From IMG/VR virus record IMGVR_UViG_3300042546_000155: a stretch of 64,000 nucleotides of DNA, one strand, 5' to 3'. The position numbers and the translations under genes were made by a program. The stretch comes from a virus. Within the stretch, counting starts at the first letter, position 1. Each line of letters opens with the position of its first letter. Positions 1 through 64,000 of this stretch are shown here, one piece after another. The notes beneath the pieces were generated by a model, which saw only the letters and a program-made list of their open reading frames with translations, was not told where the DNA came from and did not search any database.

Positions 1-1829
1 GTTCTAACAGCCACGAAATTAAGATGAATATAATTGATAGAACGTGCTGGCTTAACATAAATGTCTCCGACAAATTCATTACGGTCAACGACCTCTGGTG
101 TATTGTTTGTTTCGTCGCAAACTACACGGTAGTCATAGATACCACGACGACCCTTAACATCACGAAGGAATGGTTCAATAAGGGCAACGAACTGGGCTCT
201 AGTAAACTCATCGTTAAACTCGAATAGAGAATACTTAGATGCTCTTGAAATTGACTTTTCGAGAACAATGAATAGACGACGAACATTCAAACGATCAAAT
301 GCTGATGGCTTGCTAACGAATGTCTTATCACCAAATAGAACAGTTCCCTCACCCTTGATGGTGATGACAGGATTGATACCAATCTGGTATAGATCGTCTC
401 TTTCAGACTTCTTTGGGTTCCATGCTAGTTTAGCAACATTCTTAATCTTACCACGGTTTAGACCAGCAGGTGACCACCATGGATCGTTAGTGTAGTCTGT
501 TCTAGCACACAGACCGGCAATGTCAGGATTTAGAGGAGTCCAACGATAAACATCGTTATACTTGTCATACTGGCGCTTCCATCCGGAGTCAACAAATACA
601 TAGCTTGATGAAATGTTGAACTGACTATTTGCCCATGATTTAATGTTATTTAACTCGAAACCTGCCTTGTTAACAACTGCTGTCTGTGGAGGTGATACAA
701 ATACAACACAGTCTTTTCTACCGCCTGTTGCAATGATACCATATGAATCGTCATCATTGAATGTTCCACCATCAACAATATTTTCAACCACATACTTTGA
801 AACTAAGTAATCGTGGTGACCAGTGACAATTAGGCTTACATCTGCTTCATCCATGTTTCCAAACTTATCATATGCTCTCATAATATCGCCAGTTGTTGCG
901 TCAGGTGATACACCATTTCTTGTCTGCATTGAGTAGGTATAGTAGGTCTGATGGAAGGTTCTAAGAGAATCCTGAGTCCATGATGGATTGCCCTGTGCAT
1001 CCTGAGTTGCAATTTCATCAACAGTCTTACCCCAGGTTGTTGTTTCGGCAACACCTGTTGTATTGTTTGATGCAGTATTGATTGCATAGATGTAGTTTGA
1101 CTGATTCTGTAGAACATCAACATAATAGTTTGATGTGCCATCAGGGTTCTTAGCATCTTTTGCCTTTGATACATAAGCAAACTTTTCTAGAACTGTATTA
1201 GCAGTTCCTGAGAATTTACCTGTAGAATCGATAACTAGAATATGCATTTCATCATGAATAGGAACTTGTCTGGTTTGTTGTAGAGCATAATCAGAAGTTC
1301 CTGGCTTTGAAGGGAATAGGTTCTTATACTTCCAAGCATTCCAGGCAGCTACGTTACCAGATACATAAGATGTTGCGAATAGTTCAATTCTGATGCCGTT
1401 ACCGTGAGTACCAGGATATCTTGCAGCGAACATGCCTGCTGTATTAGCTGCACCCAGTGACAAGGTTCTGCTCATATCAGCAAAATTGATTTCATATTCA
1501 TCTGGGTTCTTAATAAGTTCTGTAGATGTACCTGTGGTAGCATTTCTTAGAAGCGTATTAGCAGCACGAACGATTGTTAGATCGGCGCCGTATGAAAGAA
1601 AGTTTGCAGCAGCAAAGAATGACTGAATCTGGTTCTGTCTATTAACATTTGATGATGGCTTACCGAAAACTCTAACTAGGCTATCCTCGTCACTAACCTT
1701 AAAAAGTGTATCGACAGGACCCCAATCGAACTCACCGACAAGAGCGCCGCCGGAAGTTGCAACTGAGGGAACAATGGTCGTTAAATCAATTTCAGACCAT
1801 GTCACACCTGGGGAAAGATTATATGCCAT
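1..1829 (-). CDS. gp18: Tail sheath protein (runs off window start; absent from ORF track)
   Basis: ATG at 1829 after an AGGAG SD reads MAYNLSPGVTWSEIDLTTIVPSVATSGGALVGEFDWGPVD...AANFLSYG, the typical T4-like gp18 N-terminus. Later PWWSPAGLNRG and SAFDRLNVRRLF motifs. Directly follows gp17. Confidence 0.96.
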   Translation of the reverse strand, partial: MAYNLSPGVTWSEIDLTTIVPSVATSGGALVGEFDWGPVDTLFKVSDEDSLVRVFGKPSSNVNRQNQIQSFFAAANFLSYGADLTIVRAANTLLRNATTGTSTELIKNPDEYEINFADMSRTLSLGAANTAGMFAARYPGTHGNGIRIELFATSYVSGNVAAWNAWKYKNLFPSKPGTSDYALQQTRQVPIHDEMHILVIDSTGKFSGTANTVLEKFAYVSKAKDAKNPDGTSNYYVDVLQNQSNYIYAINTASNNTTGVAETTTWGKTVDEIATQDAQGNPSWTQDSLRTFHQTYYTYSMQTRNGVSPDATTGDIMRAYDKFGNMDEADVSLIVTGHHDYLVSKYVVENIVDGGTFNDDDSYGIIATGGRKDCVVFVSPPQTAVVNKAGFELNNIKSWANSQFNISSSYVFVDSGWKRQYDKYNDVYRWTPLNPDIAGLCARTDYTNDPWWSPAGLNRGKIKNVAKLAWNPKKSERDDLYQIGINPVITIKGEGTVLFGDKTFVSKPSAFDRLNVRRLFIVLEKSISRASKYSLFEFNDEFTRAQFVALIEPFLRDVKGRRGIYDYRVVCDETNNTPEVVDRNEFVGDIYVKPARSINYIHLNFVAVR

Positions 1830-1874
1830 TTTTAACTCCTTTATAGGTTGGAATGGTGTGTATCCATTTAACCT

Positions 1875-1882
1875 TATTTAGT
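1875..1882 (-). promoter_or_regulatory. T4-type late promoter variant (ACTAAATA) upstream of gp18
   Basis: Intergenic match to the gp55 -10 element TATAAATA; NNTAAATA recurs upstream of many late genes here. Confidence 0.6.
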
Positions 1883-1903
1883 ATTTTGATGTTTTTCCGA
1901 AAC

Positions 1904-3571
1904 TTACAGTCTCGGATCCCATCTGTCATTATAGTATAGGCCTTCTTTATCCACCTTATACCATGAGTCACCAGTAGCATCTTGTTCCACCACTTCATCC
2001 AAACCGTTATCAATGAAACCGAATGGCACATTTTCCACATCTTGTAAGTATGATTGCTCTCTTTGTAGAGCATATCTGATATCATTTGAAACTGTTTCTT
2101 TAAATAATTTCTGTGCAGTCAACCAACCAAAATGAACCAAAGTCATCGCCATGTCATCGTTTGATCCTTCTTCTGCCTTGAAGGTCTTTTTATCGGCAGA
2201 GAATGAAAACAATTCTGTAATCGTGTCTTCATCATTCAGAATGAGTTTATCATTTTCGACAAGAGTTTTAAGGTTGGCACAGCCAATCATCTTAGATTGT
2301 GCTGTCATTTTAAGACCAAATGCTAACTTGTTCTTACCAGCAGCAAAGCCACTTGATGCTTGTGTACCTTGCTTGCCTTTGGTTTGAAACTTTAGCAAGT
2401 TTTCGTAATTCAATTCATAATGAAGAATGTCTGCAACTTGCAAACCAATCGAATTGATTTCAACAAGAACAAATGCCTCGTTATACTTCATGCCAGCAGA
2501 ATATACAACCGCTGGTAAAAGCATAGGGCTGATTTCATTGTTTCTGTATTTAGCTACCTGACGATAAGGTATTTCAGTAACATCGAATATGGAGAATGCT
2601 GAGTAATCTAGTCCCTGTCCCTCGGCAACATCAACGGTCAAAACATATGTGTGTTTAGGAATAGGTTCTTCGAATACTTCCATACATTCCATACGACGAA
2701 TAGGCTCTTTCCAGTGCAACGATGCAAGTTTAGCACCATTGATAAGTGTGTTAGATGAACCTAAGAACTCACAACCAAACTCTTGGTCGAACTGTCTTTG
2801 TGAGGTGTTTCGAATCGTTTCTTGCGCCCATGCTTCGTCTCTACCCGGCACCATGCTCCAGTGAATTTCAATAGGCATATATGTGCTAGTCTTTTCGACG
2901 GCTTTCGTCCACATCTTATAGAACAAGTTCATGCCGTTAGGTGTAGAGACGATAACGACCTTAGAAGTTTTACCAGATGAAATAGTAGGATATGTAGAAT
3001 TAAAGAAGTCCTCAGCAATATTATTCGGTACGAACGCAAACTCGTCTAGAAAGATTAGGTTGAATGAGAAACCACGGACGGAACTACCTGAGGTAGAGTC
3101 GGCTAGAACTCTCGAACCGTTGGCGAGATAAATGGATCCTTTGTTCCACTCTTTGATGCCCTGTTTTAGAAACATTGGCAAGTATTCGAAGGCTAGCTTA
3201 AGTTTGCCAAGTAGTTCTCTAGCAGTCGGTGCACGGTTAGCAAGAATAGCGACAACAAAGTTCTCGTTAAACAAGACTTGGTGAAGGATATACGCTACCG
3301 ATGTAGTAGACTTACCGACCTGACGAGGTAGTTTACAGATAGAGAAACGATTGTCGTGGAATGTTTGCAGCATTCTTTCCTGGAAGTCCCACATTTCGAA
3401 TGGGATCAAACCACGGTCAACGTTAATGATCTTGATATACTTGCGAGCAAAATAAACAGGATCTTCGGCACACTTTAGATACTCATCTAGTTCTTTTTGA
3501 GTAAAAGAATGACGATACTGCTCATTAGGCAGATTGGGATTATTCTGGTAGCTGTAAGGTGTCCTTGCCAT
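1904..3571 (-). CDS. gp17: Terminase large subunit
   Basis: Walker A region KLPRQVGKST, Walker B LIFLDEFAF, coupling motif IVSTPNG, nuclease VDVAEG and DDMAM. No intein visible. Confidence 0.97.
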   Translation of the reverse strand: MARTPYSYQNNPNLPNEQYRHSFTQKELDEYLKCAEDPVYFARKYIKIINVDRGLIPFEMWDFQERMLQTFHDNRFSICKLPRQVGKSTTSVAYILHQVLFNENFVVAILANRAPTARELLGKLKLAFEYLPMFLKQGIKEWNKGSIYLANGSRVLADSTSGSSVRGFSFNLIFLDEFAFVPNNIAEDFFNSTYPTISSGKTSKVVIVSTPNGMNLFYKMWTKAVEKTSTYMPIEIHWSMVPGRDEAWAQETIRNTSQRQFDQEFGCEFLGSSNTLINGAKLASLHWKEPIRRMECMEVFEEPIPKHTYVLTVDVAEGQGLDYSAFSIFDVTEIPYRQVAKYRNNEISPMLLPAVVYSAGMKYNEAFVLVEINSIGLQVADILHYELNYENLLKFQTKGKQGTQASSGFAAGKNKLAFGLKMTAQSKMIGCANLKTLVENDKLILNDEDTITELFSFSADKKTFKAEEGSNDDMAMTLVHFGWLTAQKLFKETVSNDIRYALQREQSYLQDVENVPFGFIDNGLDEVVEQDATGDSWYKVDKEGLYYNDRWDPRL

Positions 3572-4007
3572 CTTGCTCTTTCTTGTTCTTTATGGCAGAT
3601 AACAACTCTGCGGTAGAACCCACAAAAACTGCTTGTTCAACATTAATATGTCCCTCGGCGTTTTTCTTGCGAGGATCCGAATCAGGATCAGGTTCTTTAA
3701 GATCCCTTTTCATTTTCTGTAGATTATATAGGTCTTTAGATGTTTCACCGACCGTCTTGATTAGGTTGGCAACTACCTCAAAGCCTCTTGCTGATTCGTT
3801 TTGTCTAGCAATAGTAGAGATATCTTCAAGGGCATCGTTACCCTTTTCGATAAGATTACGGAGGGTATTTCTGACTAGTTTATAGTCTGCGTCTTGATCT
3901 TCTTCTGCTGGCAATTGTTCATATACAACAACTTCCTTGCTTGGCTCATTTTTTGTTTCTTCAACCTTATGCTCAATACCTAGTGCGTCAGATAAGTTCT
4001 TTGTCAT
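3540..4007 (-). CDS. gp16: Terminase small subunit
   Basis: DADYKLVRNTLRNLIEKG...ARGFEVVANLIK...AVFVGSTAELL; overlaps the gp17 start. Confidence 0.93.
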   Translation of the reverse strand: MTKNLSDALGIEHKVEETKNEPSKEVVVYEQLPAEEDQDADYKLVRNTLRNLIEKGNDALEDISTIARQNESARGFEVVANLIKTVGETSKDLYNLQKMKRDLKEPDPDSDPRKKNAEGHINVEQAVFVGSTAELLSAIKNKKEQDGKDTLQLPE

Positions 4008-4020
4008 GTCTCACTTCCAA

Positions 4021-4647
4021 TTATGTAACTAAGAATGTCATTCCATATGCATTTTCAGCATCGATAGTAAAGTAGTTCGATTTGCTAATTGTGGTATAGG
4101 TATTTTGTAGGTAACCAATTGTTGTGCTTCTAGTATCATTGTTAGAGCGAGCAAATGTAGCAGTTGTATTGGTAATACCAATAACAGCATTTGCTACCGC
4201 ACCGTCTTGATTGAACATAGCAACCCAAATCTGTCTAGACTTGACAGTTGTATTAGCTACCACACCAATTGAACTATTAGCAACCCACTCGGTAACATTA
4301 GAGAATTGTTGATTAAAACCTCTCAATGCGACACAATTAATATTACCTCCACCAGATACAAAGACGGTTGAATTTGACTCGTCAATGCCTCTTTTCTTAT
4401 ATGCAAGCAATCTACCAGAACCCGAACCATTAACGGCGGTTGTGGTATTAGAATATATTGTATTCCAATCTGCTGGCAATTCTGGAACTGTTAAGTTATC
4501 TGCTACAGCAAATACAACCAGTGTATCACCTGCATAACCGCTTGGATACTCAAAAGTTATATTCTCTACAACTCTTTCAGAAGTCATAGTTTGTCCAACA
4601 AATTTTGGGTTGTTACCTAGTCCAACTAATGTCTGTTGAATTGCCAT
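4021..4647 (-). CDS. Putative virion/fibre-associated beta-rich protein
   Basis: 208 aa, translationally coupled (TAATG) to the upstream fibre gene; beta-strand-rich. Confidence 0.5.
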   Translation of the reverse strand: MAIQQTLVGLGNNPKFVGQTMTSERVVENITFEYPSGYAGDTLVVFAVADNLTVPELPADWNTIYSNTTTAVNGSGSGRLLAYKKRGIDESNSTVFVSGGGNINCVALRGFNQQFSNVTEWVANSSIGVVANTTVKSRQIWVAMFNQDGAVANAVIGITNTTATFARSNNDTRSTTIGYLQNTYTTISKSNYFTIDAENAYGMTFLVT

Positions 4648-6950
4648 TATGACAAACCAGCTCCTGATACGGCAAATGTATTAGCACGGACACAGATAAG
4701 AGTTGCGAGTCCATAATTGCTCAACAATCTATTTCCTGTATCGTTGGTACCGGATAGAAGTAGCGTAACATTGTTGTTCTGTGTAATCGTCAATGATGTT
4801 GCGGTATTGTTGAAGATGCTTACTGTCTGACCGGTGGCAAATACAGAGTTTACGATAAACACATTAGCACCGGGTGCATCAACAGAAATCAACTTACCGG
4901 TATCAGCCAATGTTAGAATATATGATGCAGGCTGACTATTAACTGGCAAATCTCTTAGCGGACCGTTAACATCAGATACATAACCATTTACATATAGACT
5001 GCCTTCAAGACTTGCATTTGTATTAGGTAGAGAATTGTTTGCTGTATTAAATGCAGCAGTAATGGTAGTACCGAATGTGTTAACTGTTACCGCTGCGTAG
5101 TTAGCAATGTTGAATGATGTATTAGAAATGGTTGAAATTACATTCAACTGTCCATATGAAGCGATTGTAGTTGCGGCAACATTATATGCATACTCATATG
5201 TCGAGTTAGCAAAGTTAGATCCGTTATTAGCTAGAATGTATGCGGCATTGGCTCTATCGAATGCAGGACCAGGATAACCGAACTCACTAGCAATTGTATT
5301 AGCACGGTTATATGCACTGTTAGCAACATCATAAGATGAGTTGGCATGAAGGAATGCAGCATTAGTATTAGCAATGACACCATAAACAAGAGCATTACTT
5401 GTATTAGCTAGATCAAACACAACAGTTGTGGTGGCAGCCACATTGTATGAGAAGCTATTAACAGTGTTTGCAAATGTGAATGATGCAATAGCATTGACTA
5501 GAGCGGAATTTGCTGTATCATTTGCTAGGTTTGCTCTCTCAAATGCTCCGGTGAATGCAGCAAGGGCGATAGTATTGACACTAAGTCCACCAAGGAAGTT
5601 ATTAACATTGGTATTGGCAGCCTGAGCGATTGCTAGAGCGTTTGCTGTATTAGATGCTGTAACTGTAATAGTATTGCTAAATGAGTTGAGTGTATTACCG
5701 AACTCATATGCCAATAGAGAAACAGCACCACCGTCTAGGCTATAGACGAAAGAGTTTGCGGCAGTTGCAGCGATATATGCGGCAGTTGCTAGATCAAATG
5801 TTTGATATCCGAATGTATTGACAGTATTAACTAGATTTGAAACGGCATTAACTCTTTCATCTACCAATGTAATTCTGTCATTACATGTATTGGCTTCATC
5901 AAATGCAGCAATAGCAATTGTTGGGAACTTATATTCTAGAGTGAATGATGAAAGACTATTTGCTAGATCATAAACGGTGTTTAGTGTAGCATAGACATTC
6001 TGAGAATAACCGTTTGAGGTATTAGCAACATTGAATAGCTGGTTGATTCTAAACTCTAGTCCATCGGAACGAGTATTAACAGTATTGGAAGCATTGAAAA
6101 CAATAGCCACACTGTTAGCAACATCGGATACATATGTATTTACCGTATTTGCATAATCAAAGGCAGCATTTGTTCTGTCTGATACTTCGGCAACAGTAGC
6201 GGCTAAGCCTGCGCCAGATGTAAGCGAAAGATTGTTAGCAAATGCGAAAGCGGCTACAGCAACATTAGATGTGTCGTTAGCAAAAGCAAATGCAGCATTC
6301 GCCTGGTCATATACTGTATTGACTCTGGTATCCAGATCACCATTTGTAAGTGAATAAGCATATGCATTAACCGAATTGGCAAATGTATAAACATTAGCAA
6401 CATCGGAATTTGTGGCCGATGTAATGGTGACAAGTGTATTGGCTAGATCATAAGCATATGATAGAGTGGTGCTAACAAGTCCTGTTTGTAATAGGGCACT
6501 GTTGGCAAAGTTATATGCTGTATTTGATTGATCATATGCAGCACTAAGTTTAGAGCCAAATGTATTAGCATAATCAAAAGATGCTTGTGATGTTGCATAA
6601 GCAAGGTTCGATTGATTGTAAGATACAGTAAAGTTGGCAGATAATGTCGATACAGTAGCATTAGATGAGTTGAGTGCGCCTTGAAGCGTAGTAATACTAT
6701 CAAGTGCATTTCCGATAGAAATGAATGCTGTATTAGAAAGATCCGATAATGTATTAGCAGCCAGGGCAGTATTGTTTGCTAATCCATATACAGATGTTAC
6801 AGTGTTTGAGGTATCGTTAGCAAAAGCAAATGCTGATATTACTGTATTTGATGAATCGTTTGCAAGTGCATATGAGCTATTAGCGGTTGTGTAAGCCGCA
6901 TTAGCTGTATCATATGCTGAATTTGCTGTATCGAAAATTGGGTCTGCCAT
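4647..6950 (-). CDS. Coiled-coil fibre protein with A[FY]DxAN heptad repeats and a C-terminal head domain
   Basis: Dozens of A[FY]xxAN repeats; C-terminus YILTLADTGKLISV...GQTVSIFN...ATLICV resembles phage fibre tip domains. Confidence 0.65.
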   Translation of the reverse strand: MADPIFDTANSAYDTANAAYTTANSSYALANDSSNTVISAFAFANDTSNTVTSVYGLANNTALAANTLSDLSNTAFISIGNALDSITTLQGALNSSNATVSTLSANFTVSYNQSNLAYATSQASFDYANTFGSKLSAAYDQSNTAYNFANSALLQTGLVSTTLSYAYDLANTLVTITSATNSDVANVYTFANSVNAYAYSLTNGDLDTRVNTVYDQANAAFAFANDTSNVAVAAFAFANNLSLTSGAGLAATVAEVSDRTNAAFDYANTVNTYVSDVANSVAIVFNASNTVNTRSDGLEFRINQLFNVANTSNGYSQNVYATLNTVYDLANSLSSFTLEYKFPTIAIAAFDEANTCNDRITLVDERVNAVSNLVNTVNTFGYQTFDLATAAYIAATAANSFVYSLDGGAVSLLAYEFGNTLNSFSNTITVTASNTANALAIAQAANTNVNNFLGGLSVNTIALAAFTGAFERANLANDTANSALVNAIASFTFANTVNSFSYNVAATTTVVFDLANTSNALVYGVIANTNAAFLHANSSYDVANSAYNRANTIASEFGYPGPAFDRANAAYILANNGSNFANSTYEYAYNVAATTIASYGQLNVISTISNTSFNIANYAAVTVNTFGTTITAAFNTANNSLPNTNASLEGSLYVNGYVSDVNGPLRDLPVNSQPASYILTLADTGKLISVDAPGANVFIVNSVFATGQTVSIFNNTATSLTITQNNNVTLLLSGTNDTGNRLLSNYGLATLICVRANTFAVSGAGLS

Positions 6951-6955
6951 TTAAA

Positions 6956-8536
6956 TTATCCTATCTTCTTCTTTAATTCATCAATTTCAGCCATTAGTCC
7001 TTTGATTGCTTCTACTAACACAGGAACTATCTTTTCTTCTCTTACTGTCAAATATGGGTTTTCAGGATCATAGTTGATGCCTTCTCTAGGAATCAATCTG
7101 TCACCATCCTTATTAGTATATTGTAGCATTTGAATTGCTGCTGCCTGTGGAAGAACCTCTTGAACTTCCTGTGCAACCAAACCAACTTCGATGCCAGTAT
7201 TAGTTTCATCCAAAAGTTTGTTGCCGATATCATTCCATTCATAACGATAACCATTTATACCATTAAGAATTGTGCGCCAATCAGTAATCTTAGTAAGGTT
7301 CTTCTTAAGTCTTCTATCCGACCAATAAGCAGTAATATTGCCGTTTGTGTAGAAGTTGCCAGCGCCTTCGAAAATAGCTCTAGTACCATTGTCTTGTGTG
7401 CCGAATCTAATCCACCACTGATTTGTAAAGCTTCCTGAAATCCAGGTTGCACCACCATTACTGAAATGGAATCTAACGAAATTATCTGGATATGATCTAA
7501 CCCACTGATCGTTGTTTAGCTCAAGGACATTCAATCTAGTTCCAGCAGATGGATCAACATAATAGTTGATGTTGTTTCTATCTCTAATAGAACTTACTTG
7601 AACTTCGTTTAGAATTGAAGTTCCCGCAGGATCGAGTAAGAAAGTCTGATTATCTTGATCAAGGAATCTTCTTCCAACAATATCACCAAACGAACGAATA
7701 TAATTAACATCAAGGTTAGCTAGTTTAGAATTGCCATTAGGATCAACTCGGTAATCTTGATTGTTTAGATCGATCAAGAGAGGAGCGTAAACGGCATTAG
7801 AGCAAGTCATATTAACAAAACTTGTTCTTTCGAATGCGGCATTTGCTTTAATGAATGCAGCGTTAGCATGTCTAAAGACTGTTGAATTGGGTGGTAATGC
7901 TTGCAATGCTATCAATACATTGTTAGAATGTAGGAATGCGGCATTAGCATGTGTGCGAGCCGTGTTAGCGTTAATATAACCAGCATTCGCATGGGTTCTT
8001 GCCGTATTGGCGTTTATGTATGCTGAGTTGGCATGATCCCTAGTAACATTTGCTCTTCCGAATGCATTGTTAGAATGTGAGAATGCCGCATTAGCATTGA
8101 AATACGCTGAGTTTGCATGACGGAATATAACAGTATTCGCTCTAGCAAAAAGATTGTTAGAGTGATTGAAAACGGTATTAGCATTGAAATATGCAGCATT
8201 AGCATGACGCCAAACGGTGTTTGTTGTCGCAAAGGCATCGTTTGCCTTAAAGTATGCTAGATTGGCGGTGCGAAAAGCTAAAACAGTATTTTGTGATATT
8301 TGTGCGAAGCCACCGAATGTTAGATTTGCACGATCATATGCAGAGTTGGCGTGAGCCCATGCCAGATTAATTCTGTTGTTTGTGCTTCTACTAAATGAGT
8401 TAATTGTATTAACGGTATTAGTGCCGTTGGCAAACAATTCTTGAAAGTTGTCGTTTACTTTAATAAACGAATCTCTAAGTGTATCGCCTTTGCCGTCGTT
8501 AGCAACCGAACCTACATTTACTATTTGTCTGGTCAT
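6956..8536 (-). CDS. Fibre/spike protein: gp9/gp10-like N-terminus, heptad stalk, C-terminal peptidase S74 chaperone
   Basis: MTRQIVNVGSVANDGKGDTLRDSFIKVNDNFQEL (T4-like baseplate anchor motif); HANAAY repeats; AYWSDRRLKKN...GLVAQEV...LVEAIK. Confidence 0.8.
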   Translation of the reverse strand: MTRQIVNVGSVANDGKGDTLRDSFIKVNDNFQELFANGTNTVNTINSFSRSTNNRINLAWAHANSAYDRANLTFGGFAQISQNTVLAFRTANLAYFKANDAFATTNTVWRHANAAYFNANTVFNHSNNLFARANTVIFRHANSAYFNANAAFSHSNNAFGRANVTRDHANSAYINANTARTHANAGYINANTARTHANAAFLHSNNVLIALQALPPNSTVFRHANAAFIKANAAFERTSFVNMTCSNAVYAPLLIDLNNQDYRVDPNGNSKLANLDVNYIRSFGDIVGRRFLDQDNQTFLLDPAGTSILNEVQVSSIRDRNNINYYVDPSAGTRLNVLELNNDQWVRSYPDNFVRFHFSNGGATWISGSFTNQWWIRFGTQDNGTRAIFEGAGNFYTNGNITAYWSDRRLKKNLTKITDWRTILNGINGYRYEWNDIGNKLLDETNTGIEVGLVAQEVQEVLPQAAAIQMLQYTNKDGDRLIPREGINYDPENPYLTVREEKIVPVLVEAIKGLMAEIDELKKKIG

Positions 8537-8571
8537 GTTCTCTTAATCCGAGGTTATTTAAGTATATTTAG

Positions 8572-9570
8572 TTACCGTCTATACAAAGTTTCGCTATACC
8601 CATAATCGTCGCCGGGTTCAGAATTAATAGGATCGGGTGTATGTCTAATCATAAATGCATCTTCTACAGGTTGTTTCTGTGATATGATAGTGCATACCGC
8701 ATTGGATTCGGTGGCATGAACTCTGTTGTTAGCGAAGAATCTTCCTTCTGTGACATTAACAACAAGGCTGTGTGCATTAGCATTATATGATACCACTTTG
8801 CCGTATGCATTAGATGTTAGAGGATTATGTCCCTGATAGACCACATCACCTCTATTGAAGCTACCGTTTGCATTTGCAACATTCAATGTGGCAATATAGC
8901 CATTGTTTGTTATGATAGTGTTATCAGCAAACACTCTAGTATTAGCAGAAGTGATAATCTTGGGCGTTGTGATTGGGCCATAGAAATGCATCTTCATTGT
9001 GAAAGTGAGAGTCCAATATACATAACGAACTGAGTCAAAGTTGCCTTCGTATTGAATGTCGTTTGTTACTGAATTAAGAATTACAGGCACATCTTTTAGA
9101 AATCCTAGATCGGGAATCATGTTTGTTGTGACTGTGAAATCGGGATTGAAGAAAGGTAAAATCTGTTCTACAATATGTGTGCCATCATCAATGTTTCTTG
9201 CATAGATGTTCAAAGCGAATGTAATGTCATAAGGCACACCAACATACTGCGACTTAACAGATGATCCATTATTAGGTGCTACTGCCCTTAATGTAGAGTT
9301 TTGCTTGCGAGTAGGATCATATGAGATACCTGTAATCTCGAAACTCATTCTAGGAAGAATAGCTTGAAACTGTTTTAGTAGTGCTGGGTCGGACTCAATA
9401 CGAGTGACCATCTTCTCTTTAGGAGCATAGATGATCGGGACCAAGAAACGCTGTGTCTCTTTGCCTGTCTGATTATTCGTTCTAACTACAGTAATGTCAT
9501 CAAACAGTCTGCCAAATAGAATGACTGCTTTCTTAGTTAGTGAGTGATAAAACGGTGCATTACCTAGCAT
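8572..9570 (-). CDS. gp15: Tail sheath stabiliser / tail terminator
   Basis: FYHSLTKKAVILFGRLFDDI...VPIIYAPKEK...LPRMSFEI...QILPFFNP; synteny 13-14-15. Confidence 0.93.
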   Translation of the reverse strand: MLGNAPFYHSLTKKAVILFGRLFDDITVVRTNNQTGKETQRFLVPIIYAPKEKMVTRIESDPALLKQFQAILPRMSFEITGISYDPTRKQNSTLRAVAPNNGSSVKSQYVGVPYDITFALNIYARNIDDGTHIVEQILPFFNPDFTVTTNMIPDLGFLKDVPVILNSVTNDIQYEGNFDSVRYVYWTLTFTMKMHFYGPITTPKIITSANTRVFADNTIITNNGYIATLNVANANGSFNRGDVVYQGHNPLTSNAYGKVVSYNANAHSLVVNVTEGRFFANNRVHATESNAVCTIISQKQPVEDAFMIRHTPDPINSEPGDDYGYSETLYRR

Positions 9571-10463
9571 TACGGTGTTCCGAATGGATTGATTTCAGAT
9601 AGATCAAGAATAAGTTCTGTTGACTTGCCGAAATCATCGTTGTTAAAGAAATCTTGCATTACGAAATCACCAGTTGCATCTACACCGTTGGCGGTTGTAG
9701 AGAATATTGCCTGCGATGTATTACCATAAACATTAGCACTTGGGCTGAATGTGCCCATGATGTTGTGTAGAAGCATTGTTCCATTAGCTGCAAACCATTC
9801 AGAAACTTCGGCTGTAGCAGTAGCGTTTGCCCATGTTCCGTCTGGTGACTGATAAACAACCTCGTTATCACGGAATGATCCTGAACCAGATGTGTTTAGA
9901 GTTAGTTTAATTGTGTAGCCGTTATCTTCTTCGACTTGATCAATCTCACCAATGCCAGTATCAAAATCTTCTTCACTATAACGGAAGACTTCACAACGCA
10001 TTTCAAAGACGAATGGATGACGATTGCCCAATGAATAGAACATAAGTTTCTTTTCAATGAACTTAATCTCAAACATACGGTGTAATAGTGGTACCCAAAC
10101 AAGATCGCCCTCTTGTGGGCGTTCTCTAAGTGCTGATGGAACTATACGAGCAAATGAACGGCGTGAGATAACAAAGTTAGATGTATCTCTAATCTCTAGA
10201 CCAAACTTAGAGAAGAAATCATGATCACCTTCGTATCCTTCTGCATTGGCAATATATGCTTCAATGATGTAAGCATGTTTAAATTTGACCTTGGTAGTTT
10301 CACCAAAGATCATATCAACATTGTCTAGCGATTCTCTAGGAATGTAATAGCAATTATGTCCCATGATTTGAATAGATTCAACGATAACATCCTCCATAAG
10401 AGAATGCTCGTTTCCCAATCTATTCTGTGAGGGAAAGTTATTGAAATAACCGTTTACTGCCAT
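9570..10463 (-). CDS. gp14: Neck protein
   Basis: ESIQIMGHNCYYIPR...FFSKFGLEIRD...RPQEGDL...EINPFG. Confidence 0.93.
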   Translation of the reverse strand: MAVNGYFNNFPSQNRLGNEHSLMEDVIVESIQIMGHNCYYIPRESLDNVDMIFGETTKVKFKHAYIIEAYIANAEGYEGDHDFFSKFGLEIRDTSNFVISRRSFARIVPSALRERPQEGDLVWVPLLHRMFEIKFIEKKLMFYSLGNRHPFVFEMRCEVFRYSEEDFDTGIGEIDQVEEDNGYTIKLTLNTSGSGSFRDNEVVYQSPDGTWANATATAEVSEWFAANGTMLLHNIMGTFSPSANVYGNTSQAIFSTTANGVDATGDFVMQDFFNNDDFGKSTELILDLSEINPFGTP

Positions 10464-10464
10464 T

Positions 10465-11214
10465 TTAACCTACCAAGAAGGCAGGAGGCTGCTCATAAGT
10501 CGAACGAATTTCTAGTTCGATCTTTTCAATTTCTGCCGTGGCTTCATTGAAGATATCGACACCACGCATCATTACACCACCTGGCAACTGCATCTTGTCA
10601 AACTTGGACATATTCTGTCCCCATTGTTTCTTGACATACGCTGTGGCAAGTTTCTTGAGCATACGGTCGTTCCAAACTCTAGTGTAAGTTGTTGGGTCTG
10701 TAATTACGATACCTTCAACGATGATATATTCACCGGGTTGAATGTCATTCTTCCAGTCCCAATCGATATAGAGTTTGTTAGTGATACGATTGAAACGAAT
10801 AGGCTGCTGACCTGTGAAGATCATATTAAGTGTGGCAAGATGCTGCATTGTTAGAGCATAATTGACATATGATGTTGATGAAAGGTCCCAGAGGTCGTTA
10901 AGACGCAACTGGTACCTTAAATCAAACATGTTCATGGCGAGGTAAGAACCACCAACAGGAAACACACGAATAGCACCAATCAAACCATCAGATACAGGAA
11001 TGTATTGATTGTTTAGGTCTTGCTGTGTTATTTGATGCTTCACATACGATCTTTCAGTGCCATTGAAATGGAACTCATTCCAGAACTCAAATGCCAACTC
11101 AATGGCATCTTCGACCTGAACATCATCAACATTAACCTGAATGACAGGATATCCTAACTGTCTTAGGCAAAAGTCTTTTAGTTCTTCTTTATTTGCTGGC
11201 TGATTGATCGACAT
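10465..11214 (-). CDS. gp13: Neck protein
   Basis: LKDFCLRQLGYPVIQVNVDDVQVED...KQWGQNMSKF..MQLPGGV. Confidence 0.94.
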   Translation of the reverse strand: MSINQPANKEELKDFCLRQLGYPVIQVNVDDVQVEDAIELAFEFWNEFHFNGTERSYVKHQITQQDLNNQYIPVSDGLIGAIRVFPVGGSYLAMNMFDLRYQLRLNDLWDLSSTSYVNYALTMQHLATLNMIFTGQQPIRFNRITNKLYIDWDWKNDIQPGEYIIVEGIVITDPTTYTRVWNDRMLKKLATAYVKKQWGQNMSKFDKMQLPGGVMMRGVDIFNEATAEIEKIELEIRSTYEQPPAFLVG

Positions 11215-11232
11215 TTACCTCATCCGTGTCTT

Positions 11233-11412
11233 TTACTTATTAAGGACAGAACTCTCAGTGACATTCACATTTAGTTCCTGCACCTGTGAATCTGCTTGTT
11301 GACGAATAGCTAGAAATGTTTCCAATGTCTGTTCTAGGGGCATCTTAGATAGAGCCGTAAGAACATTGTTAATCATAGGAATTGTAAGTTCTAGTTTAAT
11401 TGTCTTTTCCAT
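11233..11412 (-). CDS. Small helical protein downstream of the giant fibre (59 aa; not in ORF track)
   Basis: My translation: MEKTIKLELTIPMINNVLTALSKMPLEQTLETFLAIRQQADSQVQELNVNVTESSVLNK*. GAGG SD; fills the intergenic gap. Confidence 0.7.
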   Translation of the reverse strand: MEKTIKLELTIPMINNVLTALSKMPLEQTLETFLAIRQQADSQVQELNVNVTESSVLNK

Positions 11413-11453
11413 AATATACCTCTTTAGTTAATGCCTGCTTGAAGCAGATGCAT

Positions 11454-14400
11454 TTATTTAACAGTATTTAGCATATCAACAATACGCTTTAGATTGTCTA
11501 TCTCGGTTTGCTGCTCCTTGATTGCTTCGATCAATAGAGGAACAAGTTTTTCATATTTAACTGTTAGATAGTTTTTGCCTGTTCTAGAAATCTTATTACC
11601 ATTTTCATCTGAGTCGCAATCAAAAGGTGCAATGTCAACAGCATCAGACATTACTTTTTCGACTTCCTGAGCCTTTAGTCCGTGTTCATGTTCTCTATAT
11701 GGAGCAAAGCCTAAAGACTTACACTTTTCTACTCTCCAATCGAAAGTATAACCAGAAATGCGCTTGATCTTATCAATAGCATTTGCGATAGGACTAAAGT
11801 TTTCTTTTAGTCTTTCGTCAGAAGCATAAGCGGTAATGTTTGCTCTACATGACAAATCGCCTGTTCTGGCGTTTAGCCACATAGCATTTTCCCATTGTGG
11901 AACAGTCTGACCAGAAACCGATGGACCAAAACCAATACCGAACCAAGAAGTAATCTTCAAGTTTGAAGTGGTAGAGGCGACACTATCACTAGTTGTACCA
12001 AAGATATAAGCACTTCCTTGTGCGCTGAAATTGACACCGGCTGTAGTAGAACCTGTAGTATTGCTTGAGTTTGGAACTGTTACGCTACCTGTGAAGTTAC
12101 CTGACCCAGAAACATCAAGTCTATGAGTTGCCCCAGGAAGTGTAGTGTCTGACTCACCATAACCTAGTCGAACGCTATGAGCAACTGTCAACTTACCGTC
12201 GGTTGAAAGGGCCATAGCACCCTGAGCGGCTGTATGCGCAGCGTCGCCCCACCAAAATCCTCTAGTAGCAGAATCATTCATTTGGAATGTCATAGCATAT
12301 TCGTTTTCGATCGGTCCGAAAGTAAATCCATTGGTCATGCCAATCGTATAATTACTATCACTCCAAACTCTAATTTTATCTCTACTGGTTGATGCTGGAC
12401 CAGTAAGAACTGTATATGTTAGAGGTCCGCTGAAAGCTGTTGCTGATACTGTACCATTAAAGGTATGTGTGCCACCTGGTGCTCCTAGTGTTAATCTATA
12501 AGTATTAACACCATCAGACCAACCACCAATTCTGAATATGTTGTCTATATCAAGACCAAGGTTGATAGCGTAGGCACCAGTTCTATGAAATGACATGACG
12601 GCGCTAACGAATTGTGTGCCTCTAACAGAAAATGAACCTGTATCATTAGAAACTGAGGTATTTGATGTATTGGCCGCCGCAGCATTGGTTCTTCCGGTAA
12701 TCAATCCGGTCATTGTTCCGCCAGCTAATGGAAGAGCATCTGTAATACCATAACCAGATAATGTAGTTGGTTTGCCTGTAACACCTGACCAAGGAATGGT
12801 ACAGTTTGTTAGTGTGCCAGATGATGGAGTACCAAGTGCAGGAGTTGTTAGTGTGGGGCTGGTTGATAAAACAACGCTACCTGATCCTGTGCTGGTTGTA
12901 GTACCCGTACCGCCGTTGGCAACAGCTAGAGTGCCAGAAACATGGGTCGTTAGACCAATCTTACCCCATGCAGGTGCTACGCCTACACCGCCTGAGATAA
13001 GAGCGTTACCTGTAGCAACATCGGCAAGTCTTGTCAATGCTGTAGTTGTTGAAGCATACAGAATATCACCAACGGCATATGATGCGTTTCCTGTACCGCC
13101 ATTAGCCGCAGCAAGCGTTCCCGTAACACCTGTAGTTAGTGGTAAACCGGTACAGTTTGTTAGTGTGCCAGATGCTGGTGTTCCGAGAGCAGCATTGGCA
13201 GTTAGAACTCGTTTCCAAGCACCGTAAGTTGATAGTGCTGATCCGCTACCTCTAATCCATAGATTATCGTTATCAGTGAAACCAAGTTGTCTTGTACCAC
13301 CACCAGATGCGTCAGCGTATTGCTGGAATGTCATAACACCATGGTAGGTGCCGCCATCATTTAGACCGTCGGTGGTATTTGTTTTAAAGTCAAATTGAAC
13401 ACGGGCCGCACCAAGGCTAGGTCCATCTACGGTGGCTCTTGTATCACGAGAAGTTATATAAAAGGCAGAGCCGGTAGTGTTCTGATTTAGAGTTGGAAAG
13501 GTACAGTTTGTTAAGTTTCCGCTTGATGGTGTTCCAAGTGCAGGAGTTGTTAGTGTGGGGCTGGTTGATAAAACAACGCTACCTGATCCTGTGCTGGTTG
13601 TAGTACCTGTACCGCCGTTGGCAACAGCTAGAGTGCCAGAAATATGAGTTGTTAGACCAATCTTACCCCAAGCTGGAGCAACACCAACACCACCAGAGAT
13701 AAGAGCGTTACCGGTAGCAACATCGGCAAGTCTCGACAATGCAGTAGTTGTTGAAGCAAAAAGAAGATCGCCAACGGCATATACTGTTTGACCGGTACCG
13801 CCATTAGCCGCAGCAAGCGTTCCCGTAACACCTGTAGTTAGTGGTAAACCGGTACAGTTTGTTAGTGTGCCAGAAGATGGTGTGCCTAGAGCGCCACCAT
13901 CTAGTAATACTCTACTCCATGCATTGCTACCCGAAGCATTGGTCGATCTATAATATAGACTATTTGAATAGAAGTCTGCCGCAAGTTGCATAGAATAATA
14001 ATTTGAACCATTACTATGCGTTGAGGCAATCAAATGATACCAAGATGAAGTTGTTACTGGCCAACCGTTAGCTGTTGTGGCATATGATGTTTGCCAGAAA
14101 CCAGAATTAATACGTGATGCAATACTTTGATTAGGAGCATCAGCACTTGACTGGGCGGCATTTAAAAATGTTGCAAAACCTGTAGTATTCTGATTTAGAG
14201 TTGGGAAGGTACAGTTTGTTAGTGTGCCAGATGATGGTGTTCCAAGGGCACCACCATTGGTGACGAATGCACCAGCAGAACCAACGGCTGTTGCAAGTGC
14301 AGTAGCAACACCTGTGCCAAGACCAGAAACACCAGATGAAATCGGAATAGATGCTGTAACACCAGATGCCGAGGTAATTCGACCATAAGCATCAACGGTG

Positions 14401-17400
14401 AATGATGGAATGGTTGCAGCGCCGCCATATGTGGTTGCTGTAACACCAGATGTGGCTAAATCTATGAATACTAATTCATTGCTTGATGCATCAACTGTTG
14501 TATTAGCCCAAATTCTTGATGTGCTATTACTTGATACAGAAGCAACTTTGGTATTTGACCAAGCATTAGATGAAGCGCCTACTCCTGTGACACCAATTTC
14601 AGTCAATGACCAAGAAACATCGGCGCCACCGTTAAATGTCTTACCAGTTGAACCAATAGTTAGTGTTCTAGCTGTAGTTAGAGTTGCAGCAGAACCGGTG
14701 GTGCTTTGATTGAATGTTGGCCAAGTAAATGTTCCAGTTGAGAAGTTACCGCTTGCGGGTGTGCCGAGAGCACCGCCGTTTGTTACGAATGAACCCGCAG
14801 TTCCTACAGCAACAGCAAGAGCAGTTGCAACACCGGTACCTAGACCAGACACACCGGTAGAAATAGGAATAGATGCAGTAACATTAGAAGATGAAGTTAT
14901 GCGACCATAAGCATCTACTGTATATGAAGGTATAGTTGCAACACCACCGTATGTGGTTGCTGTAACACCAGATGTTGCTAGATCAATAAACACCAATTCG
15001 TTGCTTGAGGCATCGGTAGTTGTATTGGCCCAAACTCTTGAAGTGCTGTTGCTTGAAACTACGGCAACTTTAGTATTAACATATGGATAAACTGTAGAAG
15101 CAAAGTTCTGAGAGTCGAGTGACTTACCAGCAATGACCGTAGATTCGACTGTATCAAATGCGGTAACAAGTGAAATCTGCCAATCTTCTCTCCATGCAGC
15201 CGCAGTTCCACCACTAAAACCTGCTTCGACTTCTGTAATGTAAACTTTTGGATAAGCCCAAGCTGTTGATGTCTCACCAATCCAGATACAGTCCGACGTA
15301 GCGTCTTGTCCGAAACGAACATTTAGTTCTGGTCCTGACTGAGTTTCTTGTGTAACAAATGTATTATACCATCCACCAACAACACTATAGTTATAACCAC
15401 CAAATTGTAATGTTGTTGATGTTCCTGTTACATAGTTGAAAATTTTTACAGTAACACGCAACATTGTGTTATTGTTATTTGCAGCGACAGGCATTTTAAT
15501 TTTAATAGCACCAGTAGCAGTCGCAGCGTTGTTCGAGAATGCACCACCGCCAGGGTTAGTTATTCTAACAGTACCAGCTACACCGTCATCATACACACCA
15601 CGAGTAGTCGAAACATATCCAAGAACACCAATGTTACCTGCTAGAACGACATTATTGTTTGATAGTTTGGTATTTGACCAAGCATTAGCAGATGCACCAA
15701 CAGTAATGGTGTAGTTGTTGCCAGCAGCACCAACGGCTACTGTGTATGAATTTCCTGATGTTCCAACTGTATTGGACCATGTATTGGATCTTGCTCCGAT
15801 TGTATTTGCCCAAGCGTTGGCAGATGTTCCGACAGTATTCGACCAAGCATTAGCAGATGCACCAACGGATAATGTATAGGAGTTGCCTGATGTACCAACT
15901 GAATTGGACCAAGCATTGGATGCCGCTCCAACTGATACTGTATAATTATTACCTGATGTACCAACTGTGTTTGCCCATCCATTGGCACCGACAGCATTGT
16001 TCCGAATAGTTATGATAGCATTAGCACCACCAAGGATCAGGTTGCTTGTTCTGATATCAGAGTTCAGAACGGCATTGACCATATTGTTTGCATACGGAAC
16101 AATATCGTTTACTAATGATGGTTCTCCAGACAATCCACTGAATAGGAAATATTCTTTGGAAGCATGGTCTCTATACAATCCAGTATGAACATTAGATGTT
16201 CCGTTGCTATAGTGTCCAACAAAACCAATATCAACAATATCAGAAATGTTATTTGTTGCTAGAAAAATTAGAGAATCTTCAACAGAAAGACTATCTGTTG
16301 TGATAGTTGTTGCATTACCAGATATTATTAGATTGCCTGTAACTTGTAAGTCACCGGTAATTGTGCCACCAGATTTCTTAAAGTAGGTTGAATCTGAATA
16401 TATGTTTACTGAATTGGCCCAAGCATTGCTTGATGCACCAACAGTAATGGTGTAGTTGTTACCAGCAGTACCGACAGAAATGGTATAGTTATTACCTGAG
16501 GTGCCGACTGTATTAGCCCAAGTATTTGATCTTGCGCCAATTGTGTTGGCCCATGCATTTGCGGCTGCACCAACTGCTACTGTATATGAGTTACCGGCTG
16601 CACCAACTGCTACTGTATATGAGTTACCGGCTGTACCAACAGTATTTGACCAAGCGTTTGTTACTGCTCCTACGGATACAGTATAAGCATTACCGGCTGT
16701 ACCAACTGCTACTGTATATGAGTTACCTGAGGTACCAACAATGTTAGCCCAAGCATTTGAACTTGCACTGATTGTATTGGCCCAAGCATTAGCTGCCGCA
16801 CCAGTTGCAATAGTATAGTTGTTGCCGGCTGCATTAACAGCAAGCATGTATGTATTACCTGACGAACCTACCGTATTAGCCCAAGCATTACTTGAAGCTC
16901 CGACTGCTACTGTATAAGCATTACCTGATGCATTAACGGCAAGCATATATGTATTACCGGATGAACCTACTGTTGTGGCGACTGATAATGCATAAGCATT
17001 TGCGGCTGCTCCAACTGCTACAGTGTATGAGTTACCTGAGGCTCCAACTGCTACTGTGTAAGCATTACCGGCTGCACCAACTGCAACAGTATAAGCATTA
17101 CCTGCGGCATTAACGGCAAGCATGTAAGTATTACCTGACGAACCTACTGTATTAGCCCAAGCATTTGAACTTGCACTGATTGTATTGGCCCATGCATTTG
17201 ATGATGCACCAACGGCTGTTGAATAAGCATTACCGGCTGTACCAACTGCTACAGTATAAGCATTACCGGCTGATCCGATTACAACTGAGTAAGCATTACC
17301 AGCAGCACCAACAGAAATGGTATAGTTATTACCGGCGGCCCCGACTGTATTAGCCCATGTGTTTCCTGCTGTTCCAACTGCTACAGTATAAGAGTTACCT

Positions 17401-18290
17401 GATGATCCAACCGATGTAGCTGTTGATAAAGCATAAGCGTTACCGGCTTGTCCGACTTGTGTAGCTGTTGATAAAGCATAAGCGTTACCGGCTTGTCCGA
17501 CTTGTGTAGCTACTGATAATGCATAAGCATTGGCAGATGATCCAACTGTATTGGACCATGTATATGATCTTGCGCCGATTGTGTTAGCCCAGTTATTACC
17601 TGCAACACCAACAGCAACAGTATATGCATTACCAGCAGCACCAACGGCATCGGTGTAATTATTACCTGCAACACCAACAGCAATCGTATAGTTATTACCG
17701 GCTGCGGCAACTGTAATGACATAAGCATTAGCACCAGCACCCGTATCTGTAATTCTATTATTTGCTAATTCAAAAAGATATCCGGAGTAAGCATTAGCGC
17801 CTATTCCTGTATCATACGCCAGAACATTTGCAGCATTCGCTTTATCGAATGCAGCATTGGCATTATCATAGGCGGCCGCCACATAGAGAACATCATTTGA
17901 AAGATTAGCACGATCAAATGCTGCTTGTGTTAAAGTAAGAGTGGTGTTAGTGCTATCAAATGCTGCCGAAGCAAGATCAATAGCAGGTGTCAGATTTGCA
18001 GAGATTGTAATTGCATCTGTGAGTGCCGAACTAGTAATCTCAATATTCTGTCCTTGATTAAAGGTAAGAATATCATTTGGGATATCTGCAATTACCAGTG
18101 TGCCGGCTGCATTGATGGTTCCGAAGTTGAAACCACCTTCACCACCAGAGATAGACTGAATGTTGCCGTTAATGTCCTTATAGTAAATAAGACCATCGGC
18201 ATAGTTAATAGCAATTTCACCATTAGCTAGATCAGCCGGTGAAGATCCTGGAATAGATGATTTCTTTAGAGCAATTACTGTGTTGGTCAT
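11454..18290 (-). CDS. Giant mosaic tail fibre (2278 aa) with C-terminal peptidase S74 chaperone
   Basis: N-terminus IALKKS..PG..P..LANGEIAINYADG; 11-aa repeats; knob-like domains; AYASDERLKEN...GLKAQEV...YEKLVPLLIEAIKE. Confidence 0.85.
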   Translation of the reverse strand: MTNTVIALKKSSIPGSSPADLANGEIAINYADGLIYYKDINGNIQSISGGEGGFNFGTINAAGTLVIADIPNDILTFNQGQNIEITSSALTDAITISANLTPAIDLASAAFDSTNTTLTLTQAAFDRANLSNDVLYVAAAYDNANAAFDKANAANVLAYDTGIGANAYSGYLFELANNRITDTGAGANAYVITVAAAGNNYTIAVGVAGNNYTDAVGAAGNAYTVAVGVAGNNWANTIGARSYTWSNTVGSSANAYALSVATQVGQAGNAYALSTATQVGQAGNAYALSTATSVGSSGNSYTVAVGTAGNTWANTVGAAGNNYTISVGAAGNAYSVVIGSAGNAYTVAVGTAGNAYSTAVGASSNAWANTISASSNAWANTVGSSGNTYMLAVNAAGNAYTVAVGAAGNAYTVAVGASGNSYTVAVGAAANAYALSVATTVGSSGNTYMLAVNASGNAYTVAVGASSNAWANTVGSSGNTYMLAVNAAGNNYTIATGAAANAWANTISASSNAWANIVGTSGNSYTVAVGTAGNAYTVSVGAVTNAWSNTVGTAGNSYTVAVGAAGNSYTVAVGAAANAWANTIGARSNTWANTVGTSGNNYTISVGTAGNNYTITVGASSNAWANSVNIYSDSTYFKKSGGTITGDLQVTGNLIISGNATTITTDSLSVEDSLIFLATNNISDIVDIGFVGHYSNGTSNVHTGLYRDHASKEYFLFSGLSGEPSLVNDIVPYANNMVNAVLNSDIRTSNLILGGANAIITIRNNAVGANGWANTVGTSGNNYTVSVGAASNAWSNSVGTSGNSYTLSVGASANAWSNTVGTSANAWANTIGARSNTWSNTVGTSGNSYTVAVGAAGNNYTITVGASANAWSNTKLSNNNVVLAGNIGVLGYVSTTRGVYDDGVAGTVRITNPGGGAFSNNAATATGAIKIKMPVAANNNNTMLRVTVKIFNYVTGTSTTLQFGGYNYSVVGGWYNTFVTQETQSGPELNVRFGQDATSDCIWIGETSTAWAYPKVYITEVEAGFSGGTAAAWREDWQISLVTAFDTVESTVIAGKSLDSQNFASTVYPYVNTKVAVVSSNSTSRVWANTTTDASSNELVFIDLATSGVTATTYGGVATIPSYTVDAYGRITSSSNVTASIPISTGVSGLGTGVATALAVAVGTAGSFVTNGGALGTPASGNFSTGTFTWPTFNQSTTGSAATLTTARTLTIGSTGKTFNGGADVSWSLTEIGVTGVGASSNAWSNTKVASVSSNSTSRIWANTTVDASSNELVFIDLATSGVTATTYGGAATIPSFTVDAYGRITSASGVTASIPISSGVSGLGTGVATALATAVGSAGAFVTNGGALGTPSSGTLTNCTFPTLNQNTTGFATFLNAAQSSADAPNQSIASRINSGFWQTSYATTANGWPVTTSSWYHLIASTHSNGSNYYSMQLAADFYSNSLYYRSTNASGSNAWSRVLLDGGALGTPSSGTLTNCTGLPLTTGVTGTLAAANGGTGQTVYAVGDLLFASTTTALSRLADVATGNALISGGVGVAPAWGKIGLTTHISGTLAVANGGTGTTTSTGSGSVVLSTSPTLTTPALGTPSSGNLTNCTFPTLNQNTTGSAFYITSRDTRATVDGPSLGAARVQFDFKTNTTDGLNDGGTYHGVMTFQQYADASGGGTRQLGFTDNDNLWIRGSGSALSTYGAWKRVLTANAALGTPASGTLTNCTGLPLTTGVTGTLAAANGGTGNASYAVGDILYASTTTALTRLADVATGNALISGGVGVAPAWGKIGLTTHVSGTLAVANGGTGTTTSTGSGSVVLSTSPTLTTPALGTPSSGTLTNCTIPWSGVTGKPTTLSGYGITDALPLAGGTMTGLITGRTNAAAANTSNTSVSNDTGSFSVRGTQFVSAVMSFHRTGAYAINLGLDIDNIFRIGGWSDGVNTYRLTLGAPGGTHTFNGTVSATAFSGPLTYTVLTGPASTSRDKIRVWSDSNYTIGMTNGFTFGPIENEYAMTFQMNDSATRGFWWGDAAHTAAQGAMALSTDGKLTVAHSVRLGYGESDTTLPGATHRLDVSGSGNFTGSVTVPNSSNTTGSTTAGVNFSAQGSAYIFGTTSDSVASTTSNLKITSWFGIGFGPSVSGQTVPQWENAMWLNARTGDLSCRANITAYASDERLKENFSPIANAIDKIKRISGYTFDWRVEKCKSLGFAPYREHEHGLKAQEVEKVMSDAVDIAPFDCDSDENGNKISRTGKNYLTVKYEKLVPLLIEAIKEQQTEIDNLKRIVDMLNTVK
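12799..13880. repeat. ~370-bp near-identical direct repeat pair (offset 702 bp) inside the giant fibre gene
   Basis: GGAGTTGTTAGTGTGGGGCTGG at 12841 and 13543; CCATTAGCCGCAGCAAGCGTTCCCG at 13099 and 13801. Confidence 0.9.
15670..17820 (-). repeat. Coding 33-bp (11-aa) degenerate tandem repeats with an exact 45-bp duplication at 17415-17511
   Basis: VGAAGNAYTVA-type units, interrupted once by a GGTITGDL connector domain; ALSTATQVGQAGNAY repeated at 45-bp period. Confidence 0.9.
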
Positions 18291-18829
18291 TAAAAGTCGT
18301 CTGTCTTATCTTCCTGTTCCACAAAGGGCATTTCTATAATCTTTGTATTTATGTTCTTTTTAGACGGCTGTTTTTTGGGCTGAGGTGTTAACTTAATGAG
18401 TTGCTTATCTTTTGCTTGTAACTCATTCTTAACACTCGTTAGTTCATTGTTGGCTGTTTCTAGTTGTTGTTTCATAGATTCTACTAGAGAATTGAGTCTA
18501 TCAATATCTCTATTCTTATCAACAAACTGATTTCTTAGATCATTATATTGATTAGTCAAGGTGTCCATATGACTCACCTTGTTTTTCATGGCATTGTATT
18601 CTTGTTCCCATTTTGTTGCATTTTCAGTTGCTTTTGAAAACTCTTGCTGATTTTTACTAGCATTTGTAAGTTCTTCTTTCAAAGTGGAAATGACCCCATC
18701 TTTTTCGGCGATGAGGTCACTAGCCAACTTTGCTTGCGTTTTCAACTGTAGAATAGTATTGATTTGATCATGTAATGTTGAAACTGTAATATCAACATAA
18801 GTATTCATAAACTTGTTAGCATCACTCAT
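18290..18829 (-). CDS. Coiled-coil protein (179 aa)
   Basis: Continuous heptad pattern; GGAG SD; contains CATAAATA (18346-18353), which could drive the downstream fibre gene. Confidence 0.7.
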   Translation of the reverse strand: MSDANKFMNTYVDITVSTLHDQINTILQLKTQAKLASDLIAEKDGVISTLKEELTNASKNQQEFSKATENATKWEQEYNAMKNKVSHMDTLTNQYNDLRNQFVDKNRDIDRLNSLVESMKQQLETANNELTSVKNELQAKDKQLIKLTPQPKKQPSKKNINTKIIEMPFVEQEDKTDDF

Positions 18830-18848
18830 AATAAAGTCTCCGTGTTAG

Positions 18849-19928
18849 TTAGAATGTTCCCCCATCTAGCATACCAAACGCTGGAACACCAAATGCATCG
18901 GCCTGTAGAACTTGTCCTTCAGTACCGGCAGAAGTAACCTGTAGAGAACCTGCATTGTTTCCGAATAGGATACCATTAGTTGTAAATAGATTCTTTCCGG
19001 TACCACCGTATGGAACAGTGATTGTGTCTGCATTCCATGTACCAGAAGTTAGAGTACCAACACCGGTGATTCCTGAGTATGTTCCCGAAACTCTTGCAGA
19101 TGCAATGATACCAGATACTAGATTTGCTGCATCAGAGAATGTCTGGAAGATTTTTGTGTTGACTGCATTGGTGTAAGCATTACCGGCTGTACCGACTGCT
19201 ACAGTATAAGCATTACCAGCAGCACCAACGGCATCAGTGTAATTATTACCTGCAACACCAACGGCCTGTGCATAAGCATTGGCACTGGCTGCTACGCTGT
19301 TAACAAATGTGTTAGAAGCAATTTGGTGATATGTCGAACCATCATTAGTGAATGTCCAAACTGTCTGAGACTCGTCCCAAAGAATTGCGACATCGTTCTG
19401 ATTACCACGATTAACTTCCATACCAGCATTTTCAGATGGTGAAGCACCTGCTGGAAGATCGGCATTTAGAACGAAGATGTTATCGCCAACATTCAATGTC
19501 TGAGTATTGGCATAAGTTGTAACACCTGAAATTGTTAGGTTACCAGAAACGACAACATCACCTGAAATGGTGCCGCCTGTCTTGGCATAGAATGTATCAG
19601 TTGCATATGTGTTAGCAGATGCACCAACAAATTCGGCGTAAGCATTACCTGAGGTACCAACTGTGTTAGCCCATGCATTACCAGAGGCTGCAACTGTGCC
19701 TAGCCATGCATTGGCAGCACTAGCCACCGAGTTTGCATGTTCAAAGGCAGCTATTGTGTGGTTTACCCAATAGGTACCACCGATTTCATTAACGCTTAGA
19801 CCATTTGCTGTGCCGATAAAGAGTCTATCGGAAGCGTAGGAATACGCTAGTTCTGCGGCAGAGAGCGAACCACCTGGTGGGGTGGTCGTCCCTGTTGATC
19901 GTTTAATCTGAATTACTGTATTGCTCAT
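18849..19928 (-). CDS. Short fibre protein paralogous to the giant fibres
   Basis: IQIKRSTG..P..L..AELAYS N-terminus; hendecad repeats; GGTISGDV...VGDNIFVLN...AGMEVNRG connector; ends LDGGTF. Confidence 0.75.
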   Translation of the reverse strand: MSNTVIQIKRSTGTTTPPGGSLSAAELAYSYASDRLFIGTANGLSVNEIGGTYWVNHTIAAFEHANSVASAANAWLGTVAASGNAWANTVGTSGNAYAEFVGASANTYATDTFYAKTGGTISGDVVVSGNLTISGVTTYANTQTLNVGDNIFVLNADLPAGASPSENAGMEVNRGNQNDVAILWDESQTVWTFTNDGSTYHQIASNTFVNSVAASANAYAQAVGVAGNNYTDAVGAAGNAYTVAVGTAGNAYTNAVNTKIFQTFSDAANLVSGIIASARVSGTYSGITGVGTLTSGTWNADTITVPYGGTGKNLFTTNGILFGNNAGSLQVTSAGTEGQVLQADAFGVPAFGMLDGGTF

Positions 19929-20161
19929 TAGAAGGTTCCTCCGTTTACGATGGGCAATTCTCTAACTACAAATTTGTCACTCGCCTCATCATAAACAATA
20001 GTTTCGTTGTTATTCAAGCTGGTAGCATCAACATCATTCAATTGTCTCAAATTTTCTTTAAGGTTTTGTTTACCTGACAATCCTACAGATTTAATATTTG
20101 ACTGTTGCTGTATGTTGATAGAAATTCTATTCTTGGGTTGTGTTCTAACAATGATTGACAT
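19928..20161 (-). CDS. Small virion protein (77 aa)
   Basis: LRQLNDVD...ETIVYD...NGGTF; same GGTF terminus as its neighbour; coupled start/stop. Confidence 0.65.
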   Translation of the reverse strand: MSIIVRTQPKNRISINIQQQSNIKSVGLSGKQNLKENLRQLNDVDATSLNNNETIVYDEASDKFVVRELPIVNGGTF

Positions 20162-20168
20162 TTTAGTC

Positions 20169-20513
20169 CTATCGAGTTATGCCATGTGTTACGAAAATCA
20201 CACCCTCTATTAGTCTCGTTGTTTCGTTTTGCGCTCTAGGGTTAACAACTTTAACATCAAAGAAATAGTTACCGGGTCTTAGATTAGCGGTATTCGCTGC
20301 CGTCATTGACAGTGATAGTTCGCCATTTGATCCATCTAATACTGAGCAAGTTAGATTGGCAGAGGCGTTTACGGACAGTAAAGAGCGTCTTAACTGACTT
20401 GTTATAACATACCCAGAAGTGTTCTGTGGCATATTCGTATTGTCATCATTTAATTCAATTACTACATTGAAATCCGCACCTCTGTCTATGTAAAGTTCTG
20501 CGTATTCTGCCAT
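20169..20513 (-). CDS. Fibre adaptor / BppU-like structural protein
   Basis: ELYIDRGADF...SQLRRS...GELSLSMTAANTANL..GNYFFDV...TRLIEG..VTHGITR pattern typical of T4-like structural clusters. Confidence 0.65.
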   Translation of the reverse strand: MAEYAELYIDRGADFNVVIELNDDNTNMPQNTSGYVITSQLRRSLLSVNASANLTCSVLDGSNGELSLSMTAANTANLRPGNYFFDVKVVNPRAQNETTRLIEGVIFVTHGITR

Positions 20514-20534
20514 TTACTTTCCTATTTATTCCTC

Positions 20535-23500
20535 TTATTTAGCTTTTAGCTCATCTAGCTCGGTCTTTAGTTCTTTGATTGCTTCAATTAGAAGCGGAAC
20601 AATACGATCATACTTGACTGCTTTGATTCCGTCTTCTCTAGTTGCAACAACTTCTGGAAGAACTGCTTCAATCTCTTGAGCGATAACACCAATATCATGC
20701 TTGCGAACAAAGTAATCATCTTCACCACCTTGGGCTTCAATGAAGGCGTCTGTCCAATCAAACTCAACACCATTGATCTTTTCGATCTTGGCAAGAGCAT
20801 TATCGATAGTCTTAACATTCTCCTTCAATGAAGCATCGGATGAATAGAATGCTGTAATATCGTTTGTTGCTCTAATCTGACCAGCAGTTCCAGAACCAGC
20901 GGTACCAACACCGATTGAGTTAAACTGTGAATTTTGAGTTGTGCTAGTAAATGTAACAGCCGATCCGTCAATACTAGTAATACCAGTTAGTGACTGTGCA
21001 GCCGAGGCTCTATTAAGAGCAATGGCGGTAGTACCAACATAAGTGGTTGCTCCTACAGCGGCAGCACCAATTTCGGCTAGTGACCATGAAACAGCAGCAG
21101 AACCATCCACGCTCTTTCCGGTTGAACCGATAGTGATTGTTCTGGCAGTTCCCCATGTAGCGGTAGTAATAGCAGCAGAACCGTTAAAGGCTGTACCGTT
21201 AATATTTCTTGCTGTTGTTAATGTAGCAGCCGATCCATCAATTGAAGTGATACCGGTTAGCGATTGTGCGGCTGATGCTCTATTGAGTGTGATGGCAGTA
21301 GTACCAACATAAGTAGTTGCTCCTACAGCGGCAGCACCAATTTCGGCCAATGACCAAGATACTGCGGCAGAACCATCAACAGACTTACCGGTCGATCCAA
21401 TTGTAATGGTTCTTGCAGTACCCCATGTGGCAGTAGTAATTGCTGCCGATCCATTGAATGCAGTACCGTTAATGTTTCTAGCGGTTGTTAGTGTAGCGGC
21501 TGAACCATCAATAGATGTAATACCAGTTAGTGACTGCGCTGCCGATGCTCTATTTAATACTATTGAAGTAGTACCAACATTGACAGTAGAATCGTTAGCG
21601 GCCACACCCATTTCGCTATGTGTCCAAGTATAGTTGCCTGAACCATCAACAGATTTTGCAGTATCGCCGAGGGTGATTGTTCTAGAAGTACCCCAAGTGG
21701 TAGTGGTGATATTACCCGTACCATTGAACGCTGTACCATTGATGTTTCTAGCGGTTGTCAATGATGCAGCGGAACCATCAATAGAGGTGATGCCGGTCAA
21801 TGACTGTGCTGCGGATGCTCTATTAAGTGTAATAGCGGTAGTACCAACATAAGTGGTTGCACCAACGGCTGCTGCACCAATTTCTGCTACTGTCCATGAT
21901 ACAGCGGCCGATCCATCGACAGACTTACCGGTCGATCCAATGGTGATTGTTCTAGCAGTACCCCATGTTGCGGTAGTAATAGCAGCAGTACCATCAAAAT
22001 TAGTACCATTGATGGCTCTTGCTGTAGTTAGTTTAGCAGCCGAACCATCAATGGAGGTGATACCAGTTAGTGACTGCGCTGCTGAGGCTCTATTCAATAC
22101 GATTGATGTAGTACCAACATTGACAGTGGCATCATTTGCAGCAACACCCATTTCAGATAGTGTCCAAGTATAGTTTCCTGAACCATTAACTGATTTGCCA
22201 GTATCACCAATTGTAATAGTTCTAGCAGTACCCCAATTGGCAGTGGTGATATCAGCAGAACCATTAAATGCAGTTCCGTTAATATTTCTTGCTGTTGTTA
22301 GTGTGCCTGCTGAACCAGTTGTGTTCTGATTTAGTGTCGGGAAGGTACAGTTTATTAATGTACCAGAAGATGGTGTGCCTAGCGCACCACCATTTGTAAC
22401 AAACGCACCGGCTGAGCCAACTGCGGTAGCTAGTGCAGTAGCAACACCGGTACCAAGTCCAGATACACCGGTAGAGATTGGAATAGATGCTGTAATATTA
22501 GATGCTGATGTAATTCTTCCATAAGCATCTACAGTGTATGATGGTATGGTTGAAGCTCCGCCGTATGTACCGGCAGCAACACCAGATGTTGCAAGATCAA
22601 CGAATACAAGTTCATTACTTGAGGCATCAACAACATTATTGGCCCAAATTCTAGTAGTGTTATTGCTTGTAACAGCAGCAATCTTAGTATTGGCCCAGTT
22701 ATTAGCAGCCGCAGCGACACCAATAACACCAATTTCAGATAGTGTCCAAGAAACATCGGCAGTGCCATTGAATGTCTTGCCAGTTGAACCAACAGTTAGG
22801 GTTCTGGCAGTTGTCAATGATCCAGCGGAACCAGTTGTGTTCTGGTTTAGAGTTGGGAAGGTACAGTTTCCTAGGTTACCACTTGATGGTGTACCGAGAG
22901 CACCACCATTGGTGACGAATGCTCCGGCAGTACCTACAGAGGTAGCTAGTGCAGTTGATACACCAGTTCCTAGTCCAGATACACCAGATGAGATTGGAAC
23001 AATCGATGTAACATTAGCTGATGATGTAATACGACCGTAAGCATCGACTGTAAATACTGGAGTAACAGTAGCACTACCATATGTGGTTGCTGTAACACCT
23101 GACTGAGCAAGGTCAATGAATACAAGTTCATTGCTTGATGCATCGGTGGTATTGTTAGCCCAAATTCTTGAGGTGCTATTACTTGTAACGGCACCAATCT
23201 TGGTATTAGCCCAGTTATTAGCACTGTTAGCCATTCTACCGGCTAGTGTATTGGCACTAACTGCGGTAAGCTGAATGCTTCCAGCGGCCCAAGCATTAGC
23301 ACTCTCAACATGGGTATTGGTTGCAATACCATAGTTGCCTGTACCGTCATTAAGTGTCCATCTGTTTAAGGTTTCGTTCCATAGAACAGAGACAGCATTT
23401 GAAGTTAGACCACGATTAACTTCGATACCAGCATCTTCTGTAGGAATAACAGAACCGAACCAGTCAGCGTTTAGAACAATGATATTATCGCCAACCATTA

Positions 23501-25682
23501 GTGTTTGTGTATTGGCGTATGTTGTCTGTCCAGCGATGACAAGGTTGCCAGTTACGGTAACATCGCCACTAATTGTACCACCTGACTTGGTGTAGAAAGT
23601 TGCACCAGCATGTGAGTTAATAGAGTTAGCCCATGCATTTGATGATGCGCCAACTGATATTGCATATGCATTACCGGCTGCTCCAACTGCTACAGTGTAT
23701 GAATTACCGGCTGCGTTAACAGCAAGCATATAACTATTACCAGATGATCCAACGGTGTTGGCCCAGGTATTTGATCTTGCTCCAATTGTATTAGCCCAGC
23801 CATTAGCGGCTGCAACCATAGATTCTGAAACTTGGTTCTGATTTAGAGTTAAGTTCTGAATCTGTGCGTAAATTGCTGAATTGACGGTGTTGGCCCAACC
23901 ATTAGATGCTGCACCAATTGATACTGAGTAGTTATTACCGGCAGTGCCTACTGTATTAGCCCAGCTATTAGATGCTGCACCAACGGCTACTGTATAAGAA
24001 TTACCAGCAGCACCAACGGCTACTGTATAAGCATTTCCTGCGGCTCCAACTGCTACAGTATAAGCATTACCTGATGCATTAACGGCAAGCATATATGTAT
24101 TGCCGGATGAACCGACTGACTGAGCATAAGCATTACCTGATGTACCTACAGTGTTGGCCCATGCATTTGATCTTGCACCAATTGTGTTTGACCAAGCATT
24201 AGCAGATGATCCGACAGCAATAGCATAATTATTACCAGCTGTTCCTACAGCAATAGCATATGCATTAGCAGATGATCCTACTGCTACAGTATAAGCATTG
24301 CCGGCAGCGCCAACAGCTATAGAGTATGCATTAGCAGATGATCCTACTGCTACTGTATAAGCATTTCCAGCGGCTCCAACGGCTACTGCATAAGAATTTC
24401 CTGCGGTTCCAACTGCTACTGTATAAGCATTACCAGCGGCTCCAACGGCTACAGAGTATGCATTTCCTGATGAGCCTACTGTATTAGACCAAGCGTTTCC
24501 TGATGCTCCGACTGCTACAGTGTAAGCATTACCTGATGTACCTACAGTATTAGCCCATGTATTGGATCTTGCACCAATTGTGTTTGACCAAGCATTACCA
24601 GCAGCGCCAACAGCTACAGTATAATTGTTTCCAGCTACGCCAACTGCTACAGTATATGAGTTACCTGATGTTCCTACTGTGTTTGACCATGCATTACTTG
24701 ATGCACCAACTGTATTTGACCATGCATTAGCAGAAGCACCGACAGTGTTAGACCAAGCATTGCCAGCAGCGCCGACTGCTACCGTATAAGTATTACCAGC
24801 GACACCTACAGCGACAGTGTATGAGTTACCAGCAGCACCAACGGCTACTGTGTATGAATTTCCTGATGCTCCGACTGCTACAGTATAAGCATTACCTGAT
24901 GTGCCTACTGTATTGGCCCAAGTATTTGATCTTGCGCCAATGGTATTGGCCCATGCATTTGCGGATGCGCCGACAGTGTTAGACCAAGCATTACCAGATG
25001 CTCCAACAAAATTAGTATAGACATTGCCTGCAACACCCACTGTATTAGACCAGGCATTGGCTGATGATCCAACAAATACTGTATAAGCATTTCCTGCAAC
25101 ACCTACTGTATTAGACCATGCATTACCAGCAGCACCAACGGCTACTGTGTATGAATTTCCTGAGCTACCGACTGTATTAGCCCATGTGTTTGATCTTGCA
25201 CCAATTGTATTGGCCCAAGCATTAGCAGATGCACCGACAGTATTCGACCATGCATTACCAGCAGCACCAACGGCTACTGTATATGAATTTCCTGAGCTAC
25301 CGACAGTATTTGACCAAGCGTTACCCGAATCGGCTACTCTATCGATATAAACATTGGCAGAAGAAGCTAGATTGTTTGCCCATGCATTGGCACTAATAGC
25401 AACGCTGTTTACCTTAATCATGGTAGCGTTTGCTAGAGTGAATGTATTACCTACGACACGAATACCAGCAACATTAGATGATACTGTGTCGAGAACATTC
25501 TGAGAGGGGATAACATCAATGTAAATGATTTCGCCTACATTGATTGAGGCCGTGGTTCGAACAGATAAACTGTTAGAACGAGTTTGGGCTGTATTACCAC
25601 TGTATGCGTAAATAATCTGATTTGTTTTGATGCGCCATTGATCAAATGTGTCAGTGAACGCTACGTTTGGTAAGTTGGCCAT
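20535..25682 (-). CDS. Long tail fibre (1715 aa) with C-terminal peptidase S74 chaperone
   Basis: N-terminus TDTFDQWRIKTN; long run of 11-aa repeats; five ~90-aa repeats; AFYSSDASLKENV...DIGVIAQEIE..LPEVV...VKYDRIVPLLIEAIKE. Confidence 0.85.
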   Translation of the reverse strand: MANLPNVAFTDTFDQWRIKTNQIIYAYSGNTAQTRSNSLSVRTTASINVGEIIYIDVIPSQNVLDTVSSNVAGIRVVGNTFTLANATMIKVNSVAISANAWANNLASSANVYIDRVADSGNAWSNTVGSSGNSYTVAVGAAGNAWSNTVGASANAWANTIGARSNTWANTVGSSGNSYTVAVGAAGNAWSNTVGVAGNAYTVFVGSSANAWSNTVGVAGNVYTNFVGASGNAWSNTVGASANAWANTIGARSNTWANTVGTSGNAYTVAVGASGNSYTVAVGAAGNSYTVAVGVAGNTYTVAVGAAGNAWSNTVGASANAWSNTVGASSNAWSNTVGTSGNSYTVAVGVAGNNYTVAVGAAGNAWSNTIGARSNTWANTVGTSGNAYTVAVGASGNAWSNTVGSSGNAYSVAVGAAGNAYTVAVGTAGNSYAVAVGAAGNAYTVAVGSSANAYSIAVGAAGNAYTVAVGSSANAYAIAVGTAGNNYAIAVGSSANAWSNTIGARSNAWANTVGTSGNAYAQSVGSSGNTYMLAVNASGNAYTVAVGAAGNAYTVAVGAAGNSYTVAVGAASNSWANTVGTAGNNYSVSIGAASNGWANTVNSAIYAQIQNLTLNQNQVSESMVAAANGWANTIGARSNTWANTVGSSGNSYMLAVNAAGNSYTVAVGAAGNAYAISVGASSNAWANSINSHAGATFYTKSGGTISGDVTVTGNLVIAGQTTYANTQTLMVGDNIIVLNADWFGSVIPTEDAGIEVNRGLTSNAVSVLWNETLNRWTLNDGTGNYGIATNTHVESANAWAAGSIQLTAVSANTLAGRMANSANNWANTKIGAVTSNSTSRIWANNTTDASSNELVFIDLAQSGVTATTYGSATVTPVFTVDAYGRITSSANVTSIVPISSGVSGLGTGVSTALATSVGTAGAFVTNGGALGTPSSGNLGNCTFPTLNQNTTGSAGSLTTARTLTVGSTGKTFNGTADVSWTLSEIGVIGVAAAANNWANTKIAAVTSNNTTRIWANNVVDASSNELVFVDLATSGVAAGTYGGASTIPSYTVDAYGRITSASNITASIPISTGVSGLGTGVATALATAVGSAGAFVTNGGALGTPSSGTLINCTFPTLNQNTTGSAGTLTTARNINGTAFNGSADITTANWGTARTITIGDTGKSVNGSGNYTWTLSEMGVAANDATVNVGTTSIVLNRASAAQSLTGITSIDGSAAKLTTARAINGTNFDGTAAITTATWGTARTITIGSTGKSVDGSAAVSWTVAEIGAAAVGATTYVGTTAITLNRASAAQSLTGITSIDGSAASLTTARNINGTAFNGTGNITTTTWGTSRTITLGDTAKSVDGSGNYTWTHSEMGVAANDSTVNVGTTSIVLNRASAAQSLTGITSIDGSAATLTTARNINGTAFNGSAAITTATWGTARTITIGSTGKSVDGSAAVSWSLAEIGAAAVGATTYVGTTAITLNRASAAQSLTGITSIDGSAATLTTARNINGTAFNGSAAITTATWGTARTITIGSTGKSVDGSAAVSWSLAEIGAAAVGATTYVGTTAIALNRASAAQSLTGITSIDGSAVTFTSTTQNSQFNSIGVGTAGSGTAGQIRATNDITAFYSSDASLKENVKTIDNALAKIEKINGVEFDWTDAFIEAQGGEDDYFVRKHDIGVIAQEIEAVLPEVVATREDGIKAVKYDRIVPLLIEAIKELKTELDELKAK
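20955..22310 (-). repeat. Five ~270-bp (~90-aa) tandem units in the fibre shaft
   Basis: TTARNINGTAFNGSA.ITTA.WGTARTITIG.TGKSVDGS...LNRASAAQSLTGITSIDGSAA repeated. Confidence 0.9.
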
Positions 25683-25889
25683 TTACTTTACGAGTCCCTT
25701 TAGTAATTCTTTAATTTCGTTTATGTCTTCTTTTACCGTCTTCATATCTTGCTGTAAAGTATCTACAGCCATCATTCTTTGCTTGTTTCGCTTGTATGCA
25801 TTTAAAGCATCGGTATCTCTATTTATAAGTATTCCTTCAGAGACTTTATAGAGACCCGGAACTTCTGTTTTCTGTTCTTTATTTGTCAT
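25683..25889 (-). CDS. Small conserved baseplate-region protein (68 aa)
   Basis: GLYK..EGILIN.D..AL..YK...LQQDM..VKEDINEIKELL; type usually found after VrlC-like genes in T4-like phages. Confidence 0.7.
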   Translation of the reverse strand: MTNKEQKTEVPGLYKVSEGILINRDTDALNAYKRNKQRMMAVDTLQQDMKTVKEDINEIKELLKGLVK

Positions 25890-26511
25890 TGTCTATGCAC
25901 CCGTGAAATTCTGCAACTTTGCTAAGTAGCTTCGCCCATTCTTCATCAACACCTTCGATGTTGGTTATCTGGCTAGGTGGTATAGCATACTCACCGAGAG
26001 TGATATGATGGTCGGTAATTACTATGTCAACATCAAAACCTAGAATAGCAACTGCTCGTCTAGTAACAATGTTGTTAGAGTTGATCTTAATGTTACCTGA
26101 TAAATCAGCATCGCCACAAACAATTGCTGAACCATATACTTGCGAATGGTTTCTCACCTTTGCATCTTCATAAACTTCGGCATCGCCGTAAATCATTGCA
26201 TTGTTACAAACTACTGCATTTCCATATACTTTAGAGTTACCTGATACTCTTGCACTGTTTGTAATAGTGGCATCGCCATATACTCTCGCCTTATCATATA
26301 CTCTTGCATTACCGGAAACAACAGCATTTCCATACACTCTTGCATCTTCGCCAATGAAACAATCTTCATCAACTTTGGCAGTGTTAGCAACCCATCCTTT
26401 TCCTTTTGGGTGTCGATGGGCTGCTACTAATCCGTTGCCATCTTTGAAATCAAATAGTGTTTCATCAATATCAATTTCAATCACTTCAACTTCACTCATA
26501 TTATTCTCCAA
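25879..26511 (-). CDS. Hexapeptide-repeat (left-handed beta-helix) protein
   Basis: ARVYGN/AVVSGN/ARVYDK/ARVYGD/ATITNS repeats after HRHPKGKGWV; GGAG SD. Confidence 0.8.
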   Translation of the reverse strand: MENNMSEVEVIEIDIDETLFDFKDGNGLVAAHRHPKGKGWVANTAKVDEDCFIGEDARVYGNAVVSGNARVYDKARVYGDATITNSARVSGNSKVYGNAVVCNNAMIYGDAEVYEDAKVRNHSQVYGSAIVCGDADLSGNIKINSNNIVTRRAVAILGFDVDIVITDHHITLGEYAIPPSQITNIEGVDEEWAKLLSKVAEFHGCIDNDK

Positions 26512-29500
26512 TTACATTTGCAATGCGATACATCTAATGTCGGCAACTCTTGGCACGATTGCTGTATCAGTTACGCCAGGATCTAGCAGTAGTCCAATCT
26601 TAATTGAGAACTGCTTGTAGCCTTCGAATATAGCACCAGTTGATGATGTATATGCGATTGCGCCGCCTGTGCCAGTCATGTTTGCACCAGGAATCTTATA
26701 CTGATATTCTTTCCAATCATTTCTGCTTGTTTCAGAAATTGTTGAGAAGTTAAATTCGCCAGTAAGTTTTTCTAGTTCAATCCAAGGTCTATCTTCAAAT
26801 GAAGTAGAATCTTCACGATGCTTGAACTTTACCCATACCTTAATATCAGTTCCTCTTGGACGAAATGCTGAGAGATAAATTCTCAAATCTTCTGCGTCTT
26901 GATCATCAGCTAGTGTTACGGTTTTTGAAATATACTTATTGAGCATATTTCCGCCGTCAGGACTTGTCTCATTTGTATAGTCACTACTAATGATATTATC
27001 AGTTGCGACAGCATTTGTTCCGTCGATGTTGATAATGGGCGAAATAACATTTGATGTGGTTGTCATAGAAATATGAACATTCATTGATCTATTGACACCA
27101 CGAAGTCTTTCATTTGAAATAGAAAGAACTGTTCTTTCGTTCAAATAGTTAAGCTGCTCACCAGGTGTCATTGCCTTTGTGTTTCTTGTAAAATCAGACT
27201 TTGATGTTGATTCAATCTGATAAGAAACAGATGTTCCATTAAACTTGATAACATCTGGGTCATAAGTTGCAGTAGAATAGTCAAAGTTGAGCAATTCATT
27301 GATAGTAGCATAGAATGTGGAATCACTAATGCTTCTAATTACCTGACCGACAACAAAGCCACCAGATGCACTTGAGAACTCTGCAATTGTTCCGGATTCA
27401 CCTGGTAGAGTGTAAACGCTAGTTAGTGTACCGAAGGCAACCTGAATGTTCTCTAGAACTCTAGTGAACTTAGCAGTATTGGCTGAATTGAATACATTAA
27501 CTGTTCCAGTTGAGAAGTTGGTGAAGCCAGTTAGTGTAACAACTTTTCCGCTAACAGATGCAACAGTACCTTGTGCAACAACGGTTGCACCGGACAACTT
27601 CTTAATGATATCGCCAGGAACAATGTTAGTTGTGCTATCTAGAACCAATCTATCAGGAATATGGAACATATCACCAAGAGCCGGTGTAAATTCTTTACTC
27701 ATCGAAACAAGTCTAAGCTTATCAATTGGCTTGTTACCTAGTGTTGCGGTACCAAGTGAGTTTCTAACGAACTCCGCTCGTCTTAATCTAATGGTCATAT
27801 CAACATCAGGTTCCATATCCCAGTTCATATTATTGTTTGTTGTGTAATATGTTCCTGTGTATGGACGGCTTGTTCTTCTAGCACCTGTATTAACATCAAC
27901 CTCGCCTAGTTTGGCTGTCCAGATATAAGTATCTGGATCGGCTGCGTCAGAGTGAACAACGAATGCATATTGTGTATCATTGAACAAGAAAAGAGGATGA
28001 TTAAAAGTTATTGTCAAGCCATTATCGATTCCGTTTGTAGAAATCGGGATCTCAATATTTTCAAAATGCTTTTCTGAACCAGGTACCTGATTTCTTGTAA
28101 TGCCGCCGCCAGAGTCAATTTCTCTAACTTCAAACCAAATACCTCTTGAGGTTGAAGTTGACTTTCTTCCCACGAAGATAGTTGCGCTTGTTAAGAACAT
28201 ACCTTCTTCGTTGTTTGGTGTTTTTGCCAAGAATGAATAGGCAGAGCAAGAGCCCATGAAAAGCCACCATGGGAATGGAGGAGGTGGTGGTGGATCTCTT
28301 GGAACTGTTTCGGAATCAAATGTTCTTCTCTGTTCATCGACAGGCTTGGTTACATTTTGAACTGTTGGAATCTTAATAACAGTTCTTTGTTTAATCATCT
28401 TTTGTCCAGCAGCCGTAAATGTTGCTGATGCGCCAGTAGTAATAGACTCTGATGGATCATCTAGACTTACGCCTGATTCAGAAATAATAACACGGCTATC
28501 ACCGATAATCATCTTTCTTTCACCAGTTCTAAACTGTCCCTGCTGTATTCTATAAGAGAAAAAGCACTTTCCATCTAGTCCAACAAAAATAGGTGTTCCT
28601 TCTGCCGGAAGATTACCTAAAGCAGCAGGAAGACTTGCTGTTACGAGGTTGTCAGTAATGTTAATGGATGAAATGAATACACCGTTAGCATCAACTGCCT
28701 GACTTAGTGCCTCACCTGGATTAACAGGACCTGATGAACCAAATCTATATGTGGTCAATGCTGTATTATACTGTGAGGCTGTTAGTGGGCGACAAGTATT
28801 AGATACAGGAATGTTATCAAAGTAAACCCAAATTCTTGCATTTGGTTTTAGATTTGATGCTTCACAGTAAATGACCTGAGGTCTGATATAAGGAACGATT
28901 TCAACGTCACGAACAGTAGCGTTCTGGACAATGAAAGAAGTCTGGTTGTTTCTTCCGTATTCGGTTCCTGTTCTATTCCAATCAATGTCAATAGCAATAT
29001 TAACAGATGAATTTGTGTTATACTGATCAGCAGTTCTTCTAGCTGTAGAGTAGTCGGTGCCTTGATAGACAATACCACCACCAGCAGGGTTACGAACGGT
29101 ATAAGTTCTGTTAGTTACATACCAATCATTCCATGTCGTGGAAATCTTAGTGTAAGTACCACCGAGATTTTGCTGTGTAACAAACTCTGGAGTTGTTAGA
29201 ACTTCGTCGGCTAGGAATGTTGTATCGGTCCAGATATCTCTATCGGGAGTTAGTTTCAACTGTCCCAAGAATAGATATGAGGCTCTTTCGAGATTTCTTT
29301 CAGATGTTGCGACATTCTGATTTAAAAATTGCATTTCAGAGTAGTTTAGAATAACCATTCTATCTCTAGCAACAACGCCCGATGATCTAATCAAATCGAA
29401 CATGAATGATTCTGAGGTATAGATTGGTCTATAGCTCTGTTCAACTGGATCTAGACACCACTGGCTTGATTTACCGTTGATGCTAAGTGTATCGTCTTTG

Positions 29501-32500
29501 AGTGAGTCAACAAAGATACCGTTTTTAAATCTATCAAGTCCGGCTTCGTCACGGACTGTTACGGTCGTTGCTGCCTTTTCAAGAGCATTCAATGTGGTGT
29601 AATATTCTAGATTCTCAATTCTATCTTGAAGAATACCAATATCACGCATCGTAAATCTATTGATCGCAGATGCCTTGGAGGCACATGATAAGTCTGATCT
29701 GCCCAGTCTATTACCGTAAGCTGGTGATAGTGATGGATAAGGAGGAATCTTCAATACAGATAGAGTCAACTTATCTGGATCAAACTTTGGTGTAATTGGT
29801 GTTAGTGATGGAACACCACCAACAACTGATAGTGATCCAGTCTTGTCTAGTGTAACAAGATCGATACGACCAAGATAGTTCTGAACATCAAATGTCAGAG
29901 GGTTCGATGGCATAGGAATCTTGATGCCCTGACTGACAAACTTAAATGTTGCCCAAGCAGCCTTAGGATATGTTGATATATATGCAATACCTGGATTTTC
30001 TGTTGCTGCTGATGGTAGAACCGCCGCAGTAGCAATGTTATTCTTGACAGGTCTAAAGTCTAGAACATTTCTTAGATCAATCAACTTACCGGTTGCAGTT
30101 CTGTATCTTGGAACATTCTCAGTTCTAATATTTGTCTCTGCATTGAATAGAGCATCATTGTCCTGAATAGGATAAGAATCGACAGAGAAGTAACCGCCAG
30201 TACCGGTAGCGGTATGATCAAAGTAATCCAACTCAATAAGAAGTCTATCGGTTGCTTCCATAGCTGATCTTGGTCTAATATAACCGTGATCATACATGTT
30301 ATCTGTCTGTCCATTGTTGAAAATGAACGAAGATGTGACATCTGTTCCGCCAGTATTAGATGTTGGGTAAGAACCTGAGCCTTTTCTGATAGATTTAATT
30401 CTATAGATATCACTGAAACCTAGATTGATAGGACCAGTTAGATTAGGTAGAGTTGATGCATTGATCTTAACATATCTATTGGTTCTAAGAACCTTTGACA
30501 TTTCACGAGCGGTAACTCTTGCTACTGGGAATGTAACAGCAGCGGCTACAGTTGATGAGAATGTTTCTTTAAGATCGATTGTCAATGATGATGGAGTTGT
30601 GGTAACTGATCTAACAGTGCCAGTATTAGCACCCTTAGTTGTTAGATCGATGATATCACCAACTAGATAAACCTTGGTTACTGTATTGCCTGCTAGTGCA
30701 GGAATACCTGGGCTGACGATCAAATCTCTGTTATTTGCAGATGCAGTTGTAACAGTATAAGTCAAACTGTTGCCAGAGAATCTAACCTTGTCACCAACAT
30801 TCAATGTTAGGAAGTTTGTGCTTAGATCACCAAGAAGTCTGGTTGCACCCACAGTTCCGGTTACAGTTCCTGGAAGGCTGAGGTTTGTATTGGCTTTCAA
30901 TACGAGTTTGATTTCTCTCTTATCAGCACTTGCAAGAGTTGTCGTACCATAAGGTAGAGTTTCAATACCTGATGGTATAGTAATTGACAGTAGACCAGTT
31001 GTATCAATAGCAACAGTGTTATCGATACCCTCAGTCTTTAAGAATGAGAATGATGTTGCAGATGTAGTTGGATCATCCTTATCTCTAACGCTCTTGGTTG
31101 ATAGTGAACCAGTATCGTAAAGAAGATATGAATCCTGTGCTTGTAGAACAAATGAACTGCCTACAATGTCTGCCTTAGCGCCAGTGGCAGGCATATAGAA
31201 CGATTGAACATTACCTGGACCATAACCAGAAACATATTGCACATCTGTTAGATAAAGATTATACTGAGCATCGTAGCCCTCTCTGCCATCAACATATTCT
31301 AGTGATAGAACTTTAGCATAACCAACTAGAGTTCCGGCAGCGGCACTAGTTGCTAATTTCTTATCAGTGATTGAGTTCTGTGCGGTATCATAAAGGTAAA
31401 TAACAGCACCCTTGTTCTGCTCCCACATACCGATAACTTCATTAACCACAACATATGAACCCATGGTTGTGGTAATGATATGAGTATCGCTGGCTACATC
31501 AAGACCTTTTCTTGTTACAAGTTCCTGTGTAGTTTCATAATTGATTTCATAACCTTTGACATATGCAGTACCGGCTGATACAGAAACGGCTAGAAGCTGG
31601 TTATTACCGTTATCGTAACGACCGAAATTACTGCCTGTATTGTCATGCTCTCTAATCTGAACGGCCATACCACCTACAAGATAGTTGCCCGATTCATCAA
31701 AGGTTCTCTTTGCCATTTCATCGGCAATAATATTGTATTCTGGTCTATCGTTTCTTTCCGTTACGATACCATTTTCAATTCTAACAAGAGAAATAAAGTC
31801 CTGCTGATCAATCTGATCTGTTAGATTATATGTGTATAGAGTTGGTGAGATAGAAAATCTATCAGCACCAGGTGCGGCATAGTTTGATGATTCAAGAGCA
31901 GGATCGAGTAGTGAAGTATCTTCCTCAGAACTTACAATCTCCTCTGATAGAAGCATACCTACAATCTTTGATGGGTTTCTATTGTATCTTTCAATAATGA
32001 TAGACTGCTTTGGAAACTTGATGAAATGGTTCTTAGCGAATATAACACCTTCTTCAATCTGAAATCTTGAACCGAAGCCAGTTGGACTAGAAGCAAGAGC
32101 AACGGCAGTTCCTACACTTGAATTAAGAACTTCGTTTGGCTGAAATACTTTAAGTGCTGAGTTGGTTGATGCTCTAGTGTAACGAACATAAAGAGTCTTG
32201 GTGTTAGTTGATGTTTGAACACCATCTAGAACATCAATAACAATTGCCTGAATACCAGTTGTGGCACCAGTTAGAACAACATTCTTAAAGTTATTGACAT
32301 TTACTGTATTGTTTAGAGTATTAAGGTCTTTGATCTTAACATAATCGACAGCCGAACCACCAGATGCGAAGCCTTCACTTGTCTGAACTGAGAACCCACC
32401 AGGAAGAACAATAGAACCCTCACGGAACATGTGACGACCGAACCGAGTAACCTGTTCTTGAAGGATAGTCTGTAGCTGTGTTAGCTCACGAGCCTGGACG

Positions 32501-32607
32501 GCATAACCAGGCTTGAATAGAATGCGATAAAAATCTTTATTGAAATCATAATCATCATAGTAAGGACTTACATTGAAGTTAGTTGTCAATACAGTATTGG
32601 CTGCCAT
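26512..32607 (-). CDS. Large baseplate/virion structural protein, VrlC/DUF4815-like
   Basis: NFNVSPYYDDYD..K.FYRILFKPGYAVQARELTQLQTILQ.Q; APGADR; RFTMRDIG.L..RIENLEYYT; RFKNGIFVD; PRVADIRCIAL. Confidence 0.88.
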   Translation of the reverse strand: MAANTVLTTNFNVSPYYDDYDFNKDFYRILFKPGYAVQARELTQLQTILQEQVTRFGRHMFREGSIVLPGGFSVQTSEGFASGGSAVDYVKIKDLNTLNNTVNVNNFKNVVLTGATTGIQAIVIDVLDGVQTSTNTKTLYVRYTRASTNSALKVFQPNEVLNSSVGTAVALASSPTGFGSRFQIEEGVIFAKNHFIKFPKQSIIIERYNRNPSKIVGMLLSEEIVSSEEDTSLLDPALESSNYAAPGADRFSISPTLYTYNLTDQIDQQDFISLVRIENGIVTERNDRPEYNIIADEMAKRTFDESGNYLVGGMAVQIREHDNTGSNFGRYDNGNNQLLAVSVSAGTAYVKGYEINYETTQELVTRKGLDVASDTHIITTTMGSYVVVNEVIGMWEQNKGAVIYLYDTAQNSITDKKLATSAAAGTLVGYAKVLSLEYVDGREGYDAQYNLYLTDVQYVSGYGPGNVQSFYMPATGAKADIVGSSFVLQAQDSYLLYDTGSLSTKSVRDKDDPTTSATSFSFLKTEGIDNTVAIDTTGLLSITIPSGIETLPYGTTTLASADKREIKLVLKANTNLSLPGTVTGTVGATRLLGDLSTNFLTLNVGDKVRFSGNSLTYTVTTASANNRDLIVSPGIPALAGNTVTKVYLVGDIIDLTTKGANTGTVRSVTTTPSSLTIDLKETFSSTVAAAVTFPVARVTAREMSKVLRTNRYVKINASTLPNLTGPINLGFSDIYRIKSIRKGSGSYPTSNTGGTDVTSSFIFNNGQTDNMYDHGYIRPRSAMEATDRLLIELDYFDHTATGTGGYFSVDSYPIQDNDALFNAETNIRTENVPRYRTATGKLIDLRNVLDFRPVKNNIATAAVLPSAATENPGIAYISTYPKAAWATFKFVSQGIKIPMPSNPLTFDVQNYLGRIDLVTLDKTGSLSVVGGVPSLTPITPKFDPDKLTLSVLKIPPYPSLSPAYGNRLGRSDLSCASKASAINRFTMRDIGILQDRIENLEYYTTLNALEKAATTVTVRDEAGLDRFKNGIFVDSLKDDTLSINGKSSQWCLDPVEQSYRPIYTSESFMFDLIRSSGVVARDRMVILNYSEMQFLNQNVATSERNLERASYLFLGQLKLTPDRDIWTDTTFLADEVLTTPEFVTQQNLGGTYTKISTTWNDWYVTNRTYTVRNPAGGGIVYQGTDYSTARRTADQYNTNSSVNIAIDIDWNRTGTEYGRNNQTSFIVQNATVRDVEIVPYIRPQVIYCEASNLKPNARIWVYFDNIPVSNTCRPLTASQYNTALTTYRFGSSGPVNPGEALSQAVDANGVFISSINITDNLVTASLPAALGNLPAEGTPIFVGLDGKCFFSYRIQQGQFRTGERKMIIGDSRVIISESGVSLDDPSESITTGASATFTAAGQKMIKQRTVIKIPTVQNVTKPVDEQRRTFDSETVPRDPPPPPPFPWWLFMGSCSAYSFLAKTPNNEEGMFLTSATIFVGRKSTSTSRGIWFEVREIDSGGGITRNQVPGSEKHFENIEIPISTNGIDNGLTITFNHPLFLFNDTQYAFVVHSDAADPDTYIWTAKLGEVDVNTGARRTSRPYTGTYYTTNNNMNWDMEPDVDMTIRLRRAEFVRNSLGTATLGNKPIDKLRLVSMSKEFTPALGDMFHIPDRLVLDSTTNIVPGDIIKKLSGATVVAQGTVASVSGKVVTLTGFTNFSTGTVNVFNSANTAKFTRVLENIQVAFGTLTSVYTLPGESGTIAEFSSASGGFVVGQVIRSISDSTFYATINELLNFDYSTATYDPDVIKFNGTSVSYQIESTSKSDFTRNTKAMTPGEQLNYLNERTVLSISNERLRGVNRSMNVHISMTTTSNVISPIINIDGTNAVATDNIISSDYTNETSPDGGNMLNKYISKTVTLADDQDAEDLRIYLSAFRPRGTDIKVWVKFKHREDSTSFEDRPWIELEKLTGEFNFSTISETSRNDWKEYQYKIPGANMTGTGGAIAYTSSTGAIFEGYKQFSIKIGLLLDPGVTDTAIVPRVADIRCIALQM

Positions 32608-32622
32608 TTTGTTCTTTTCCTT

Positions 32623-33945
32623 TTAGAAACTTAATACGATCTTGAAGTTCTCGGTCTGGTTCGGATCTCGTTGAACTGGTTCTATATTATCTATGTATAA
32701 TAGTTTACCTGAATTGGTTTCCAGTTCAGGCTGTTGTGTTACGGTGATTAGCTGACGAACAGCGGCTGATGAATAGCCTATCAATCTATCGTTTGTAGGT
32801 AGACCTTCAATACCGTATAGTCTAAGAGTATTAAAGCCATCCCAATCTGATACGATACCTCTGAATGATGAGGCTGTGAAAGACAACCCCTGATAGACAA
32901 ACTCGTCCTTTTCATAGTTTACAGAAACACCAGAAACAGAAACGGTTGTTACTTGTGAGAATGTAGTATTCGTAAACGGAGTAGTTGATAGTCTTTTTGT
33001 TGGATCGGCAATAATAGCAACTTGTCTAAAGTCGTTAGCAACTGTTAGCTTGTTATTTTCAGATGCAGCGAGTTTAACAGAAATGATAAGATAAGAACCG
33101 CCTAGTTCTGTTACTGGGTCTGATCCGTGTCCACCTGGTGGAGGAATAACTGCTCTAGCAAATGCGCCCTGACCACCGCCGCCACTGATTACTACGCTTG
33201 CTCTGCTGTATCCGTATCCAGGATCATCGATAACGATTTCTGAAATATTATTAGCAGTTGTATTTCTAACAGCAAAAGCATTAGCATTGAAGCCGTCACC
33301 AATAATACGAACATTGATATTAGATGAGGTATAATTAGCACCTCGGGTAACAACTCTAATGTTACTAATAGTTCCTTCGATGGTATTAGTCTGCACTGAC
33401 CACTGTGTAGAGCCGTCGGCAATTGTTAGAGTCTTAACTGGAATAAAGTTTGCGGTAGTGAACTGTGTCTGTTCTTCTGCACTAATAGAATACATATACT
33501 TCCAAACATACTTGTCGGAAGTAGTGAATGGTAGAGAAGTAGGAGTGCCAGCAGGCTTTACGGTAGAAATACCACCATAGTTGTTAGACAAACATTTATA
33601 GACATGAAAATCGTCTGTCACAACATAGAATTTATTGTTAGCGGCAGTTAGAGCCGATGAATCCCAAAAGTCTTCATACTGATTCCAGATTTCATTTGGA
33701 GTCCAGTTATATCTAGGAATACAATGTCTGATATCATTACCAGTGACTTTCTTACCACCAAGCATGTTCTTATAGATATCAACAATACTTGAAACGGAAG
33801 TGGTTGGAACAGGTGGATTAGTATCAGATGGCCATGGAGATGTTTTGCCAATTGTCATGTATAAATTGGTAACATTCTGAGCCACAGATGTTTTGAACAT
33901 CTTGGCATTATGAATTTCAAGGTCTTTTGAATGTGAAGATGGCAT
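32623..33945 (-). CDS. gp8: Baseplate wedge subunit
   Basis: FYVVTDDFHVYKCLSN...DKYVWKYMY...PPGGHGSDPVTELG...NDFRQV...ENFKIVLSF. Confidence 0.88.
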   Translation of the reverse strand: MPSSHSKDLEIHNAKMFKTSVAQNVTNLYMTIGKTSPWPSDTNPPVPTTSVSSIVDIYKNMLGGKKVTGNDIRHCIPRYNWTPNEIWNQYEDFWDSSALTAANNKFYVVTDDFHVYKCLSNNYGGISTVKPAGTPTSLPFTTSDKYVWKYMYSISAEEQTQFTTANFIPVKTLTIADGSTQWSVQTNTIEGTISNIRVVTRGANYTSSNINVRIIGDGFNANAFAVRNTTANNISEIVIDDPGYGYSRASVVISGGGGQGAFARAVIPPPGGHGSDPVTELGGSYLIISVKLAASENNKLTVANDFRQVAIIADPTKRLSTTPFTNTTFSQVTTVSVSGVSVNYEKDEFVYQGLSFTASSFRGIVSDWDGFNTLRLYGIEGLPTNDRLIGYSSAAVRQLITVTQQPELETNSGKLLYIDNIEPVQRDPNQTENFKIVLSF

Positions 33946-33972
33946 TACTATTCTCTTATTAATTTAATTGTA

Positions 33973-34224
33973 TTATTTAGCATCATTTGTCGGAGGGTCC
34001 CATTCCTCATCTTTTACTATCTCTAGCATTTCTTCATGAGTATAAGGACCATCGGTATTCTTTAGTTTAGATACGAAGTCTGGTTGATCGCCAATCCATT
34101 TGATAAATGTCTTTTTGAGGTCTTTAGTGTATCTTAGATGTTCAACAGATGTTTCCAGAATTTGCTCGAAATCAACTTTCTTTAATTCTGAAACAGGTAG
34201 TATCAGATAGTTTCTATCTTCCAT
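33973..34224 (-). CDS. Hypothetical protein (83 aa)
   Basis: Coupled to the gp7 stop; VDFEQILETS..LR...GPYTHEEMLEI..EW. Confidence 0.7.
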   Translation of the reverse strand: MEDRNYLILPVSELKKVDFEQILETSVEHLRYTKDLKKTFIKWIGDQPDFVSKLKNTDGPYTHEEMLEIVKDEEWDPPTNDAK

Positions 34225-37172
34225 TATACACCAAATCTTTCTCTATCAGTATTGAAGTTTCGTTTAACTTCGGCTGCCGATAGCACACGGTTATAAACTC
34301 TCATGATTGAAATTCTACCGATTAGATAGCTCCAACGATAAATGTCGTTATATGCACCAGATGCACCGACAGATACACCACTATTATTTGTAGCAATAGT
34401 TCCTGCCAGTGCTGACGAAGCAACTAGAGTATTATTGACATATAGTCTTTGTGCGCCTGAGGTATATGTTAGCGCAATGTGTGTCCATCTATTGCTTCTA
34501 ATATAGTCTTCTGCATTAAAGCCTGGACGAACAGCCGCATAGCCAGGAGGTGGCACTCTAGTTGCTGTTAGTGAGGCCGCCTGTTGCCATACACCATTAA
34601 TCTTAGCATTGAATACTAGATCACCCAATAGATTAAATTCTAGTGAGTATTGACTTCCGTTGGCACCCTTCTGGAAAATTACAGCATTCTGGAATGTAGA
34701 AGGAACATTGATCCAAGTTTCTAGTGTCAAATTCTGTAGATCAAGAGTTGTGCTATTTGGGAATCTAATAACATCATTTAAGCCGTCAAAGCGAATAAGA
34801 CCATTAGTTACAGAAACACCATTGAGCATTTCACCTTCATAACTTGTATTAATGAGGTTAGCAATTCTACCTGCTGTAGTTGTTCCAGTATTAGCAGCCG
34901 ACATATGGAATATTAGACCAGTCTTTACTAGGTCTGGGTAATGGCTGCTACTGAATACTTGTGCGCCGTTTATATTTGTTGCTTCAATATCTTCCTTTTC
35001 ATACTGACCAAACATCTTCATGCCGGCAGGATGTGTTAGCGACTTAAGTGTGTTTCTATACTTTGATAGAGGCTTGTCAGTTCTAACGACATAAGAGAAG
35101 TTCTGATAATAATCTCTATTCTGTAGGTAATTCTGGGCGCTGATAAAGCCATCGTCATTAATATAACGACCTGGGTATGAATAGATACCTGTAACAACCG
35201 AAGTATTAACGACAGCGACATTACCTGTATGACCTGTTGTTAGGTCAAGAATAGGTGGAACAGTGTAACCAGTTCCTGGGTTAACAATAGTAAATCTTCT
35301 GATGATACCAATATCTTCTGTTGTGAATGTAAATGAACCACCACGGCCCAGTGTGGTCATTGGCTGAACATTAGCGCCGGTTCCTGTTGCTGACTTAATT
35401 ACACAATAAGGCATCATTGTATAATCGTATCCCTCACCACCAATATAGTGACCAGAAATTTGAACCCATGCAACATTCATAATAGCGCCAGCAGCATTGA
35501 CTACGCTTACTCTGGCAGCCGCACCTGATCCGAAACTATTTGCTTCGTTTCTATTGTGGAACTCGATAACATCATTGACCTGATAATTTAGACCAGGATT
35601 GAGTATCTTTAGTTTGCCGATGATGCCCATTTCTTGGACGATTGTATTTGCTTGAATGGTAAATGTAGGTGTACCGAAATAACTCTCACCAGGTTCGACA
35701 ACGAAACAAAATTTAGCTGCACCGGTATTTGAATATGACCAGTAACCAACGGCATCTGCAATAACAGTTTCGCCTACTGTAGAAGCACCATCAACAGTCA
35801 AACCACCGTTAGCGACCTCTGTAGCAAAGCCATACATGTCGCATCTAACATTAGCAACATCTGAAATTCTAGTGTTACAAATATTATATTGATTGGGATG
35901 ATAAATGTTTTCCCAAACGCTTTCTACTTCACCTAGAGCACCGATACCACCACCGCCAGATACAGTAATAAAATCGCCTCCTCTAGCTTCTGGACCGTCT
36001 TCTATACGACCACGATAGCCTGCACCACCATTATCTGGCAATGAACCTTCAATAAAGATTCTTTCAATACCACCGGCAGATACTCTTGAAATTCTTACTA
36101 GACCGCCAGTACCAGAACCATTTACTGGAATAATTGGAACAGTAGTACCTTCAACATAACCAGTACCACCATTAACAATATCAATATCGACAATCTGACC
36201 GCCGAAGATACGAGCAGTAGCATATTTTACTTGTCCGTCTTCTTCGAATAGTGCATAGATTGATTCGTCAGATAGAAATGGCTTATTAGAGTTTGAAATT
36301 CTTAGTTCGGTAACAAGTGTATTGTTATCATAGAATACATTAACTGCCTCGACTAGTGCAGTTGCTTTAGAAGTCAAGCCTTTAACTTCTTTATTCTGAA
36401 AATATGAATAGACCATAGAGTTGGCAACATTGTTAATAGCGCCGTTCTGGACTCTTAATGCTCTTTCAACATACCACTTACCGTCTGACGCTCTAAGAAC
36501 ATCTTGCTTAGGATAATAAACCTCGGCAGTTGTATTATATAAGGCTCTCATCAAGAAACGAATAGACTTTTCCGAGCCTCTTGATCTATAGAAATCCTTG
36601 GCGTGTTTCAGCACAAGGTTCTTATCAGCCAACATATTCTTGGGAAGTAGCTTGATATAATTGTTATAGAGTGTTTGAAGGATCTGATCATTATCACGAG
36701 CGTTATCGACATCCATATAACGACCGAAATTCTTCATAATGTTTGTTAGATCGGCACCGGGTGCATTAGCAACAGTTTTGTAAACGAAAAATCTTTCACC
36801 AACCAAACGCACTGGGTAACTATTACCTGTGATATTGAAGGTGTTGCTGCCTGGTACGACATTAGCTGCATAAGCACCAACATCTGTATTGGCTATTCTA
36901 ATCTTGGTACCGTTAGCGATAGCAACATTTGATCTACCAACAGGAAGACTTACAACCACAGTGTTCGTATAATCTACGCCATATGGTGTTGTCGCACCAA
37001 TTACGGTACTGATTGTCAGATTAGAAGTGACTGGCTTGATATAACTTGGAGTTTCTAGAAATCTATAATAGCTTCTAACAAACTCCAAGAAGATTTCGTG
37101 TTCTTCTCTGACGAACCCCGGAACCTGTTGATCAATTAATACTGATGTTCTGTTATTTGAAATAAATGGCAT
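34224..37172 (-). CDS. gp7: Baseplate wedge initiator with C-terminal LamG/ConA-like lectin domain
   Basis: QVPGFVREE..FLEFVRSYY; KDFYRSRGSEKS; LQNRDYYQNFSYVV...HPAGMKMFG; C-terminal FDG.ND...TLETW...WTHIA..Y...RLYVN...VYNRVLS..EV..NF. Confidence 0.82.
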   Translation of the reverse strand: MPFISNNRTSVLIDQQVPGFVREEHEIFLEFVRSYYRFLETPSYIKPVTSNLTISTVIGATTPYGVDYTNTVVVSLPVGRSNVAIANGTKIRIANTDVGAYAANVVPGSNTFNITGNSYPVRLVGERFFVYKTVANAPGADLTNIMKNFGRYMDVDNARDNDQILQTLYNNYIKLLPKNMLADKNLVLKHAKDFYRSRGSEKSIRFLMRALYNTTAEVYYPKQDVLRASDGKWYVERALRVQNGAINNVANSMVYSYFQNKEVKGLTSKATALVEAVNVFYDNNTLVTELRISNSNKPFLSDESIYALFEEDGQVKYATARIFGGQIVDIDIVNGGTGYVEGTTVPIIPVNGSGTGGLVRISRVSAGGIERIFIEGSLPDNGGAGYRGRIEDGPEARGGDFITVSGGGGIGALGEVESVWENIYHPNQYNICNTRISDVANVRCDMYGFATEVANGGLTVDGASTVGETVIADAVGYWSYSNTGAAKFCFVVEPGESYFGTPTFTIQANTIVQEMGIIGKLKILNPGLNYQVNDVIEFHNRNEANSFGSGAAARVSVVNAAGAIMNVAWVQISGHYIGGEGYDYTMMPYCVIKSATGTGANVQPMTTLGRGGSFTFTTEDIGIIRRFTIVNPGTGYTVPPILDLTTGHTGNVAVVNTSVVTGIYSYPGRYINDDGFISAQNYLQNRDYYQNFSYVVRTDKPLSKYRNTLKSLTHPAGMKMFGQYEKEDIEATNINGAQVFSSSHYPDLVKTGLIFHMSAANTGTTTAGRIANLINTSYEGEMLNGVSVTNGLIRFDGLNDVIRFPNSTTLDLQNLTLETWINVPSTFQNAVIFQKGANGSQYSLEFNLLGDLVFNAKINGVWQQAASLTATRVPPPGYAAVRPGFNAEDYIRSNRWTHIALTYTSGAQRLYVNNTLVASSALAGTIATNNSGVSVGASGAYNDIYRWSYLIGRISIMRVYNRVLSAAEVKRNFNTDRERFGV

Positions 37173-39253
37173 TATGTCTCTGCAATAACGTCGAATTGAA
37201 TACTCTGTGGATTATCCACATCGATAGCTAGGATTCTATTTCTAGATGGCTTGATAATTTCCTGTGCAGGTACCGCACTGAAAGATACAACATCTGTATC
37301 ATAGAATGAATTGTTGGCAACATCTACTGGTCTAATATAATTTAGCACAACCTGGCCACGGTCATAATAGATCGTTCCTGCGTTGTTATCTACAATTACC
37401 TGATCACCAGTTGATGTGGTGTAATATGTGCGAACTGTTCCTAGATTAGTCTCTAGAACTGGAACTGCCGCAGCACCTTCACCAAGACCTGTAATCTGCA
37501 CCTGCGCTCTAGTATAGTTGCGACCCTTGTTGGTTACATTGATCTTGATAACCTTTTCATCTACCACAACAGCGGTAGCAGTAGCACCAACACCGTCACC
37601 GGTGATTGTGACTTTAGGAAGTTCTGTATAGCCGTCACCACCATTAATCATAGTGACAGAATTGATACCAGAGTTAGCACCTGGATCTTCTTCAAAATAA
37701 ACATTTCTCTGATTTAGAGCGGTATCGATTACTTTGATCCATGGATATGAATTGAAACGATTGTATGCATCGCTTTTCATTAGAGGCATGTTATAGTTGA
37801 TGATGTATCTTCTCAACTCATCAACGATCATATCAACTCTTTTCTGGACATAAACATCGATATCTGAACCTGTAATGGCAGGATCTGATCCTTCAATATA
37901 CTGCTGCAACTTAGACTTACGGAAAGTTGACTTAAAGGTATTCAACTCATCGTTATTATACTTAAGAATAGCAGCCCTTACGATTTCTCTAATCTCATTA
38001 GCTGTTTTTGATGTTCTGTTAGGATCGTATGTTACTCTACCAGTCAATACAACGAATACATAATCTGGATCGACAATCTCTGGTGTAACAGTGACAACAT
38101 TCTTATTTCTAACATAGTCACGCTTGATTATTTCTTTGTCCTGATCAGATAGCTTGTAATAGCCTTTGGTCTTAAATGACATAAAGACTTTGCCATATTG
38201 AATAGGAACATTATCTTCACCGCCCCAAACAGAAACGGCGTCGATATTTGGATAATTCTTAACAAGAGTTGATTCATAATCGGTTGTTGTAACAGCACGA
38301 TTTTGTGCAGTATAGAAATTAGGCGCACGAATACGAATTGTTTCGATATCTTCCTTATCCACCGCACCTCTTGATGCCTGTCTAGTGGTAACTCTAACAT
38401 CTTCACGATAATAACCACCAACTGGCTGAACGAACTTAAAGCCACCGATATTATTAGCGGCTGCTCCTGTTGTATCGAGATAGGTGATTTGAACAATGTT
38501 GCCGTTCTTAGGCTTATAACCTAGAACACCATCGCCAAAGTAAACAGTCCAATTAAGATTTTCGTTTTCTTCTACGAAATATACGAATGAGTCTGGTGAT
38601 AGTTCTGTCAAGTCATTTGCTAGTGAATATTCTTCACTGTATGAATTACTTGATGACTCGAATACTAGAACAGTAAGGGTTGATGTATCGACATTAGCAG
38701 AAGGCAATTCAAATCTTCTGTATGGATTAGATGCATCTACCTTAAACTGCTGAGTAATTGCCTCGCCTTGCTTAATAACGACATTAGAAAAGGTGAATGC
38801 GGAGGCAAACTTTGAAACAGTATTTGAGTTAACTGTTACGAAAGGATAATTAATACCATTAACATCTGTGCCTAGAAGTCTAGTATATTTCTCTAGTGTG
38901 ATTGTAGGAATAGTTGTTATTTCATTTCTGGTTGGCTTAACATAAACATCGATAACTGCCTGTGAACCACGAGCGGAAGCAGGCACATATCCAATAGCCT
39001 TAGAATGTGATAGAATGTTCTGACGGATCTGTGCAGTATCTAGAAAAGACTCATTGGCAAGCATGTTCATATAGAAAGCATTGTAATAAGTGTTATAGGC
39101 AAGCATGTCTAATAGAACAGCAAGACCAGAACCTTCGAAGTCATAATCTTGAAAGGTATCTTGTGAACGAAGATATTCCTTAAGATTCTCTCTAATCGAT
39201 GTAAAGTCTAATTCTGTGACTCTTAGTGCTGCGTTTGAATTTGCGGATGCCAT
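37172..39253 (-). CDS. gp6: Baseplate wedge subunit
   Basis: ELDFTSIRENLKEYL...DYDFEGSGL..LLD.LAYNT...AQNRAVT..DY...VWGGEDN.P.QYGKVF. Confidence 0.95.
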   Translation of the reverse strand: MASANSNAALRVTELDFTSIRENLKEYLRSQDTFQDYDFEGSGLAVLLDMLAYNTYYNAFYMNMLANESFLDTAQIRQNILSHSKAIGYVPASARGSQAVIDVYVKPTRNEITTIPTITLEKYTRLLGTDVNGINYPFVTVNSNTVSKFASAFTFSNVVIKQGEAITQQFKVDASNPYRRFELPSANVDTSTLTVLVFESSSNSYSEEYSLANDLTELSPDSFVYFVEENENLNWTVYFGDGVLGYKPKNGNIVQITYLDTTGAAANNIGGFKFVQPVGGYYREDVRVTTRQASRGAVDKEDIETIRIRAPNFYTAQNRAVTTTDYESTLVKNYPNIDAVSVWGGEDNVPIQYGKVFMSFKTKGYYKLSDQDKEIIKRDYVRNKNVVTVTPEIVDPDYVFVVLTGRVTYDPNRTSKTANEIREIVRAAILKYNNDELNTFKSTFRKSKLQQYIEGSDPAITGSDIDVYVQKRVDMIVDELRRYIINYNMPLMKSDAYNRFNSYPWIKVIDTALNQRNVYFEEDPGANSGINSVTMINGGDGYTELPKVTITGDGVGATATAVVVDEKVIKINVTNKGRNYTRAQVQITGLGEGAAAVPVLETNLGTVRTYYTTSTGDQVIVDNNAGTIYYDRGQVVLNYIRPVDVANNSFYDTDVVSFSAVPAQEIIKPSRNRILAIDVDNPQSIQFDVIAET

Positions 39254-39258
39254 AGCTA

Positions 39259-39672
39259 TTATCTAATCCTTTCTAGGAATACCGTCGTGACAACTGGCTC
39301 ATTTCTATTTAGAATAACAAATTCAATGGTTATATCAAAACCATTTCTGTCTATATCTTCGCTGGCTCTAATATCTTGAACCTCAATTCTAGGCTCAAAT
39401 TCATTTAATACACGGCGTATTTCATCTTGAAGGACGAGTAGAGTTGTCGGTGTGAAGTTCTCAAATAGCAATGCTCTGATATTGGAACCAATACCAGATT
39501 TAAAAGGTCTCTCATAGTAGTTAGTGAATACTAGATTGCGAACTGATCTAATAACAGCATCCCTACCGTGTTTAAGAATAAGCTGATTCGTCTTTGGATG
39601 TTTCATGAAATCCAAATCTATATCGCAATAGTCTGGTACTCTTGAAATATACGGTACGCTTTGATCTGCCAT
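39259..39672 (-). CDS. gp25: Baseplate wedge / sheath initiator
   Basis: DIDLDF..HP...AVIRSVRNL..T..YERPF...GS.IRALLFE...EPRI...FLERIR. Confidence 0.93.
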   Translation of the reverse strand: MADQSVPYISRVPDYCDIDLDFMKHPKTNQLILKHGRDAVIRSVRNLVFTNYYERPFKSGIGSNIRALLFENFTPTTLLVLQDEIRRVLNEFEPRIEVQDIRASEDIDRNGFDITIEFVILNRNEPVVTTVFLERIR

Positions 39673-39695
39673 TTATAGAACCCTATTTGTTATAT

Positions 39696-40760
39696 TTAGG
39701 CTAGTTTACTGAGCCATTCTTCCGAAGATGCTTCTGCAATTGGTTGATTTGCCATACCAGAATTAATAGAAGGAAGACCAGCAGCAGAAATCATTTCAGC
39801 AAAATTAAAGTCTAGTTGCGTTGCTTGTCCGCCTGCAAGATTAACTGTGCCACCATCAACATGTGTCGTTGTATCACCTTTAACATGAACTGTGGTACCA
39901 GAAACATGTGTAGTGGCGCCTTCAAGCGCAGCAGATGATCCACCTTTGAATTTAGCGGTATTCTGTGCTTCTACCTTAACATTTTCTTGGGCTTCTGTTT
40001 GAATATCCTTATCTGCTTGCGTATGAAGACTGCCGCCAGAAGCGACAAGAGAAACTTTTTGTTCGCCATCGGTTACCTTCATGTCTAGTTTGCCGTCTTT
40101 ATTCTCGATATGTGTAGCGCCTTTGTTATTATAGACTGTCAATTGACCGTCTTCGCCAGGCATGTGAAGATTAGTGCCACCTCCACCACCAACATGAACT
40201 TGGTCACCATGAGAAATAAACGATGCTGCGCCTTTAGCAACATGAGCAATAGCACCATGTGCCATCATACCAGAAGAACCTTCTAGTTTCTTTGTTTCAT
40301 TCTTGGCTTGTGTATCGATATTACCACGAACCATTCTGTTTAGGTTCTTGGCTGTGAAATTATAATCACCCATGACAGTTAGATTATAATTCTTGTGACA
40401 GGTAACATTGTAGTCACCAAATACTCTAAGCGATGCATCACCTTTCACGGTAATATCTTGTGCGCCCGATACTGTAATACGATCTTCACCAAAGATAACT
40501 TCATACTTACCATTGTGTGTAGTGAAATGCACAGAACCATCTGGCCGCATTTGAATAGCAGAACCAGAACGATGCTGAATAGTTACCGACTCATGATCTT
40601 TAGAGTCGTCCATGATGATATTATGTCCTGAGCGAGACTTGTAAGACCAATAATTAGGATATTTACCAGCGCCTTCTTCTTCACGGACATCTTTAGGCAC
40701 TTTATATTTCTTGGGCGTAGTCTTGCGCTCTGAGTTAGGATTAAACTTTTTTGTTGCCAT
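39696..40760 (-). CDS. gp5 C-terminal half (central spike beta-helix), standalone
   Basis: YP..WSYKSRSGHNIIMDDS...IQHRSGSAIQMRPDG then V.GD/V.G beta-helix repeats; gp5 position upstream of gp25. Confidence 0.75.
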   Translation of the reverse strand: MATKKFNPNSERKTTPKKYKVPKDVREEEGAGKYPNYWSYKSRSGHNIIMDDSKDHESVTIQHRSGSAIQMRPDGSVHFTTHNGKYEVIFGEDRITVSGAQDITVKGDASLRVFGDYNVTCHKNYNLTVMGDYNFTAKNLNRMVRGNIDTQAKNETKKLEGSSGMMAHGAIAHVAKGAASFISHGDQVHVGGGGGTNLHMPGEDGQLTVYNNKGATHIENKDGKLDMKVTDGEQKVSLVASGGSLHTQADKDIQTEAQENVKVEAQNTAKFKGGSSAALEGATTHVSGTTVHVKGDTTTHVDGGTVNLAGGQATQLDFNFAEMISAAGLPSINSGMANQPIAEASSEEWLSKLA

Positions 40761-42181
40761 TACATCATGCCCTTGAATAGTGATGGATCAAGTGGGTTAC
40801 CACCGTTAATAGTCTTCTTAACAATCTCAAATAGTTTATTCGAGTCTTGGTCGGTGTTTAGTTTCTCGTGCATATCTTTGGCGTTTTGTTCGCCTTGTGG
40901 AGCTAGACGCTTCATCATTTCCATAATCTGTCCTGATGACTGACCGAACATATTGCCAGAACCACCGCCACCTCCTCCAGAACCACTACCAGAACCACCA
41001 TATGGCATAGAACCGATACCCGGACTGGTATTATTACTTGTGATTGTATTGGCAAATGTATTAATGTTATTCAGAGTGTTTGCATCATATAGAATAGAAA
41101 TCTCGCCTTCGAAATCAATTACCTGTTTCGCTGCGCCCCAGGCAGTATCAATGGCTATTTCATAGTTTCTAAGATTTTCTCTACCAAATAGAGTAGTATC
41201 ATACTGCAAACGGTTTAGCGTTGTCATCATGTCATCTAATGTCTCACACTGTAGCAATAGACTTTCTGCCTGTTGTAAGTATGTGTTTGGATCGACTACT
41301 TTATTGACAAAGTATGCAGAACCACTATCACCAATATCATAGCCCTGACATAGAATACTAAGATTTTGTAGAGCAGCGGCTAGTTCTGGTCTATTCTGTC
41401 TTTCATATTGCTGTGTGATATATTCAATTCTATTATTGCCAGTATTAGTTGCTGGTGGAACATTACCGTAACCACCACCGCCTTGTCCTGAACCACCACG
41501 ATTACCCATGAGACCTTGAAACATCTGACTCATTGACATGACTTGGCCCATTAGACCTTGCAGCATATCAGTTGTCATCATGCTATCGTTTGTCTGTTTA
41601 GCAGTAGGTACGCTACTAATCTCTGGCAATTTAAATCCAGCCATATCAAACAAAGCACCGTGAATAGGCAGTCCTTCTAATAGTTCAAAGCGGTGTTCTT
41701 CGTTCTTTTCTTTAATCTCTCTGATCTTTGTTCCGTCTTCTGCCTGTCCTTCTTTGACTTCTGGTGGAACTTTGATGCCCAACTTTCTTTGTTTCAGTTT
41801 ACCAAATGTAGAGTTTTGGCCCATAAGACTGCCACCACCAGAACCAGTAGAAGGATTCTGTAGAGCATTAAGCTGCCCTAATACGATACCAGAAGCCGCA
41901 CCTTGTGTCTTTAATACGAGAACAGGTGTGCCAGGGTCCATAACACCAGGAAACGATTGTTGTCCGAACTGTGTAGGTGTCATGCTTAGTGGTGAGAAGT
42001 TTAGATGACCTAAATCAACCTGACCACTGTGATCCATAGGCGAATATAGTTTAGATGTGCATGATTGATCTGTAGGAAAATCACCATCTTCGGTGCCTTT
42101 CTTTTCAGGATCACCACCCGAACCAACTACACATACTTGAAATTGTCCTAGAGGACCAGGAAAATTATTTGGATCAGCCAT
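40760..42181 (-). CDS. Putative gp5 N-terminal (OB-fold-like) protein; likely start MADPNN at 42181
   Basis: TAATG coupling at 42179-42183. VCVV...DP...HLNFSPLSMTP...G..DPGTPVLVL...GIVLGQL loosely follows the gp5 OB-fold pattern; located between hub and gp5-C. Confidence 0.55.
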   Translation of the reverse strand: MADPNNFPGPLGQFQVCVVGSGGDPEKKGTEDGDFPTDQSCTSKLYSPMDHSGQVDLGHLNFSPLSMTPTQFGQQSFPGVMDPGTPVLVLKTQGAASGIVLGQLNALQNPSTGSGGGSLMGQNSTFGKLKQRKLGIKVPPEVKEGQAEDGTKIREIKEKNEEHRFELLEGLPIHGALFDMAGFKLPEISSVPTAKQTNDSMMTTDMLQGLMGQVMSMSQMFQGLMGNRGGSGQGGGGYGNVPPATNTGNNRIEYITQQYERQNRPELAAALQNLSILCQGYDIGDSGSAYFVNKVVDPNTYLQQAESLLLQCETLDDMMTTLNRLQYDTTLFGRENLRNYEIAIDTAWGAAKQVIDFEGEISILYDANTLNNINTFANTITSNNTSPGIGSMPYGGSGSGSGGGGGGSGNMFGQSSGQIMEMMKRLAPQGEQNAKDMHEKLNTDQDSNKLFEIVKKTINGGNPLDPSLFKGMM

Positions 42182-43443
42182 TAATTCATTACCCCTTGCA
42201 ATACATCTTTTGATACACAATCCATAGTGGTTGTTGAATAACCACCGAGTTGAACCTTATGCATTAATTCTGTGACTAGATACTGACCTGAGCCATATAC
42301 TAGACCACCATCTTGCTTGTTCTCCCATTTAAGTTCGATCACTTGACCGACATGCATGTATGGGTTCCATGCTGTGACCATTCTTAGAGCCACTTTGTCT
42401 CTATCTAGTAGAGCCATTCTTGCTTGACGCTTCAATAGATATCTCTCAACATCTGTTTCGCATCCATAATCTTGGTGTGAATTGCCTTTATTGGTCCATG
42501 ATTGTTTCATATTGCCGCCCTCGAAGCAGCCATTTAGACCACCAGCAATACCTTGAACAGCACCGCCTCCACCTTGACCAAGAAAATTCATACCCATATT
42601 AACTAGATTGAGAAATGTTCCTGTATTGATATTCTGACCAGACTTATTAACACCATTCAATAGATCAGTGAGATAATCAAAGTCACAAGGAAAGGTAATC
42701 ATAATAGGATATGGATTAGCAGGTGTGGTTGACGATGTTGAATCGGTTTCACCACCCTCAGAATAATAATAGGTCATCGATGAACCTTGATTGATTAGTT
42801 CTTTGAGTGATTTAAAGTTATGCTTGGTCTGACCGCCGTTTTCATATGTCATAAAGTGAACGAACGATGGATCATCACCGTCTAATGCCATATTTGCTTG
42901 CTGTGCAATGACACGGAATGGATGAATATTTTCTGCAATATAATCTCTCTGCGGCTCACACTGGCTAATTTCTCTAGAGCCTTGGTGTTTAACGCAATCG
43001 AGAGCCGCATTGACAATCTCATTAGGAGTTACACATTTCCATGACTTACTCATCAGATGTTTTGCGTCTTCTAGCAATGATTCGTCACAGGCATGAATAG
43101 TAAATTCTTCGACGGCAGAAGGACTCTGGCTAATCAAACGACGATTATCTAGGCGATATACGGTATTATTAACCGTCATATTCAATCCAGATGCACCAAA
43201 AGATTGTGTCAATGAACTAGACAAGGTAAGATTTAATTTCTCACCCTTCATGGTGTCTAGACTTTGCACAGGTGTATAGAGATATCGGTTGAATGTTATG
43301 GCAGTTTGCACACTAGGATTTAAAATACTCTCGCCCAGAATGACTTCCTTTACAGTGGTGTCATCCATCTTGAAAGAGCCAATACTACCTTTTATCGATA
43401 CACGAAACTGATCTTTGTATTGCGAATTTTTTGAAAATGCCAT
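42181..43443 (-). CDS. Baseplate hub protein (gp27-like)
   Basis: ESILNP N-terminus; FMTYEN...HNFKSL..L; C-terminal HVGQVIEL...SGQYLVTELMH..; between gp53 and gp5. Confidence 0.7.
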   Translation of the reverse strand: MAFSKNSQYKDQFRVSIKGSIGSFKMDDTTVKEVILGESILNPSVQTAITFNRYLYTPVQSLDTMKGEKLNLTLSSSLTQSFGASGLNMTVNNTVYRLDNRRLISQSPSAVEEFTIHACDESLLEDAKHLMSKSWKCVTPNEIVNAALDCVKHQGSREISQCEPQRDYIAENIHPFRVIAQQANMALDGDDPSFVHFMTYENGGQTKHNFKSLKELINQGSSMTYYYSEGGETDSTSSTTPANPYPIMITFPCDFDYLTDLLNGVNKSGQNINTGTFLNLVNMGMNFLGQGGGGAVQGIAGGLNGCFEGGNMKQSWTNKGNSHQDYGCETDVERYLLKRQARMALLDRDKVALRMVTAWNPYMHVGQVIELKWENKQDGGLVYGSGQYLVTELMHKVQLGGYSTTTMDCVSKDVLQGVMN

Positions 43444-44282
43444 TAGATTAGCCTTCTAACAAAATCTTCCTTGTGACCAGTTAGAGTATTAAACTCCAAC
43501 ATGATCTGAGAATAATACATAGGCTTAATAATTTTGATTTGCTTTTTCTTATCGTTCAATTCGTTTTCATAGTCATAGTTGGTGATAACATCGGCACGAG
43601 TATCAATAACAATAGTATCACCGTCAATGACCTCATACTCTCTAACGCCAGTAACCGATAGACCACCTTCTGTTCTTACGGAATCACGGTCGGCTGTAAA
43701 CTTTCTACTAATAGTATCAATGCGAGTAAGAGTGGTATCATCGGTCAGACTTGTTAGGTCTTGATCTGGTCCGTCTGGATAAGGAACTAGTGCCTGATCC
43801 CAGACATAATAATCAAATGGCTTACCAGCAGGATAATCTGTAAAGCGACGAGGTGAAATGATATATCTCGATTCAGTAACAGTATCCCATGTTAGATTAT
43901 GTCTAGTGACAACCTTTTCGACATGATGGACAGTCTGAACGGCTGCTTGGGAAGATCCATACTTGGCTTCAATATATGAATTGAATGCAGTATAGCCTAG
44001 AGGCCAATCGAATTGTGGATCGAAAATCTGATTGGTATATAATATGATCCAACCAGCCCCAGTATCACCATAGACCTTCTCCGCTATAATCTCTGGTGTT
44101 TCATTATCTTCAACAGTGTAAGTATAATATGTAGATAGGTTATTGATAACCTTCTTAAGAATGCCTATACGAAAGAAAATGTTGGTTACATTCTCAGTCT
44201 GTTCATATATTCTGTTCTTATTGATATCATACTTAATCGTAGGAAATACATCAAAGAACTTTGATTGTCTATTAGATGCCAT
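43443..44282 (-). CDS. gp53: Baseplate wedge component
   Basis: FFDVFPTIKYD...Y.VEDNETPEIIAEKVYGD...WIILYTN..DP.FDWPL...TNYDYENELNDKK. Confidence 0.9.
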   Translation of the reverse strand: MASNRQSKFFDVFPTIKYDINKNRIYEQTENVTNIFFRIGILKKVINNLSTYYTYTVEDNETPEIIAEKVYGDTGAGWIILYTNQIFDPQFDWPLGYTAFNSYIEAKYGSSQAAVQTVHHVEKVVTRHNLTWDTVTESRYIISPRRFTDYPAGKPFDYYVWDQALVPYPDGPDQDLTSLTDDTTLTRIDTISRKFTADRDSVRTEGGLSVTGVREYEVIDGDTIVIDTRADVITNYDYENELNDKKKQIKIIKPMYYSQIMLEFNTLTGHKEDFVRRLI

Positions 44283-44287
44283 TTAGA

Positions 44288-44800
44288 TTACCTTTTAAAT
44301 ACCCAATCTTCTACTGGTAGCTGTATTGCTTTTTCGTATTCATAAGAATATATTTCAACAAATCTCGACTTACAATGACTAAACATATACCTATGAATAC
44401 AAGGTTTAGATAACGACTCAATACCATATGTTGATTGCAGCAAATCATAATTAATAACAAATCTGGTCGACTCATCATAACGATCATTATTTCTAAATCT
44501 AGACAAACTGGCTAGCAATGCAGTTCTCTCACCGACACTAAGATAATGTAGATTCAATCCTATGAAGCCGTTAGGAACCATCTTAAATGGTATGCACATA
44601 GGAAACTTATCATACTTGGGCAGATATGCTTTGCCCTTAGGATCATACTTAAAGAAATACATACGACCTATAATCGTGGAACTTCTGCTGCGTTCATCAG
44701 ATGTGATTAGATTTCTTCTGGCAACATAAGGTTGTGCGCTTAGTGCCTTTTCTTCTAACCAATCAGATAGTTCGTCCGATGTATATTGTTTTGTTGCCAT
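44288..44800 (-). CDS. gp2: DNA end protector protein
   Basis: IGRMYFFKYDPK.K..LP.YD.FP...GFIGLNLHYL...KPCIHRY. Confidence 0.9.
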   Translation of the reverse strand: MATKQYTSDELSDWLEEKALSAQPYVARRNLITSDERSRSSTIIGRMYFFKYDPKGKAYLPKYDKFPMCIPFKMVPNGFIGLNLHYLSVGERTALLASLSRFRNNDRYDESTRFVINYDLLQSTYGIESLSKPCIHRYMFSHCKSRFVEIYSYEYEKAIQLPVEDWVFKR

Positions 44801-44814
44801 AAAGGTTATTTATC

Positions 44815-45264
44815 TTACTTTTTGCCAAACAGTTCCGTTTCTGTTATAATCTGAAATTCCCAACCTTTAAACTCACAATACTCTCTAGCCGCTTTCCACT
44901 TGGCTTGATTAACGCCATAGGTCATAACCTCAGAGATAAATCTTTTAGTGCGTCTCTTAGGCACCTTAGGCTCTAATGTTTGTGCCTTGGGTTTAACCTC
45001 TAATAGCATAGTCTTTATCGATCCATCAGGCAACATAGCTTCCACATAGAAATCGACAAAGTATCTGTGTAGTCTACCGTCAACTGGTGATCTATATGGT
45101 ATTACTATTTCTTCCGAAGACCATGCTACGATACTAGAGTTCTCATCTAGATTTTTCATTACTTGCTTCTCCCAACCAGAACGATATACGATATTGGTTG
45201 GGTCACCTCTATACTTTTTGGGAAACATTGGTTTGAAGAAGCCTTGTTTGTATTCTCTTGCCAT
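44815..45264 (-). CDS. gp4: Head completion nuclease
   Basis: KYRGDPTNIVYRSGWE...WSSEEIVIPY.SP.DGR.HRYFVDF...EVKP...NQAKW.AA. Confidence 0.93.
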   Translation of the reverse strand: MAREYKQGFFKPMFPKKYRGDPTNIVYRSGWEKQVMKNLDENSSIVAWSSEEIVIPYRSPVDGRLHRYFVDFYVEAMLPDGSIKTMLLEVKPKAQTLEPKVPKRRTKRFISEVMTYGVNQAKWKAAREYCEFKGWEFQIITETELFGKK

Positions 45265-45275
45265 CTATATACCTC

Positions 45276-45283
45276 ACTAAATA
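45276..45283 (+). promoter_or_regulatory. Late promoter variant ACTAAATA for the + strand baseplate operon
   Basis: Lies in the divergent gp4/gp48 intergenic region, upstream of an AGGAG SD. Confidence 0.6.
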
Positions 45284-45309
45284 ATATGTAGTTTACTAGG
45301 AGACAATAA

Positions 45310-46026
45310 ATGGCCATATATGAGTTTCCGTCACATCTTTATGATGATAGAAACGGGCATTACATGCGTATTACTGCTACGCCTGGCGCTATATCAGGAT
45401 CAACATTTAATCCGGCGCAAGCTGATACATTTGTATTGCCTATGCCTATGGGAAAAGATAGTTACTCATATAAGCAGAGACATACTTATGGCGATGTTAA
45501 GTTGTCACGAGTTGCACTAGGTATGATGGGTATGAGCGGCTATGCAGACGCTATTGAAACAACCGCATCATTGCTAGGCGCACCTCTAAACCCTGCAATT
45601 GAAGTTATTTACGAAAGCACAAACCTCAGAGAGTTCACATTCGCTTTTCTATTTGCACCAGAAACAGAACAAGAATCAATTGCAGTAGAAAATATCTGTA
45701 GAAGAATGAGATTCCATGCTGCACCTGAAATTCTAGGTGGCGGTACTACTGGTGCTAGACAGGGTTGGTTCGCTGCATCACCATCAAAATTTAAAATTGA
45801 CTATAATGTATTGGTCAATGGTAGATGGGAAAGAAATGATACATCTGGCACACCCAAACTACCAAAGATATACGAAGGTTACATTGATGCTATTGGTGTC
45901 AACTATGCTCCCGCTGAAGGACTGTATAGCACATTCTCGAACGGTTACCCCGTTGCAGTAGAAATGGCTATCAGTTTCAAAGAAACAAGAATTATCGACA
46001 AGAGAATGATCAACGATGGCTATTAA
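45310..46026 (+). CDS. gp48: Baseplate tail-tube cap
   Basis: LNP.IEVIYES..LREFTF.F.F.PE...ES...I...FHAAPE...VNY.P...G.PV...SFKE..I. Confidence 0.8.
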   Translation: MAIYEFPSHLYDDRNGHYMRITATPGAISGSTFNPAQADTFVLPMPMGKDSYSYKQRHTYGDVKLSRVALGMMGMSGYADAIETTASLLGAPLNPAIEVIYESTNLREFTFAFLFAPETEQESIAVENICRRMRFHAAPEILGGGTTGARQGWFAASPSKFKIDYNVLVNGRWERNDTSGTPKLPKIYEGYIDAIGVNYAPAEGLYSTFSNGYPVAVEMAISFKETRIIDKRMINDGY

Positions 46027-46681
46027 TTTTCCCAATAAACCTACCAGACTAGGACTAGATTACTTCCAGTCTTCATTGAATGATATGGGTGGTATTTCAA
46101 AACTCGCTCGCTTTGCGGTTCAGATTAAGCCTATCGGGTCAAACAGATTGACTAGTCGTCCGTATTATAGCCAGTTAAACAATCTTCTCTATGCATGTTA
46201 CGCCACAGAATTTCCTGGCAGAGGCTTTGATCTATTATCAACCAGATATTACGGTGCACCTCAGACATTTCCTATCAACTCTAAGTATGGCACAGCGGCA
46301 TTCTCTTTTATCTGCCGCAACAACAGCCTAGAAAGACAGGTGTTTGACGATTGGCAGAGTATCATCAATCCAACGACGACCTTTAATTTTGAGTATCCTA
46401 ATAGCTATTACAGTGATATTGTCATGTATCATTATTCAGAAATTGGCGAACCTAATAGACCACAAAATTCATCTGAATTACAATTGAACTATGCATGGAC
46501 ACTCAGAAAAGCCTGGCCGTCTCTTGTAAAGCCTCAGCCAGTGACATGGATGGATACCGACTTTCTATTCTTAGAAGTAGAGTTCACATATCGTTATTGG
46601 GATTACGGTGATGTTGCAGCAATCACAGGTGAATATGCCGGAGAGACAAACGCACCAGAACCTAGACCACCGAATGTTTAA
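46016..46681 (+). CDS. gp54: Tail tube initiator (gp54/gp19-like)
   Basis: ARFAVQI...C.ATEFPGR...RYYG...ERQVFDDW..I...L.KAWP...VEFTYRYW. Confidence 0.7.
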   Translation: MAINFPNKPTRLGLDYFQSSLNDMGGISKLARFAVQIKPIGSNRLTSRPYYSQLNNLLYACYATEFPGRGFDLLSTRYYGAPQTFPINSKYGTAAFSFICRNNSLERQVFDDWQSIINPTTTFNFEYPNSYYSDIVMYHYSEIGEPNRPQNSSELQLNYAWTLRKAWPSLVKPQPVTWMDTDFLFLEVEFTYRYWDYGDVAAITGEYAGETNAPEPRPPNV

Positions 46682-46697
46682 TTAATGGAGATTTATT

Positions 46698-47420
46698 ATG
46701 GAGTTACCTAAGATTGATTTGCCAACATATGATGTGAAAATACCATCAACTGGTAAAGAGATTAAAGTCAGGCCATTCACTGTAAAAGAAGAAAAGCTTT
46801 TGCTGATGGCTGTAGAGTCAAAGAACCCAAACGAGATTATTCAAACAGTCAAACAGATTATCAATAACTGTATCGTGTCTGGCAAGTTTGATGTTAACAA
46901 AGCACCTTTCTATGATGTAGACTTTTTGTTTATCTATCTTAGAGCAAAGTCTATGGGTGATAGCGTAGATATCAATCTGACATGTAAGAATGTGGTTGAT
47001 GGTGTTGAATGTGGGAATGTGTTTCCTGCAAAACTCAACATTGCCAATGCTGTTATAGAGAAGGATGATAGTATCAGTAATAAGATAGAACTGACAAATA
47101 CTACCGGTGTTAAGATGACCTATCCAACATACGATGTTATGAAAAGAATGGAATCTAATAACTCGGTAGATGTTAAGTCAAGCATCATCGCCGCTAGTAT
47201 CGAAAGCATATACGATGAAAAGGGTGTGTATAAGTCTTCCGATTACAAGTTCGAACAGCTAAAAGAATTTGTTGAAGGACTAACAGAAGAAAAGTTTAGA
47301 GTCTTGGAAAAGTATGTTGATAACTTTCCATCGTTTGCTGTAGAACTTAAAGAGAAATGCACCAAATGTGGCTTTGAGCATAATGTGAGGTACAAAGACT
47401 TCTATGATTTTTTTTTCTAA
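46698..47420 (+). CDS. gp26: Baseplate hub assembly protein
   Basis: LPKIDLPTY..IPSTG..IKVRPFTVKEEK.LL.A...D..FLF..LRAKS.G...C..CG...DFF. Confidence 0.9.
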   Translation: MELPKIDLPTYDVKIPSTGKEIKVRPFTVKEEKLLLMAVESKNPNEIIQTVKQIINNCIVSGKFDVNKAPFYDVDFLFIYLRAKSMGDSVDINLTCKNVVDGVECGNVFPAKLNIANAVIEKDDSISNKIELTNTTGVKMTYPTYDVMKRMESNNSVDVKSSIIAASIESIYDEKGVYKSSDYKFEQLKEFVEGLTEEKFRVLEKYVDNFPSFAVELKEKCTKCGFEHNVRYKDFYDFFF

Positions 47421-47422
47421 TT

Positions 47423-47662
47423 ATGGGGCAAGACAGTCTTTCTACTTTGTTTAGAACCAACTTTGCTCTAATGCAGCATCATAAGTGGGGATTGAATGAA
47501 ATAGAAAGTATGATGCCATGGGAAAGATATGTTTATATCGATCTATTGGAACAGCACATTAAAGAAGAAGACGCCAAACAAAGAGATTATGAAGCACAGG
47601 CGAGAACAAATCAGAATGTCAGCAGGGTCAATATGCAACCTGCAAAGAACAGGGTAAGGTAA
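47423..47662 (+). CDS. gp51: Baseplate hub assembly catalyst
   Basis: TNFALMQHHKW.L.EIE.MMPWER.VYI.LL. Confidence 0.9.
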   Translation: MGQDSLSTLFRTNFALMQHHKWGLNEIESMMPWERYVYIDLLEQHIKEEDAKQRDYEAQARTNQNVSRVNMQPAKNRVR

Positions 47663-47665
47663 TAA

Positions 47666-50239
47666 ATGCTTAAGTCACAATCAATATCTTTTCAGTTGTT
47701 TAAGATATTGCCTATTCAGAAAAGAATGGATCTTGCTCAAAGTCCTGATGCAGGTGCAAGCCTTCTATCTGCATTGACTCCTACTCAATTTGCCGAGTTG
47801 TTCCCAAAGTATTATCAGAGAGCATTGCCTGATGTTGAAGGCTTTCAGTTAGCCGTAACAAAAAGAACTAGAGAGCAACAGCAAAAGGCCGACGGACAGT
47901 TACAAGAAAGATTGGCTAGCCTAGAATCAACCAACTCTGAATTAAGACAGGGTATGGAAAAGCTAGGTGTAGCTAGAGCAAAAGAATTACCTAAGCTATC
48001 ACCAGAGCAAGAGGCGGCATATAATACAATTAGAACGGCTGATGTTCCTGTTAATTCCGAACAGGGTAAAATGTTTGCCTCTTTAGATAACGAAAAACTT
48101 GCCTCCGTGGGTATTACAAAGACCAAAAATGAAAAGGGTGAAGAGGTATTACATTATACTGCTCCCGTCTCTACAAGAGAAGAGGCTGTTAGCAGACTGC
48201 AAACATCTGGCGGATCAGGTGCATCTATCGGCGAGCGCCTGGCGTTTTATAGACAATATGCTGCATCAAAAGGTGTTGATCCTGACCTAGTAACGGGTAT
48301 CGTTATGAGAGAAGGTGGTGGCACCAAGAATAGAATGCAAAGATGGGCAAACGATGATCCATCGAAGTCTGGTAAGCCCGGTACTGCATATGGCGATTTC
48401 CAATTAAATGTTGGTACAACTGTTCACAGAATGGGAAATGATTTTCTCAAAAAAGGTATTCCAATGGATTCTGCACATTGGAAAGAACAAGGTATGTTCG
48501 CTATCGATCAGATTAAGAATGGTCGTGTTCATGAGTGGATGTCTGTTAAAGACAACGGCGGCATTGAGAGAATTTCTCAGATAGGTTCCAATGAATGGAG
48601 AACCCACGCTTCTTCTGCTACACCTACAAAACCCGAAGGACCAAACGGACAATATTCTGACAAGCAGATTGCAGAAATGATATCACAACTCAATCAAGAA
48701 AAAGATGCAGCACGCCGTCAGCAACTTGCCAATGTTCTACAGGGTCAAGGTGTTCAAGTTCCTCCAGGAGCTACATCATCTGGTGCTGCCCGTGTTCCTG
48801 GTAGCGTCATCGGCGGGTTCTATGGCGAATCTCAACAATGTGTGGCACTATCTAAGCACTTTGCGCCACAAGTAGGTCCTGCCTCTAGCTGGAAAATCAA
48901 TTACGATTCTTCTGGCTCAGGTATCAAGCCTGGTTCTGTCATTGCTACTACATCATATAACGATGGCTCTGGTGGTAAGATGGCTAGAACAATGCCTGAT
49001 CATCGCAGCCACTATCATACAGGTATTGCTCTATCTGCACCAGATGCTCAAGGCAATGTTCTTATTCTAGATCAGTCTGCCGGTCGTGCCGCACAGATTC
49101 ATAAGGTAAACATTCACAACTATAATGGTGAGAAGTGGGGACTTGTGCCTGGTGGACAGCCAACACCACGCTCAATGCAAGCCGTTCATATGGCTATGGG
49201 CAGTGCCAATGATATCGAGAAGACAGCTATTAGCGATTCACTAGCTGGCAAAGCACCTACAGCACAATCAACCGCACCTGTTCAAGAGGTGAAGCAGGTA
49301 ACAGAGGCAACTAATACTGTTCCTAAAACTACTGAGAAGCAAGACCCTACTCCTGTATCTAATGCACCTGCGGCTGATGCAAAACAGCAAGCACAGGAAG
49401 CAAACAAGACTGCCGTTGTTGAGAAGACAGAACAGGCTCAGCCTGCCACACAAGATACAGCAAAGACGGCCGAAGTTGCTAAGCCTGCTGAAAAAGGTCC
49501 TAGTTCATACATGCTCAATAGAAATGAATTGATTTCTGCTATTAGAAACACCGATGAATTTAAGAACACTTTTGGATCTTCACTTGCTACAGATAGCATG
49601 ATCTATGAAGGCTTCTTTAATGATGCCCGCACTCAAAAGATTATGAAAGACACTGGATCAACATATGATGCTGCATCAGGCACAGTGAAGATTGGTGATT
49701 ATAAGAAGCTACAGGAAGCCATGCCTGATATGAATGTCAGTAAGTTCCTCAAGCCACTTAAGGGTGCTGCTAGAGGTGGTAACTTTAATGTTCCTGATGG
49801 TGGTCTAACCGCTTATCGTGCTATGGAAGGTAAAGACAATACTCTAGTTGTCGATAAGAATCAAAAGCCACTATTCACTATGAATGATAAGGAAGCTGCA
49901 TCTTTTGATCCTTCACAGAATAAAGTGAAGATTGATCCTAGCTTGAAAGCAAAAGGTGATATGAGAGGACAACAGCCTTCTCAAACGACTGGTGATAATT
50001 CAGAAGTCATGAATAGCATCAACTCACTTAGAAATGATATGATGGCGAGACTTAACAGCACTCCAGCGCCTACACCAATGCAGATTAGACCTGGTATGTC
50101 GGACACAGGCAACATGATTAATAACTTGCATGATATGACTAGAACGCCATATCTGAACCCTGCATTTGAAAGAGCGGTCAGAACTGCAAATGATGGGCAG
50201 CCTTCAAATCACTTTAATTTCGGTAACAAAAACGGATAA
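47666..50239 (+). CDS. Hub/tape-measure-like virion protein with lysozyme-like and Cys-His amidase domains
   Basis: YAASKGVDPDLVTGIVMREG...AYGDFQL (transglycosylase-like); QQCVAL..FAP..G..SSW...PGSVIAT...HTGI...ILDQ (Tae2/BPSL0067-like); follows gp51. Confidence 0.65.
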   Translation: MLKSQSISFQLFKILPIQKRMDLAQSPDAGASLLSALTPTQFAELFPKYYQRALPDVEGFQLAVTKRTREQQQKADGQLQERLASLESTNSELRQGMEKLGVARAKELPKLSPEQEAAYNTIRTADVPVNSEQGKMFASLDNEKLASVGITKTKNEKGEEVLHYTAPVSTREEAVSRLQTSGGSGASIGERLAFYRQYAASKGVDPDLVTGIVMREGGGTKNRMQRWANDDPSKSGKPGTAYGDFQLNVGTTVHRMGNDFLKKGIPMDSAHWKEQGMFAIDQIKNGRVHEWMSVKDNGGIERISQIGSNEWRTHASSATPTKPEGPNGQYSDKQIAEMISQLNQEKDAARRQQLANVLQGQGVQVPPGATSSGAARVPGSVIGGFYGESQQCVALSKHFAPQVGPASSWKINYDSSGSGIKPGSVIATTSYNDGSGGKMARTMPDHRSHYHTGIALSAPDAQGNVLILDQSAGRAAQIHKVNIHNYNGEKWGLVPGGQPTPRSMQAVHMAMGSANDIEKTAISDSLAGKAPTAQSTAPVQEVKQVTEATNTVPKTTEKQDPTPVSNAPAADAKQQAQEANKTAVVEKTEQAQPATQDTAKTAEVAKPAEKGPSSYMLNRNELISAIRNTDEFKNTFGSSLATDSMIYEGFFNDARTQKIMKDTGSTYDAASGTVKIGDYKKLQEAMPDMNVSKFLKPLKGAARGGNFNVPDGGLTAYRAMEGKDNTLVVDKNQKPLFTMNDKEAASFDPSQNKVKIDPSLKAKGDMRGQQPSQTTGDNSEVMNSINSLRNDMMARLNSTPAPTPMQIRPGMSDTGNMINNLHDMTRTPYLNPAFERAVRTANDGQPSNHFNFGNKNG

Positions 50240-50264
50240 AAAAGGGGAGCATTTCTGCTCCCCT
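50238..50264 (-). terminator. Rho-independent terminator between convergent genes
   Basis: AGGGGAGCA-GAAA-TGCTCCCCT followed by a T-run on the minus strand, just after the gp32 stop. Confidence 0.88.
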
Positions 50265-50270
50265 GTATTA

Positions 50271-51221
50271 TCAGTCATCTACTAGATCACGGAACATCTT
50301 GAGGTCTTCATCTTCGTCCTCATCCGCAACTGGCGCAGGAGCCTTCTTGGCAACAGGCTTAGACTCGGTAAATGGAGTTTCTTCCACTTCCTCTTCAAAA
50401 GTATCTGCTACCTTACGACGAGCAACAGGGGCCTCACTAACACCACAAACATCATCCAGCTTACGCTTTAGTTCCTCGTAAGTCTTGAAATGCTTGCGAT
50501 CAACAATCTCCTTCAACGATGGCTCTGACTTCCAGATGTTCTCTAGCTCGGAGTCATCATCAGATAGAGGAGCAGGTGCTAGGAATACAGACTCATCATA
50601 GTTGGGGAAGCTAACATTGCGTCCACCAATATTGACATTCTGACGAGTCATCTTCAACTTGAAGTTAGCGCCATTCCAAAGATCAAATGGATTGACCTTC
50701 TGTTCGGACTCAAGATCAGGATTCATCATCTTAGTGATCTTATCAAAGATTTTCTTACCAAACTTGAAATAGAAAATCTTACCTTCTGCACCCTTGTTCT
50801 GTGGGTCATTGATAACCTGAATGACAGAAACATAATGCAGACGGCGCTTCTGATCACGAGCCTGCTTACGCTCTGGTGCATTCTCATCCTGTGTTGAGTT
50901 CCAGAGTTTTGAGTTATACTCAGAAACAGGATCCTTCTCATCAAAGGTCGTTAGTGACTTCTCAATATACCACTTACCGGTAGCCTTGTTCTGAAAGCCG
51001 TGATCCCAGTAACGAACCCAGGGAAGAGCATCGTCACCATCGACGGCAGGACCGGGAAGGAAACGAATAACAGCAAGTGCATTGCCTGACTTGTCTGGAG
51101 TTGGCTTCCAATAAAGATCGGTTGTGTCGTCTTTTTCGTATGTGGGGTTATTGAGCTTGTCCACTTCCTTGAGGAGATTGTCGAAGGACTTGGACTGTTT
51201 CTTGAGGTTTGCAAAATTCAT
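50271..51221 (-). CDS. gp32: Single-stranded DNA-binding protein
   Basis: DKSGNALAVIRFLP...HGFQ...GKWYIE.SLTT...DPVSE...FGKKIFDKI...NPFDLW.GANFKLK...NYDES; acidic tail. Confidence 0.97.
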   Translation of the reverse strand: MNFANLKKQSKSFDNLLKEVDKLNNPTYEKDDTTDLYWKPTPDKSGNALAVIRFLPGPAVDGDDALPWVRYWDHGFQNKATGKWYIEKSLTTFDEKDPVSEYNSKLWNSTQDENAPERKQARDQKRRLHYVSVIQVINDPQNKGAEGKIFYFKFGKKIFDKITKMMNPDLESEQKVNPFDLWNGANFKLKMTRQNVNIGGRNVSFPNYDESVFLAPAPLSDDDSELENIWKSEPSLKEIVDRKHFKTYEELKRKLDDVCGVSEAPVARRKVADTFEEEVEETPFTESKPVAKKAPAPVADEDEDEDLKMFRDLVDD

Positions 51222-51284
51222 TGTATGTTCCTTGTATTAGCGTTGTATAGTTTCTTATCCACATTATCATCATATAAGAAGTGT

Positions 51285-51325
51285 ATTGTAACAGAACAAT
51301 CTCGTCCTGTCAAGTGGTATTTAGT
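51285..51325 (-). promoter_or_regulatory. gp32 promoters: sigma70 TTGACA-N17-TACAAT plus upstream late-type ACTAAATA
   Basis: -35 at 51313-51308, -10 at 51290-51285 preceded by TGn; ACTAAATA at 51325-51318. Confidence 0.8.
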
Positions 51326-51636
51326 CACCACTCCATGCGAGGATCATTTAGATCCTCCCATTCCCATTTGCCGATAGAGTCTCGGTTTGTCTGCTCAACT
51401 GCGGAGCATTCAAAGCGAATCTCTTGCCATGTCTTATCTCCCCATACACGGCGAGGATTACCACACCAAATACATCCAGATACACCACAATCCATTGCAT
51501 CCATCTTATGAAAGCGATGTGGCTGAATAGTATCTCCATACTTATTGAACCAGTATGATGACTTTTTCACCTTGACTTGTCTATCGATGTGTCGCTTCTT
51601 TTGTTGAAATCTTTTCTGTCTCTTTTCTTTACTCAT
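51325..51636 (-). CDS. Basic hypothetical protein with CxxxxCxxC motif
   Basis: HRFHKMDAMDCGVSGCIWCGNPRR. Confidence 0.7.
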   Translation of the reverse strand: MSKEKRQKRFQQKKRHIDRQVKVKKSSYWFNKYGDTIQPHRFHKMDAMDCGVSGCIWCGNPRRVWGDKTWQEIRFECSAVEQTNRDSIGKWEWEDLNDPRMEW

Positions 51637-51814
51637 TCAGGATAATCTCCAAGAAGTATTCTGTTTCTTCGTTTGGCAGATAACTTAGACCATTCTCCCT
51701 TTCATATATTTCAATCTGTGAAACTCTCACACCGTCATACTTATAGAAGACTTCGTATTGTCCATCGACCCAAGCTTTTAGGATATCAGATGCGTTTCCC
51801 TCTAGTGTTTTCAT
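51629..51814 (-). CDS. Hypothetical protein (61 aa)
   Basis: Overlaps both neighbours in operon fashion; GAGG SD. Confidence 0.55.
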   Translation of the reverse strand: MKTLEGNASDILKAWVDGQYEVFYKYDGVRVSQIEIYERENGLSYLPNEETEYFLEIILNE

Positions 51815-52403
51815 CGACCTTCTCCTTCAGTATGTGTTTGAATTTCTCCTTATCATACTTTAGAAATGGTCTATACTTTTTCACCTTGAGTGAAACCTTA
51901 GGCCAAATCACATCATTGTCATAGTATTTATCAAACTTATCAGCATATCCTGTGAAGTCATTTAGAATTGTCATCGTCTCAATTGAGATTGACTTGCGTA
52001 GAAATAGAATCACAATATCTGGATATCTATCATTACTCACATTGAAGGACACTCTCGGATCATCTTCTTTGAAGACCTTTTGTATGTCATCGGCAAAGAG
52101 ATAAGACAAACTCTGTCTCCGTCTTGTATAGGCAGTATGAACATCATTTGCTTCTTCGCTTGCAAACTCTAATATGTAATGCTTGTCATCTAGAAGATTG
52201 GCAACATAGTGATCACGCAATTCTTCTGCATTGTATTCTTTGGCTAGTTTCTCATAGAACCATTTGTCATTTCGTTTTAGATATGACTCCTTGTTTGCAC
52301 GGAGTTTACCGTTCATTTGAAAGAAGTCATACTTTTGACTGGTGAAATGAGTCCTAAGTGCCAAGAATAGCAAATAGGACCCATAGCCTGTGAAATGTTT
52401 CAT
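51786..52403 (-). CDS. gp59: Helicase loader
   Basis: Y.LFLALRTHF...YDFF..NGK...YLKRND.WFYEKL...ISIET..IL...KYRPFL; synteny 33-59-32. Confidence 0.92.
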   Translation of the reverse strand: MKHFTGYGSYLLFLALRTHFTSQKYDFFQMNGKLRANKESYLKRNDKWFYEKLAKEYNAEELRDHYVANLLDDKHYILEFASEEANDVHTAYTRRRQSLSYLFADDIQKVFKEDDPRVSFNVSNDRYPDIVILFLRKSISIETMTILNDFTGYADKFDKYYDNDVIWPKVSLKVKKYRPFLKYDKEKFKHILKEKVDENTRGKRI

Positions 52404-53236
52404 CGAGTCTGTAGGTAAGGATCAATGTTCATTACTTCATCAACGGTCTGTGCTACGAAACCTTGGGACTGCTGCTGCATTGGAGGAAGACCATATGAGT
52501 CTAACATCTTGGCTGCCATTTCTTCTTTTATCTTATTATAAGAATCCTTGATCATATCAGATGTGAGACCTCTTAGATTTGAATACGGCTCATTAGGTGT
52601 TTCTAACACCCAACCTTCATTGAGGAACTTGTTCTTACGGTATATCTGATTTGGGTGTTCAAGTTGTTTATGGTTCCACTTGAGGACCTTATTCTTGATA
52701 CAGTCAAAGGTCTCACGGTTGATATAGAGTTTATCCTCTAGAGGATCATATGACACCTTGCAATGCTTATAATCAAAGTGTGCTAGTAGTTCCTCACGAG
52801 TCTGATACTTGGTGAGAATATACTGTGCCTGCGTTCTATGATTATTGATCACATCAACAATGTTTGTATTGTGCATATAAGACATCATTTCGGAACGTGA
52901 CCATTCCGTGTCTGCAAAAGGAACATCATCAAAGATTGAATTGATAGGTGTGATAGGATTGTAGGCGGCCGCCATTGCCTTTTTCGCCGCTTCTTCTCTT
53001 TCACTCTGCTTCTTGAAACCTTCTGTCAGGTGGTTATAAACACCAACATCATTATTCAATACAAAGATATCAATGTCCTTGAACTTAATATTCTTTAGGA
53101 CATTTGTAAAGAATCCACCAGCAATCACAACATTATTGCCATACAGACCCGATAAGAGATTTCGTGTTTTGATTAGAGATTTGATTGCTCTTTTGGATTC
53201 TTCAATATCATACTTTTCATTATCACTAAACATCAT
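52400..53236 (-). CDS. Nucleotidyltransferase-fold protein (Pol-beta / PolyA-pol head-like)
   Basis: VVIAGGFF...KDIDIF (hG[GS]...DxD) and later FDY..C motif. Confidence 0.7.
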   Translation of the reverse strand: MMFSDNEKYDIEESKRAIKSLIKTRNLLSGLYGNNVVIAGGFFTNVLKNIKFKDIDIFVLNNDVGVYNHLTEGFKKQSEREEAAKKAMAAAYNPITPINSIFDDVPFADTEWSRSEMMSYMHNTNIVDVINNHRTQAQYILTKYQTREELLAHFDYKHCKVSYDPLEDKLYINRETFDCIKNKVLKWNHKQLEHPNQIYRKNKFLNEGWVLETPNEPYSNLRGLTSDMIKDSYNKIKEEMAAKMLDSYGLPPMQQQSQGFVAQTVDEVMNIDPYLQTR

Positions 53237-53245
53237 GTCACCATA

Positions 53246-53470
53246 TTAAAGAGGGAGTTGGGAGGTATCCGATTTCTTGAGGAAGTGTAGATTTTCGGCT
53301 TCTAGTTTGATTTTGGATTTAAGAACACCAGAGACTAACTTAGCGGCTACTTCTACCTCAAAACCGTTTTCGTCGCAATACATACAGATTGCATCGATAT
53401 AAGGTATGTCTTTCATATAGACCATTTCTTCAATGGCCATAGAAAAGCGATTGATATCTTCGGCGTTCAT
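53246..53470 (-). CDS. gp33: Late-transcription coactivator (likely start MNAEDIN at 53470)
   Basis: FSMAIEE.V....YIDAI..YC.EN..EVE.AAKL....LKSKI..EA..L.FL; ATGA coupling with the upstream ORF. Confidence 0.9.
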   Translation of the reverse strand: MNAEDINRFSMAIEEMVYMKDIPYIDAICMYCDENGFEVEVAAKLVSGVLKSKIKLEAENLHFLKKSDTSQLPL

Positions 53471-53661
53471 ACAAACATACCAAAGATGCCAGAGAGAAGG
53501 GAGATTGTGATAGCAGAGGCGATAGTGATTTCGATTACTCCTGTTGCCCAATAACCAAGAATAGAACCTAGAAACAAACCAGCGAAGGCACAGATATAGA
53601 CATTGGTGCTTAGAGCAAAGTTAAACTCACGCATACCAGTGTATTTGTCTTTCTCACTCAT
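53467..53661 (-). CDS. Small two-TM membrane protein
   Basis: Two hydrophobic segments; AAAGGA SD; immediately downstream of the tmRNA coding piece. Confidence 0.7.
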   Translation of the reverse strand: MSEKDKYTGMREFNFALSTNVYICAFAGLFLGSILGYWATGVIEITIASAITISLLSGIFGMFV

Positions 53662-53679
53662 AATATAATCCTTTCATGA

Positions 53680-53832
53680 AAGCGGGCCCGTTCTGTTTCG
53701 AGGTGGAGCCCATACCCAAAGGATTACGCTGCTAGAGCGAAAGCCTCATATGCATTGTTGTCGTTTGCATTTACGATTTGCTTTCGATCTCCTTACGACC
53801 TTACTGAATCCTGTCGAACCTGAATCCGGCCC
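53680..53832 (-). ncRNA. ssrA: Two-piece tmRNA, coding piece (5' acceptor strand, D-loop, tag reading frame)
   Basis: Starts GGGCCGG-AUUCAGGUUCGAC at 53832. After UAAAU, resume codon GCA (53768) reads ANDNNAYEAFALAA-UAA (stop 53724-53726). 3' GGGCUC...AACAGAAC-GGGCCC element. 3' end approximate. Confidence 0.93.
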
Positions 53833-53833
53833 A

Positions 53834-54268
53834 TCATAAAGAAACATGAGGATTGGTTTTCTTCATTACAGATTTCAATCTGCCTCTCCACCATCCTACA
53901 GGATGTTCATTCAAAGAAAACTGACCTTCAGCGTAGCCATCATTGAACCAATATCTTTGAGTTCTAATCTTACGACCATCAGTTCCCGTAGGATACTTTC
54001 TCTCTTTCTTTGAATGGTTTGCCCATCTAAGAGTGTTCGTAAGTTCTGCTCCTTTTTTGGCGCCTTCATTGATTGCGATAAAAGAACATTCATCGGAAGT
54101 TAGTAATCCCAACAAACCTTTCCAAGCAATCAAATCTTGCCAGTGTCCATGTTCCTCATATAGTTTCTTATGCGCTTCGGCATGTTCCTCTATAGTGAGT
54201 TCAACGATATTTTCTGGTTCATCATTCCCACCCATATGTTTAGGAATGATATGGTGCTTATGTTTCAT
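53834..54268 (-). CDS. HNH homing endonuclease-like protein inside the tmRNA intervening segment
   Basis: HKHHIIPKHMGG.D...N.V.LT.EEH..AH (HNH); C-terminal WFNDG...GW.RGR motif of phage HEG DNA-binding modules; AGGAG SD. Confidence 0.88.
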   Translation of the reverse strand: MKHKHHIIPKHMGGNDEPENIVELTIEEHAEAHKKLYEEHGHWQDLIAWKGLLGLLTSDECSFIAINEGAKKGAELTNTLRWANHSKKERKYPTGTDGRKIRTQRYWFNDGYAEGQFSLNEHPVGWWRGRLKSVMKKTNPHVSL

Positions 54269-54274
54269 AATAAT

Positions 54275-54308
54275 CTCCTGTCGATATTACTATTTATAAA
54301 TCGACAAG
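54275..54308 (-). promoter_or_regulatory. Late promoter TATAAATA in the loop of a hairpin covering the HNH RBS
   Basis: CTTGTCGAT(54308-54300)-TTATAAATAGTAAT-ATCGACAGG(54285-54277); the 3' arm overlaps SD AGGAG (54279-54275). Confidence 0.85.
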
Positions 54309-54324
54309 TTTTCACATTTCCTTA

Positions 54325-54392
54325 TGGTGGACCGGGTGGGAACTGCCCCCACGTCCAAGAAGCCTATATTCCGTCTCTCAACGATCTAAGCA
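54325..54392 (-). ncRNA. ssrA: Two-piece tmRNA, acceptor piece (T-arm, 3' acceptor strand, CCA)
   Basis: GGAC-GUGGG-GGCAGUU-CCCAC-CCGGUCC-A-CCA ends at 54325. CCGGUCC pairs with GGGCCGG (G3-U70, discriminator A). UGCUUAGAUC pairs with GAUCGAAAGCA of the coding piece. 5' end approximate. Confidence 0.93.
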
Positions 54393-54395
54393 TAT

Positions 54396-54426
54396 TATTT
54401 ATAACATACGGTGAGTTTTTTGTCAA
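54396..54426 (-). promoter_or_regulatory. tmRNA promoter: sigma70 TTGACA-N17-TATAAA overlapping T4 late TATAAATA
   Basis: -35 at 54426-54421, 17-nt spacer, TATAAATA at 54403-54396. Confidence 0.88.
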
Positions 54427-54428
54427 GA

Positions 54429-54743
54429 CTAAAGTGGTGCAAAAGTTTTATTATGTCCGTCTATTGATAGAGTTATGGAACGGACATAGCCACACTCTTT
54501 GGTTCCAGGAATGGAGAACTCACCGCTACCATGCCTGTGAAATGAAGGAGCATTACACTCACCACCATTAATACTAGCCAACGAAACATCAATCACCTTC
54601 TTCGCTTTACAGTGGATGATATGACTATCACTAACTTTCTTTTCACATGAAACATCTTCTGACGCCAATGCTGGTGTGTTACTCAGTATCAAGAGTATTT
54701 TCAAAATCCTCAATGAGAGGGACCGGGGGTTCTTTAGTTGCAT
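54429..54743 (-). CDS. Putative exported Cys-containing protein (start uncertain)
   Basis: Hydrophobic stretch followed by ALA-S signal-like cleavage site; four Cys. Confidence 0.55.
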   Translation of the reverse strand: MQLKNPRSLSLRILKILLILSNTPALASEDVSCEKKVSDSHIIHCKAKKVIDVSLASINGGECNAPSFHRHGSGEFSIPGTKECGYVRSITLSIDGHNKTFAPL

Positions 54744-54853
54744 GGCTTACTAGTCGTGTCCCGTATAATGCACTCACCGACGGTCGCCACCAGACAACCA
54801 GACAAGCCCAAACTAAGAAACACCAATGCGATTGCTAGATATACTTTCTTCAT
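54734..54853 (-). CDS. Small lipoprotein (39 aa; not in ORF track)
   Basis: My translation: MKKVYLAIALVFLSLGLSGCLVATVGECIIRDTTSKPCN*. Lipobox LSG-C, GGAGG SD, ATGA coupling. Confidence 0.8.
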   Translation of the reverse strand: MKKVYLAIALVFLSLGLSGCLVATVGECIIRDTTSKPCN

Positions 54854-55053
54854 TTGAATACCTCCCAAAACTGGTTCATTGCCTTTTCGTAACCGGCAAT
54901 CATTTCTTTTGCTTCTTTTAATGTATCACACATCTTCAATAGTTTGACACCTTGCGGATCATTTTCCATATACGCAAATTGACCTGTATATGTCATTGCA
55001 CAGACCACCTTACGATCATCGGAATGAAAAACTGTATCGCTCAACCGTTTCAT
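54850..55053 (-). CDS. Hypothetical protein (67 aa)
   Basis: ATGA-coupled at both ends. Confidence 0.65.
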   Translation of the reverse strand: MKRLSDTVFHSDDRKVVCAMTYTGQFAYMENDPQGVKLLKMCDTLKEAKEMIAGYEKAMNQFWEVFK

Positions 55054-55178
55054 TTATACACCCTTTCTACATGTCCACATCGTTTACATCGTTTCCAATG
55101 ATCTATAGGATTGCTCTTAAGAAAAGGTTCAACCCTATAATAGTTATGACCAAAGATTTTGCAAAACCATTTTATCAT
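55050..55178 (-). CDS. Small putative Zn-binding protein (42 aa, DUF1660-like; not in track)
   Basis: My translation: MIKWFCKIFGHNYYRVEPFLKSNPIDHWKRCKRCGHVERVYK* (C-x4-H...C-x2-C). Confidence 0.65.
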   Translation of the reverse strand: MIKWFCKIFGHNYYRVEPFLKSNPIDHWKRCKRCGHVERVYK

Positions 55179-55317
55179 TCAAATCTTTCTTTGCTTCTTT
55201 TGTTCGCTCCTTATCTCTAAGGTCTCGAACGACACAACATTTACATGATAAGAGTTTATACTTTTTGCCTTTGAGGTTAGTCTGACCCGCTACGTTTCCA
55301 ATATGCAAAGATTTCAT
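55144..55317 (-). CDS. Small basic hypothetical protein (57 aa; not in track)
   Basis: MKSLHIGNVAGQTNLKGKKYKLLSCKCCVV...; ATGA-coupled to the exonuclease stop, GAGG SD. Confidence 0.55.
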   Translation of the reverse strand: MKSLHIGNVAGQTNLKGKKYKLLSCKCCVVRDLRDKERTKEAKKDLNDKMVLQNLWS

Positions 55318-55991
55318 ATTGCAGTTTCCTCTCTAAACTGTTTCACCTTTCGTGCTAACTCTGGAATATAATCCCTGCGATTGCGCACGAACACTTGAGG
55401 TGATTCGTGATCGACGGAGATTAATACCACAATTTGCTTGCACTGGATGCCTGTCATTTCTTCATACATCAAAGAGTAACAGGTACATTGTTCAAAGTAG
55501 TTTAGAATCCATTCTTCCTTCTTAGGCTTTAAAGATGTTTTAAAGTCAATAATAGAAGGGACGCCATCAAACTCGGCAATACAATCCACCTGACCAGCAA
55601 GACCAAGAATTTCACTATAAAGCATAGTTTCCAAGTAATGGACATTATCAATCCTGTCAATAGTAGGTCTGATATCCAGAAATGCATGTTGCATGTCTGG
55701 CATTACATCTTCTTCGGTGAGAAACCCTTTCTCGTTAGATATATAAGATTCCATAAGAGAATGGAATTTTGTACCTCGGCGGCTTGCTCGTGCCGAGATT
55801 TTGTTCGCTTCTTCTTCGCCGACTTTCTTTCTCCACTTTTGGATCGAGTCACCTTTGAAATGAGATAGAAAAGTAGTAACCGACGGGAGTTTAACACCAT
55901 TTGGCGAGACATAATATCGTTTTCCATTATATTCTTCTCTTTTCAGATTCACTAACACTGGGTCATTGTTTATATGTGTAAATGTTTTCAA
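55314..55991 (-). CDS. PD-(D/E)xK exonuclease
   Basis: LPSVTT.L...W..KVG.EEA......RGT.FH...AGQVDCIAE..G...IIDFKTS...YF.Q...Y. Confidence 0.88.
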   Translation of the reverse strand: MKTFTHINNDPVLVNLKREEYNGKRYYVSPNGVKLPSVTTFLSHFKGDSIQKWRKKVGEEEANKISARASRRGTKFHSLMESYISNEKGFLTEEDVMPDMQHAFLDIRPTIDRIDNVHYLETMLYSEILGLAGQVDCIAEFDGVPSIIDFKTSLKPKKEEWILNYFEQCTCYSLMYEEMTGIQCKQIVVLISVDHESPQVFVRNRRDYIPELARKVKQFREETAI

Positions 55992-56251
55992 CAGCCTACA
56001 TCTTGATCTTCTTCATGGTGCTTGGCCCAATTGCCAAAAAATCCACTTGCATATCTAAAGTCACCCGCACGTGCCTTCTTTAGATATTCATCTACAGAAA
56101 GAGCGACATATGATCTATCTGAGTTTGACACGACTTTCTTTGTCGTAGTGCGAAAGACATGACCAAGGTAATCAAGAGATTGTTCCTTGGTCAGATTTGA
56201 TTTATTTAGTTCGGCGATTAGAAGATTGATGTTATTTTCCACAGTGTTCAT
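55988..56251 (-). CDS. Hypothetical protein (87 aa)
   Basis: GAGG SD, downstream of a consensus promoter. Confidence 0.65.
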   Translation of the reverse strand: MNTVENNINLLIAELNKSNLTKEQSLDYLGHVFRTTTKKVVSNSDRSYVALSVDEYLKKARAGDFRYASGFFGNWAKHHEEDQDVGC

Positions 56252-56343
56252 AACAATACCTCACATCATTTGGTGGTGAATTTCGGCCTATTAGCGGATG
56301 GTTTCCTTGGATTAAATTCCGTTTGGAATGGAGCATCTTTTAC

Positions 56344-56372
56344 ATTATATGCGGTTTTACCAACATTGTCAA
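56344..56372 (-). promoter_or_regulatory. Perfect sigma70 consensus promoter TTGACA-N17-TATAAT
   Basis: -35 at 56372-56367, -10 at 56349-56344, intergenic. Confidence 0.88.
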
Positions 56373-56376
56373 CCTT

Positions 56377-56949
56377 TTAACTTATTGTTTGATAAGCACC
56401 GGAGAGATCAAAATGACTTGTGTTTGATGTCGCTCCAACTGGTGTGGTATTTTTCCAGGCCAAATCTGTGGTACTACCTGAATAGTAGAGTTTCATAACT
56501 GTGTTGCTTGTGTCTATATCAGTGATACCAGCAATATGATATTTGGCATCACCATTTGCTTGATGTAATGTACCGGCTCTAACCGTTATTGTTGCGACAG
56601 AAGGCGCTGGCAAAACAATCTGATACTGCCCACCAACATTGAAAGATGCGGCATTACAATTAGCAAAATCTACATTAATTCTAAAGTGTGTAATAAGACC
56701 TTGCTTTACATAAGACCCTGTAGTAACTACACCAGGAACGTTGGCACCATTTGCTGTAAATTGAGGATCAAAAGTTTGATTGATAGAAAGTATACTAAAA
56801 GGAATACCACCAGGAGTCTCTCCATCCGAAAGTCGGAGAGGTGTCTGACCATCTGTATCATAGAATATTTCACCGGGTCTTCCGATGTATTCGGTGGCCT
56901 GGGTTCCGCCCATATGGGCAGCGAACATTTTGAAGGTAACATTTGACAT
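56377..56949 (-). CDS. Orphan fibre-like late protein (Mtd-N-like start, knob-like C-terminus)
   Basis: GRPGEIFYDTD...LRLSDG.TPGG; TGSYVKQG...RINV...YQIVLP; own TATAAATA (56985-56978) and AGGAG SD. Confidence 0.65.
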   Translation of the reverse strand: MSNVTFKMFAAHMGGTQATEYIGRPGEIFYDTDGQTPLRLSDGETPGGIPFSILSINQTFDPQFTANGANVPGVVTTGSYVKQGLITHFRINVDFANCNAASFNVGGQYQIVLPAPSVATITVRAGTLHQANGDAKYHIAGITDIDTSNTVMKLYYSGSTTDLAWKNTTPVGATSNTSHFDLSGAYQTIS

Positions 56950-56999
56950 TGTAGAAACTCCTGGTGTAATTTACTTCTATTTATATAACATGTAAACTA

Positions 57000-57716
57000 T
57001 CATAGTCCCATTTCAGTTTTTTGAATGATATATTCTTTAACTGTACCAGAACGAACAATGTCTTCAATACCAAATTCGATATGGTCGAATGATGACATAC
57101 GGCGAGTTATTGCCATCAGTTCTCTAATACCAGTCTTGTCATGTGGTTTGTGTAGATCACTCTGACGGTAATCACCACAAAAGACGATACGAGAGTTGGT
57201 ACCTATACGGGTCATAACAGTATCGATTTCTTGGAAGTTCATGTTGTTACATTCGTCAACGATGATAATGGAATCATTGAAGGTCGTACCACGGAGGAAC
57301 GATGTAGTGGTGAACTCGACCATTCTTTTCATCTTTAGTATCTTCCAACCATCACCACGACCAAATAGATCGTCACAAATTTCCTGATAGGGTTGTTCGT
57401 AAACTTCCGCTTTCTGTTTTTCCGAACCGGGCAAGAAGCCCATGTCTCTTGATGGAACTACCGAACGGATGATAACGACCCTCTTATATGTCTCCTCGAT
57501 TAGCACCTCCCTTAGTGCAAGATATGATGATAGAAAAGTTTTACCGGTGCCGGCATAACCATGTAGCATGAGATTTGAACCGGCTTCGTAGGCGTCCCAT
57601 ACTCTCTGTTGATTGACAGTGAGTGGCTTAATGTGACGAAGTTCGAAGTGGTTTCTCTCAGCCTGATTTTGAGGCTGATGCTGTTGTTGGTTATTTCTTT
57701 TCGACTTTCTTGACAT
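57000..57716 (-). CDS. phoH: PhoH-family ATPase (likely start MSRKSK at 57716)
   Basis: GYAGTGKT; RS.VPSRDMGFLPG; SFLRGTTF..SIIIVDE.NN; CGDYRQSDL; DIVRSG.V. Confidence 0.95.
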   Translation of the reverse strand: MSRKSKRNNQQQHQPQNQAERNHFELRHIKPLTVNQQRVWDAYEAGSNLMLHGYAGTGKTFLSSYLALREVLIEETYKRVVIIRSVVPSRDMGFLPGSEKQKAEVYEQPYQEICDDLFGRGDGWKILKMKRMVEFTTTSFLRGTTFNDSIIIVDECNNMNFQEIDTVMTRIGTNSRIVFCGDYRQSDLHKPHDKTGIRELMAITRRMSSFDHIEFGIEDIVRSGTVKEYIIQKTEMGL

Positions 57717-57754
57717 ATATTTTACCTTATTGTTATCGTTATTCACATCTCCAT

Positions 57755-57794
57755 AAACAAAAGAGGTCGATGCCTTTTTACGGGCACGACCTCT
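57755..57794 (-). terminator. Terminator-like hairpin upstream of phoH
   Basis: AGAGGTCG-TGCC-loop-GGCA-T-CGACCTCT followed by TTTGTTT. Confidence 0.65.
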
Positions 57795-57825
57795 AAACTT
57801 TTTACTGTGATGTTCTGTTGTCAGG

Positions 57826-58089
57826 TTAAATCTCCTTGGGAATGTCCCAACGCTTGCTTGCAACGGCAGATGCCTCTGGCACAGCGGACTTGATTCGACC
57901 GAGAACATACTTTTGAAAATCTGCTGGCGGCTTTGTGATACCGACATTCACCGGATCAACCATTGTAAAGTTGCGTAGCACTTGACGAAGTTGGGGATTA
58001 TTCTTTTCAAACTCATCACGCTCGGCAATGGTCATTGTGTTGGTGAACTCCTCACCAGTCTCTTTATTTTCCCATGTGTAATTAGGCAT
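57826..58089 (-). CDS. FmdB-like regulatory protein (start MPNYTW)
   Basis: MP.Y.....TGE.F...M...E.DEF...P.L pattern; typically next to phoH in T4-like phages. Confidence 0.7.
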   Translation of the reverse strand: MPNYTWENKETGEEFTNTMTIAERDEFEKNNPQLRQVLRNFTMVDPVNVGITKPPADFQKYVLGRIKSAVPEASAVASKRWDIPKEI

Positions 58090-58282
58090 CAACATTGTCC
58101 TTTGGATCATAAAATTTATTGTTGTTTATTCCACCGTTCATGTTAGCACCGAGAAACATAGGTGCTGATAACAGTTTTTCTAGTTCAGGATGGTTTGTTA
58201 GAAACTCATCCAGTTCGGAGACAGACATGAAAACATCAAATGTCTCCCCGGTTTGCTTATCACGAAACGAATAAGTTGGCAT
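58082..58282 (-). CDS. FmdB-like regulatory protein, tandem paralogue (start MPTYSF)
   Basis: MPTYSFRDKQTGETFDVFMSVSELDEFLTNHPEL; GGAG SD. Confidence 0.7.
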   Translation of the reverse strand: MPTYSFRDKQTGETFDVFMSVSELDEFLTNHPELEKLLSAPMFLGANMNGGINNNKFYDPKDNVDA

Positions 58283-58284
58283 TG

Positions 58285-58830
58285 TTACTCCATAATCCAG
58301 TCTGGTGCGGTAGCTGGCGCTTTCCATGAATGAAGGTGTGCCTTGCCTACCTTGTAGTAGTTGCGATAGTTCACAACTGCGTCTTCCGATATGATGTATT
58401 TAGCATCCATGGCACTTGGAGGTTGTGTCTTATAGCCAACAGGAATGTTATTTGGCAGAGCAGCGAGGATGCCTTTAAGACCGCTTTCTTCGATCTTATG
58501 TACCTTGCCATAACGGCGAGTGTATTCACGACAATGCTCATCTAGATAACACCACAGCCAGTTGTAGTTGTTATTGGACTCACGAGCCCAAACGGCCGAC
58601 GGGTGATTGATATGCGTGGCAGAATACAAAGAAGTCTCACGACTATCAGATAAACGCCATCTTTTGACACTCCGACCGGTCTTCGTTTTGTCGGTATATT
58701 GAACGCCGTCAATAACACGGTGAGCAGTAGAAAGCAACTGTGCAGCCTCAAGAATCATCTTGACGACATGACGATCAACAGCCCACTGGGCGCACATTTT
58801 AGGATCAGAGTGAATATAAAAGATATTCAT
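58285..58830 (-). CDS. Pyrimidine-dimer DNA glycosylase family (DenV-like)
   Basis: MNIF....DP..CA....D.HVVKMILE.AQLLSTAH...TH.NHP...W...EY..RYGK.H...YR.YY...K. Confidence 0.8.
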   Translation of the reverse strand: MNIFYIHSDPKMCAQWAVDRHVVKMILEAAQLLSTAHRVIDGVQYTDKTKTGRSVKRWRLSDSRETSLYSATHINHPSAVWARESNNNYNWLWCYLDEHCREYTRRYGKVHKIEESGLKGILAALPNNIPVGYKTQPPSAMDAKYIISEDAVVNYRNYYKVGKAHLHSWKAPATAPDWIME

Positions 58831-59045
58831 CTTACGATACATCCTTTTAGGTCGGAGAGTAAACCATTTAGAACAGCCCGTGTAAAGGCATCTTCGTTAC
58901 CATTTAAAAGATTGTGAAGGTTCATGGCATAATAGGCTGCATTATCACCACGAATGAACACGCCGGGCCAGTCATCACCAATCTGGGTCGGACCGGTCTC
59001 TACTCGTTTGTCAAGTTCAACATCAATTTTACGAATCTCAGGCAT
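58827..59045 (-). CDS. Hypothetical protein (72 aa)
   Basis: RVETGP.Q.GDDWPGVFIRGDNA; coupled to neighbours. Confidence 0.7.
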   Translation of the reverse strand: MPEIRKIDVELDKRVETGPTQIGDDWPGVFIRGDNAAYYAMNLHNLLNGNEDAFTRAVLNGLLSDLKGCIVR

Positions 59046-59430
59046 AACGATCCTTTAGAAAGTTTTCCATGTAGTGACGGATATTTGCCGCACCGATAGG
59101 ATTGGCACTGTGAACATTATACGAGAAGCCATCTAGGTTGTCAACATTCTCCATGATCCAATCGCACAGCCACTTGGCGAAGTCATACCCGGTAAACTCA
59201 CGAGGCGCACCAGTGCGAGGTGCACCGTCCATATACTCGTCCATAGGACCGTATGCAGACTCCAGATTGTAATGAACATCTGCAAGGTCATGATCGAACG
59301 ATACATGATACGGAAGACCATAGTTCTTCACATACCAAACAGCATCATGATAGTTCCGTGCCAGGCGCCAATCTGAATCAAGATCAGGCAGATTGCGCAG
59401 GTCATCCAGATAGAGTTTATACATCATCAT
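59038..59430 (-). CDS. Cyclic-phosphate-processing receiver-like domain protein
   Basis: LYLDDLR...SFDHDL...TGYD.AKWL...VHSANP.G motifs. Confidence 0.75.
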   Translation of the reverse strand: MMMYKLYLDDLRNLPDLDSDWRLARNYHDAVWYVKNYGLPYHVSFDHDLADVHYNLESAYGPMDEYMDGAPRTGAPREFTGYDFAKWLCDWIMENVDNLDGFSYNVHSANPIGAANIRHYMENFLKDRYA

Positions 59431-59575
59431 AAAACATATCCCAGTAACCTTGATCCCAATAATTGGCGAGAGCGAGACTTACACCATCGTATGGATTATC
59501 CACTAGATTGATGCCATCTTCAAAATAAGCCTCACAACCTTCATTGTAGGCAATTTGTTTTAGTTCGTCGGTCAT
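59417..59575 (-). CDS. Small acidic protein with an Rmf-like pattern (52 aa; not in track)
   Basis: My translation: MTDELKQIAYNEGCEAYFEDGINLVDNPYDGVSLALANYWDQGYWDMFYDDV*; ATGA-coupled to the ligase. Confidence 0.6.
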   Translation of the reverse strand: MTDELKQIAYNEGCEAYFEDGINLVDNPYDGVSLALANYWDQGYWDMFYDDV

Positions 59576-60690
59576 AGGTCTCTCTTACCTTTCCAGAAAG
59601 CAACGACAACGGGGAAGCGGAGTTTGCCGTCTTCCGTTTTGTTCTGATACCGTACCGTTACGCTTGTATAACCATAATCATTATACAATAGGTCTTTAAG
59701 GAAGTCAAACTTCCCACGCACTCCTGCAAACTGTGTGGTTCCGTCTTTCAAACGGATTTCAATCCGCTTGACAGCACCTGCCCAATTGCCTTTACCTTCT
59801 TCCATAGAAACGATTTCAAATTCATCGTCCTCAAATTCCTTATGCTTGATAAGGTTCTTTGAACGCTTACCTTCATAAAGAGAGTCAGGAACACGAAGCA
59901 TTTGACCTTCATATCCTTCTTCAAGGTTCCAAGAAAGATTTTCCATAATTTGTTCTTCGCTTTCTGCAATTGTAGATTCTACAAAACGGATACATGGAGA
60001 AGGATGATCTTCCAACAAAACAGCACCTAAAAATTCTTTACGGTTCATAAAAGTCCAATTGCGATCATAATCAATCATATCATAAACATGATATTGGATC
60101 GTCTTTCTGGACTCTTCCAGATCATCAACAGTCGGTTTAGTCTTACGAGCAAGAGAAATAATCTTCTCAAAGTCGTTTTTTAGTTCATGATTATACAGTT
60201 CTCCATCAAGAACAATTTCGGGATATTCCCGAAAGAACGGTTCGAGTGCTTCATGAATATGAGGCGCAGAAAGAATAGGCTTGCCGTTGCGTGACTGCAT
60301 ACCGTCTTTTGATACGAGACAACGAACACCATCAAGTTTCGGCTGCGAGTAATAAGGGAACTTGTTATGCTTTGCAGGGTTATATTTGTCGGCAAGCATA
60401 CACTCAACGAACTTGGCACCATTCTTAGCCCAAGTGGTAGTCTGATGATACTTGCCTTGATATTCTTTCTTTGTGATTTCAGAAAGCACTTCTAACTCAA
60501 CCTGTTCTTTCACAGTGGTTGCGTTAGCACGACCGACATTCTTGGCCTCTGGATACTTCCACCCAGAAACTACAATCTTGCCATCTTTGATGCCGGAATG
60601 AGTGCGATACTTTGTATCGTCATACTCCATCCACCACACACGGGTGTTACCTTTAGAGTCAATCTTGTAAAGTTTCTGGGTGGCTTTCAT
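59572..60690 (-). CDS. gp30: ATP-dependent DNA ligase
   Basis: Motif I QPKLDGVR, III LDGELY, IIIa YHVYD, IV GYEGQMLR, V LIKHK, VI LRFP. Confidence 0.92.
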   Translation of the reverse strand: MKATQKLYKIDSKGNTRVWWMEYDDTKYRTHSGIKDGKIVVSGWKYPEAKNVGRANATTVKEQVELEVLSEITKKEYQGKYHQTTTWAKNGAKFVECMLADKYNPAKHNKFPYYSQPKLDGVRCLVSKDGMQSRNGKPILSAPHIHEALEPFFREYPEIVLDGELYNHELKNDFEKIISLARKTKPTVDDLEESRKTIQYHVYDMIDYDRNWTFMNRKEFLGAVLLEDHPSPCIRFVESTIAESEEQIMENLSWNLEEGYEGQMLRVPDSLYEGKRSKNLIKHKEFEDDEFEIVSMEEGKGNWAGAVKRIEIRLKDGTTQFAGVRGKFDFLKDLLYNDYGYTSVTVRYQNKTEDGKLRFPVVVAFWKGKRDL

Positions 60691-60699
60691 ATTATCCTC

Positions 60700-61527
60700 T
60701 TATGGTTTCAGGACACTACGCATAAAGTCGAGACCTTTCATTTCAAGGCTCGTATCTTTTAGTTCGTGGCCGCCGTCGAATGTATAGAACTTGTGATATA
60801 CACCGAGTTGATTCAACTTTGTTGCCACCATAACAGACTGTGCATAAGGCACAATATCATCTTTTGTTCCGTGTATGATACAAGTTGGAGGGAACAAAGC
60901 GGTGACTGCATAGATGGGCGAAGCAGATTGATACAGTCCGGGGTTTTGCTCATATGTTGTATTGTTGAACAGCGGCAAAACACCAATAAGGTCTTTCATC
61001 TTTGCTCCGCCAAGGTCGCAAGGGCCGAAAACATCAAGAATGCAACTTGCACTAGGGCTAAAATTAGAATGTAAATGACTCCTATCGCCGGGGATAGTAT
61101 TAGGATTAGCACCAACCATAAGCGCCAAATGACCACCGGCAGAATCACCTCCAACTCCAATGCGATTAGGATCGATACGAAAGTTGACAGCATTGGATCT
61201 TACCCATCTAATGGCATTTTGAACATCTTGAAACTGGGCTGGCCATTGCGTTGTCTTGTCCTCATATGTGGCAAGACGGTAGTTTATTGCAATGACATGA
61301 AAACCGGCCAGAGCATAGCGTCTAGCACGGCCCTCGTATGCGGATTTATCACCAGCAGACCAACCACCACCGTGGATAAACACAACCACAGGACGAACCC
61401 CTCGATTAAGGAGATAGAGGTCAGCGGTCTCCGATTTCGACACACCATATGGGATATCCTTATAAACTGTCCAGTTGGGTTTGATGATGTTAGAGAAGTA
61501 TGGAAGAATGTAGTTAAGTGGGTTCAT
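60700..61527 (-). CDS. Alpha/beta-hydrolase (HSL-family esterase/lipase)
   Basis: HGGGW oxyanion motif, GDSAGG nucleophile, HGTKDDIVP, GGH. Confidence 0.92.
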   Translation of the reverse strand: MNPLNYILPYFSNIIKPNWTVYKDIPYGVSKSETADLYLLNRGVRPVVVFIHGGGWSAGDKSAYEGRARRYALAGFHVIAINYRLATYEDKTTQWPAQFQDVQNAIRWVRSNAVNFRIDPNRIGVGGDSAGGHLALMVGANPNTIPGDRSHLHSNFSPSASCILDVFGPCDLGGAKMKDLIGVLPLFNNTTYEQNPGLYQSASPIYAVTALFPPTCIIHGTKDDIVPYAQSVMVATKLNQLGVYHKFYTFDGGHELKDTSLEMKGLDFMRSVLKP

Positions 61528-61549
61528 GATTGACTCCTTTCAATCTTAT

Positions 61550-61921
61550 CTAGCAATCCTCCGATAAGATTTCACGGCCAACATCAGGACCCCAATTTAC
61601 TTCCTTGCTTACCTGATCTTCCCGATGTTTAACACTATCGAAGATAAAACGCAACTTGTTTTCTGTTGGCCAGAAACTTAGATAAGCGTTTTCACGATCA
61701 AATAGTTCCAGATATTCTTTCTCCGTGATAACACGATGGGAAAAGATATCTTCCGCAATATGATTCTGTGATACTTCTTCTAGTTTGTCTTGATAAGTTC
61801 CGGCTGTAATAGCGTCGGTCACATCATCAAGAGCATAATCATTTGGCTCACTATCAGGTAGTCGCACAACATATGTGTGGCGGAATGTGGAAACAGTTTC
61901 GACTAGGACAAGTTTGGACAT
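61550..61921 (-). CDS. Hypothetical protein (123 aa)
   Basis: LVLVETVS.FR..YVV...ALD.V...E.SQ.H..E.I.S.R; GGAG SD. Confidence 0.7.
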   Translation of the reverse strand: MSKLVLVETVSTFRHTYVVRLPDSEPNDYALDDVTDAITAGTYQDKLEEVSQNHIAEDIFSHRVITEKEYLELFDRENAYLSFWPTENKLRFIFDSVKHREDQVSKEVNWGPDVGREILSEDC

Positions 61922-61925
61922 TATA

Positions 61926-62132
61926 TCAACTCCGTTCGATTAAGTCAAGTAGATTAGTTAGGAAACGTTCCTCTTGACTACACTGACCGACAATACCTTC
62001 CCACACAGGATCAATCTTTGCAGTCTGGGCAAAATCATGTTTGATACGCCGCAGATCGGCTAGTCTATTATAAATCTTTTCTTTGATTTCGATTAGTGCC
62101 ACATCGGCGCTTTTAGTTAGAAACTCTGTCAT
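61926..62132 (-). CDS. Hypothetical protein (68 aa)
   Basis: ATGA coupling, GAGG SD. Confidence 0.65.
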   Translation of the reverse strand: MTEFLTKSADVALIEIKEKIYNRLADLRRIKHDFAQTAKIDPVWEGIVGQCSQEERFLTNLLDLIERS

Positions 62133-62545
62133 TCTACCACCTCTAGTTTATCTTTATTTACTTTCAATGTCACTTTCTTAGCAGCATTGATATCACCACT
62201 CAATTTCGTATAGTCACGACCACCATCAATAGCAACTGGGCCGCACTCCCGATAATCGTGACGATAACGAGAATAATATACATCATCACCAATCTGAATG
62301 CCCTCGAAAGGTTCAGTGGCAGAGATACCATTGGTGATCATAAACTGTTCACCATTATTATACAAGGCAAAGTAGTTTGAACCCTGCGGGTGTGCTTCTT
62401 CTGTATAAAAGATAGCAGCAGGAAAGTTGGCCCAGCCATGCTTGCCTTTGATACAAGACTCCATAACGAATGTAGCCTTATACATATTCTCAACCTTAGC
62501 AATGCCATCAGGCTTTAGAAAGGTGCATTCATTATGGATTTTCAT
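62129..62545 (-). CDS. Hypothetical protein with S..RHDY...IDGGRDY motif
   Basis: Coupled ORF carrying a motif recurrent in phage proteins. Confidence 0.7.
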   Translation of the reverse strand: MKIHNECTFLKPDGIAKVENMYKATFVMESCIKGKHGWANFPAAIFYTEEAHPQGSNYFALYNNGEQFMITNGISATEPFEGIQIGDDVYYSRYRHDYRECGPVAIDGGRDYTKLSGDINAAKKVTLKVNKDKLEVVE

Positions 62546-62754
62546 TACTCACCTTTCAGGTTCAGATCGACATTGTTATTGCGGAAGTTATCAGTCATAA
62601 CATTATATTTGAAACAAGCCTGACTTTTCATGTCACCACTATTCACACAATCCATTTTCAACTGAAAATCATACCAAGCGCCAAATATAATGCAGCCGAA
62701 CATGACCGCAAAAAGAAGGCAGAGGAAGGCGAAGAACCAATCAAAGTGACGCAT
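62545..62754 (-). CDS. Small membrane protein
   Basis: One N-terminal hydrophobic helix; GGAG SD. Confidence 0.65.
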   Translation of the reverse strand: MRHFDWFFAFLCLLFAVMFGCIIFGAWYDFQLKMDCVNSGDMKSQACFKYNVMTDNFRNNNVDLNLKGE

Positions 62755-63100
62755 TTTTAACTCCGTCTATATGAGAACAGTGATTGCGATATTTGTATGC
62801 CGTGCAGGTGCATGAATAACGATTCAGCGGACCCGCAGTTACGACATATTTGCTATCCACGATTTTAACATTATCACTAACATTTGACCTGTCGACCCAT
62901 GCTTGGATAATGTTTCGCTTATCAAGTATGCGGACCGGTGCATCCATATCTCCAGTTGTTAGAAAGAACTCATTCTCGGATAGCCATGATTGACGAGGCA
63001 CTACCCAGCCCATATATACTACTTCTTTGGGGTAACGGTAAGTTGCTATGTGTGGATAGTCACACATAGCACTTCGATATTTTAATTTTAGATACGCCAT
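62741..63100 (-). CDS. SWIM zinc-finger protein
   Basis: C-terminal SCTCTAYKYRNHCSHI. Confidence 0.75.
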   Translation of the reverse strand: MAYLKLKYRSAMCDYPHIATYRYPKEVVYMGWVVPRQSWLSENEFFLTTGDMDAPVRILDKRNIIQAWVDRSNVSDNVKIVDSKYVVTAGPLNRYSCTCTAYKYRNHCSHIDGVKNASL

Positions 63101-63114
63101 ATGGCACTCCGAAA

Positions 63115-63702
63115 TTAAATGCCAAGAGCCTTGAGGTCAAGGCCTTCAATCGAGTCCCAATCACGATCAATGTTGAACGAAGTGCCAACTTCACCGCTAG
63201 TGCCGAAAGTCTCGGTCACATCGTCAAATTCACGGACATTCTTGGGCTTGAACTTAGCACCGACTGCCTTGAGCTTTGCAAGGTTAGCTGCCTTGATATC
63301 AGCAACGGACTTTTTAGCAGCGACCTTCTTAGGAGCAGCCGCAGCAGCCTTCTTAGCAGCAAATTCCTTGCTGGTCTTTGCGACAATCGTAGAAAGCTTA
63401 ACAGTCTTTTGCTTGGGAGCCTTAGCAGCCTTCGGAGCAGCAGCCTTACGGGCAGCGCCGTGGACAGTGTTACGAATAGCCTCAGCGTTAGAGGGTTCAG
63501 CGATTAGCGTATAAGACGCAACCTGGCGACCGTCTTTTTGCTTAGTGATGGTAAAGCCAAGCTTGCCGAGGTACCAGACATGCTTAGACGCATAATCGCC
63601 ATCGCCGACATGAGCATTAATCTCGGCCGGGGTAACGGGAACATTCATCTTGATAACCTGAAGGACCTTGACAACAGTAGGAGAGATAGTCAGATTTGCC
63701 AT
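63115..63702 (-). CDS. Putative DNA-binding protein: wHTH-like N-terminus plus Ala/Lys-rich histone-H1-like tail
   Basis: VTPAEI....GDYASKHVWYLGKLGFTI...VASYTL then AARKAAAPKAAKAPK...AAPKKVAAKK; GAGG SD. Confidence 0.65.
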   Translation of the reverse strand: MANLTISPTVVKVLQVIKMNVPVTPAEINAHVGDGDYASKHVWYLGKLGFTITKQKDGRQVASYTLIAEPSNAEAIRNTVHGAARKAAAPKAAKAPKQKTVKLSTIVAKTSKEFAAKKAAAAAPKKVAAKKSVADIKAANLAKLKAVGAKFKPKNVREFDDVTETFGTSGEVGTSFNIDRDWDSIEGLDLKALGI

Positions 63703-63734
63703 AGTTAAGACCTCGCTTTTTTGATTTATGCTCT

Positions 63735-63763
63735 ATTATAGGACAGTTTGGGACCCCTTGCAA
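63735..63763 (-). promoter_or_regulatory. sigma70-type early promoter TTGCAA-N17-TATAAT
   Basis: -35 at 63763-63758, -10 at 63740-63735. Confidence 0.75.
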
Positions 63764-63808
63764 GGGAAAAATGCCCGAAAAAGTGCGACATGATGACGCA
63801 CCCCTAGT

Positions 63809-64000
63809 CTATCGATTAGGTAGACTATTCAAGGCTTGGACTGGGCCATACCGGTCGTCCATGTCATAATACAGGGAATCGATAATCCCCCCGACCATGT
63901 CACGGTCGACCTTGAGAGCGGACCGGGCGTTTACATACTCGACCACATCGCCGAGATAATAAGCGCCAGCTTCAATAGCATCGCCCACGAGTTCCACGAT
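63809..64000 (-). CDS. Hypothetical protein, probably truncated by the window end
   Basis: Frame is open to the window edge. Confidence 0.5.
   Translation of the reverse strand: MVELVGDAIEAGAYYLGDVVEYVNARSALKVDRDMVGGIIDSLYYDMDDRYGPVQALNSLPNR

Follow-up and report, generated by a model that had tools for sequence, protein, structure and literature searches.

A probable free-standing homing endonuclease gene in the intervening segment of a permuted phage tmRNA gene

The permuted ssrA locus and its resident gene

The sequence considered here (the window) is a stretch of 64,000 nucleotides from a virus (IMG/VR record IMGVR_UViG_3300042546_000155) whose genome of 174.5 kb is complete and T4-like, forms one contig that has a terminal repeat, and encodes 25 tRNAs; the tRNA genes are clustered at G000:C1:154601-159192 of the phage's own genome. 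An ssrA gene in two pieces lies on the minus strand, and has T4-like replication and late-transcription genes for neighbours (a helicase loader, a gp33-like regulator, PhoH and an exonuclease); for gp32 the best matches stand at about 50%. Two genes downstream of ssrA, at 52400-53236 on the minus strand, is a 278-aa nucleotidyltransferase-like ORF (PHROG 1614), the homolog of which at the equivalent position in the related locus L274 matches Pfam Gad2. The features of the ssrA locus are collected in Table 1; the coordinates proposed in a first-pass annotation, made by reading the letters without database searches, all agree with the minus-strand sequence.

Table 1. Features of the permuted ssrA locus and of the gene in its intervening segment (IVS), in minus-strand order
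Feature	Position in window	Strand	Basis or remark
ssrA promoter	54396..54426	-	read from sequence
-35 TTGACA	54426-54421	-	17-nt spacer before TATAAATA
TATAAATA of ssrA promoter	54403-54396	-	also fits phage late-promoter motif
tmRNA acceptor piece	54325..54392 (5' end approximate)	-	Rfam RF04321 alignment
T-arm	54352-54336	-	
Acceptor 3' strand CCGGTCC	54335-54329	-	
A73	54328	-	
Encoded CCA	54327-54325	-	
IVS, 492 nt	53833..54324	-	Rfam; 70-110 nt at equivalent site in nuclease-free sisters
IVS-closing stem, 5' arm	54313..54324	-	12/12 pairs with 53848-53837
RBS hairpin	54276..54308	-	fold -11.9 kcal/mol, z -3.3
Internal late promoter TATAAATA	54298-54291	-	in hairpin top
Hairpin 3' arm	54284-54276	-	copies ssrA D-loop motif; overlaps Shine-Dalgarno (54279-54275)
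144-aa HNH endonuclease gene	53834..54268	-	PHROG 655, AlphaFold, fold matches, dN/dS
IVS-closing stem, 3' arm	53837..53848	-	final four HNH codons
tmRNA coding piece	53680..53832 (3' end approximate)	-	sequence and Rfam
G1 / acceptor 5' strand GGGCCGG	53832 / 53832-53826	-	
D-loop motif	53817-53809	-	
Tag reading frame	53724..53768	-	14 codons, ANDN start, ALAA-stop end, alphaproteobacterial type

The permuted, two-piece tmRNA proposed in that annotation is borne out by Rfam, in which tmRNA_permuted (RF04321) matches at 54386-53724 with 62.5 bits (gathering threshold 47), its order of acceptor piece, IVS and coding piece being the order found, and alpha_tmRNA (RF01849) scores 51.4 bits (gathering threshold 50) with the insert in place. 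ARAGORN, the other program that had been suggested, called no tmRNA at the locus. The acceptor stem forms 7/7 pairs, including G3-U70, and A73, the CCA, the T-arm and the D-loop motif are all present. The promoter that had been placed upstream could also be read from the sequence, as TTGACA, a 17-nt spacer and TATAAATA; a sigma-70 scanner made no call there because the -10 hexamer terminates in A.

The 492-nt segment between the CCA and G1 was confirmed, as was the complete 144-aa ORF that it holds. The stop of this ORF ends at 53834, so that a single T (53833) precedes G1, as had been observed. Placement of the stop one base ahead of G1 is rejected as an adaptation of the nuclease, for 151 of 208 nuclease-free IVSs likewise end in TGAT; the one-base gap is not peculiar to the nuclease because a conserved TGAT leader gives the stop to several cargo ORFs. 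In L012 (3001-3477), L014 (3001-3459), L176 and L230, the nuclease frame passes G1 and stops in the tmRNA coding piece, so that RNase P cleavage would sever the ORF of the precursor.

Pairing of the stem that closes the IVS, compared among 16 nuclease-bearing alleles, averages 8.5/9 within an allele versus 5.7 across alleles (permutation p < 1e-4); in empty alleles it is 8.4, a level matching that of the bearing alleles, and in L272 the stem is retained despite a switch between Ser codon families. The closing stem covaries, even by way of the final codons of the HNH gene, and selection is therefore maintaining the fold of the precursor. With G3-U70, the CCA and the tag intact, and with the closing stem covarying, the tmRNA looks functional. 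A group I intron in the tmRNA T-loop is excluded, the T-loop being intact and the insert lying between CCA and G1; Rfam returned no intron match within the window, and the ORF and its control region occupy the IVS, leaving no space for a ribozyme core. An IVS of the 23S rRNA kind with a 23S_rRNA_IVP domain is also excluded, as the RNA is a tmRNA and the protein an HNH protein.

PHROG 655, labelled 'homing endonuclease', is matched by the 144-aa ORF at E 7e-13, and a match to Pfam HNH (E 0.003) falls under the cut-off. Its N-terminal motif is H5 H6 N20 H29 H33, spaced (H5-H6...N20...H29...H33) as in colicin-type HNH active sites; N20, H29 and H33 are invariant among 91 homologs, and H5 and H6 among 13 sequences. 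An AlphaFold model (mean pLDDT 91) has, in addition to the HNH module, one long helix and a C-terminal beta domain of small size; among viral folds it is matched best by HNH and homing endonucleases of phages, T4 MobB and a MobE among them. Sequence and fold searches of the PDB gave generic HNH-motif matches only, with no fold match at E < 0.001; a local overlay on Cas8-HNH reached 0.9 Å over 37 columns, its E not being significant. The dN/dS values against three relatives are 0.15, 0.11 and 0.07, and the HNH protein is therefore being maintained.

Alleles with and without the nuclease

Relatives of the locus were recovered with a 25-nt probe from the coding piece. Alleles with short spacers and no HNH gene at the same site, for which the first-pass annotation had recommended a search, were found in near-identical ssrA genes, and most of the recovered relatives have an IVS of 70-110 nt with flanking genes unchanged. 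Counted over the IMG/VR loci and an independent collection, there are 17 distinct complete HNH-bearing IVS alleles (478-642 nt), in divergent phage tmRNAs, and about 207 nuclease-free alleles with a median IVS of 81 nt, counts in which L279 is taken as a bearer and an apparent 829-nt IVS in L016 is disregarded. Phage tmRNAs that differ greatly from one another harbour members of this HNH family in their IVS, and of the homologs at 56-92% identity that were looked up in the independent collection, 9/9 lie within a permuted ssrA IVS. Similarity of the nuclease is weakly linked to that of the tmRNA (Spearman 0.31), as exemplified by L266 (82% in the protein versus 54% in the coding piece) and L003 (66% in the protein versus 93% in the coding piece).

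Pairs of closely related alleles locate the differences that accompany the insert. Compared with L204, L206 and L215, the window tmRNA differs at positions 4-6 and 67-69 and at 2-4 other bases in ~180 nt; positions 4-6 and 67-69 are partners in the acceptor stem, where they make up three compensatory pairs that directly flank the insert. Its acceptor piece is that of the nuclease-free L204 save for positions 67-69 and one upstream base, and the first 109 nt of its coding piece are those of L206 and L215 save for positions 4-6. In an unrelated lineage, the bearing allele L008 differs from L295 (66-nt IVS) only in the start of the D-loop and in the stem, which is again GGGCCGG. In a further pair, the bearing allele L275 shares its stem with L418 (29-nt IVS) but differs by a 2-nt D-loop insertion. 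L003 and L272 have the mRNA-like domain and lineage of the window but a swapped tRNA-like domain, and their HNH variants are 66% and 74% identical to that of the window; since the three carry different nuclease variants, one tmRNA lineage has acquired the element on three or more occasions. Co-converted flanks are a known mark of homing (PMC2988022), and the acceptor-stem swaps flanking the insert are as co-conversion would leave them.

The changes in bearing alleles hit no single fixed base, affecting the stem in some and D-loop length or TCGAT in others. A purine occupies stem position 6 in 11/16 bearing versus 16/163 free alleles, TCGAT in the D-loop is by itself not enriched (3/17 bearing versus 21/208 free), and a composite score of any deviation (16/17 versus 38/208) was defined post hoc and is not used as support. 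Because the alleles are not independent of one another and chosen patterns were used to sample them, enrichment p-values overstate certainty, and the argument is carried by the paired allele comparisons rather than by p-values. Self-protection probably stems from altered sequence at the acceptor/D-loop junction, and not simply from interruption of the site.

No full-length copy of the nuclease was found in bacterial genomes, where 10 GTDB matches cover only the N-terminal 45-87 residues and have no ssrA beside them, or in the cultured phages of INPHARED, where the matches are again N-terminal only and lie in cyanophages; the sole one checked, in cyanophage S-SRM01, sits between structural genes. 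Around ssrA the family has three positions, one within the IVS and two upstream of the gene, on its own strand or on the opposite one. A single clade of IVS members is rejected (p-AU 0.001) in a 33-row tree that omits homologs without a visible ssrA link and in which domain shuffling could contribute to the rejection; this tree was used in place of an 85-row N-terminal tree that was poorly resolved. The tie between nuclease and ssrA that had been claimed for the IVS has to be refined as regards location, sister nucleases just outside ssrA having that gene as their presumed target and IVS residence corresponding to no single clade. What is constant would appear to be the target gene, ssrA, with the IVS as one refuge that has been entered or left repeatedly.

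In L017 and L019 an old 5' half of ssrA is stranded, ending exactly after G7, and is followed by an antisense nuclease and then by a fresh 5' half of the gene, with a changed D-loop in the case of L019; as read from their sequences, these stranded halves independently support cutting near the D-loop. The antisense sister nuclease of L016, L017 and L019 (~2650-3800 in L016 and L019) lies between the old and the complete new ssrA 5' halves, a layout that has the form of gene-end replacement in an RNA gene. Other sister nucleases, in L013, L026, L027, L030, L034, L042, L044 and L054, adjoin acceptor-piece stumps that end in the T-loop, with an intact ssrA 0.9-2.5 kb from the stump in L026, L034 and L042; stumps of this type are read as the outcome of longer resection.

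Expression control and the predicted target

Of the 57 occurrences of [AC]TAAATA in the genome, 22 precede an ORF start by 8-60 nt, such windows making up ~3% of a strand, and on this distribution we take the motif to be the late-promoter motif of the phage, one well supported in the genome. The hairpin that surrounds the internal copy (Table 1) is predicted to act as a translational lock and as an operator. Late promoter and RBS hairpin are present together in 14/16 bearing alleles, L003 and L007 being without both. A late promoter in a hairpin that covers the RBS has been documented for I-TevI, segB and Aeh1 mobE (PMC2988022).

The 9-mer TCGACAGGA has three copies in the genome, two being the hairpin arm (54284) and the D-loop (53817). 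TCGAC lies no more than 30 nt from the start in 12/17 IVS nuclease genes and in 8/8 sister genes that are divergently upstream of ssrA, the repeat standing upstream of the late promoter in the latter. Among other homologs it is found in 4/47, all four belonging to the divergent clade and each following a stranded ssrA acceptor stump, and among homologs without a visible ssrA link in 0/43. To some degree the D-loop copy varies with its cognate ssrA allele: the match extends to 12 nt in L230, and in L274 the two have a variant in common (permutation p 0.02). The operators that T4 intron nucleases have at their own promoters resemble their homing sites (PMC2988022), and from this likeness, together with the D-loop copy at the promoter, we infer binding of the enzyme to the D-loop region, with cutting close by. 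The target of the HNH protein is accordingly placed, as a prediction by analogy, at the junction of acceptor strand and D-loop.

A proposed explanation and its alternatives

At the level of sequence, the HNH gene agrees on every test with the free-standing homing endonucleases of the T4 Mob type, and we consider it likely that it is such a gene, targeting phage ssrA and resident in a spacer that a permuted tmRNA can dispense with. Precursors of permuted tmRNAs are cut by tRNA-processing enzymes (PMC11915505). The closing stem would loop out the entire HNH gene in the folded precursor, RNase P and 3' trimming would free a normal two-piece tmRNA, with splicing unnecessary, and the nuclease would be translated solely from its own late transcript, repressing its own late promoter by binding the D-loop copy. 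In a mixed infection, a phage ssrA that lacks the nuclease gene would be bound by the nuclease in its D-loop region and nicked or cut near the acceptor 5' strand, at about G4 to the D-loop, and recombinational repair would copy the IVS along with both acceptor strands. As both of these strands flank the IVS, a resistant stem would be handed on with its two strands still matched, and the tmRNA would stay functional.

The IVS could alternatively be a recombination cassette between conserved RNA halves, in which the HNH gene is a passenger with a target elsewhere or none. The IVS cores of sister alleles are unrelated, and cargo other than the nuclease includes a thioredoxin, a tRNA-Arg and, in 12/28 long nuclease-free IVSs versus 1.4% in shuffles, an ORF led by a Shine-Dalgarno sequence (SD) and covering at least 60% of the segment; since such cargo fills the IVS too, IVS swapping happens without a resident nuclease. 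The idea that the IVS is a safe harbour for the nuclease is upheld by the recurrence of HNH residence and has to be widened, the IVS being a general cargo slot rather than an HNH-only niche. Passive carriage is nevertheless unlikely, as it gives no account of why bearing alleles repeatedly have altered acceptor stems or D-loops, why the promoter of the nuclease carries a copy of the D-loop motif, or why sister nucleases outside the IVS truncate and replace ssrA halves.

Rather less probable again is a domesticated weapon, the main target of which would be the ssrA of the host chromosome or of a co-infecting phage, to the advantage of the phage's own tmRNA and with homing as a by-product. Purifying selection on the HNH gene would suit such a role, and no part of ssrA is more conserved than the predicted site (acceptor strand and D-loop), which fits the Rfam bacterial consensus; however, absence of the gene from most close relatives is a better fit to a selfish element than to a needed function, and control by a late promoter is a known homing pattern (PMC2988022). 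That the insertion inactivated ssrA, with the flanking pieces the remains of a decaying pseudogene, is very improbable: although the IVS exceeds the nuclease-free median length about sixfold, the three stem changes are all compensatory, G3-U70, the CCA and the tag are intact, the closing stem covaries among bearing alleles (the Ser codon switch of L272 included), and the layout persists across 17 divergent alleles. Beyond the homing endonuclease reading of this one gene, we lean slightly towards an active class of splicing-free, intron-like elements, which would combine ssrA-specific nucleases, a refuge in tRNA maturation, paired self-immune acceptor strands, autoregulation through D-loop mimicry and breakage-driven turnover of spacer cargo (proteins and tRNAs).

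The arrangement is real and recurrent, and would be a new kind of location for free-standing phage homing endonucleases. Homing endonuclease genes (HEGs) in tmRNA genes are known only within T-loop group I introns, and for permuted IVSs only a tRNA-Ala and a repetitive element have been mentioned (Nawrocki et al. 2025, PMC11915505); in the literature searched, in which one key older survey of tmRNA genes was not covered, a homing endonuclease in the IVS of a permuted tmRNA is not reported. The T-loop introns resemble the present case in that an HEG lies within a tmRNA gene and is removed at the RNA level, but theirs are LAGLIDADG enzymes in self-splicing introns of one-piece genes (PMC11915505). 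Two-piece ssrA genes are already known in aquatic phages, and the T4-like genome of Melnitz likewise has a permuted ssrA upstream of a gp33-like late coactivator (PMC9004378), although in the window phage one small ORF separates the two; the Melnitz paper contains no mention of 'homing' or 'HNH'.

The free-standing Mob HNH enzymes (MobE, target nrdB) and SegB (tRNA region) of T4 (PMC2988022, PMC2790892) are similar in their N-terminal HNH and variable C-terminal domains, in lying outside introns and inteins, in having a late promoter in an RBS-covering hairpin, and in a patchy distribution with co-converted flanks. Unlike them, the present phage HNH gene lies in the processed spacer of an RNA gene, between the acceptor-stem strands, and its final codons double as RNA structure. 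With I-TevI, I-TevII and also I-TevIII it shares a copy of the presumed target that overlaps or adjoins the late promoter of the nuclease (PMC2988022), whereas those genes reside in group I introns and the operator role is here deduced from sequence only. The IVSs of 23S rRNA, such as that of Coxiella (PMC4990558; PMC11270868), are comparable as ORF-bearing inserts excised by a host RNase without ligation to give a fragmented working RNA, but the enzyme is RNase III and not RNase P, and the protein they encode, which is uncharacterised, is no known nuclease, with no homing signature reported. To introns, inteins and intergenic DNA would thereby be added a further option, in which an HEG at its conserved target is rendered harmless in a spacer removed by tRNA processing. 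Gene permutation would make this refuge possible, in that the acceptor strands adjoin the insert and the resistant stem can be co-converted without broken pairs, and a precise candidate target for a small nuclease of 144 aa is defined by the operator mimic, by the allele pairs and by the stranded stumps.

The spacers of phage tmRNAs represent an overlooked cargo site, missed by ARAGORN when the insert is long. The cultured Sinorhizobium phage Phosso (PV764938.1) has an unannotated permuted ssrA (L001:2510-2919), whose 410-nt IVS lacks an SD-led ORF, matches nothing in Rfam significantly and may be an unknown structured RNA. In L363 (213-464, minus strand), an 84-aa thioredoxin (Pfam E 4e-21) occupies the IVS, 268 nt long, of a permuted ssrA from a phage. 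Small ORFs of 23-84 aa, often hydrophobic, fill the IVS in L417, L088, L126, L397, L323, the L083 group, L313 and L336, with the SD right after the CCA and the TGA of the leader often serving as the stop. The IVS of L158 (about 4708-4784) contains a complete tRNA-Arg(TCT), and those of L187 and L399 carry T-arm-like hairpins.

Follow-up and report, generated by a model that had tools for sequence, protein, structure and literature searches.

The window analyzed in this work is a 64,000-nt stretch of a T4-like phage genome of 174.5 kb from lake metagenomes. On its minus strand lies a permuted, two-piece tmRNA gene whose two halves are separated by an intervening sequence (IVS) that is filled by a gene for an HNH endonuclease. 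Read along that strand, an acceptor piece ending in CCA at position 54325 is followed by the IVS and then by a coding piece that begins with G1 at position 53832. A preliminary description of the locus had reported a two-piece tmRNA on this strand at positions 53680 to 54392, with its acceptor stem, encoded CCA, T-loop, inter-piece helices, and tag. The span is correct and all of these features were found; the 435-nt protein-coding gene inside it had gone unmentioned.

Structure and identity of the tmRNA

The acceptor piece, which comes first in the permuted gene, extends from an inferred 5' end near 54393 to 54325, as delimited by Rfam alignment, coordinates, and cofolding. It comprises a T-stem (GUGGG at 54352-54348 with CCCAC at 54340-54336), the T-loop GGCAGUU (54347-54341), the acceptor 3' strand CCGGUCC (54335-54329), the discriminator A (54328), and the encoded CCA (54327-54325), and it also carries the 5' strand of the inter-piece helices. 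In tmRNAs of the alpha type, a T-loop of the form GGCRGUA replaces the usual GGUUCRAnUCC. The loop seen here aligns to the RF01849 consensus GGCgGUA, with U in place of A as the last base. A profile of 112 viral acceptor pieces, run with nhmmer, matched this segment at E = 6.7e-9; a 45-nt profile for the coding piece proved too low in sensitivity.

The coding piece (53681-53832, minus strand) was delimited by Rfam and coordinates, its 3' end being the end of the Rfam model. It opens with the acceptor 5' strand GGGCCGG (53832-53826) and continues with a D-like region (GGUUCGAC), the strands that complete the inter-piece helices on the 3' side, the tag frame, and a 3' domain of the alpha type (ACCUCGAAACAGAA). 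GGGCCGG and CCGGUCC form a 7-bp acceptor stem with a G3:U70 pair, followed by A, which constitutes tRNA-Ala identity, and cofolding recovered the inter-piece helices UGCUU/AAGCA, GAUC/GAUC, and UCUUG/CAGGA. Among relatives, the acceptor stem occurs in compensatory variants (CCGGUCC/GGGCCGG, CGCCUCC/GGGGGCG, and CACCUCC/GGGGGUG) in which G3:U70 is always kept, and the coding piece is 92 to 99% identical between the window and its syntenic relatives.

The tag frame occupies positions 53724 to 53768 on the minus strand, with the resume codon GCA at 53768, the peptide ANDNNAYEAFALAA, and a UAA stop codon ending at 53724. The tag thus opens with an alanine resume codon and closes with a hydrophobic degron of the (L/V)AA type. 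Six of the seven sites that vary across relatives are synonymous third-position changes, the seventh being a change from F to I, so that the tag is under selection at the level of the peptide. As the preliminary description had noted, no smpB lies in the window; a search of the whole 174.5-kb genome likewise found no SmpB, and from an SmpB-free phage genome we infer, naturally enough, reliance on the SmpB of the host.

The comparison with tmRNA database entries that the preliminary description had proposed was carried out with Rfam, and both RF04321 (62.5 bits; gathering score, 47) and RF01849 (alpha_tmRNA, 51.4 bits; gathering score, 50) exceeded their thresholds at the permuted minus-strand gene. 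RF01849 was the best clan member; the beta and cyanobacterial tmRNA models, with lower scores, were discarded within the clan. Where syntenic relatives carry compact alleles with near-identical mature pieces, the scores were 82 to 105 bits, so the borderline alpha score in the window reflects the penalty for a 492-nt insertion. ARAGORN called no tmRNA in the window or in the whole genome, presumably because of the same insertion; we rejected this silence as proof of absence, since the Rfam and comparative data are clear. The Rfam models and the relatives thus bear out the original assignment: the phage encodes a two-piece tmRNA of the alpha type, and the tag is of the form ...ALAA. It is the only tmRNA gene in the genome.

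An HNH gene within the intervening sequence

By its coordinates, the IVS (53833-54324, minus strand) measures 492 nt and is predicted not to form part of the mature RNA. Of the IVSs of 121 permuted tmRNA genes of the alpha type examined in viruses, none is longer, and the rest range from 4 to 266 nt. The open reading frame listing places within it an HNH endonuclease gene of 435 nt and 144 aa (53834-54268, minus strand), the UGA stop codon of which (53836-53834) ends 1 nt ahead of the G1 that opens the coding piece, inside a conserved AUGAU leader. The encoded protein matched PHROG 655 ("homing endonuclease") with an E value of 7e-13 and the Pfam HNH family at 18 bits, below the cutoff of 21.4. 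A whole-protein fold search with a model of the HNH protein gave no significant match; local matches were found to HNH nucleases (colicin, pyocin, and Gme) in the beta-beta-alpha-Me core (0.8 to 1.9 Å over 35 to 39 columns). Relatives of the protein number 186 in viral contigs. The motif HH..P....GG.N....N...L....H..AH does not vary among 16 aligned members, and the family is modular, with an invariant N-terminal HNH module and C-terminal modules that vary.

The two ends of the IVS form a closing helix, in which the 5' arm AAGGAAAUGUG (54313-54323) pairs with the 3' arm CAUGUUUCUUU (53838-53848); the latter doubles as the last codons of the HNH gene (H V S L). The duplex has a predicted energy of -12.6 kcal/mol, compared to -5.5 ± 1.8 kcal/mol when the tails were shuffled, and none of 200 shuffles reached that value. 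Equivalent helices made of other sequences were present in all 11 alleles tested, and in the HNH-bearing alleles the 3' arm corresponds to the final HNH codons. In three of these (L126, L127, and L201), compensatory differences preserve both the helix and the ending of the HNH peptide.

Upstream of the HNH gene, a predicted hairpin (54277-54308, minus strand; -12.2 kcal/mol, z = -3.2) covers with its 3' arm the AGG of the Shine-Dalgarno sequence AGGAG (54279-54275) and holds TATAAATA (54298-54291) in its upper part. The same layout, built from different stems, recurs at five other loci, where it precedes the HNH homologues of L127-129, L131, L133, and L155, as well as that of L130, where the motif is CATAAATA. 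L201 and L126 lack both the hairpin and TATAAATA, so control by a hairpin is not universal.

A putative promoter for the tmRNA gene (54396-54426, minus strand) consists of TTGACA (54426-54421), 17 nt, and TATAAATA (54403-54396), the last of which doubles as a T4-type late-promoter motif. The arrangement TTGAC(A/T)-N17-TATAAATA is kept in ten syntenic relatives in which the spacer and the upstream sequence vary. A consensus scanner did not call this upstream promoter, the reason being an A at position 6 of the -10 hexamer. The window shows no enrichment of the TATAAATA motif (4 matches versus 5.1 expected), and it is from position and recurrence only that we infer a late promoter.

Alleles with and without the HNH gene

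At the syntenic site, the HNH gene is present in the window and in L201-204 and absent from L205-L219 and L221-L223, the IVS of which measures 70 to 110 nt. The mature pieces of the window are 90 to 99% identical to those of the HNH-free alleles, and the two forms co-occur in the same lake samples. Other contigs from these samples depart from the window exactly at 54323/54324 and at 53836, with loose ends that read as HNH-free IVS, and depth spikes 5- to 20-fold over the mature pieces only.

The HNH proteins of the window and L201 are 61% identical, and the flanking genes are 79 to 91% identical at the nucleotide level. In L201-204, a different sequence makes up the whole tRNA-like domain to either side of the HNH gene; the leader, tag, and 3' domain agree with those of the window. 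Such a replacement is consistent with co-conversion; a donor sequence for the swapped domain was not found. We dropped the notion that homing had homogenized the tmRNA far beyond its flanks, given the identity of the flanks themselves. Mosaic alleles of this kind suggest that the tRNA-like domains of tmRNAs may be exchanged between phages as cassettes.

Members of the HNH family lie inside the IVS in L121-125, L126, L127-129, L131, and L133, as in the window; RF04321 scored 55.1 bits at L126 (spanning the HNH gene), 46.0 bits at L131, and 59.1 bits at L133. In other cases, the HNH gene sits directly upstream of the tmRNA gene (L130 and L155) or is divergently adjacent to it (L132, L135, L136, L137, L138, and L144). 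The family thus occupies the spacer in six or more tmRNA lineages, all of which retain the acceptor stem and tag intact, and, counting genes that immediately adjoin a permuted tmRNA gene as well as those within one, it occurs in about a dozen non-redundant viral lineages. Among 120 tmRNA loci chosen regardless of HNH content, only 1 had even a weak match to the family. Cyanophage relatives of the protein (S-SKS1, S-SRM01, and RB11-B) are encoded away from tmRNA genes and match only in the catalytic half. The arrangement of an HNH gene in a tmRNA spacer was not found in any isolated phage in GenBank.

Phage genome, habitat, and host

Twenty lake runs contain 94 to 100% of the sampled words, indicating a freshwater habitat. 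A marine origin was ruled out by the occurrence of this DNA in lake and freshwater runs. RNA or possible-RNA runs numbered four (marine and wastewater), each with only 4% of the sampled words. The gp6 protein is most similar to those of Melnitz and HTVC008M (37 to 39%), and neither a megablast search with 24 kb nor a tblastn search with an 857-aa open reading frame gave a match among GenBank phages. The genome encodes 25 tRNAs, and an RtcB RNA ligase, which is at most weak context for a role of the tmRNA against defenses, is encoded elsewhere in it.

The preliminary description had also taken the host to be an alphaproteobacterium, a proposal that the analysis does not support. Phage Melnitz has a two-piece tmRNA of the alpha type, although the bacterium that it infects, OM43, lies outside the Alphaproteobacteria (PMC9004378). 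The exact tag had no match in 185,579 species-representative bacterial genomes, and a loosened version had two, in a Methylopilaceae metagenome-assembled genome (MAG), with a tag of the type ANDNF..EEFAVAA, and in what is probably a misbinned phage contig. BLAST at the DNA level with the coding piece gave no hits in 401 sampled alphaproteobacterial genomes, and hence there is no sign of a recent capture of the tmRNA. The ancestry of the tmRNA is alpha-type, from which the lineage of the host does not follow. The cyanophage marker psbA is absent, which leaves a cyanobacterial host without support.

Proposed explanation and alternatives

We consider it probable (roughly 70%) that the locus is a functional, alpha-type permuted tmRNA gene of the phage, the excised spacer of which has been colonized by a selfish HNH homing endonuclease gene. 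The HNH protein is read as a tmRNA-targeting homing endonuclease that would use this spacer as a safe harbor. In the scheme that we propose, a single precursor would be transcribed from the upstream TTGACA-N17-TATAAATA promoter. Host RNase P would cut before G1 (53832), and 3' trimming would halt at the CCA (54325); the two released pieces would then pair, receive alanine, and function with host SmpB. A gene lodged in the spacer would cost the RNA nothing because the spacer is discarded. In both the long precursor and the spacer after its excision, the hairpin would mask the HNH ribosome-binding site, and late transcripts that start from the TATAAATA motif within the hairpin would lack its 5' arm and permit translation of the HNH gene, as for T4 I-TevI, segB, and Aeh1 mobE. 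During co-infection, the nuclease may cut tmRNA alleles that lack the HNH gene, either within the conserved acceptor piece or close to it. Repair would copy the HNH-bearing spacer, with the conserved mature pieces as homology arms, and would sometimes co-convert the tRNA-like domain. Counting against this scheme, the window and the HNH-free allele L209 have the same T-arm and acceptor sequences, which thus offer no reason why an HNH-bearing genome would escape self-cleavage.

With less confidence, we lean slightly toward a broader proposal, namely that homing endonuclease genes have, in the spacer of permuted tmRNA genes, a general "intron-equivalent" that needs no ribozyme. Processing of tRNA ends would remove the insert, and the conserved pieces would provide both target and homology arms. 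The open reading frame would have co-evolved with its site, with its last codons forming the closing helix and its stop codon falling in the RNase P leader. In this manner, a dedicated HNH lineage would have spread among the alpha-type and beta-type tmRNAs of aquatic phages, shuffling tRNA-like domains.

The most serious competitor to colonization by a homing endonuclease, possible but clearly less probable, is an ordinary tmRNA that was recently obtained from an alphaproteobacterial host and is used there, mainly against mRNA- or tRNA-cleaving defenses, with the content of the spacer being incidental. The rank of alpha_tmRNA as best clan member and the similar tag type of the Methylopilaceae MAG agree with such an origin, and RtcB and the 25 tRNAs fit an investment in the upkeep of translation. 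However, Melnitz separates tmRNA type from host, the tag and coding piece are unmatched in the bacterial genomes searched, and the spacer holds an intact gene from a family tied to tmRNA genes across many lineages, which is not what incidental content would look like. It is also conceivable, if rather unlikely, that the HNH gene is kept for its benefit to the phage, either through marker exclusion by cutting the tmRNA genes of competitors or through action on the RNA or its precursor. Intact reading frames with an invariant catalytic module in many lineages speak for a benefit, as does the preferential inheritance or exclusion caused by T4 SegB and SegG (PMC2988022). Yet the distribution is sporadic, most close relatives lacking the gene and 1 in 120 tmRNA loci having a family member nearby, and nothing links such HNH nucleases to RNA processing. 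Exclusion and selfish homing can, moreover, both hold.

An insertion that disabled the tmRNA and left a decaying pseudogene resembling one appears improbable. An IVS about 5 to 7 times as long as that of relatives, an alpha score barely over the cutoff, and the lack of an ARAGORN call would suit decay, but the mature pieces remain close to those of HNH-free alleles, the tag frame is intact, and both the closing helix and, ahead of G1, the AUGAU leader are preserved. HNH-bearing tmRNA genes have also persisted, with stem and tag intact, in the six or more diverged lineages described above. As for a chimeric contig that placed an HNH gene between tmRNA halves, the metagenomic assembly of the record is the only point in its favor, and its probability is negligible. 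It is refuted by independent Logan contigs from 2017, 2020, and 2023 runs (three lake runs that carry no flag as a possible source), which span the junctions with zero differences; X18 record 12 covers 53681-54361, and X16 record 5 covers 53797-54364. The recovery of the sampled words in 20 lake runs and the recurrence of the layout in other lineages point the same way.

A two-piece tmRNA carried by a phage has already been published and is of modest interest alone; the unusual feature of this locus is an intact and apparently mobile HNH gene in the discarded spacer. We found no homing endonuclease gene in a splicing-free tmRNA spacer in the literature searched. Self-splicing introns and inteins are the textbook harbors for homing endonuclease genes in essential, conserved genes, which they leave unharmed. 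The present locus suggests a third, which would need neither catalytic RNA nor protein splicing: the middle of a permuted RNA gene is thrown away in any case and is thus free space, and the flanks offer ideal targets and homology arms. In practical terms, tmRNA censuses of phages that are based on ARAGORN would miss HNH-bearing genes, and annotation pipelines would call the HNH gene and overlook the RNA around it.

Comparison with known systems

The closest published tmRNAs are those of Melnitz and the pelagimyophages, part of a set of 53 two-piece tmRNAs called by ARAGORN in phage genomes, of which 50 are aquatic (PMC9004378). As in the window, an alpha-type permuted ssrA is found in a T4-like aquatic myovirus that lacks SmpB. 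The window differs in its freshwater habitat, in the endonuclease gene within its spacer, and in the glutamine riboswitch, which was not found here. PMC9004378 makes no mention of an HNH gene or an intervening sequence, and its census tool, ARAGORN, misses the gene in the window.

Homing endonuclease genes have been described in tmRNA genes within group I introns, which interrupt the T-loop and carry LAGLIDADG genes in 23 of 844 cases (PMC11915505). In both systems, the gene lies in a segment that is (or, in the window, would be) removed from the mature RNA. Group I introns self-splice and religate their flanks, whereas the window has no intron and no religation, and processing as at tRNA ends is proposed instead. 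Oddities that PMC11915505 lists for tmRNA spacers are a tRNA-Ala gene and a repeat element; no endonuclease gene is among them.

With respect to expression, T4 I-TevI and I-TevII, as well as T4 I-TevIII and Aeh1 mobE, are controlled by a hairpin and a late promoter (PMC2988022). The likeness would lie in a late promoter, a putative one in the window, placed such that late transcripts lack the inhibitory arm, and mob genes also combine an HNH domain with distinct C-terminal regions, as the window family does. By comparison, the promoter and hairpin of the window are predicted from sequence, TATAAATA is not enriched, and L201 and L126 have no hairpin.

A further parallel is T4 SegB, a free-standing GIY-YIG homing endonuclease of the tRNA gene cluster, according to the summary in PMC2988022 of Brok-Volchanskaya 2008. 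In both cases, an endonuclease gene lies between stable-RNA segments of a T4-like phage, with a hairpin that masks (or, here, would mask) the ribosome-binding site, a predicted late promoter, and a transcript that is (or, here, would be) cut by host RNA-processing enzymes. In that account, SegB belongs to the GIY-YIG rather than the HNH family and sits between separate tRNA genes, not within a single gene of two halves. It also targets its RNA-gene region in related phages, with cleavage and homing demonstrated; targeting is proposed for the HNH protein of the window.

Finally, PMC2677866 describes "fractured genes" in which a homing endonuclease gene lies between gene halves that are rejoined by split inteins. 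There, as is proposed here, two separately made halves reassemble after expression around a site that holds a free-standing endonuclease gene. The halves of fractured genes are proteins joined by trans-splicing inteins, whereas those of the window would be base-paired RNAs, and the permutation that separates them is older than the endonuclease gene.

A probable homing endonuclease gene in the spacer of a two-piece tmRNA gene

On the minus strand of the window, the permuted two-piece tmRNA gene proposed in the preliminary description as alpha type is present, and its spacer holds a gene which that description missed. Two Rfam models exceed their gathering scores on this strand, tmRNA_permuted (RF04321; 62.5 bits against 47, 54386-53724) and alpha_tmRNA (RF01849; 51.4 bits against 50, 54430-53681), and the beta and cyano models were beaten in clan competition at the locus. 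Each feature named earlier could be read directly in the minus-strand sequence: the acceptor piece has a T-arm with T-loop GGCAGUU (GUGGG-GGCAGUU-CCCAC) and the acceptor 3' strand CCGGUCC, followed by discriminator A and an encoded CCA at 54325, while the coding piece starts at 53832 with GGGCCGG, giving a 7-bp acceptor stem with G3:U70. The tag frame, opening with GCA at 53768 and closing with UAA at 53724, encodes ANDNNAYEAFALAA. When both pieces were cofolded, the T-arm and acceptor stem formed, together with the helices between the pieces that the preliminary description named. ARAGORN called no tmRNA at this locus, presumably because the pieces lie 492 nt apart.

The spacer (54324-53833) is filled by a same-strand ORF of 144 amino acids (54268-53834). 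The ORF carries the invariant HNH motif and matches PHROG 655 "homing endonuclease" (E = 7e-13); its match to Pfam HNH is weak (18 bits, cutoff of 21.4). An AlphaFold model (pLDDT of 76.6) showed local matches only to the beta-beta-alpha-Me cores of HNH nucleases. A Shine-Dalgarno sequence, AGGAG, lies 6 nt ahead of the AUG, and the UGA stop ends one base ahead of G1 of the coding piece. In a pattern scan for alpha-type acceptor pieces in viral sequences (at least 120 loci), spacers were 4 to 266 nt long in the 108 measurable loci among the matches listed, and 13 other matches without a regex-found coding piece were compact Rfam hits except L066, a contig ending 13 nt past CCA. The 492-nt spacer is an outlier among the viral tmRNA loci listed.

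Among relatives, seven sites of the 42-nt tag frame vary: six carry synonymous changes at third codon positions, and the seventh replaces F with I. We calculated the chance of at least six of seven changes falling at third positions as ∼0.007. Two of the changes also preserve a small helix that surrounds the resume codon. This synonymous bias, along with compensatory acceptor-stem variants, argues for a translated and functional tmRNA, necessarily one working with host SmpB. The preliminary description noted no smpB in the window, and extending the search to the entire genome of 174,499 bp likewise gave no SmpB.

Filled and empty alleles

Using the 278-amino-acid protein encoded downstream as bait, 23 syntenic loci were fetched. 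The alleles lacking the HNH gene (L205-L219 and L221-L223) have compact tmRNA genes (82 to 105 bits) with spacers of 70 to 110 nt; relative to the window, their mature pieces are 90 to 99% identical and their flanking genes 79 to 91%, and three of them (L209, L211, and L219) also have the window's acceptor stem. The HNH-free spacers are unrelated in sequence, yet have in common a closing helix and, ahead of G1, a (U/A)UGAU leader. In L205, the spacer (98 nt, CCA to G1) contains two T-arm-like minihelices, GGUGGUUCGAUUCCACC and GAGGUUCGAUUCCUC, which may be remnants of tRNA-like sequence from past recombination at the site.

A second HNH-containing allele (L201-L204) was found in four metagenomes and is identical across the locus. 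Its HNH protein (156 amino acids) is 61% identical to that of the window, and the gene begins 10 nt past CCA. On both sides of this gene the tRNA-like domain differs, with a canonical GGUUCAAAUCC T-arm, a CACCUCC/GGGGGUG acceptor, and a different D-like region. In its leader, its tag region, and its 3' domain, the allele matches the window. Divergence of the HNH gene far above that of the backbone, accompanied by swapped flanks, is consistent with homing with co-conversion, a mechanism reviewed in PMC2988022.

Contigs from four lake metagenome runs were compared over positions 53200-54900. The HNH-containing allele occurred without differences in runs not flagged as a possible source (X18 record 12, 53681-54361; X16 record 5, 53797-54364), and depth rose 5- to 20-fold over both mature pieces only. 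Other lake contigs depart from the window exactly at 54323/54324 and 53836. Reverse-complemented, their loose ends read as the starts and ends of the HNH-free spacers of L214 and L207, and filled and empty alleles therefore co-occur in the same lakes.

Closing helix and candidate expression signals

Each of the 11 alleles tested has a helix of 10 to 13 bp in which the start of the spacer pairs with bases just before the AUGAU leader (−9.6 to −16.7 kcal/mol, versus about −3 to −6 for shuffled tails; at least six sequences). This closing helix presumably helps to determine how the precursor is processed. In the four HNH-containing alleles of the closing-helix type, its 3' arm consists of the last HNH codons, and the differences among these alleles disrupt neither the pairing nor the peptide ending; the insertion has thus been shaped to preserve the helix.

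Upstream of the tmRNA gene, TTGAC(A/T)-N17-TATAAATA is kept in ten relatives; a consensus scanner did not list this promoter, and the window shows no enrichment of TATAAATA (4 matches versus 5.1 expected). A second TATAAATA lies in a spacer hairpin (54308-54277; −12.2 kcal/mol, z = −3.2) that pairs the AGG of the HNH Shine-Dalgarno sequence. Hairpins of this design, built from other stem sequences, lie ahead of the HNH gene in L127-129, L131, L133, and L155, as well as in L130, there with CATAAATA; the hairpin is missing in L201 and L126. This layout of hairpin and enclosed motif resembles those described for T4 I-TevI, I-TevII, I-TevIII, and segB and of Aeh1 mobE (PMC2988022).

Association of the HNH family with tmRNA genes

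The window HNH has 186 relatives in viral contigs, the best 80 of which were examined using ARAGORN, an nhmmer acceptor-piece profile, Rfam, and direct reading. The gene lies inside a permuted tmRNA spacer in L121-125, L126 (tag ANDSNYNYALAA; RF04321 at 55.1 bits spanning the ORF), L127-129 (tag ANESVYQLAA), L131 (tag ANTNAKPETLALAA; 46.0 bits, E = 3e-6), and L133 (59.1 bits). It is immediately upstream of the tmRNA on the same strand in L130 and L155, and divergently adjacent, 14 to 68 nt from the tmRNA start, in L132, L135-L138, and L144. In total, ∼21 of the 80 best loci (∼12 nonredundant) touch a tmRNA gene, of alpha or beta type, invariably at the acceptor-piece side. Conversely, even a weak match to the family was found at only 1 of the 120 listed tmRNA loci, which were chosen without regard to HNH. 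Among isolated phages in GenBank, similarity to the protein extends at most over its catalytic half, and none of the cyanophage copies adjoin tmRNA genes.

In this family, one nearly invariant N-terminal nuclease module is combined with any of several C-terminal ones; the spacer-resident members closest to that of the window end alike (...GW.RGRL.SVM.K.NP.VSL). In L131 and L133, the HNH frame overruns G1 into the mature coding piece by ∼15 to 25 nt, so that the same bases specify the HNH C terminus as well as the D-like region and acceptor 5' strand. At divergent loci, a second, partial acceptor-piece-like fragment lies just past the far end of the HNH gene (L135, 3667-3729; L138, 3591-3655; L136, 596-722, minus strand), and tmRNA-derived sequence thus flanks the gene on both sides, a layout resembling a duplication that arose when the gene inserted.

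Virus, habitat, and host

The IMG/VR record (174,499 bp, rated complete, 41.4% G+C, 209-bp terminal repeat, 25 tRNA genes) is a T4-like myovirus encoding gp59, gp32, gp6, TerL, and baseplate and tail proteins. Its TerL shares ∼53% identity with the TerL proteins of cyanomyoviruses and of pelagimyophage Mosig, and the nearest gp6 proteins (37 to 39%) belong to Methylophilales phage Melnitz and Pelagibacter phage HTVC008M; no psbA was found in the genome. In each of 20 metagenome runs from freshwater or lakes (2016 to 2024), 94 to 100% of the words sampled from its DNA are present. Just past window position 64000 lies an intact gene for the RNA ligase RtcB (G000:C1:25491-26624 of the whole genome; PF01139, 426 bits); RtcB, 25 tRNAs, and a tmRNA show heavy investment in translation and RNA upkeep.

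Approximately 450 nt downstream of the tmRNA, the same-strand gene for the 278-amino-acid protein (52400-53236, minus strand) matches nucleotidyltransferase PHROGs (phrog_1614, 5e-9; phrog_4400, 2e-12) and lies beside the tmRNA gene in 23 related contigs. A predicted membrane protein of 64 amino acids (53467-53661, minus strand), in the same position in relatives, begins 20 nt past the tmRNA 3' end; no terminator was found between the two, and they are probably co-transcribed. An 857-codon ORF (47666-50239, plus strand) lies opposite to its neighbors and had no tblastn match in 50,697 GenBank phage records.

The preliminary description took the RNA type to indicate an alphaproteobacterial host, a view that is not supported. 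Phage Melnitz, which infects OM43, carries a two-piece tmRNA of alpha type (PMC9004378), and searches of bacteria offered no support: the window tag occurs in no species genome searched, a loosened tag pattern retrieved one Methylopilaceae MAG and one contig looking like misbinned phage, and the coding piece matched 0 of 401 sampled alphaproteobacterial genomes. The alpha type speaks to the ancestry of the RNA and not to the identity of the host. In the 469-kb Sinorhizobium jumbo phage Phosso, an unannotated stretch (PV764938.1, 349552-349642) is 83% identical to the tag end and 3' domain of the coding piece and probably marks an alpha-type tmRNA. L229 (JASBTZ010000017.1; 44 kb), labeled as a Bacteroidota MAG, encodes eight tRNAs and an alpha-type permuted tmRNA (tag ANDNFVSEEFALAA) and has a strong TTGACA/TATAAT promoter; it has the look of phage sequence placed in a bacterial bin.

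Comparison with known systems

Two-piece tmRNAs of phages have already been published (PMC9004378). In the 2025 tmRNA database, endonuclease genes occur only inside group I introns of the T-loop, and the only oddities of permuted spacers are a tRNA-Ala gene and a repeat element (PMC11915505). A full-text literature search gave no paper in which a permuted tmRNA is linked to a gene for an HNH or homing endonuclease; by that search, the spacer as a harbor appears new, both parts being individually known. The window HNH would thus be a free-standing homing endonuclease of the T4 type, harbored in the spacer that a permuted RNA gene discards.

Follow-up and report, generated by a model that had tools for sequence, protein, structure and literature searches.

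An HNH gene inside a phage tmRNA gene is preceded by a late promoter box in the loop of a hairpin predicted to pair its Shine-Dalgarno sequence

We have analysed a window of 64,000 nucleotides (the whole stretch presented here, numbered from its first letter) from the complete 174.5-kb record of a T4-like virus with a GC content of 41%. In this window, an HNH homing-endonuclease gene lies within a permuted tmRNA gene, and its Shine-Dalgarno (SD) sequence is predicted to be base-paired in a hairpin whose loop holds a T4-type late promoter box. The device is a known T4 mechanism in a new setting, that of an HNH gene inside a phage tmRNA gene. We consider that a T4-type switch, which allows translation of the HNH gene from one transcript and not from another, is likely to be the best explanation of this arrangement. 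The core of this I-TevI-type reading is supported by the geometry of the locus, by thermodynamics, by a control on T4 itself and by recurrence of the layout with different stems. It extends the T4 paradigm, in which a selfish endonuclease is silent on the host transcript and expressed from its own late start, from self-splicing introns to the spacer of a permuted tmRNA. It also brings that paradigm to environmental T4-like phages far from the coliphages.

The layout of the locus is given in Table 1. Rfam assigned the locus to tmRNA_permuted (RF04321) with 62.5 bits, against a gathering score of 47, and to alpha_tmRNA (RF01849) with 51.4 bits. In the Rfam match, the ORF is a long insertion within the intervening segment, between the CCA end at 54325 and the tmRNA 5' end at 53832, and one base separates the HNH TGA from the tmRNA 5' G. 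The permuted tmRNA was the only Rfam match, and no self-splicing intron was found around the ORF. ARAGORN called no tmRNA in the window, although Rfam shows a complete permuted tmRNA at 53681-54386, because the intervening segment of 492 nt defeats the finder. For annotation, the lesson is that tmRNA finders overlook such genes, and that an RNA gene can house a late promoter.

Table 1. Features of the permuted tmRNA locus and its HNH gene, in positions of the window.
Feature	Position	Strand	Description	Basis
tmRNA-unit promoter	54396..54426	-	TTGACA 54426-54421, 17-nt spacer ending TGT, TATAAATA 54403-54396	Sequence read and motif match
tmRNA acceptor piece	54325..54386	-	T-arm, 3' acceptor strand, discriminator A, CCA ending 54325	Rfam
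Linker		-	16 nt, between CCA and hairpin	Sequence read
Hairpin 5' arm	54308-54300	-	CTTGTCGAT (also given as CUUGUCGAU)	Sequence read, fold
Hairpin loop	54299-54286	-	14 nt	Sequence read
Late box in hairpin loop	54298-54291	-	TATAAATA; 22 nt before HNH start codon	Motif match
Hairpin 3' arm	54285-54277	-	ATCGACAGG (also given as AUCGACAGG)	Sequence read, fold
SD	54279-54275	-	AGGAG, 6 nt before ATG	Sequence read
HNH homing-endonuclease gene	53834..54268	-	144 codons; ATG 54268, TGA 53836-53834	phrog_655
tmRNA coding piece	53681..53832	-	5' acceptor strand GGGCCGG, TTCGACAGG box, tag ANDNNAYEAFALAA, stop 53724	Rfam and sequence read

The ORF matched phrog_655, annotated 'homing endonuclease', with E = 7e-13. 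Its match to the Pfam HNH family PF01844 was weak (18 bits, E = 0.003; under the gathering cut-off of 21.4), and the best sequence match in the PDB, the HNH domain of a group II intron maturase, was weak as well (E = 0.0045). The HNH motif lies within residues 1-40, and His-His, Asn and His are visible in the first 35 residues. Judged by this beta-beta-alpha-metal motif, the ORF is a member of the HNH endonuclease superfamily. We found 186 HNH relatives in viral contigs, nearly all of which begin with MKHKHH. The GenBank phage collection yielded distant cyanophage HNH matches only, and no relative sharing the locus.

The stem of the hairpin comprises nine pairs including one U-G pair (T54307-G54278), and the AGG of the SD lies inside the 3' arm. 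RNAfold returned this hairpin as both the minimum free energy (MFE) and the centroid structure, with -12.2 kcal/mol and z = -3.11, and 1 of 200 shuffled sequences folded as well. A preceding sequence-only reading had described a 9-bp stem with one G-U pair, an AGG masked by the 3' arm and a TATAAATA in the loop, and had suggested the fold as a check; its description proved exact to the base. Only transcripts that start upstream would include the 5' arm. In the long RNA (start 54390), the AGG is predicted to be paired with a probability above 0.98, opening of the SD costs 4.4 kcal/mol and the probability that all five SD bases are unpaired is 0.0007. In the short RNA (start 54283-54286), the corresponding values are 0.25-0.65 kcal/mol and 0.35-0.67. 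When the whole ribosome-binding site (RBS, -14..+3) is considered, the predicted opening cost is 11.7 kcal/mol for the long RNA and 4.6 kcal/mol for the short one. By these predictions, the SD and the RBS are base-paired in upstream-started transcripts.

As a positive control, the I-TevI region of T4 (NC_000866) was run through the same script as the window. The control gave RBS opening costs of 14.3 kcal/mol for the long RNA and 4.6 kcal/mol for the short RNA. The distance from the box to the ATG is 23 nt for I-TevI and 22 nt in the window, and the leader is 18 nt and 17 nt, respectively. In the I-TevIII region of T4, TATAAATA lies in the loop of a two-tier hairpin, and the outer helix pairs AAGAGG, the SD. 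The geometry, the RBS costs, the T4 control and the relatives described below all agree with the proposal that this is an RBS-masking hairpin of I-TevI type, which a late RNA started within the loop could not form. On the other hand, it counts against the switch reading that the stem masks only three of the five SD bases and that its stability, about -12 kcal/mol, falls short of that of the class b stems in two relatives (-19 to -23 kcal/mol). The MFE structure of the long RNA adds a longer-range pairing, between UAAGGAAAUGUG right after the CCA (54310-54324) and HNH codons 8-12 (54232-54246). The AGGAA/UUCCU part of this pairing is also predicted in the relative L009, where AAGGAA is the SD.

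Late transcription was considered at the level of the whole genome. The phage encodes a homologue of the late sigma factor gp55 (phrog_234, 1.6e-53). To define the late motif of the phage, we counted words de novo in upstream regions. The most enriched words were TAAATA, CTAAATA and ATAAATA, which give the motif (C/A)TAAATA. Genome-wide, TAAATA occurs 72 times in the forward (coding-strand) and 21 times in the reverse orientation, and 33 of the forward copies lie no more than 80 nt upstream of an ORF. The genes behind (C/A)TAAATA boxes include those for the tail sheath, tail tube, prohead protease, scaffold, tail fibre and baseplate wedge. When plus-strand positions were scored with a matrix built from the remaining sites, the loop box came 13th of 174,481. 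The exact TATAAATA was dropped as the late promoter of this phage in favour of (C/A)TAAATA; it has 12 copies in the 174 kb genome (11 forward, 1 reverse), and the window holds four copies against 5.1 expected, which is not an enrichment, all four of them on the coding strand. That the exact TATAAATA is rare here, while the usual box of the phage is CTAAATA, counts against the switch reading. CTAAATA is the late box of phage Aeh1, the T4 late box occupies -13 to -6, and its first T is poorly conserved in relatives (PMC1524935). When the -13..-6 rule is applied to the loop box, the predicted late start is A54285, the first base of the 3' arm. Judged by its motif, the box immediately preceding the ORF is a late box of gp55 type, and the phage possesses the late machinery.

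The tmRNA promoter of the window is composite, TTGACA-N17(TGn)-TATAAA at 54426-54398, and combines a sigma70-like extended -10 with a T4-type late box; the same arrangement is present in L009. A strict consensus promoter scan did not call it, because its -10 hexamer, TATAAA, lacks the final T, and this counts against the switch reading. A terminator scan found no intrinsic terminator between 55200 and 53400, that is, none from the upstream genes to the ORF. The possibility that the hairpin itself is an intrinsic terminator was ranked low, considering that no T-run follows it and that the scan found none. In loci where the HNH gene and the tmRNA are divergent, the tmRNA promoter is on the opposite strand, and its -35 lies inside the loop of the HNH-proximal inverted repeat; the upstream region of L025 was also examined. 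Outside the window, two further TATAAATA boxes (G000:C1:14736-14800 and 138211-138275) are each followed by a similar sequence of about 50 nt (CATGCTGG..TCC...AGAGTAGGTGAGG), which may be a repeated structured RNA element.

We propose that the switch would work as follows. Transcripts that start upstream, either at the tmRNA promoter (about 54390) or by read-through from co-oriented genes, would contain both arms of the hairpin. In these long transcripts, the hairpin would pair the SD and leave the HNH ORF untranslated, and the RNA would be free for processing into the two tmRNA pieces. In the loop, TATAAATA would be recognised by the late machinery with gp55, which would start transcription at about A54285. 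The resulting late RNA would lack the 5' arm, have a 17-nt leader with a free AGGAG and be translated. Firing of the box, the position of its start and a difference in translation between the two RNAs are inferred here. A plausible rationale for such a device, in analogy to the td intron (PMC2988022), is that it keeps the pre-tmRNA free of ribosomes. The sequence-only reading had cast the device as a timing switch, with an early long RNA and a late short RNA. The part concerning the two RNAs stands, in that the long one is predicted to be masked and the short one to be open. The part concerning time fares less well, however, since the upstream tmRNA promoter also contains TATAAATA and long transcripts are thus probably made late too. 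Accordingly, the device would select which transcript is translated, more than when.

Relatives were gathered by protein similarity and by pattern scans, and the context of each locus was typed with Rfam. The pattern scans, for CACCA and a MKHKHH start, returned mostly chance CACCA matches and two new embedded lineages, L121 and L123/L126. An HNH gene inside the tmRNA intervening segment was found in eight distinct lineages, and in six of the eight the late box lies in the loop of an SD-pairing hairpin. The stem GTCGAT/ATCGAC is common to the window, L121 and L015-17. L019 and L021 have the stem ATCTATCCTATT/AATAGGATAGAT together with an outer helix over the SD, and L123/L126 have the stem GTCGATTCTA/TAGGATCGAC together with an outer helix, UCUCUAA/UUGGAGA, over the SD. 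The loops range from 9 to 23 nt and are divergent in sequence, with TAAATA as the sole conserved part; the boxes they hold include CTAAATA in L121, TATAAATA in the window and two boxes in L015. Considering that three unrelated stems show the same architecture, the logic appears to have been selected repeatedly where a homing endonuclease sits in a structured-RNA gene.

In the other embedded lineages that bear the hairpin, the long and short RNAs differ in predicted RBS cost by 5-13 kcal/mol, except in L021, where the difference is almost nil (0.4 kcal/mol) and counts against the switch reading. The stems also covary. Among 17 stems anchored on the GTCGA/TCGAC core, the first inner pair is T-A in ten and A-T in seven, and other positions show compensatory changes among A-T, C-G and T-A. 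G-U pairs, which are workable only in the sense strand, occur in 7 of the 17. L019 and L021 are the loci with the strongest hairpins (-19 to -23 kcal/mol). In both, the HNH ORF extends 14-26 nt into the tmRNA coding piece, over the 5' acceptor strand and the TCGAC box, so that translation and tmRNA folding would compete for the same bases. A further relative, L061 (2870-3000), has half of a tmRNA T-arm (GGACGGGGGTTCGATTC) just upstream of its HNH gene and an intact permuted tmRNA downstream. The half T-arm looks like a partial target duplication left by insertion into the T-loop.

The embedded L009-13 and L014 manage without the device, and this counts against the switch reading. They are the closest protein relatives of the window HNH (59-66% identity) and are embedded likewise, and they have neither the hairpin nor the late box. 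Their ATG stands 10-11 nt past the CCA, the prediction for the pre-tmRNA is an open RBS (3.8-4.3 kcal/mol), and their tmRNA genes look intact. In the HNH tree, they fall within a well-supported clade of seven (100/98), the other five members of which have the device. The simplest reading of this tree is that the device was ancestral in the clade and was lost twice, and it would therefore be dispensable. In L043 and L018, where the HNH gene is situated just upstream of an uninterrupted tmRNA, the device is likewise present before that gene, which suggests that it follows the endonuclease gene rather more than the embedding. It was found in eight of ten co-oriented tmRNA-linked loci and in none of 18 divergent or free loci. 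We do not claim a strict association of embedding and device, because the loci form two clades in the HNH tree and represent few independent events. The view of the sequence-only reading that the locus is a co-adapted cassette is thus borne out in part. On the one hand, six of the eight embedded lineages have the device; on the other hand, the two closest embedded relatives lack it, and L043 and L018 have it outside a tmRNA.

Two side observations concern relatives with other arrangements before the ATG. In L009-L013 and L014 (at about position 3001), the intervening segment resembles a minimal mRNA, in which a leader of 10-11 nt follows the CCA and the ORF then runs to a stop codon one base short of the tmRNA 5' end. 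Once excised, this spacer RNA could serve as the messenger. In addition, among 50 distinct members with a box no more than 60 nt from the start codon, 28 have TAAATA at a distance of exactly 5 nt from the ATG, and no SD lies between the two; this spacing is seen in L020, L022-L026, L028, L030-L035, L037, L040-L042, L049-L051, L053-L056, L065, L068-L073, L075, L080 and L081. Under the -13..-6 rule, the late mRNA would start at the A of the AUG and be leaderless, which would provide a second means of confining translation to the gene's own late transcript.

The inverted repeat could also be read mainly as a protein site at the DNA level, a copy of the target placed over the late promoter, by which the HNH protein would repress its own transcription. 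The 3' arm contains TCGACAGGA (54284-54276), which agrees in every base with the tmRNA 5' box at 53817-53809 (minus strand; GGTTCGACAGG type). In L015, L020, L033, L041 and L049, too, 9-11 nt of the 3' arm are identical to the tmRNA box of the same locus (p <= 0.004 against shuffles), which makes six loci with the window. Autorepression of I-TevI through an operator that resembles its homing site and covers the late promoter is documented (PMC2988022). In the divergent relatives, moreover, the repeat flanks the -35 of the tmRNA promoter and is probably not transcribed from either known promoter. The 3' arm may accordingly mimic the target of the endonuclease or serve as its operator, and such a role could coexist with the RNA hairpin. 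However, the spacing between the arms ranges from 7 to 24 nt, which is ill-suited to a dimeric operator, the G-U pairs seen in 7 of the 17 stems would turn into A-C mismatches on the opposite strand, and no significant match to their own tmRNA box was found for the class b stems (L019, L021). We consider it quite unlikely that the repeat is mainly such a site.

Two further explanations leave the hairpin without a role in the translation of the HNH gene. In one, it would serve the processing or the stability of the pre-tmRNA, for instance as a 3' trailer structure directing how the acceptor piece matures, and the TATAAATA in its loop would be incidental. The position of the hairpin, 17-48 nt past the CCA end and within the segment to be removed, is what this explanation would expect. 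However, the embedded L009-13 and L014 lack the hairpin and their tmRNA genes are apparently intact, the device also precedes the HNH genes outside a tmRNA in L043 and L018, TAAATA alone is conserved in the otherwise divergent loops, and each of the three stem classes pairs the SD. A processing element therefore seems highly improbable. In the other explanation, the structure would be due to chance or be a relic with no present function, and translation of the HNH gene would be independent of the transcript. Short AT-rich hairpins and TAAATA words are indeed common in a phage of 41% GC, and TAAATA was present in 116 of 2780 random 60-nt windows of these loci (about 4%). The z score of the fold (-3.1), the recurrence in six embedded lineages with three different stems and covariation, and the match of the geometry to I-TevI make chance very unlikely. 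We therefore retain the transcript-selective switch as the preferred reading.

A joint reading would bring these observations together, and we offer it tentatively, as rather unlikely in its entirety. The HNH family would be specialised on the two-piece tmRNA genes of phages, where the segment excised by RNases would be the equivalent of an intron without splicing. It would use two interchangeable routes of late-only translation, the hairpin with a promoter in its loop, and a box 5 nt before the ATG that yields a leaderless mRNA. The 3' arm would have a second role: as a copy of the tmRNA 5' box that the enzyme recognises, it would act as a decoy or an operator. For the question of whether ribosome traffic harms tmRNA maturation, the hairpin-less L009 and L014 provide a natural comparison; Gibb and Edgell reportedly answered this question for the td intron.

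In our literature search, no paper was found on an HNH gene or a promoter within the intervening segment of a tmRNA. Two-piece (permuted) tmRNA genes are known in marine and aquatic myophages, namely Melnitz and the pelagimyophages (PMC9004378). The tmRNA of these phages is like the present one in being of alphaproteobacterial type, in a T4-like phage, with an early-type promoter, which here is a putative one. An ORF or a promoter within the intervening segment is mentioned neither there nor in the paper on the tmRNA database (PMC11915505).

The combination of a late promoter and an RBS hairpin is established for I-TevI, I-TevII, I-TevIII, segB and mobE of Aeh1, and the T4 late genes e, soc, 49, 25 and 26 are silenced by RBS hairpins on early and middle polycistronic RNAs (PMC2988022). 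The latter genes resemble the present case in that translation takes place only from the late-promoter transcript, but they are ordinary phage genes and not mobile endonucleases in an RNA gene. I-TevIII, in the nrdB intron of T4, and Aeh1 mobE are closer in the type of enzyme. Both (Gibb and Edgell 2007, 2009, cited in PMC2988022) are HNH-family proteins with an RBS hairpin and a late promoter, and as here they are found in T4-like phages. The two-tier hairpin of I-TevIII is matched in layout by L019, L021 and L123. They differ from our case in protein subfamily, which here is that of phrog_655 with the MKHKHH start, and mobE is free-standing in the nrd operon and not within an RNA gene.

The closest parallel is I-TevI in the td intron, regulated by a late promoter and an RBS hairpin (Gott et al. 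1988 and Gibb and Edgell 2010, as reviewed in PMC2988022). I-TevI is a GIY-YIG enzyme, whereas the present one is HNH, and it lies in a self-splicing intron, whereas the segment here belongs to a permuted tmRNA and is removed by cellular RNases. In both cases, however, the endonuclease ORF lies inside a removable segment of a structured RNA, and its 3' end abuts the functional RNA. In both, the late box stands 22-23 nt before the ATG; a late start inside the hairpin and a leader of 17 nt, against 18 nt for I-TevI, are predicted here. In both, finally, the SD is paired in the long RNA, here by prediction, and the predicted RBS costs are nearly equal.
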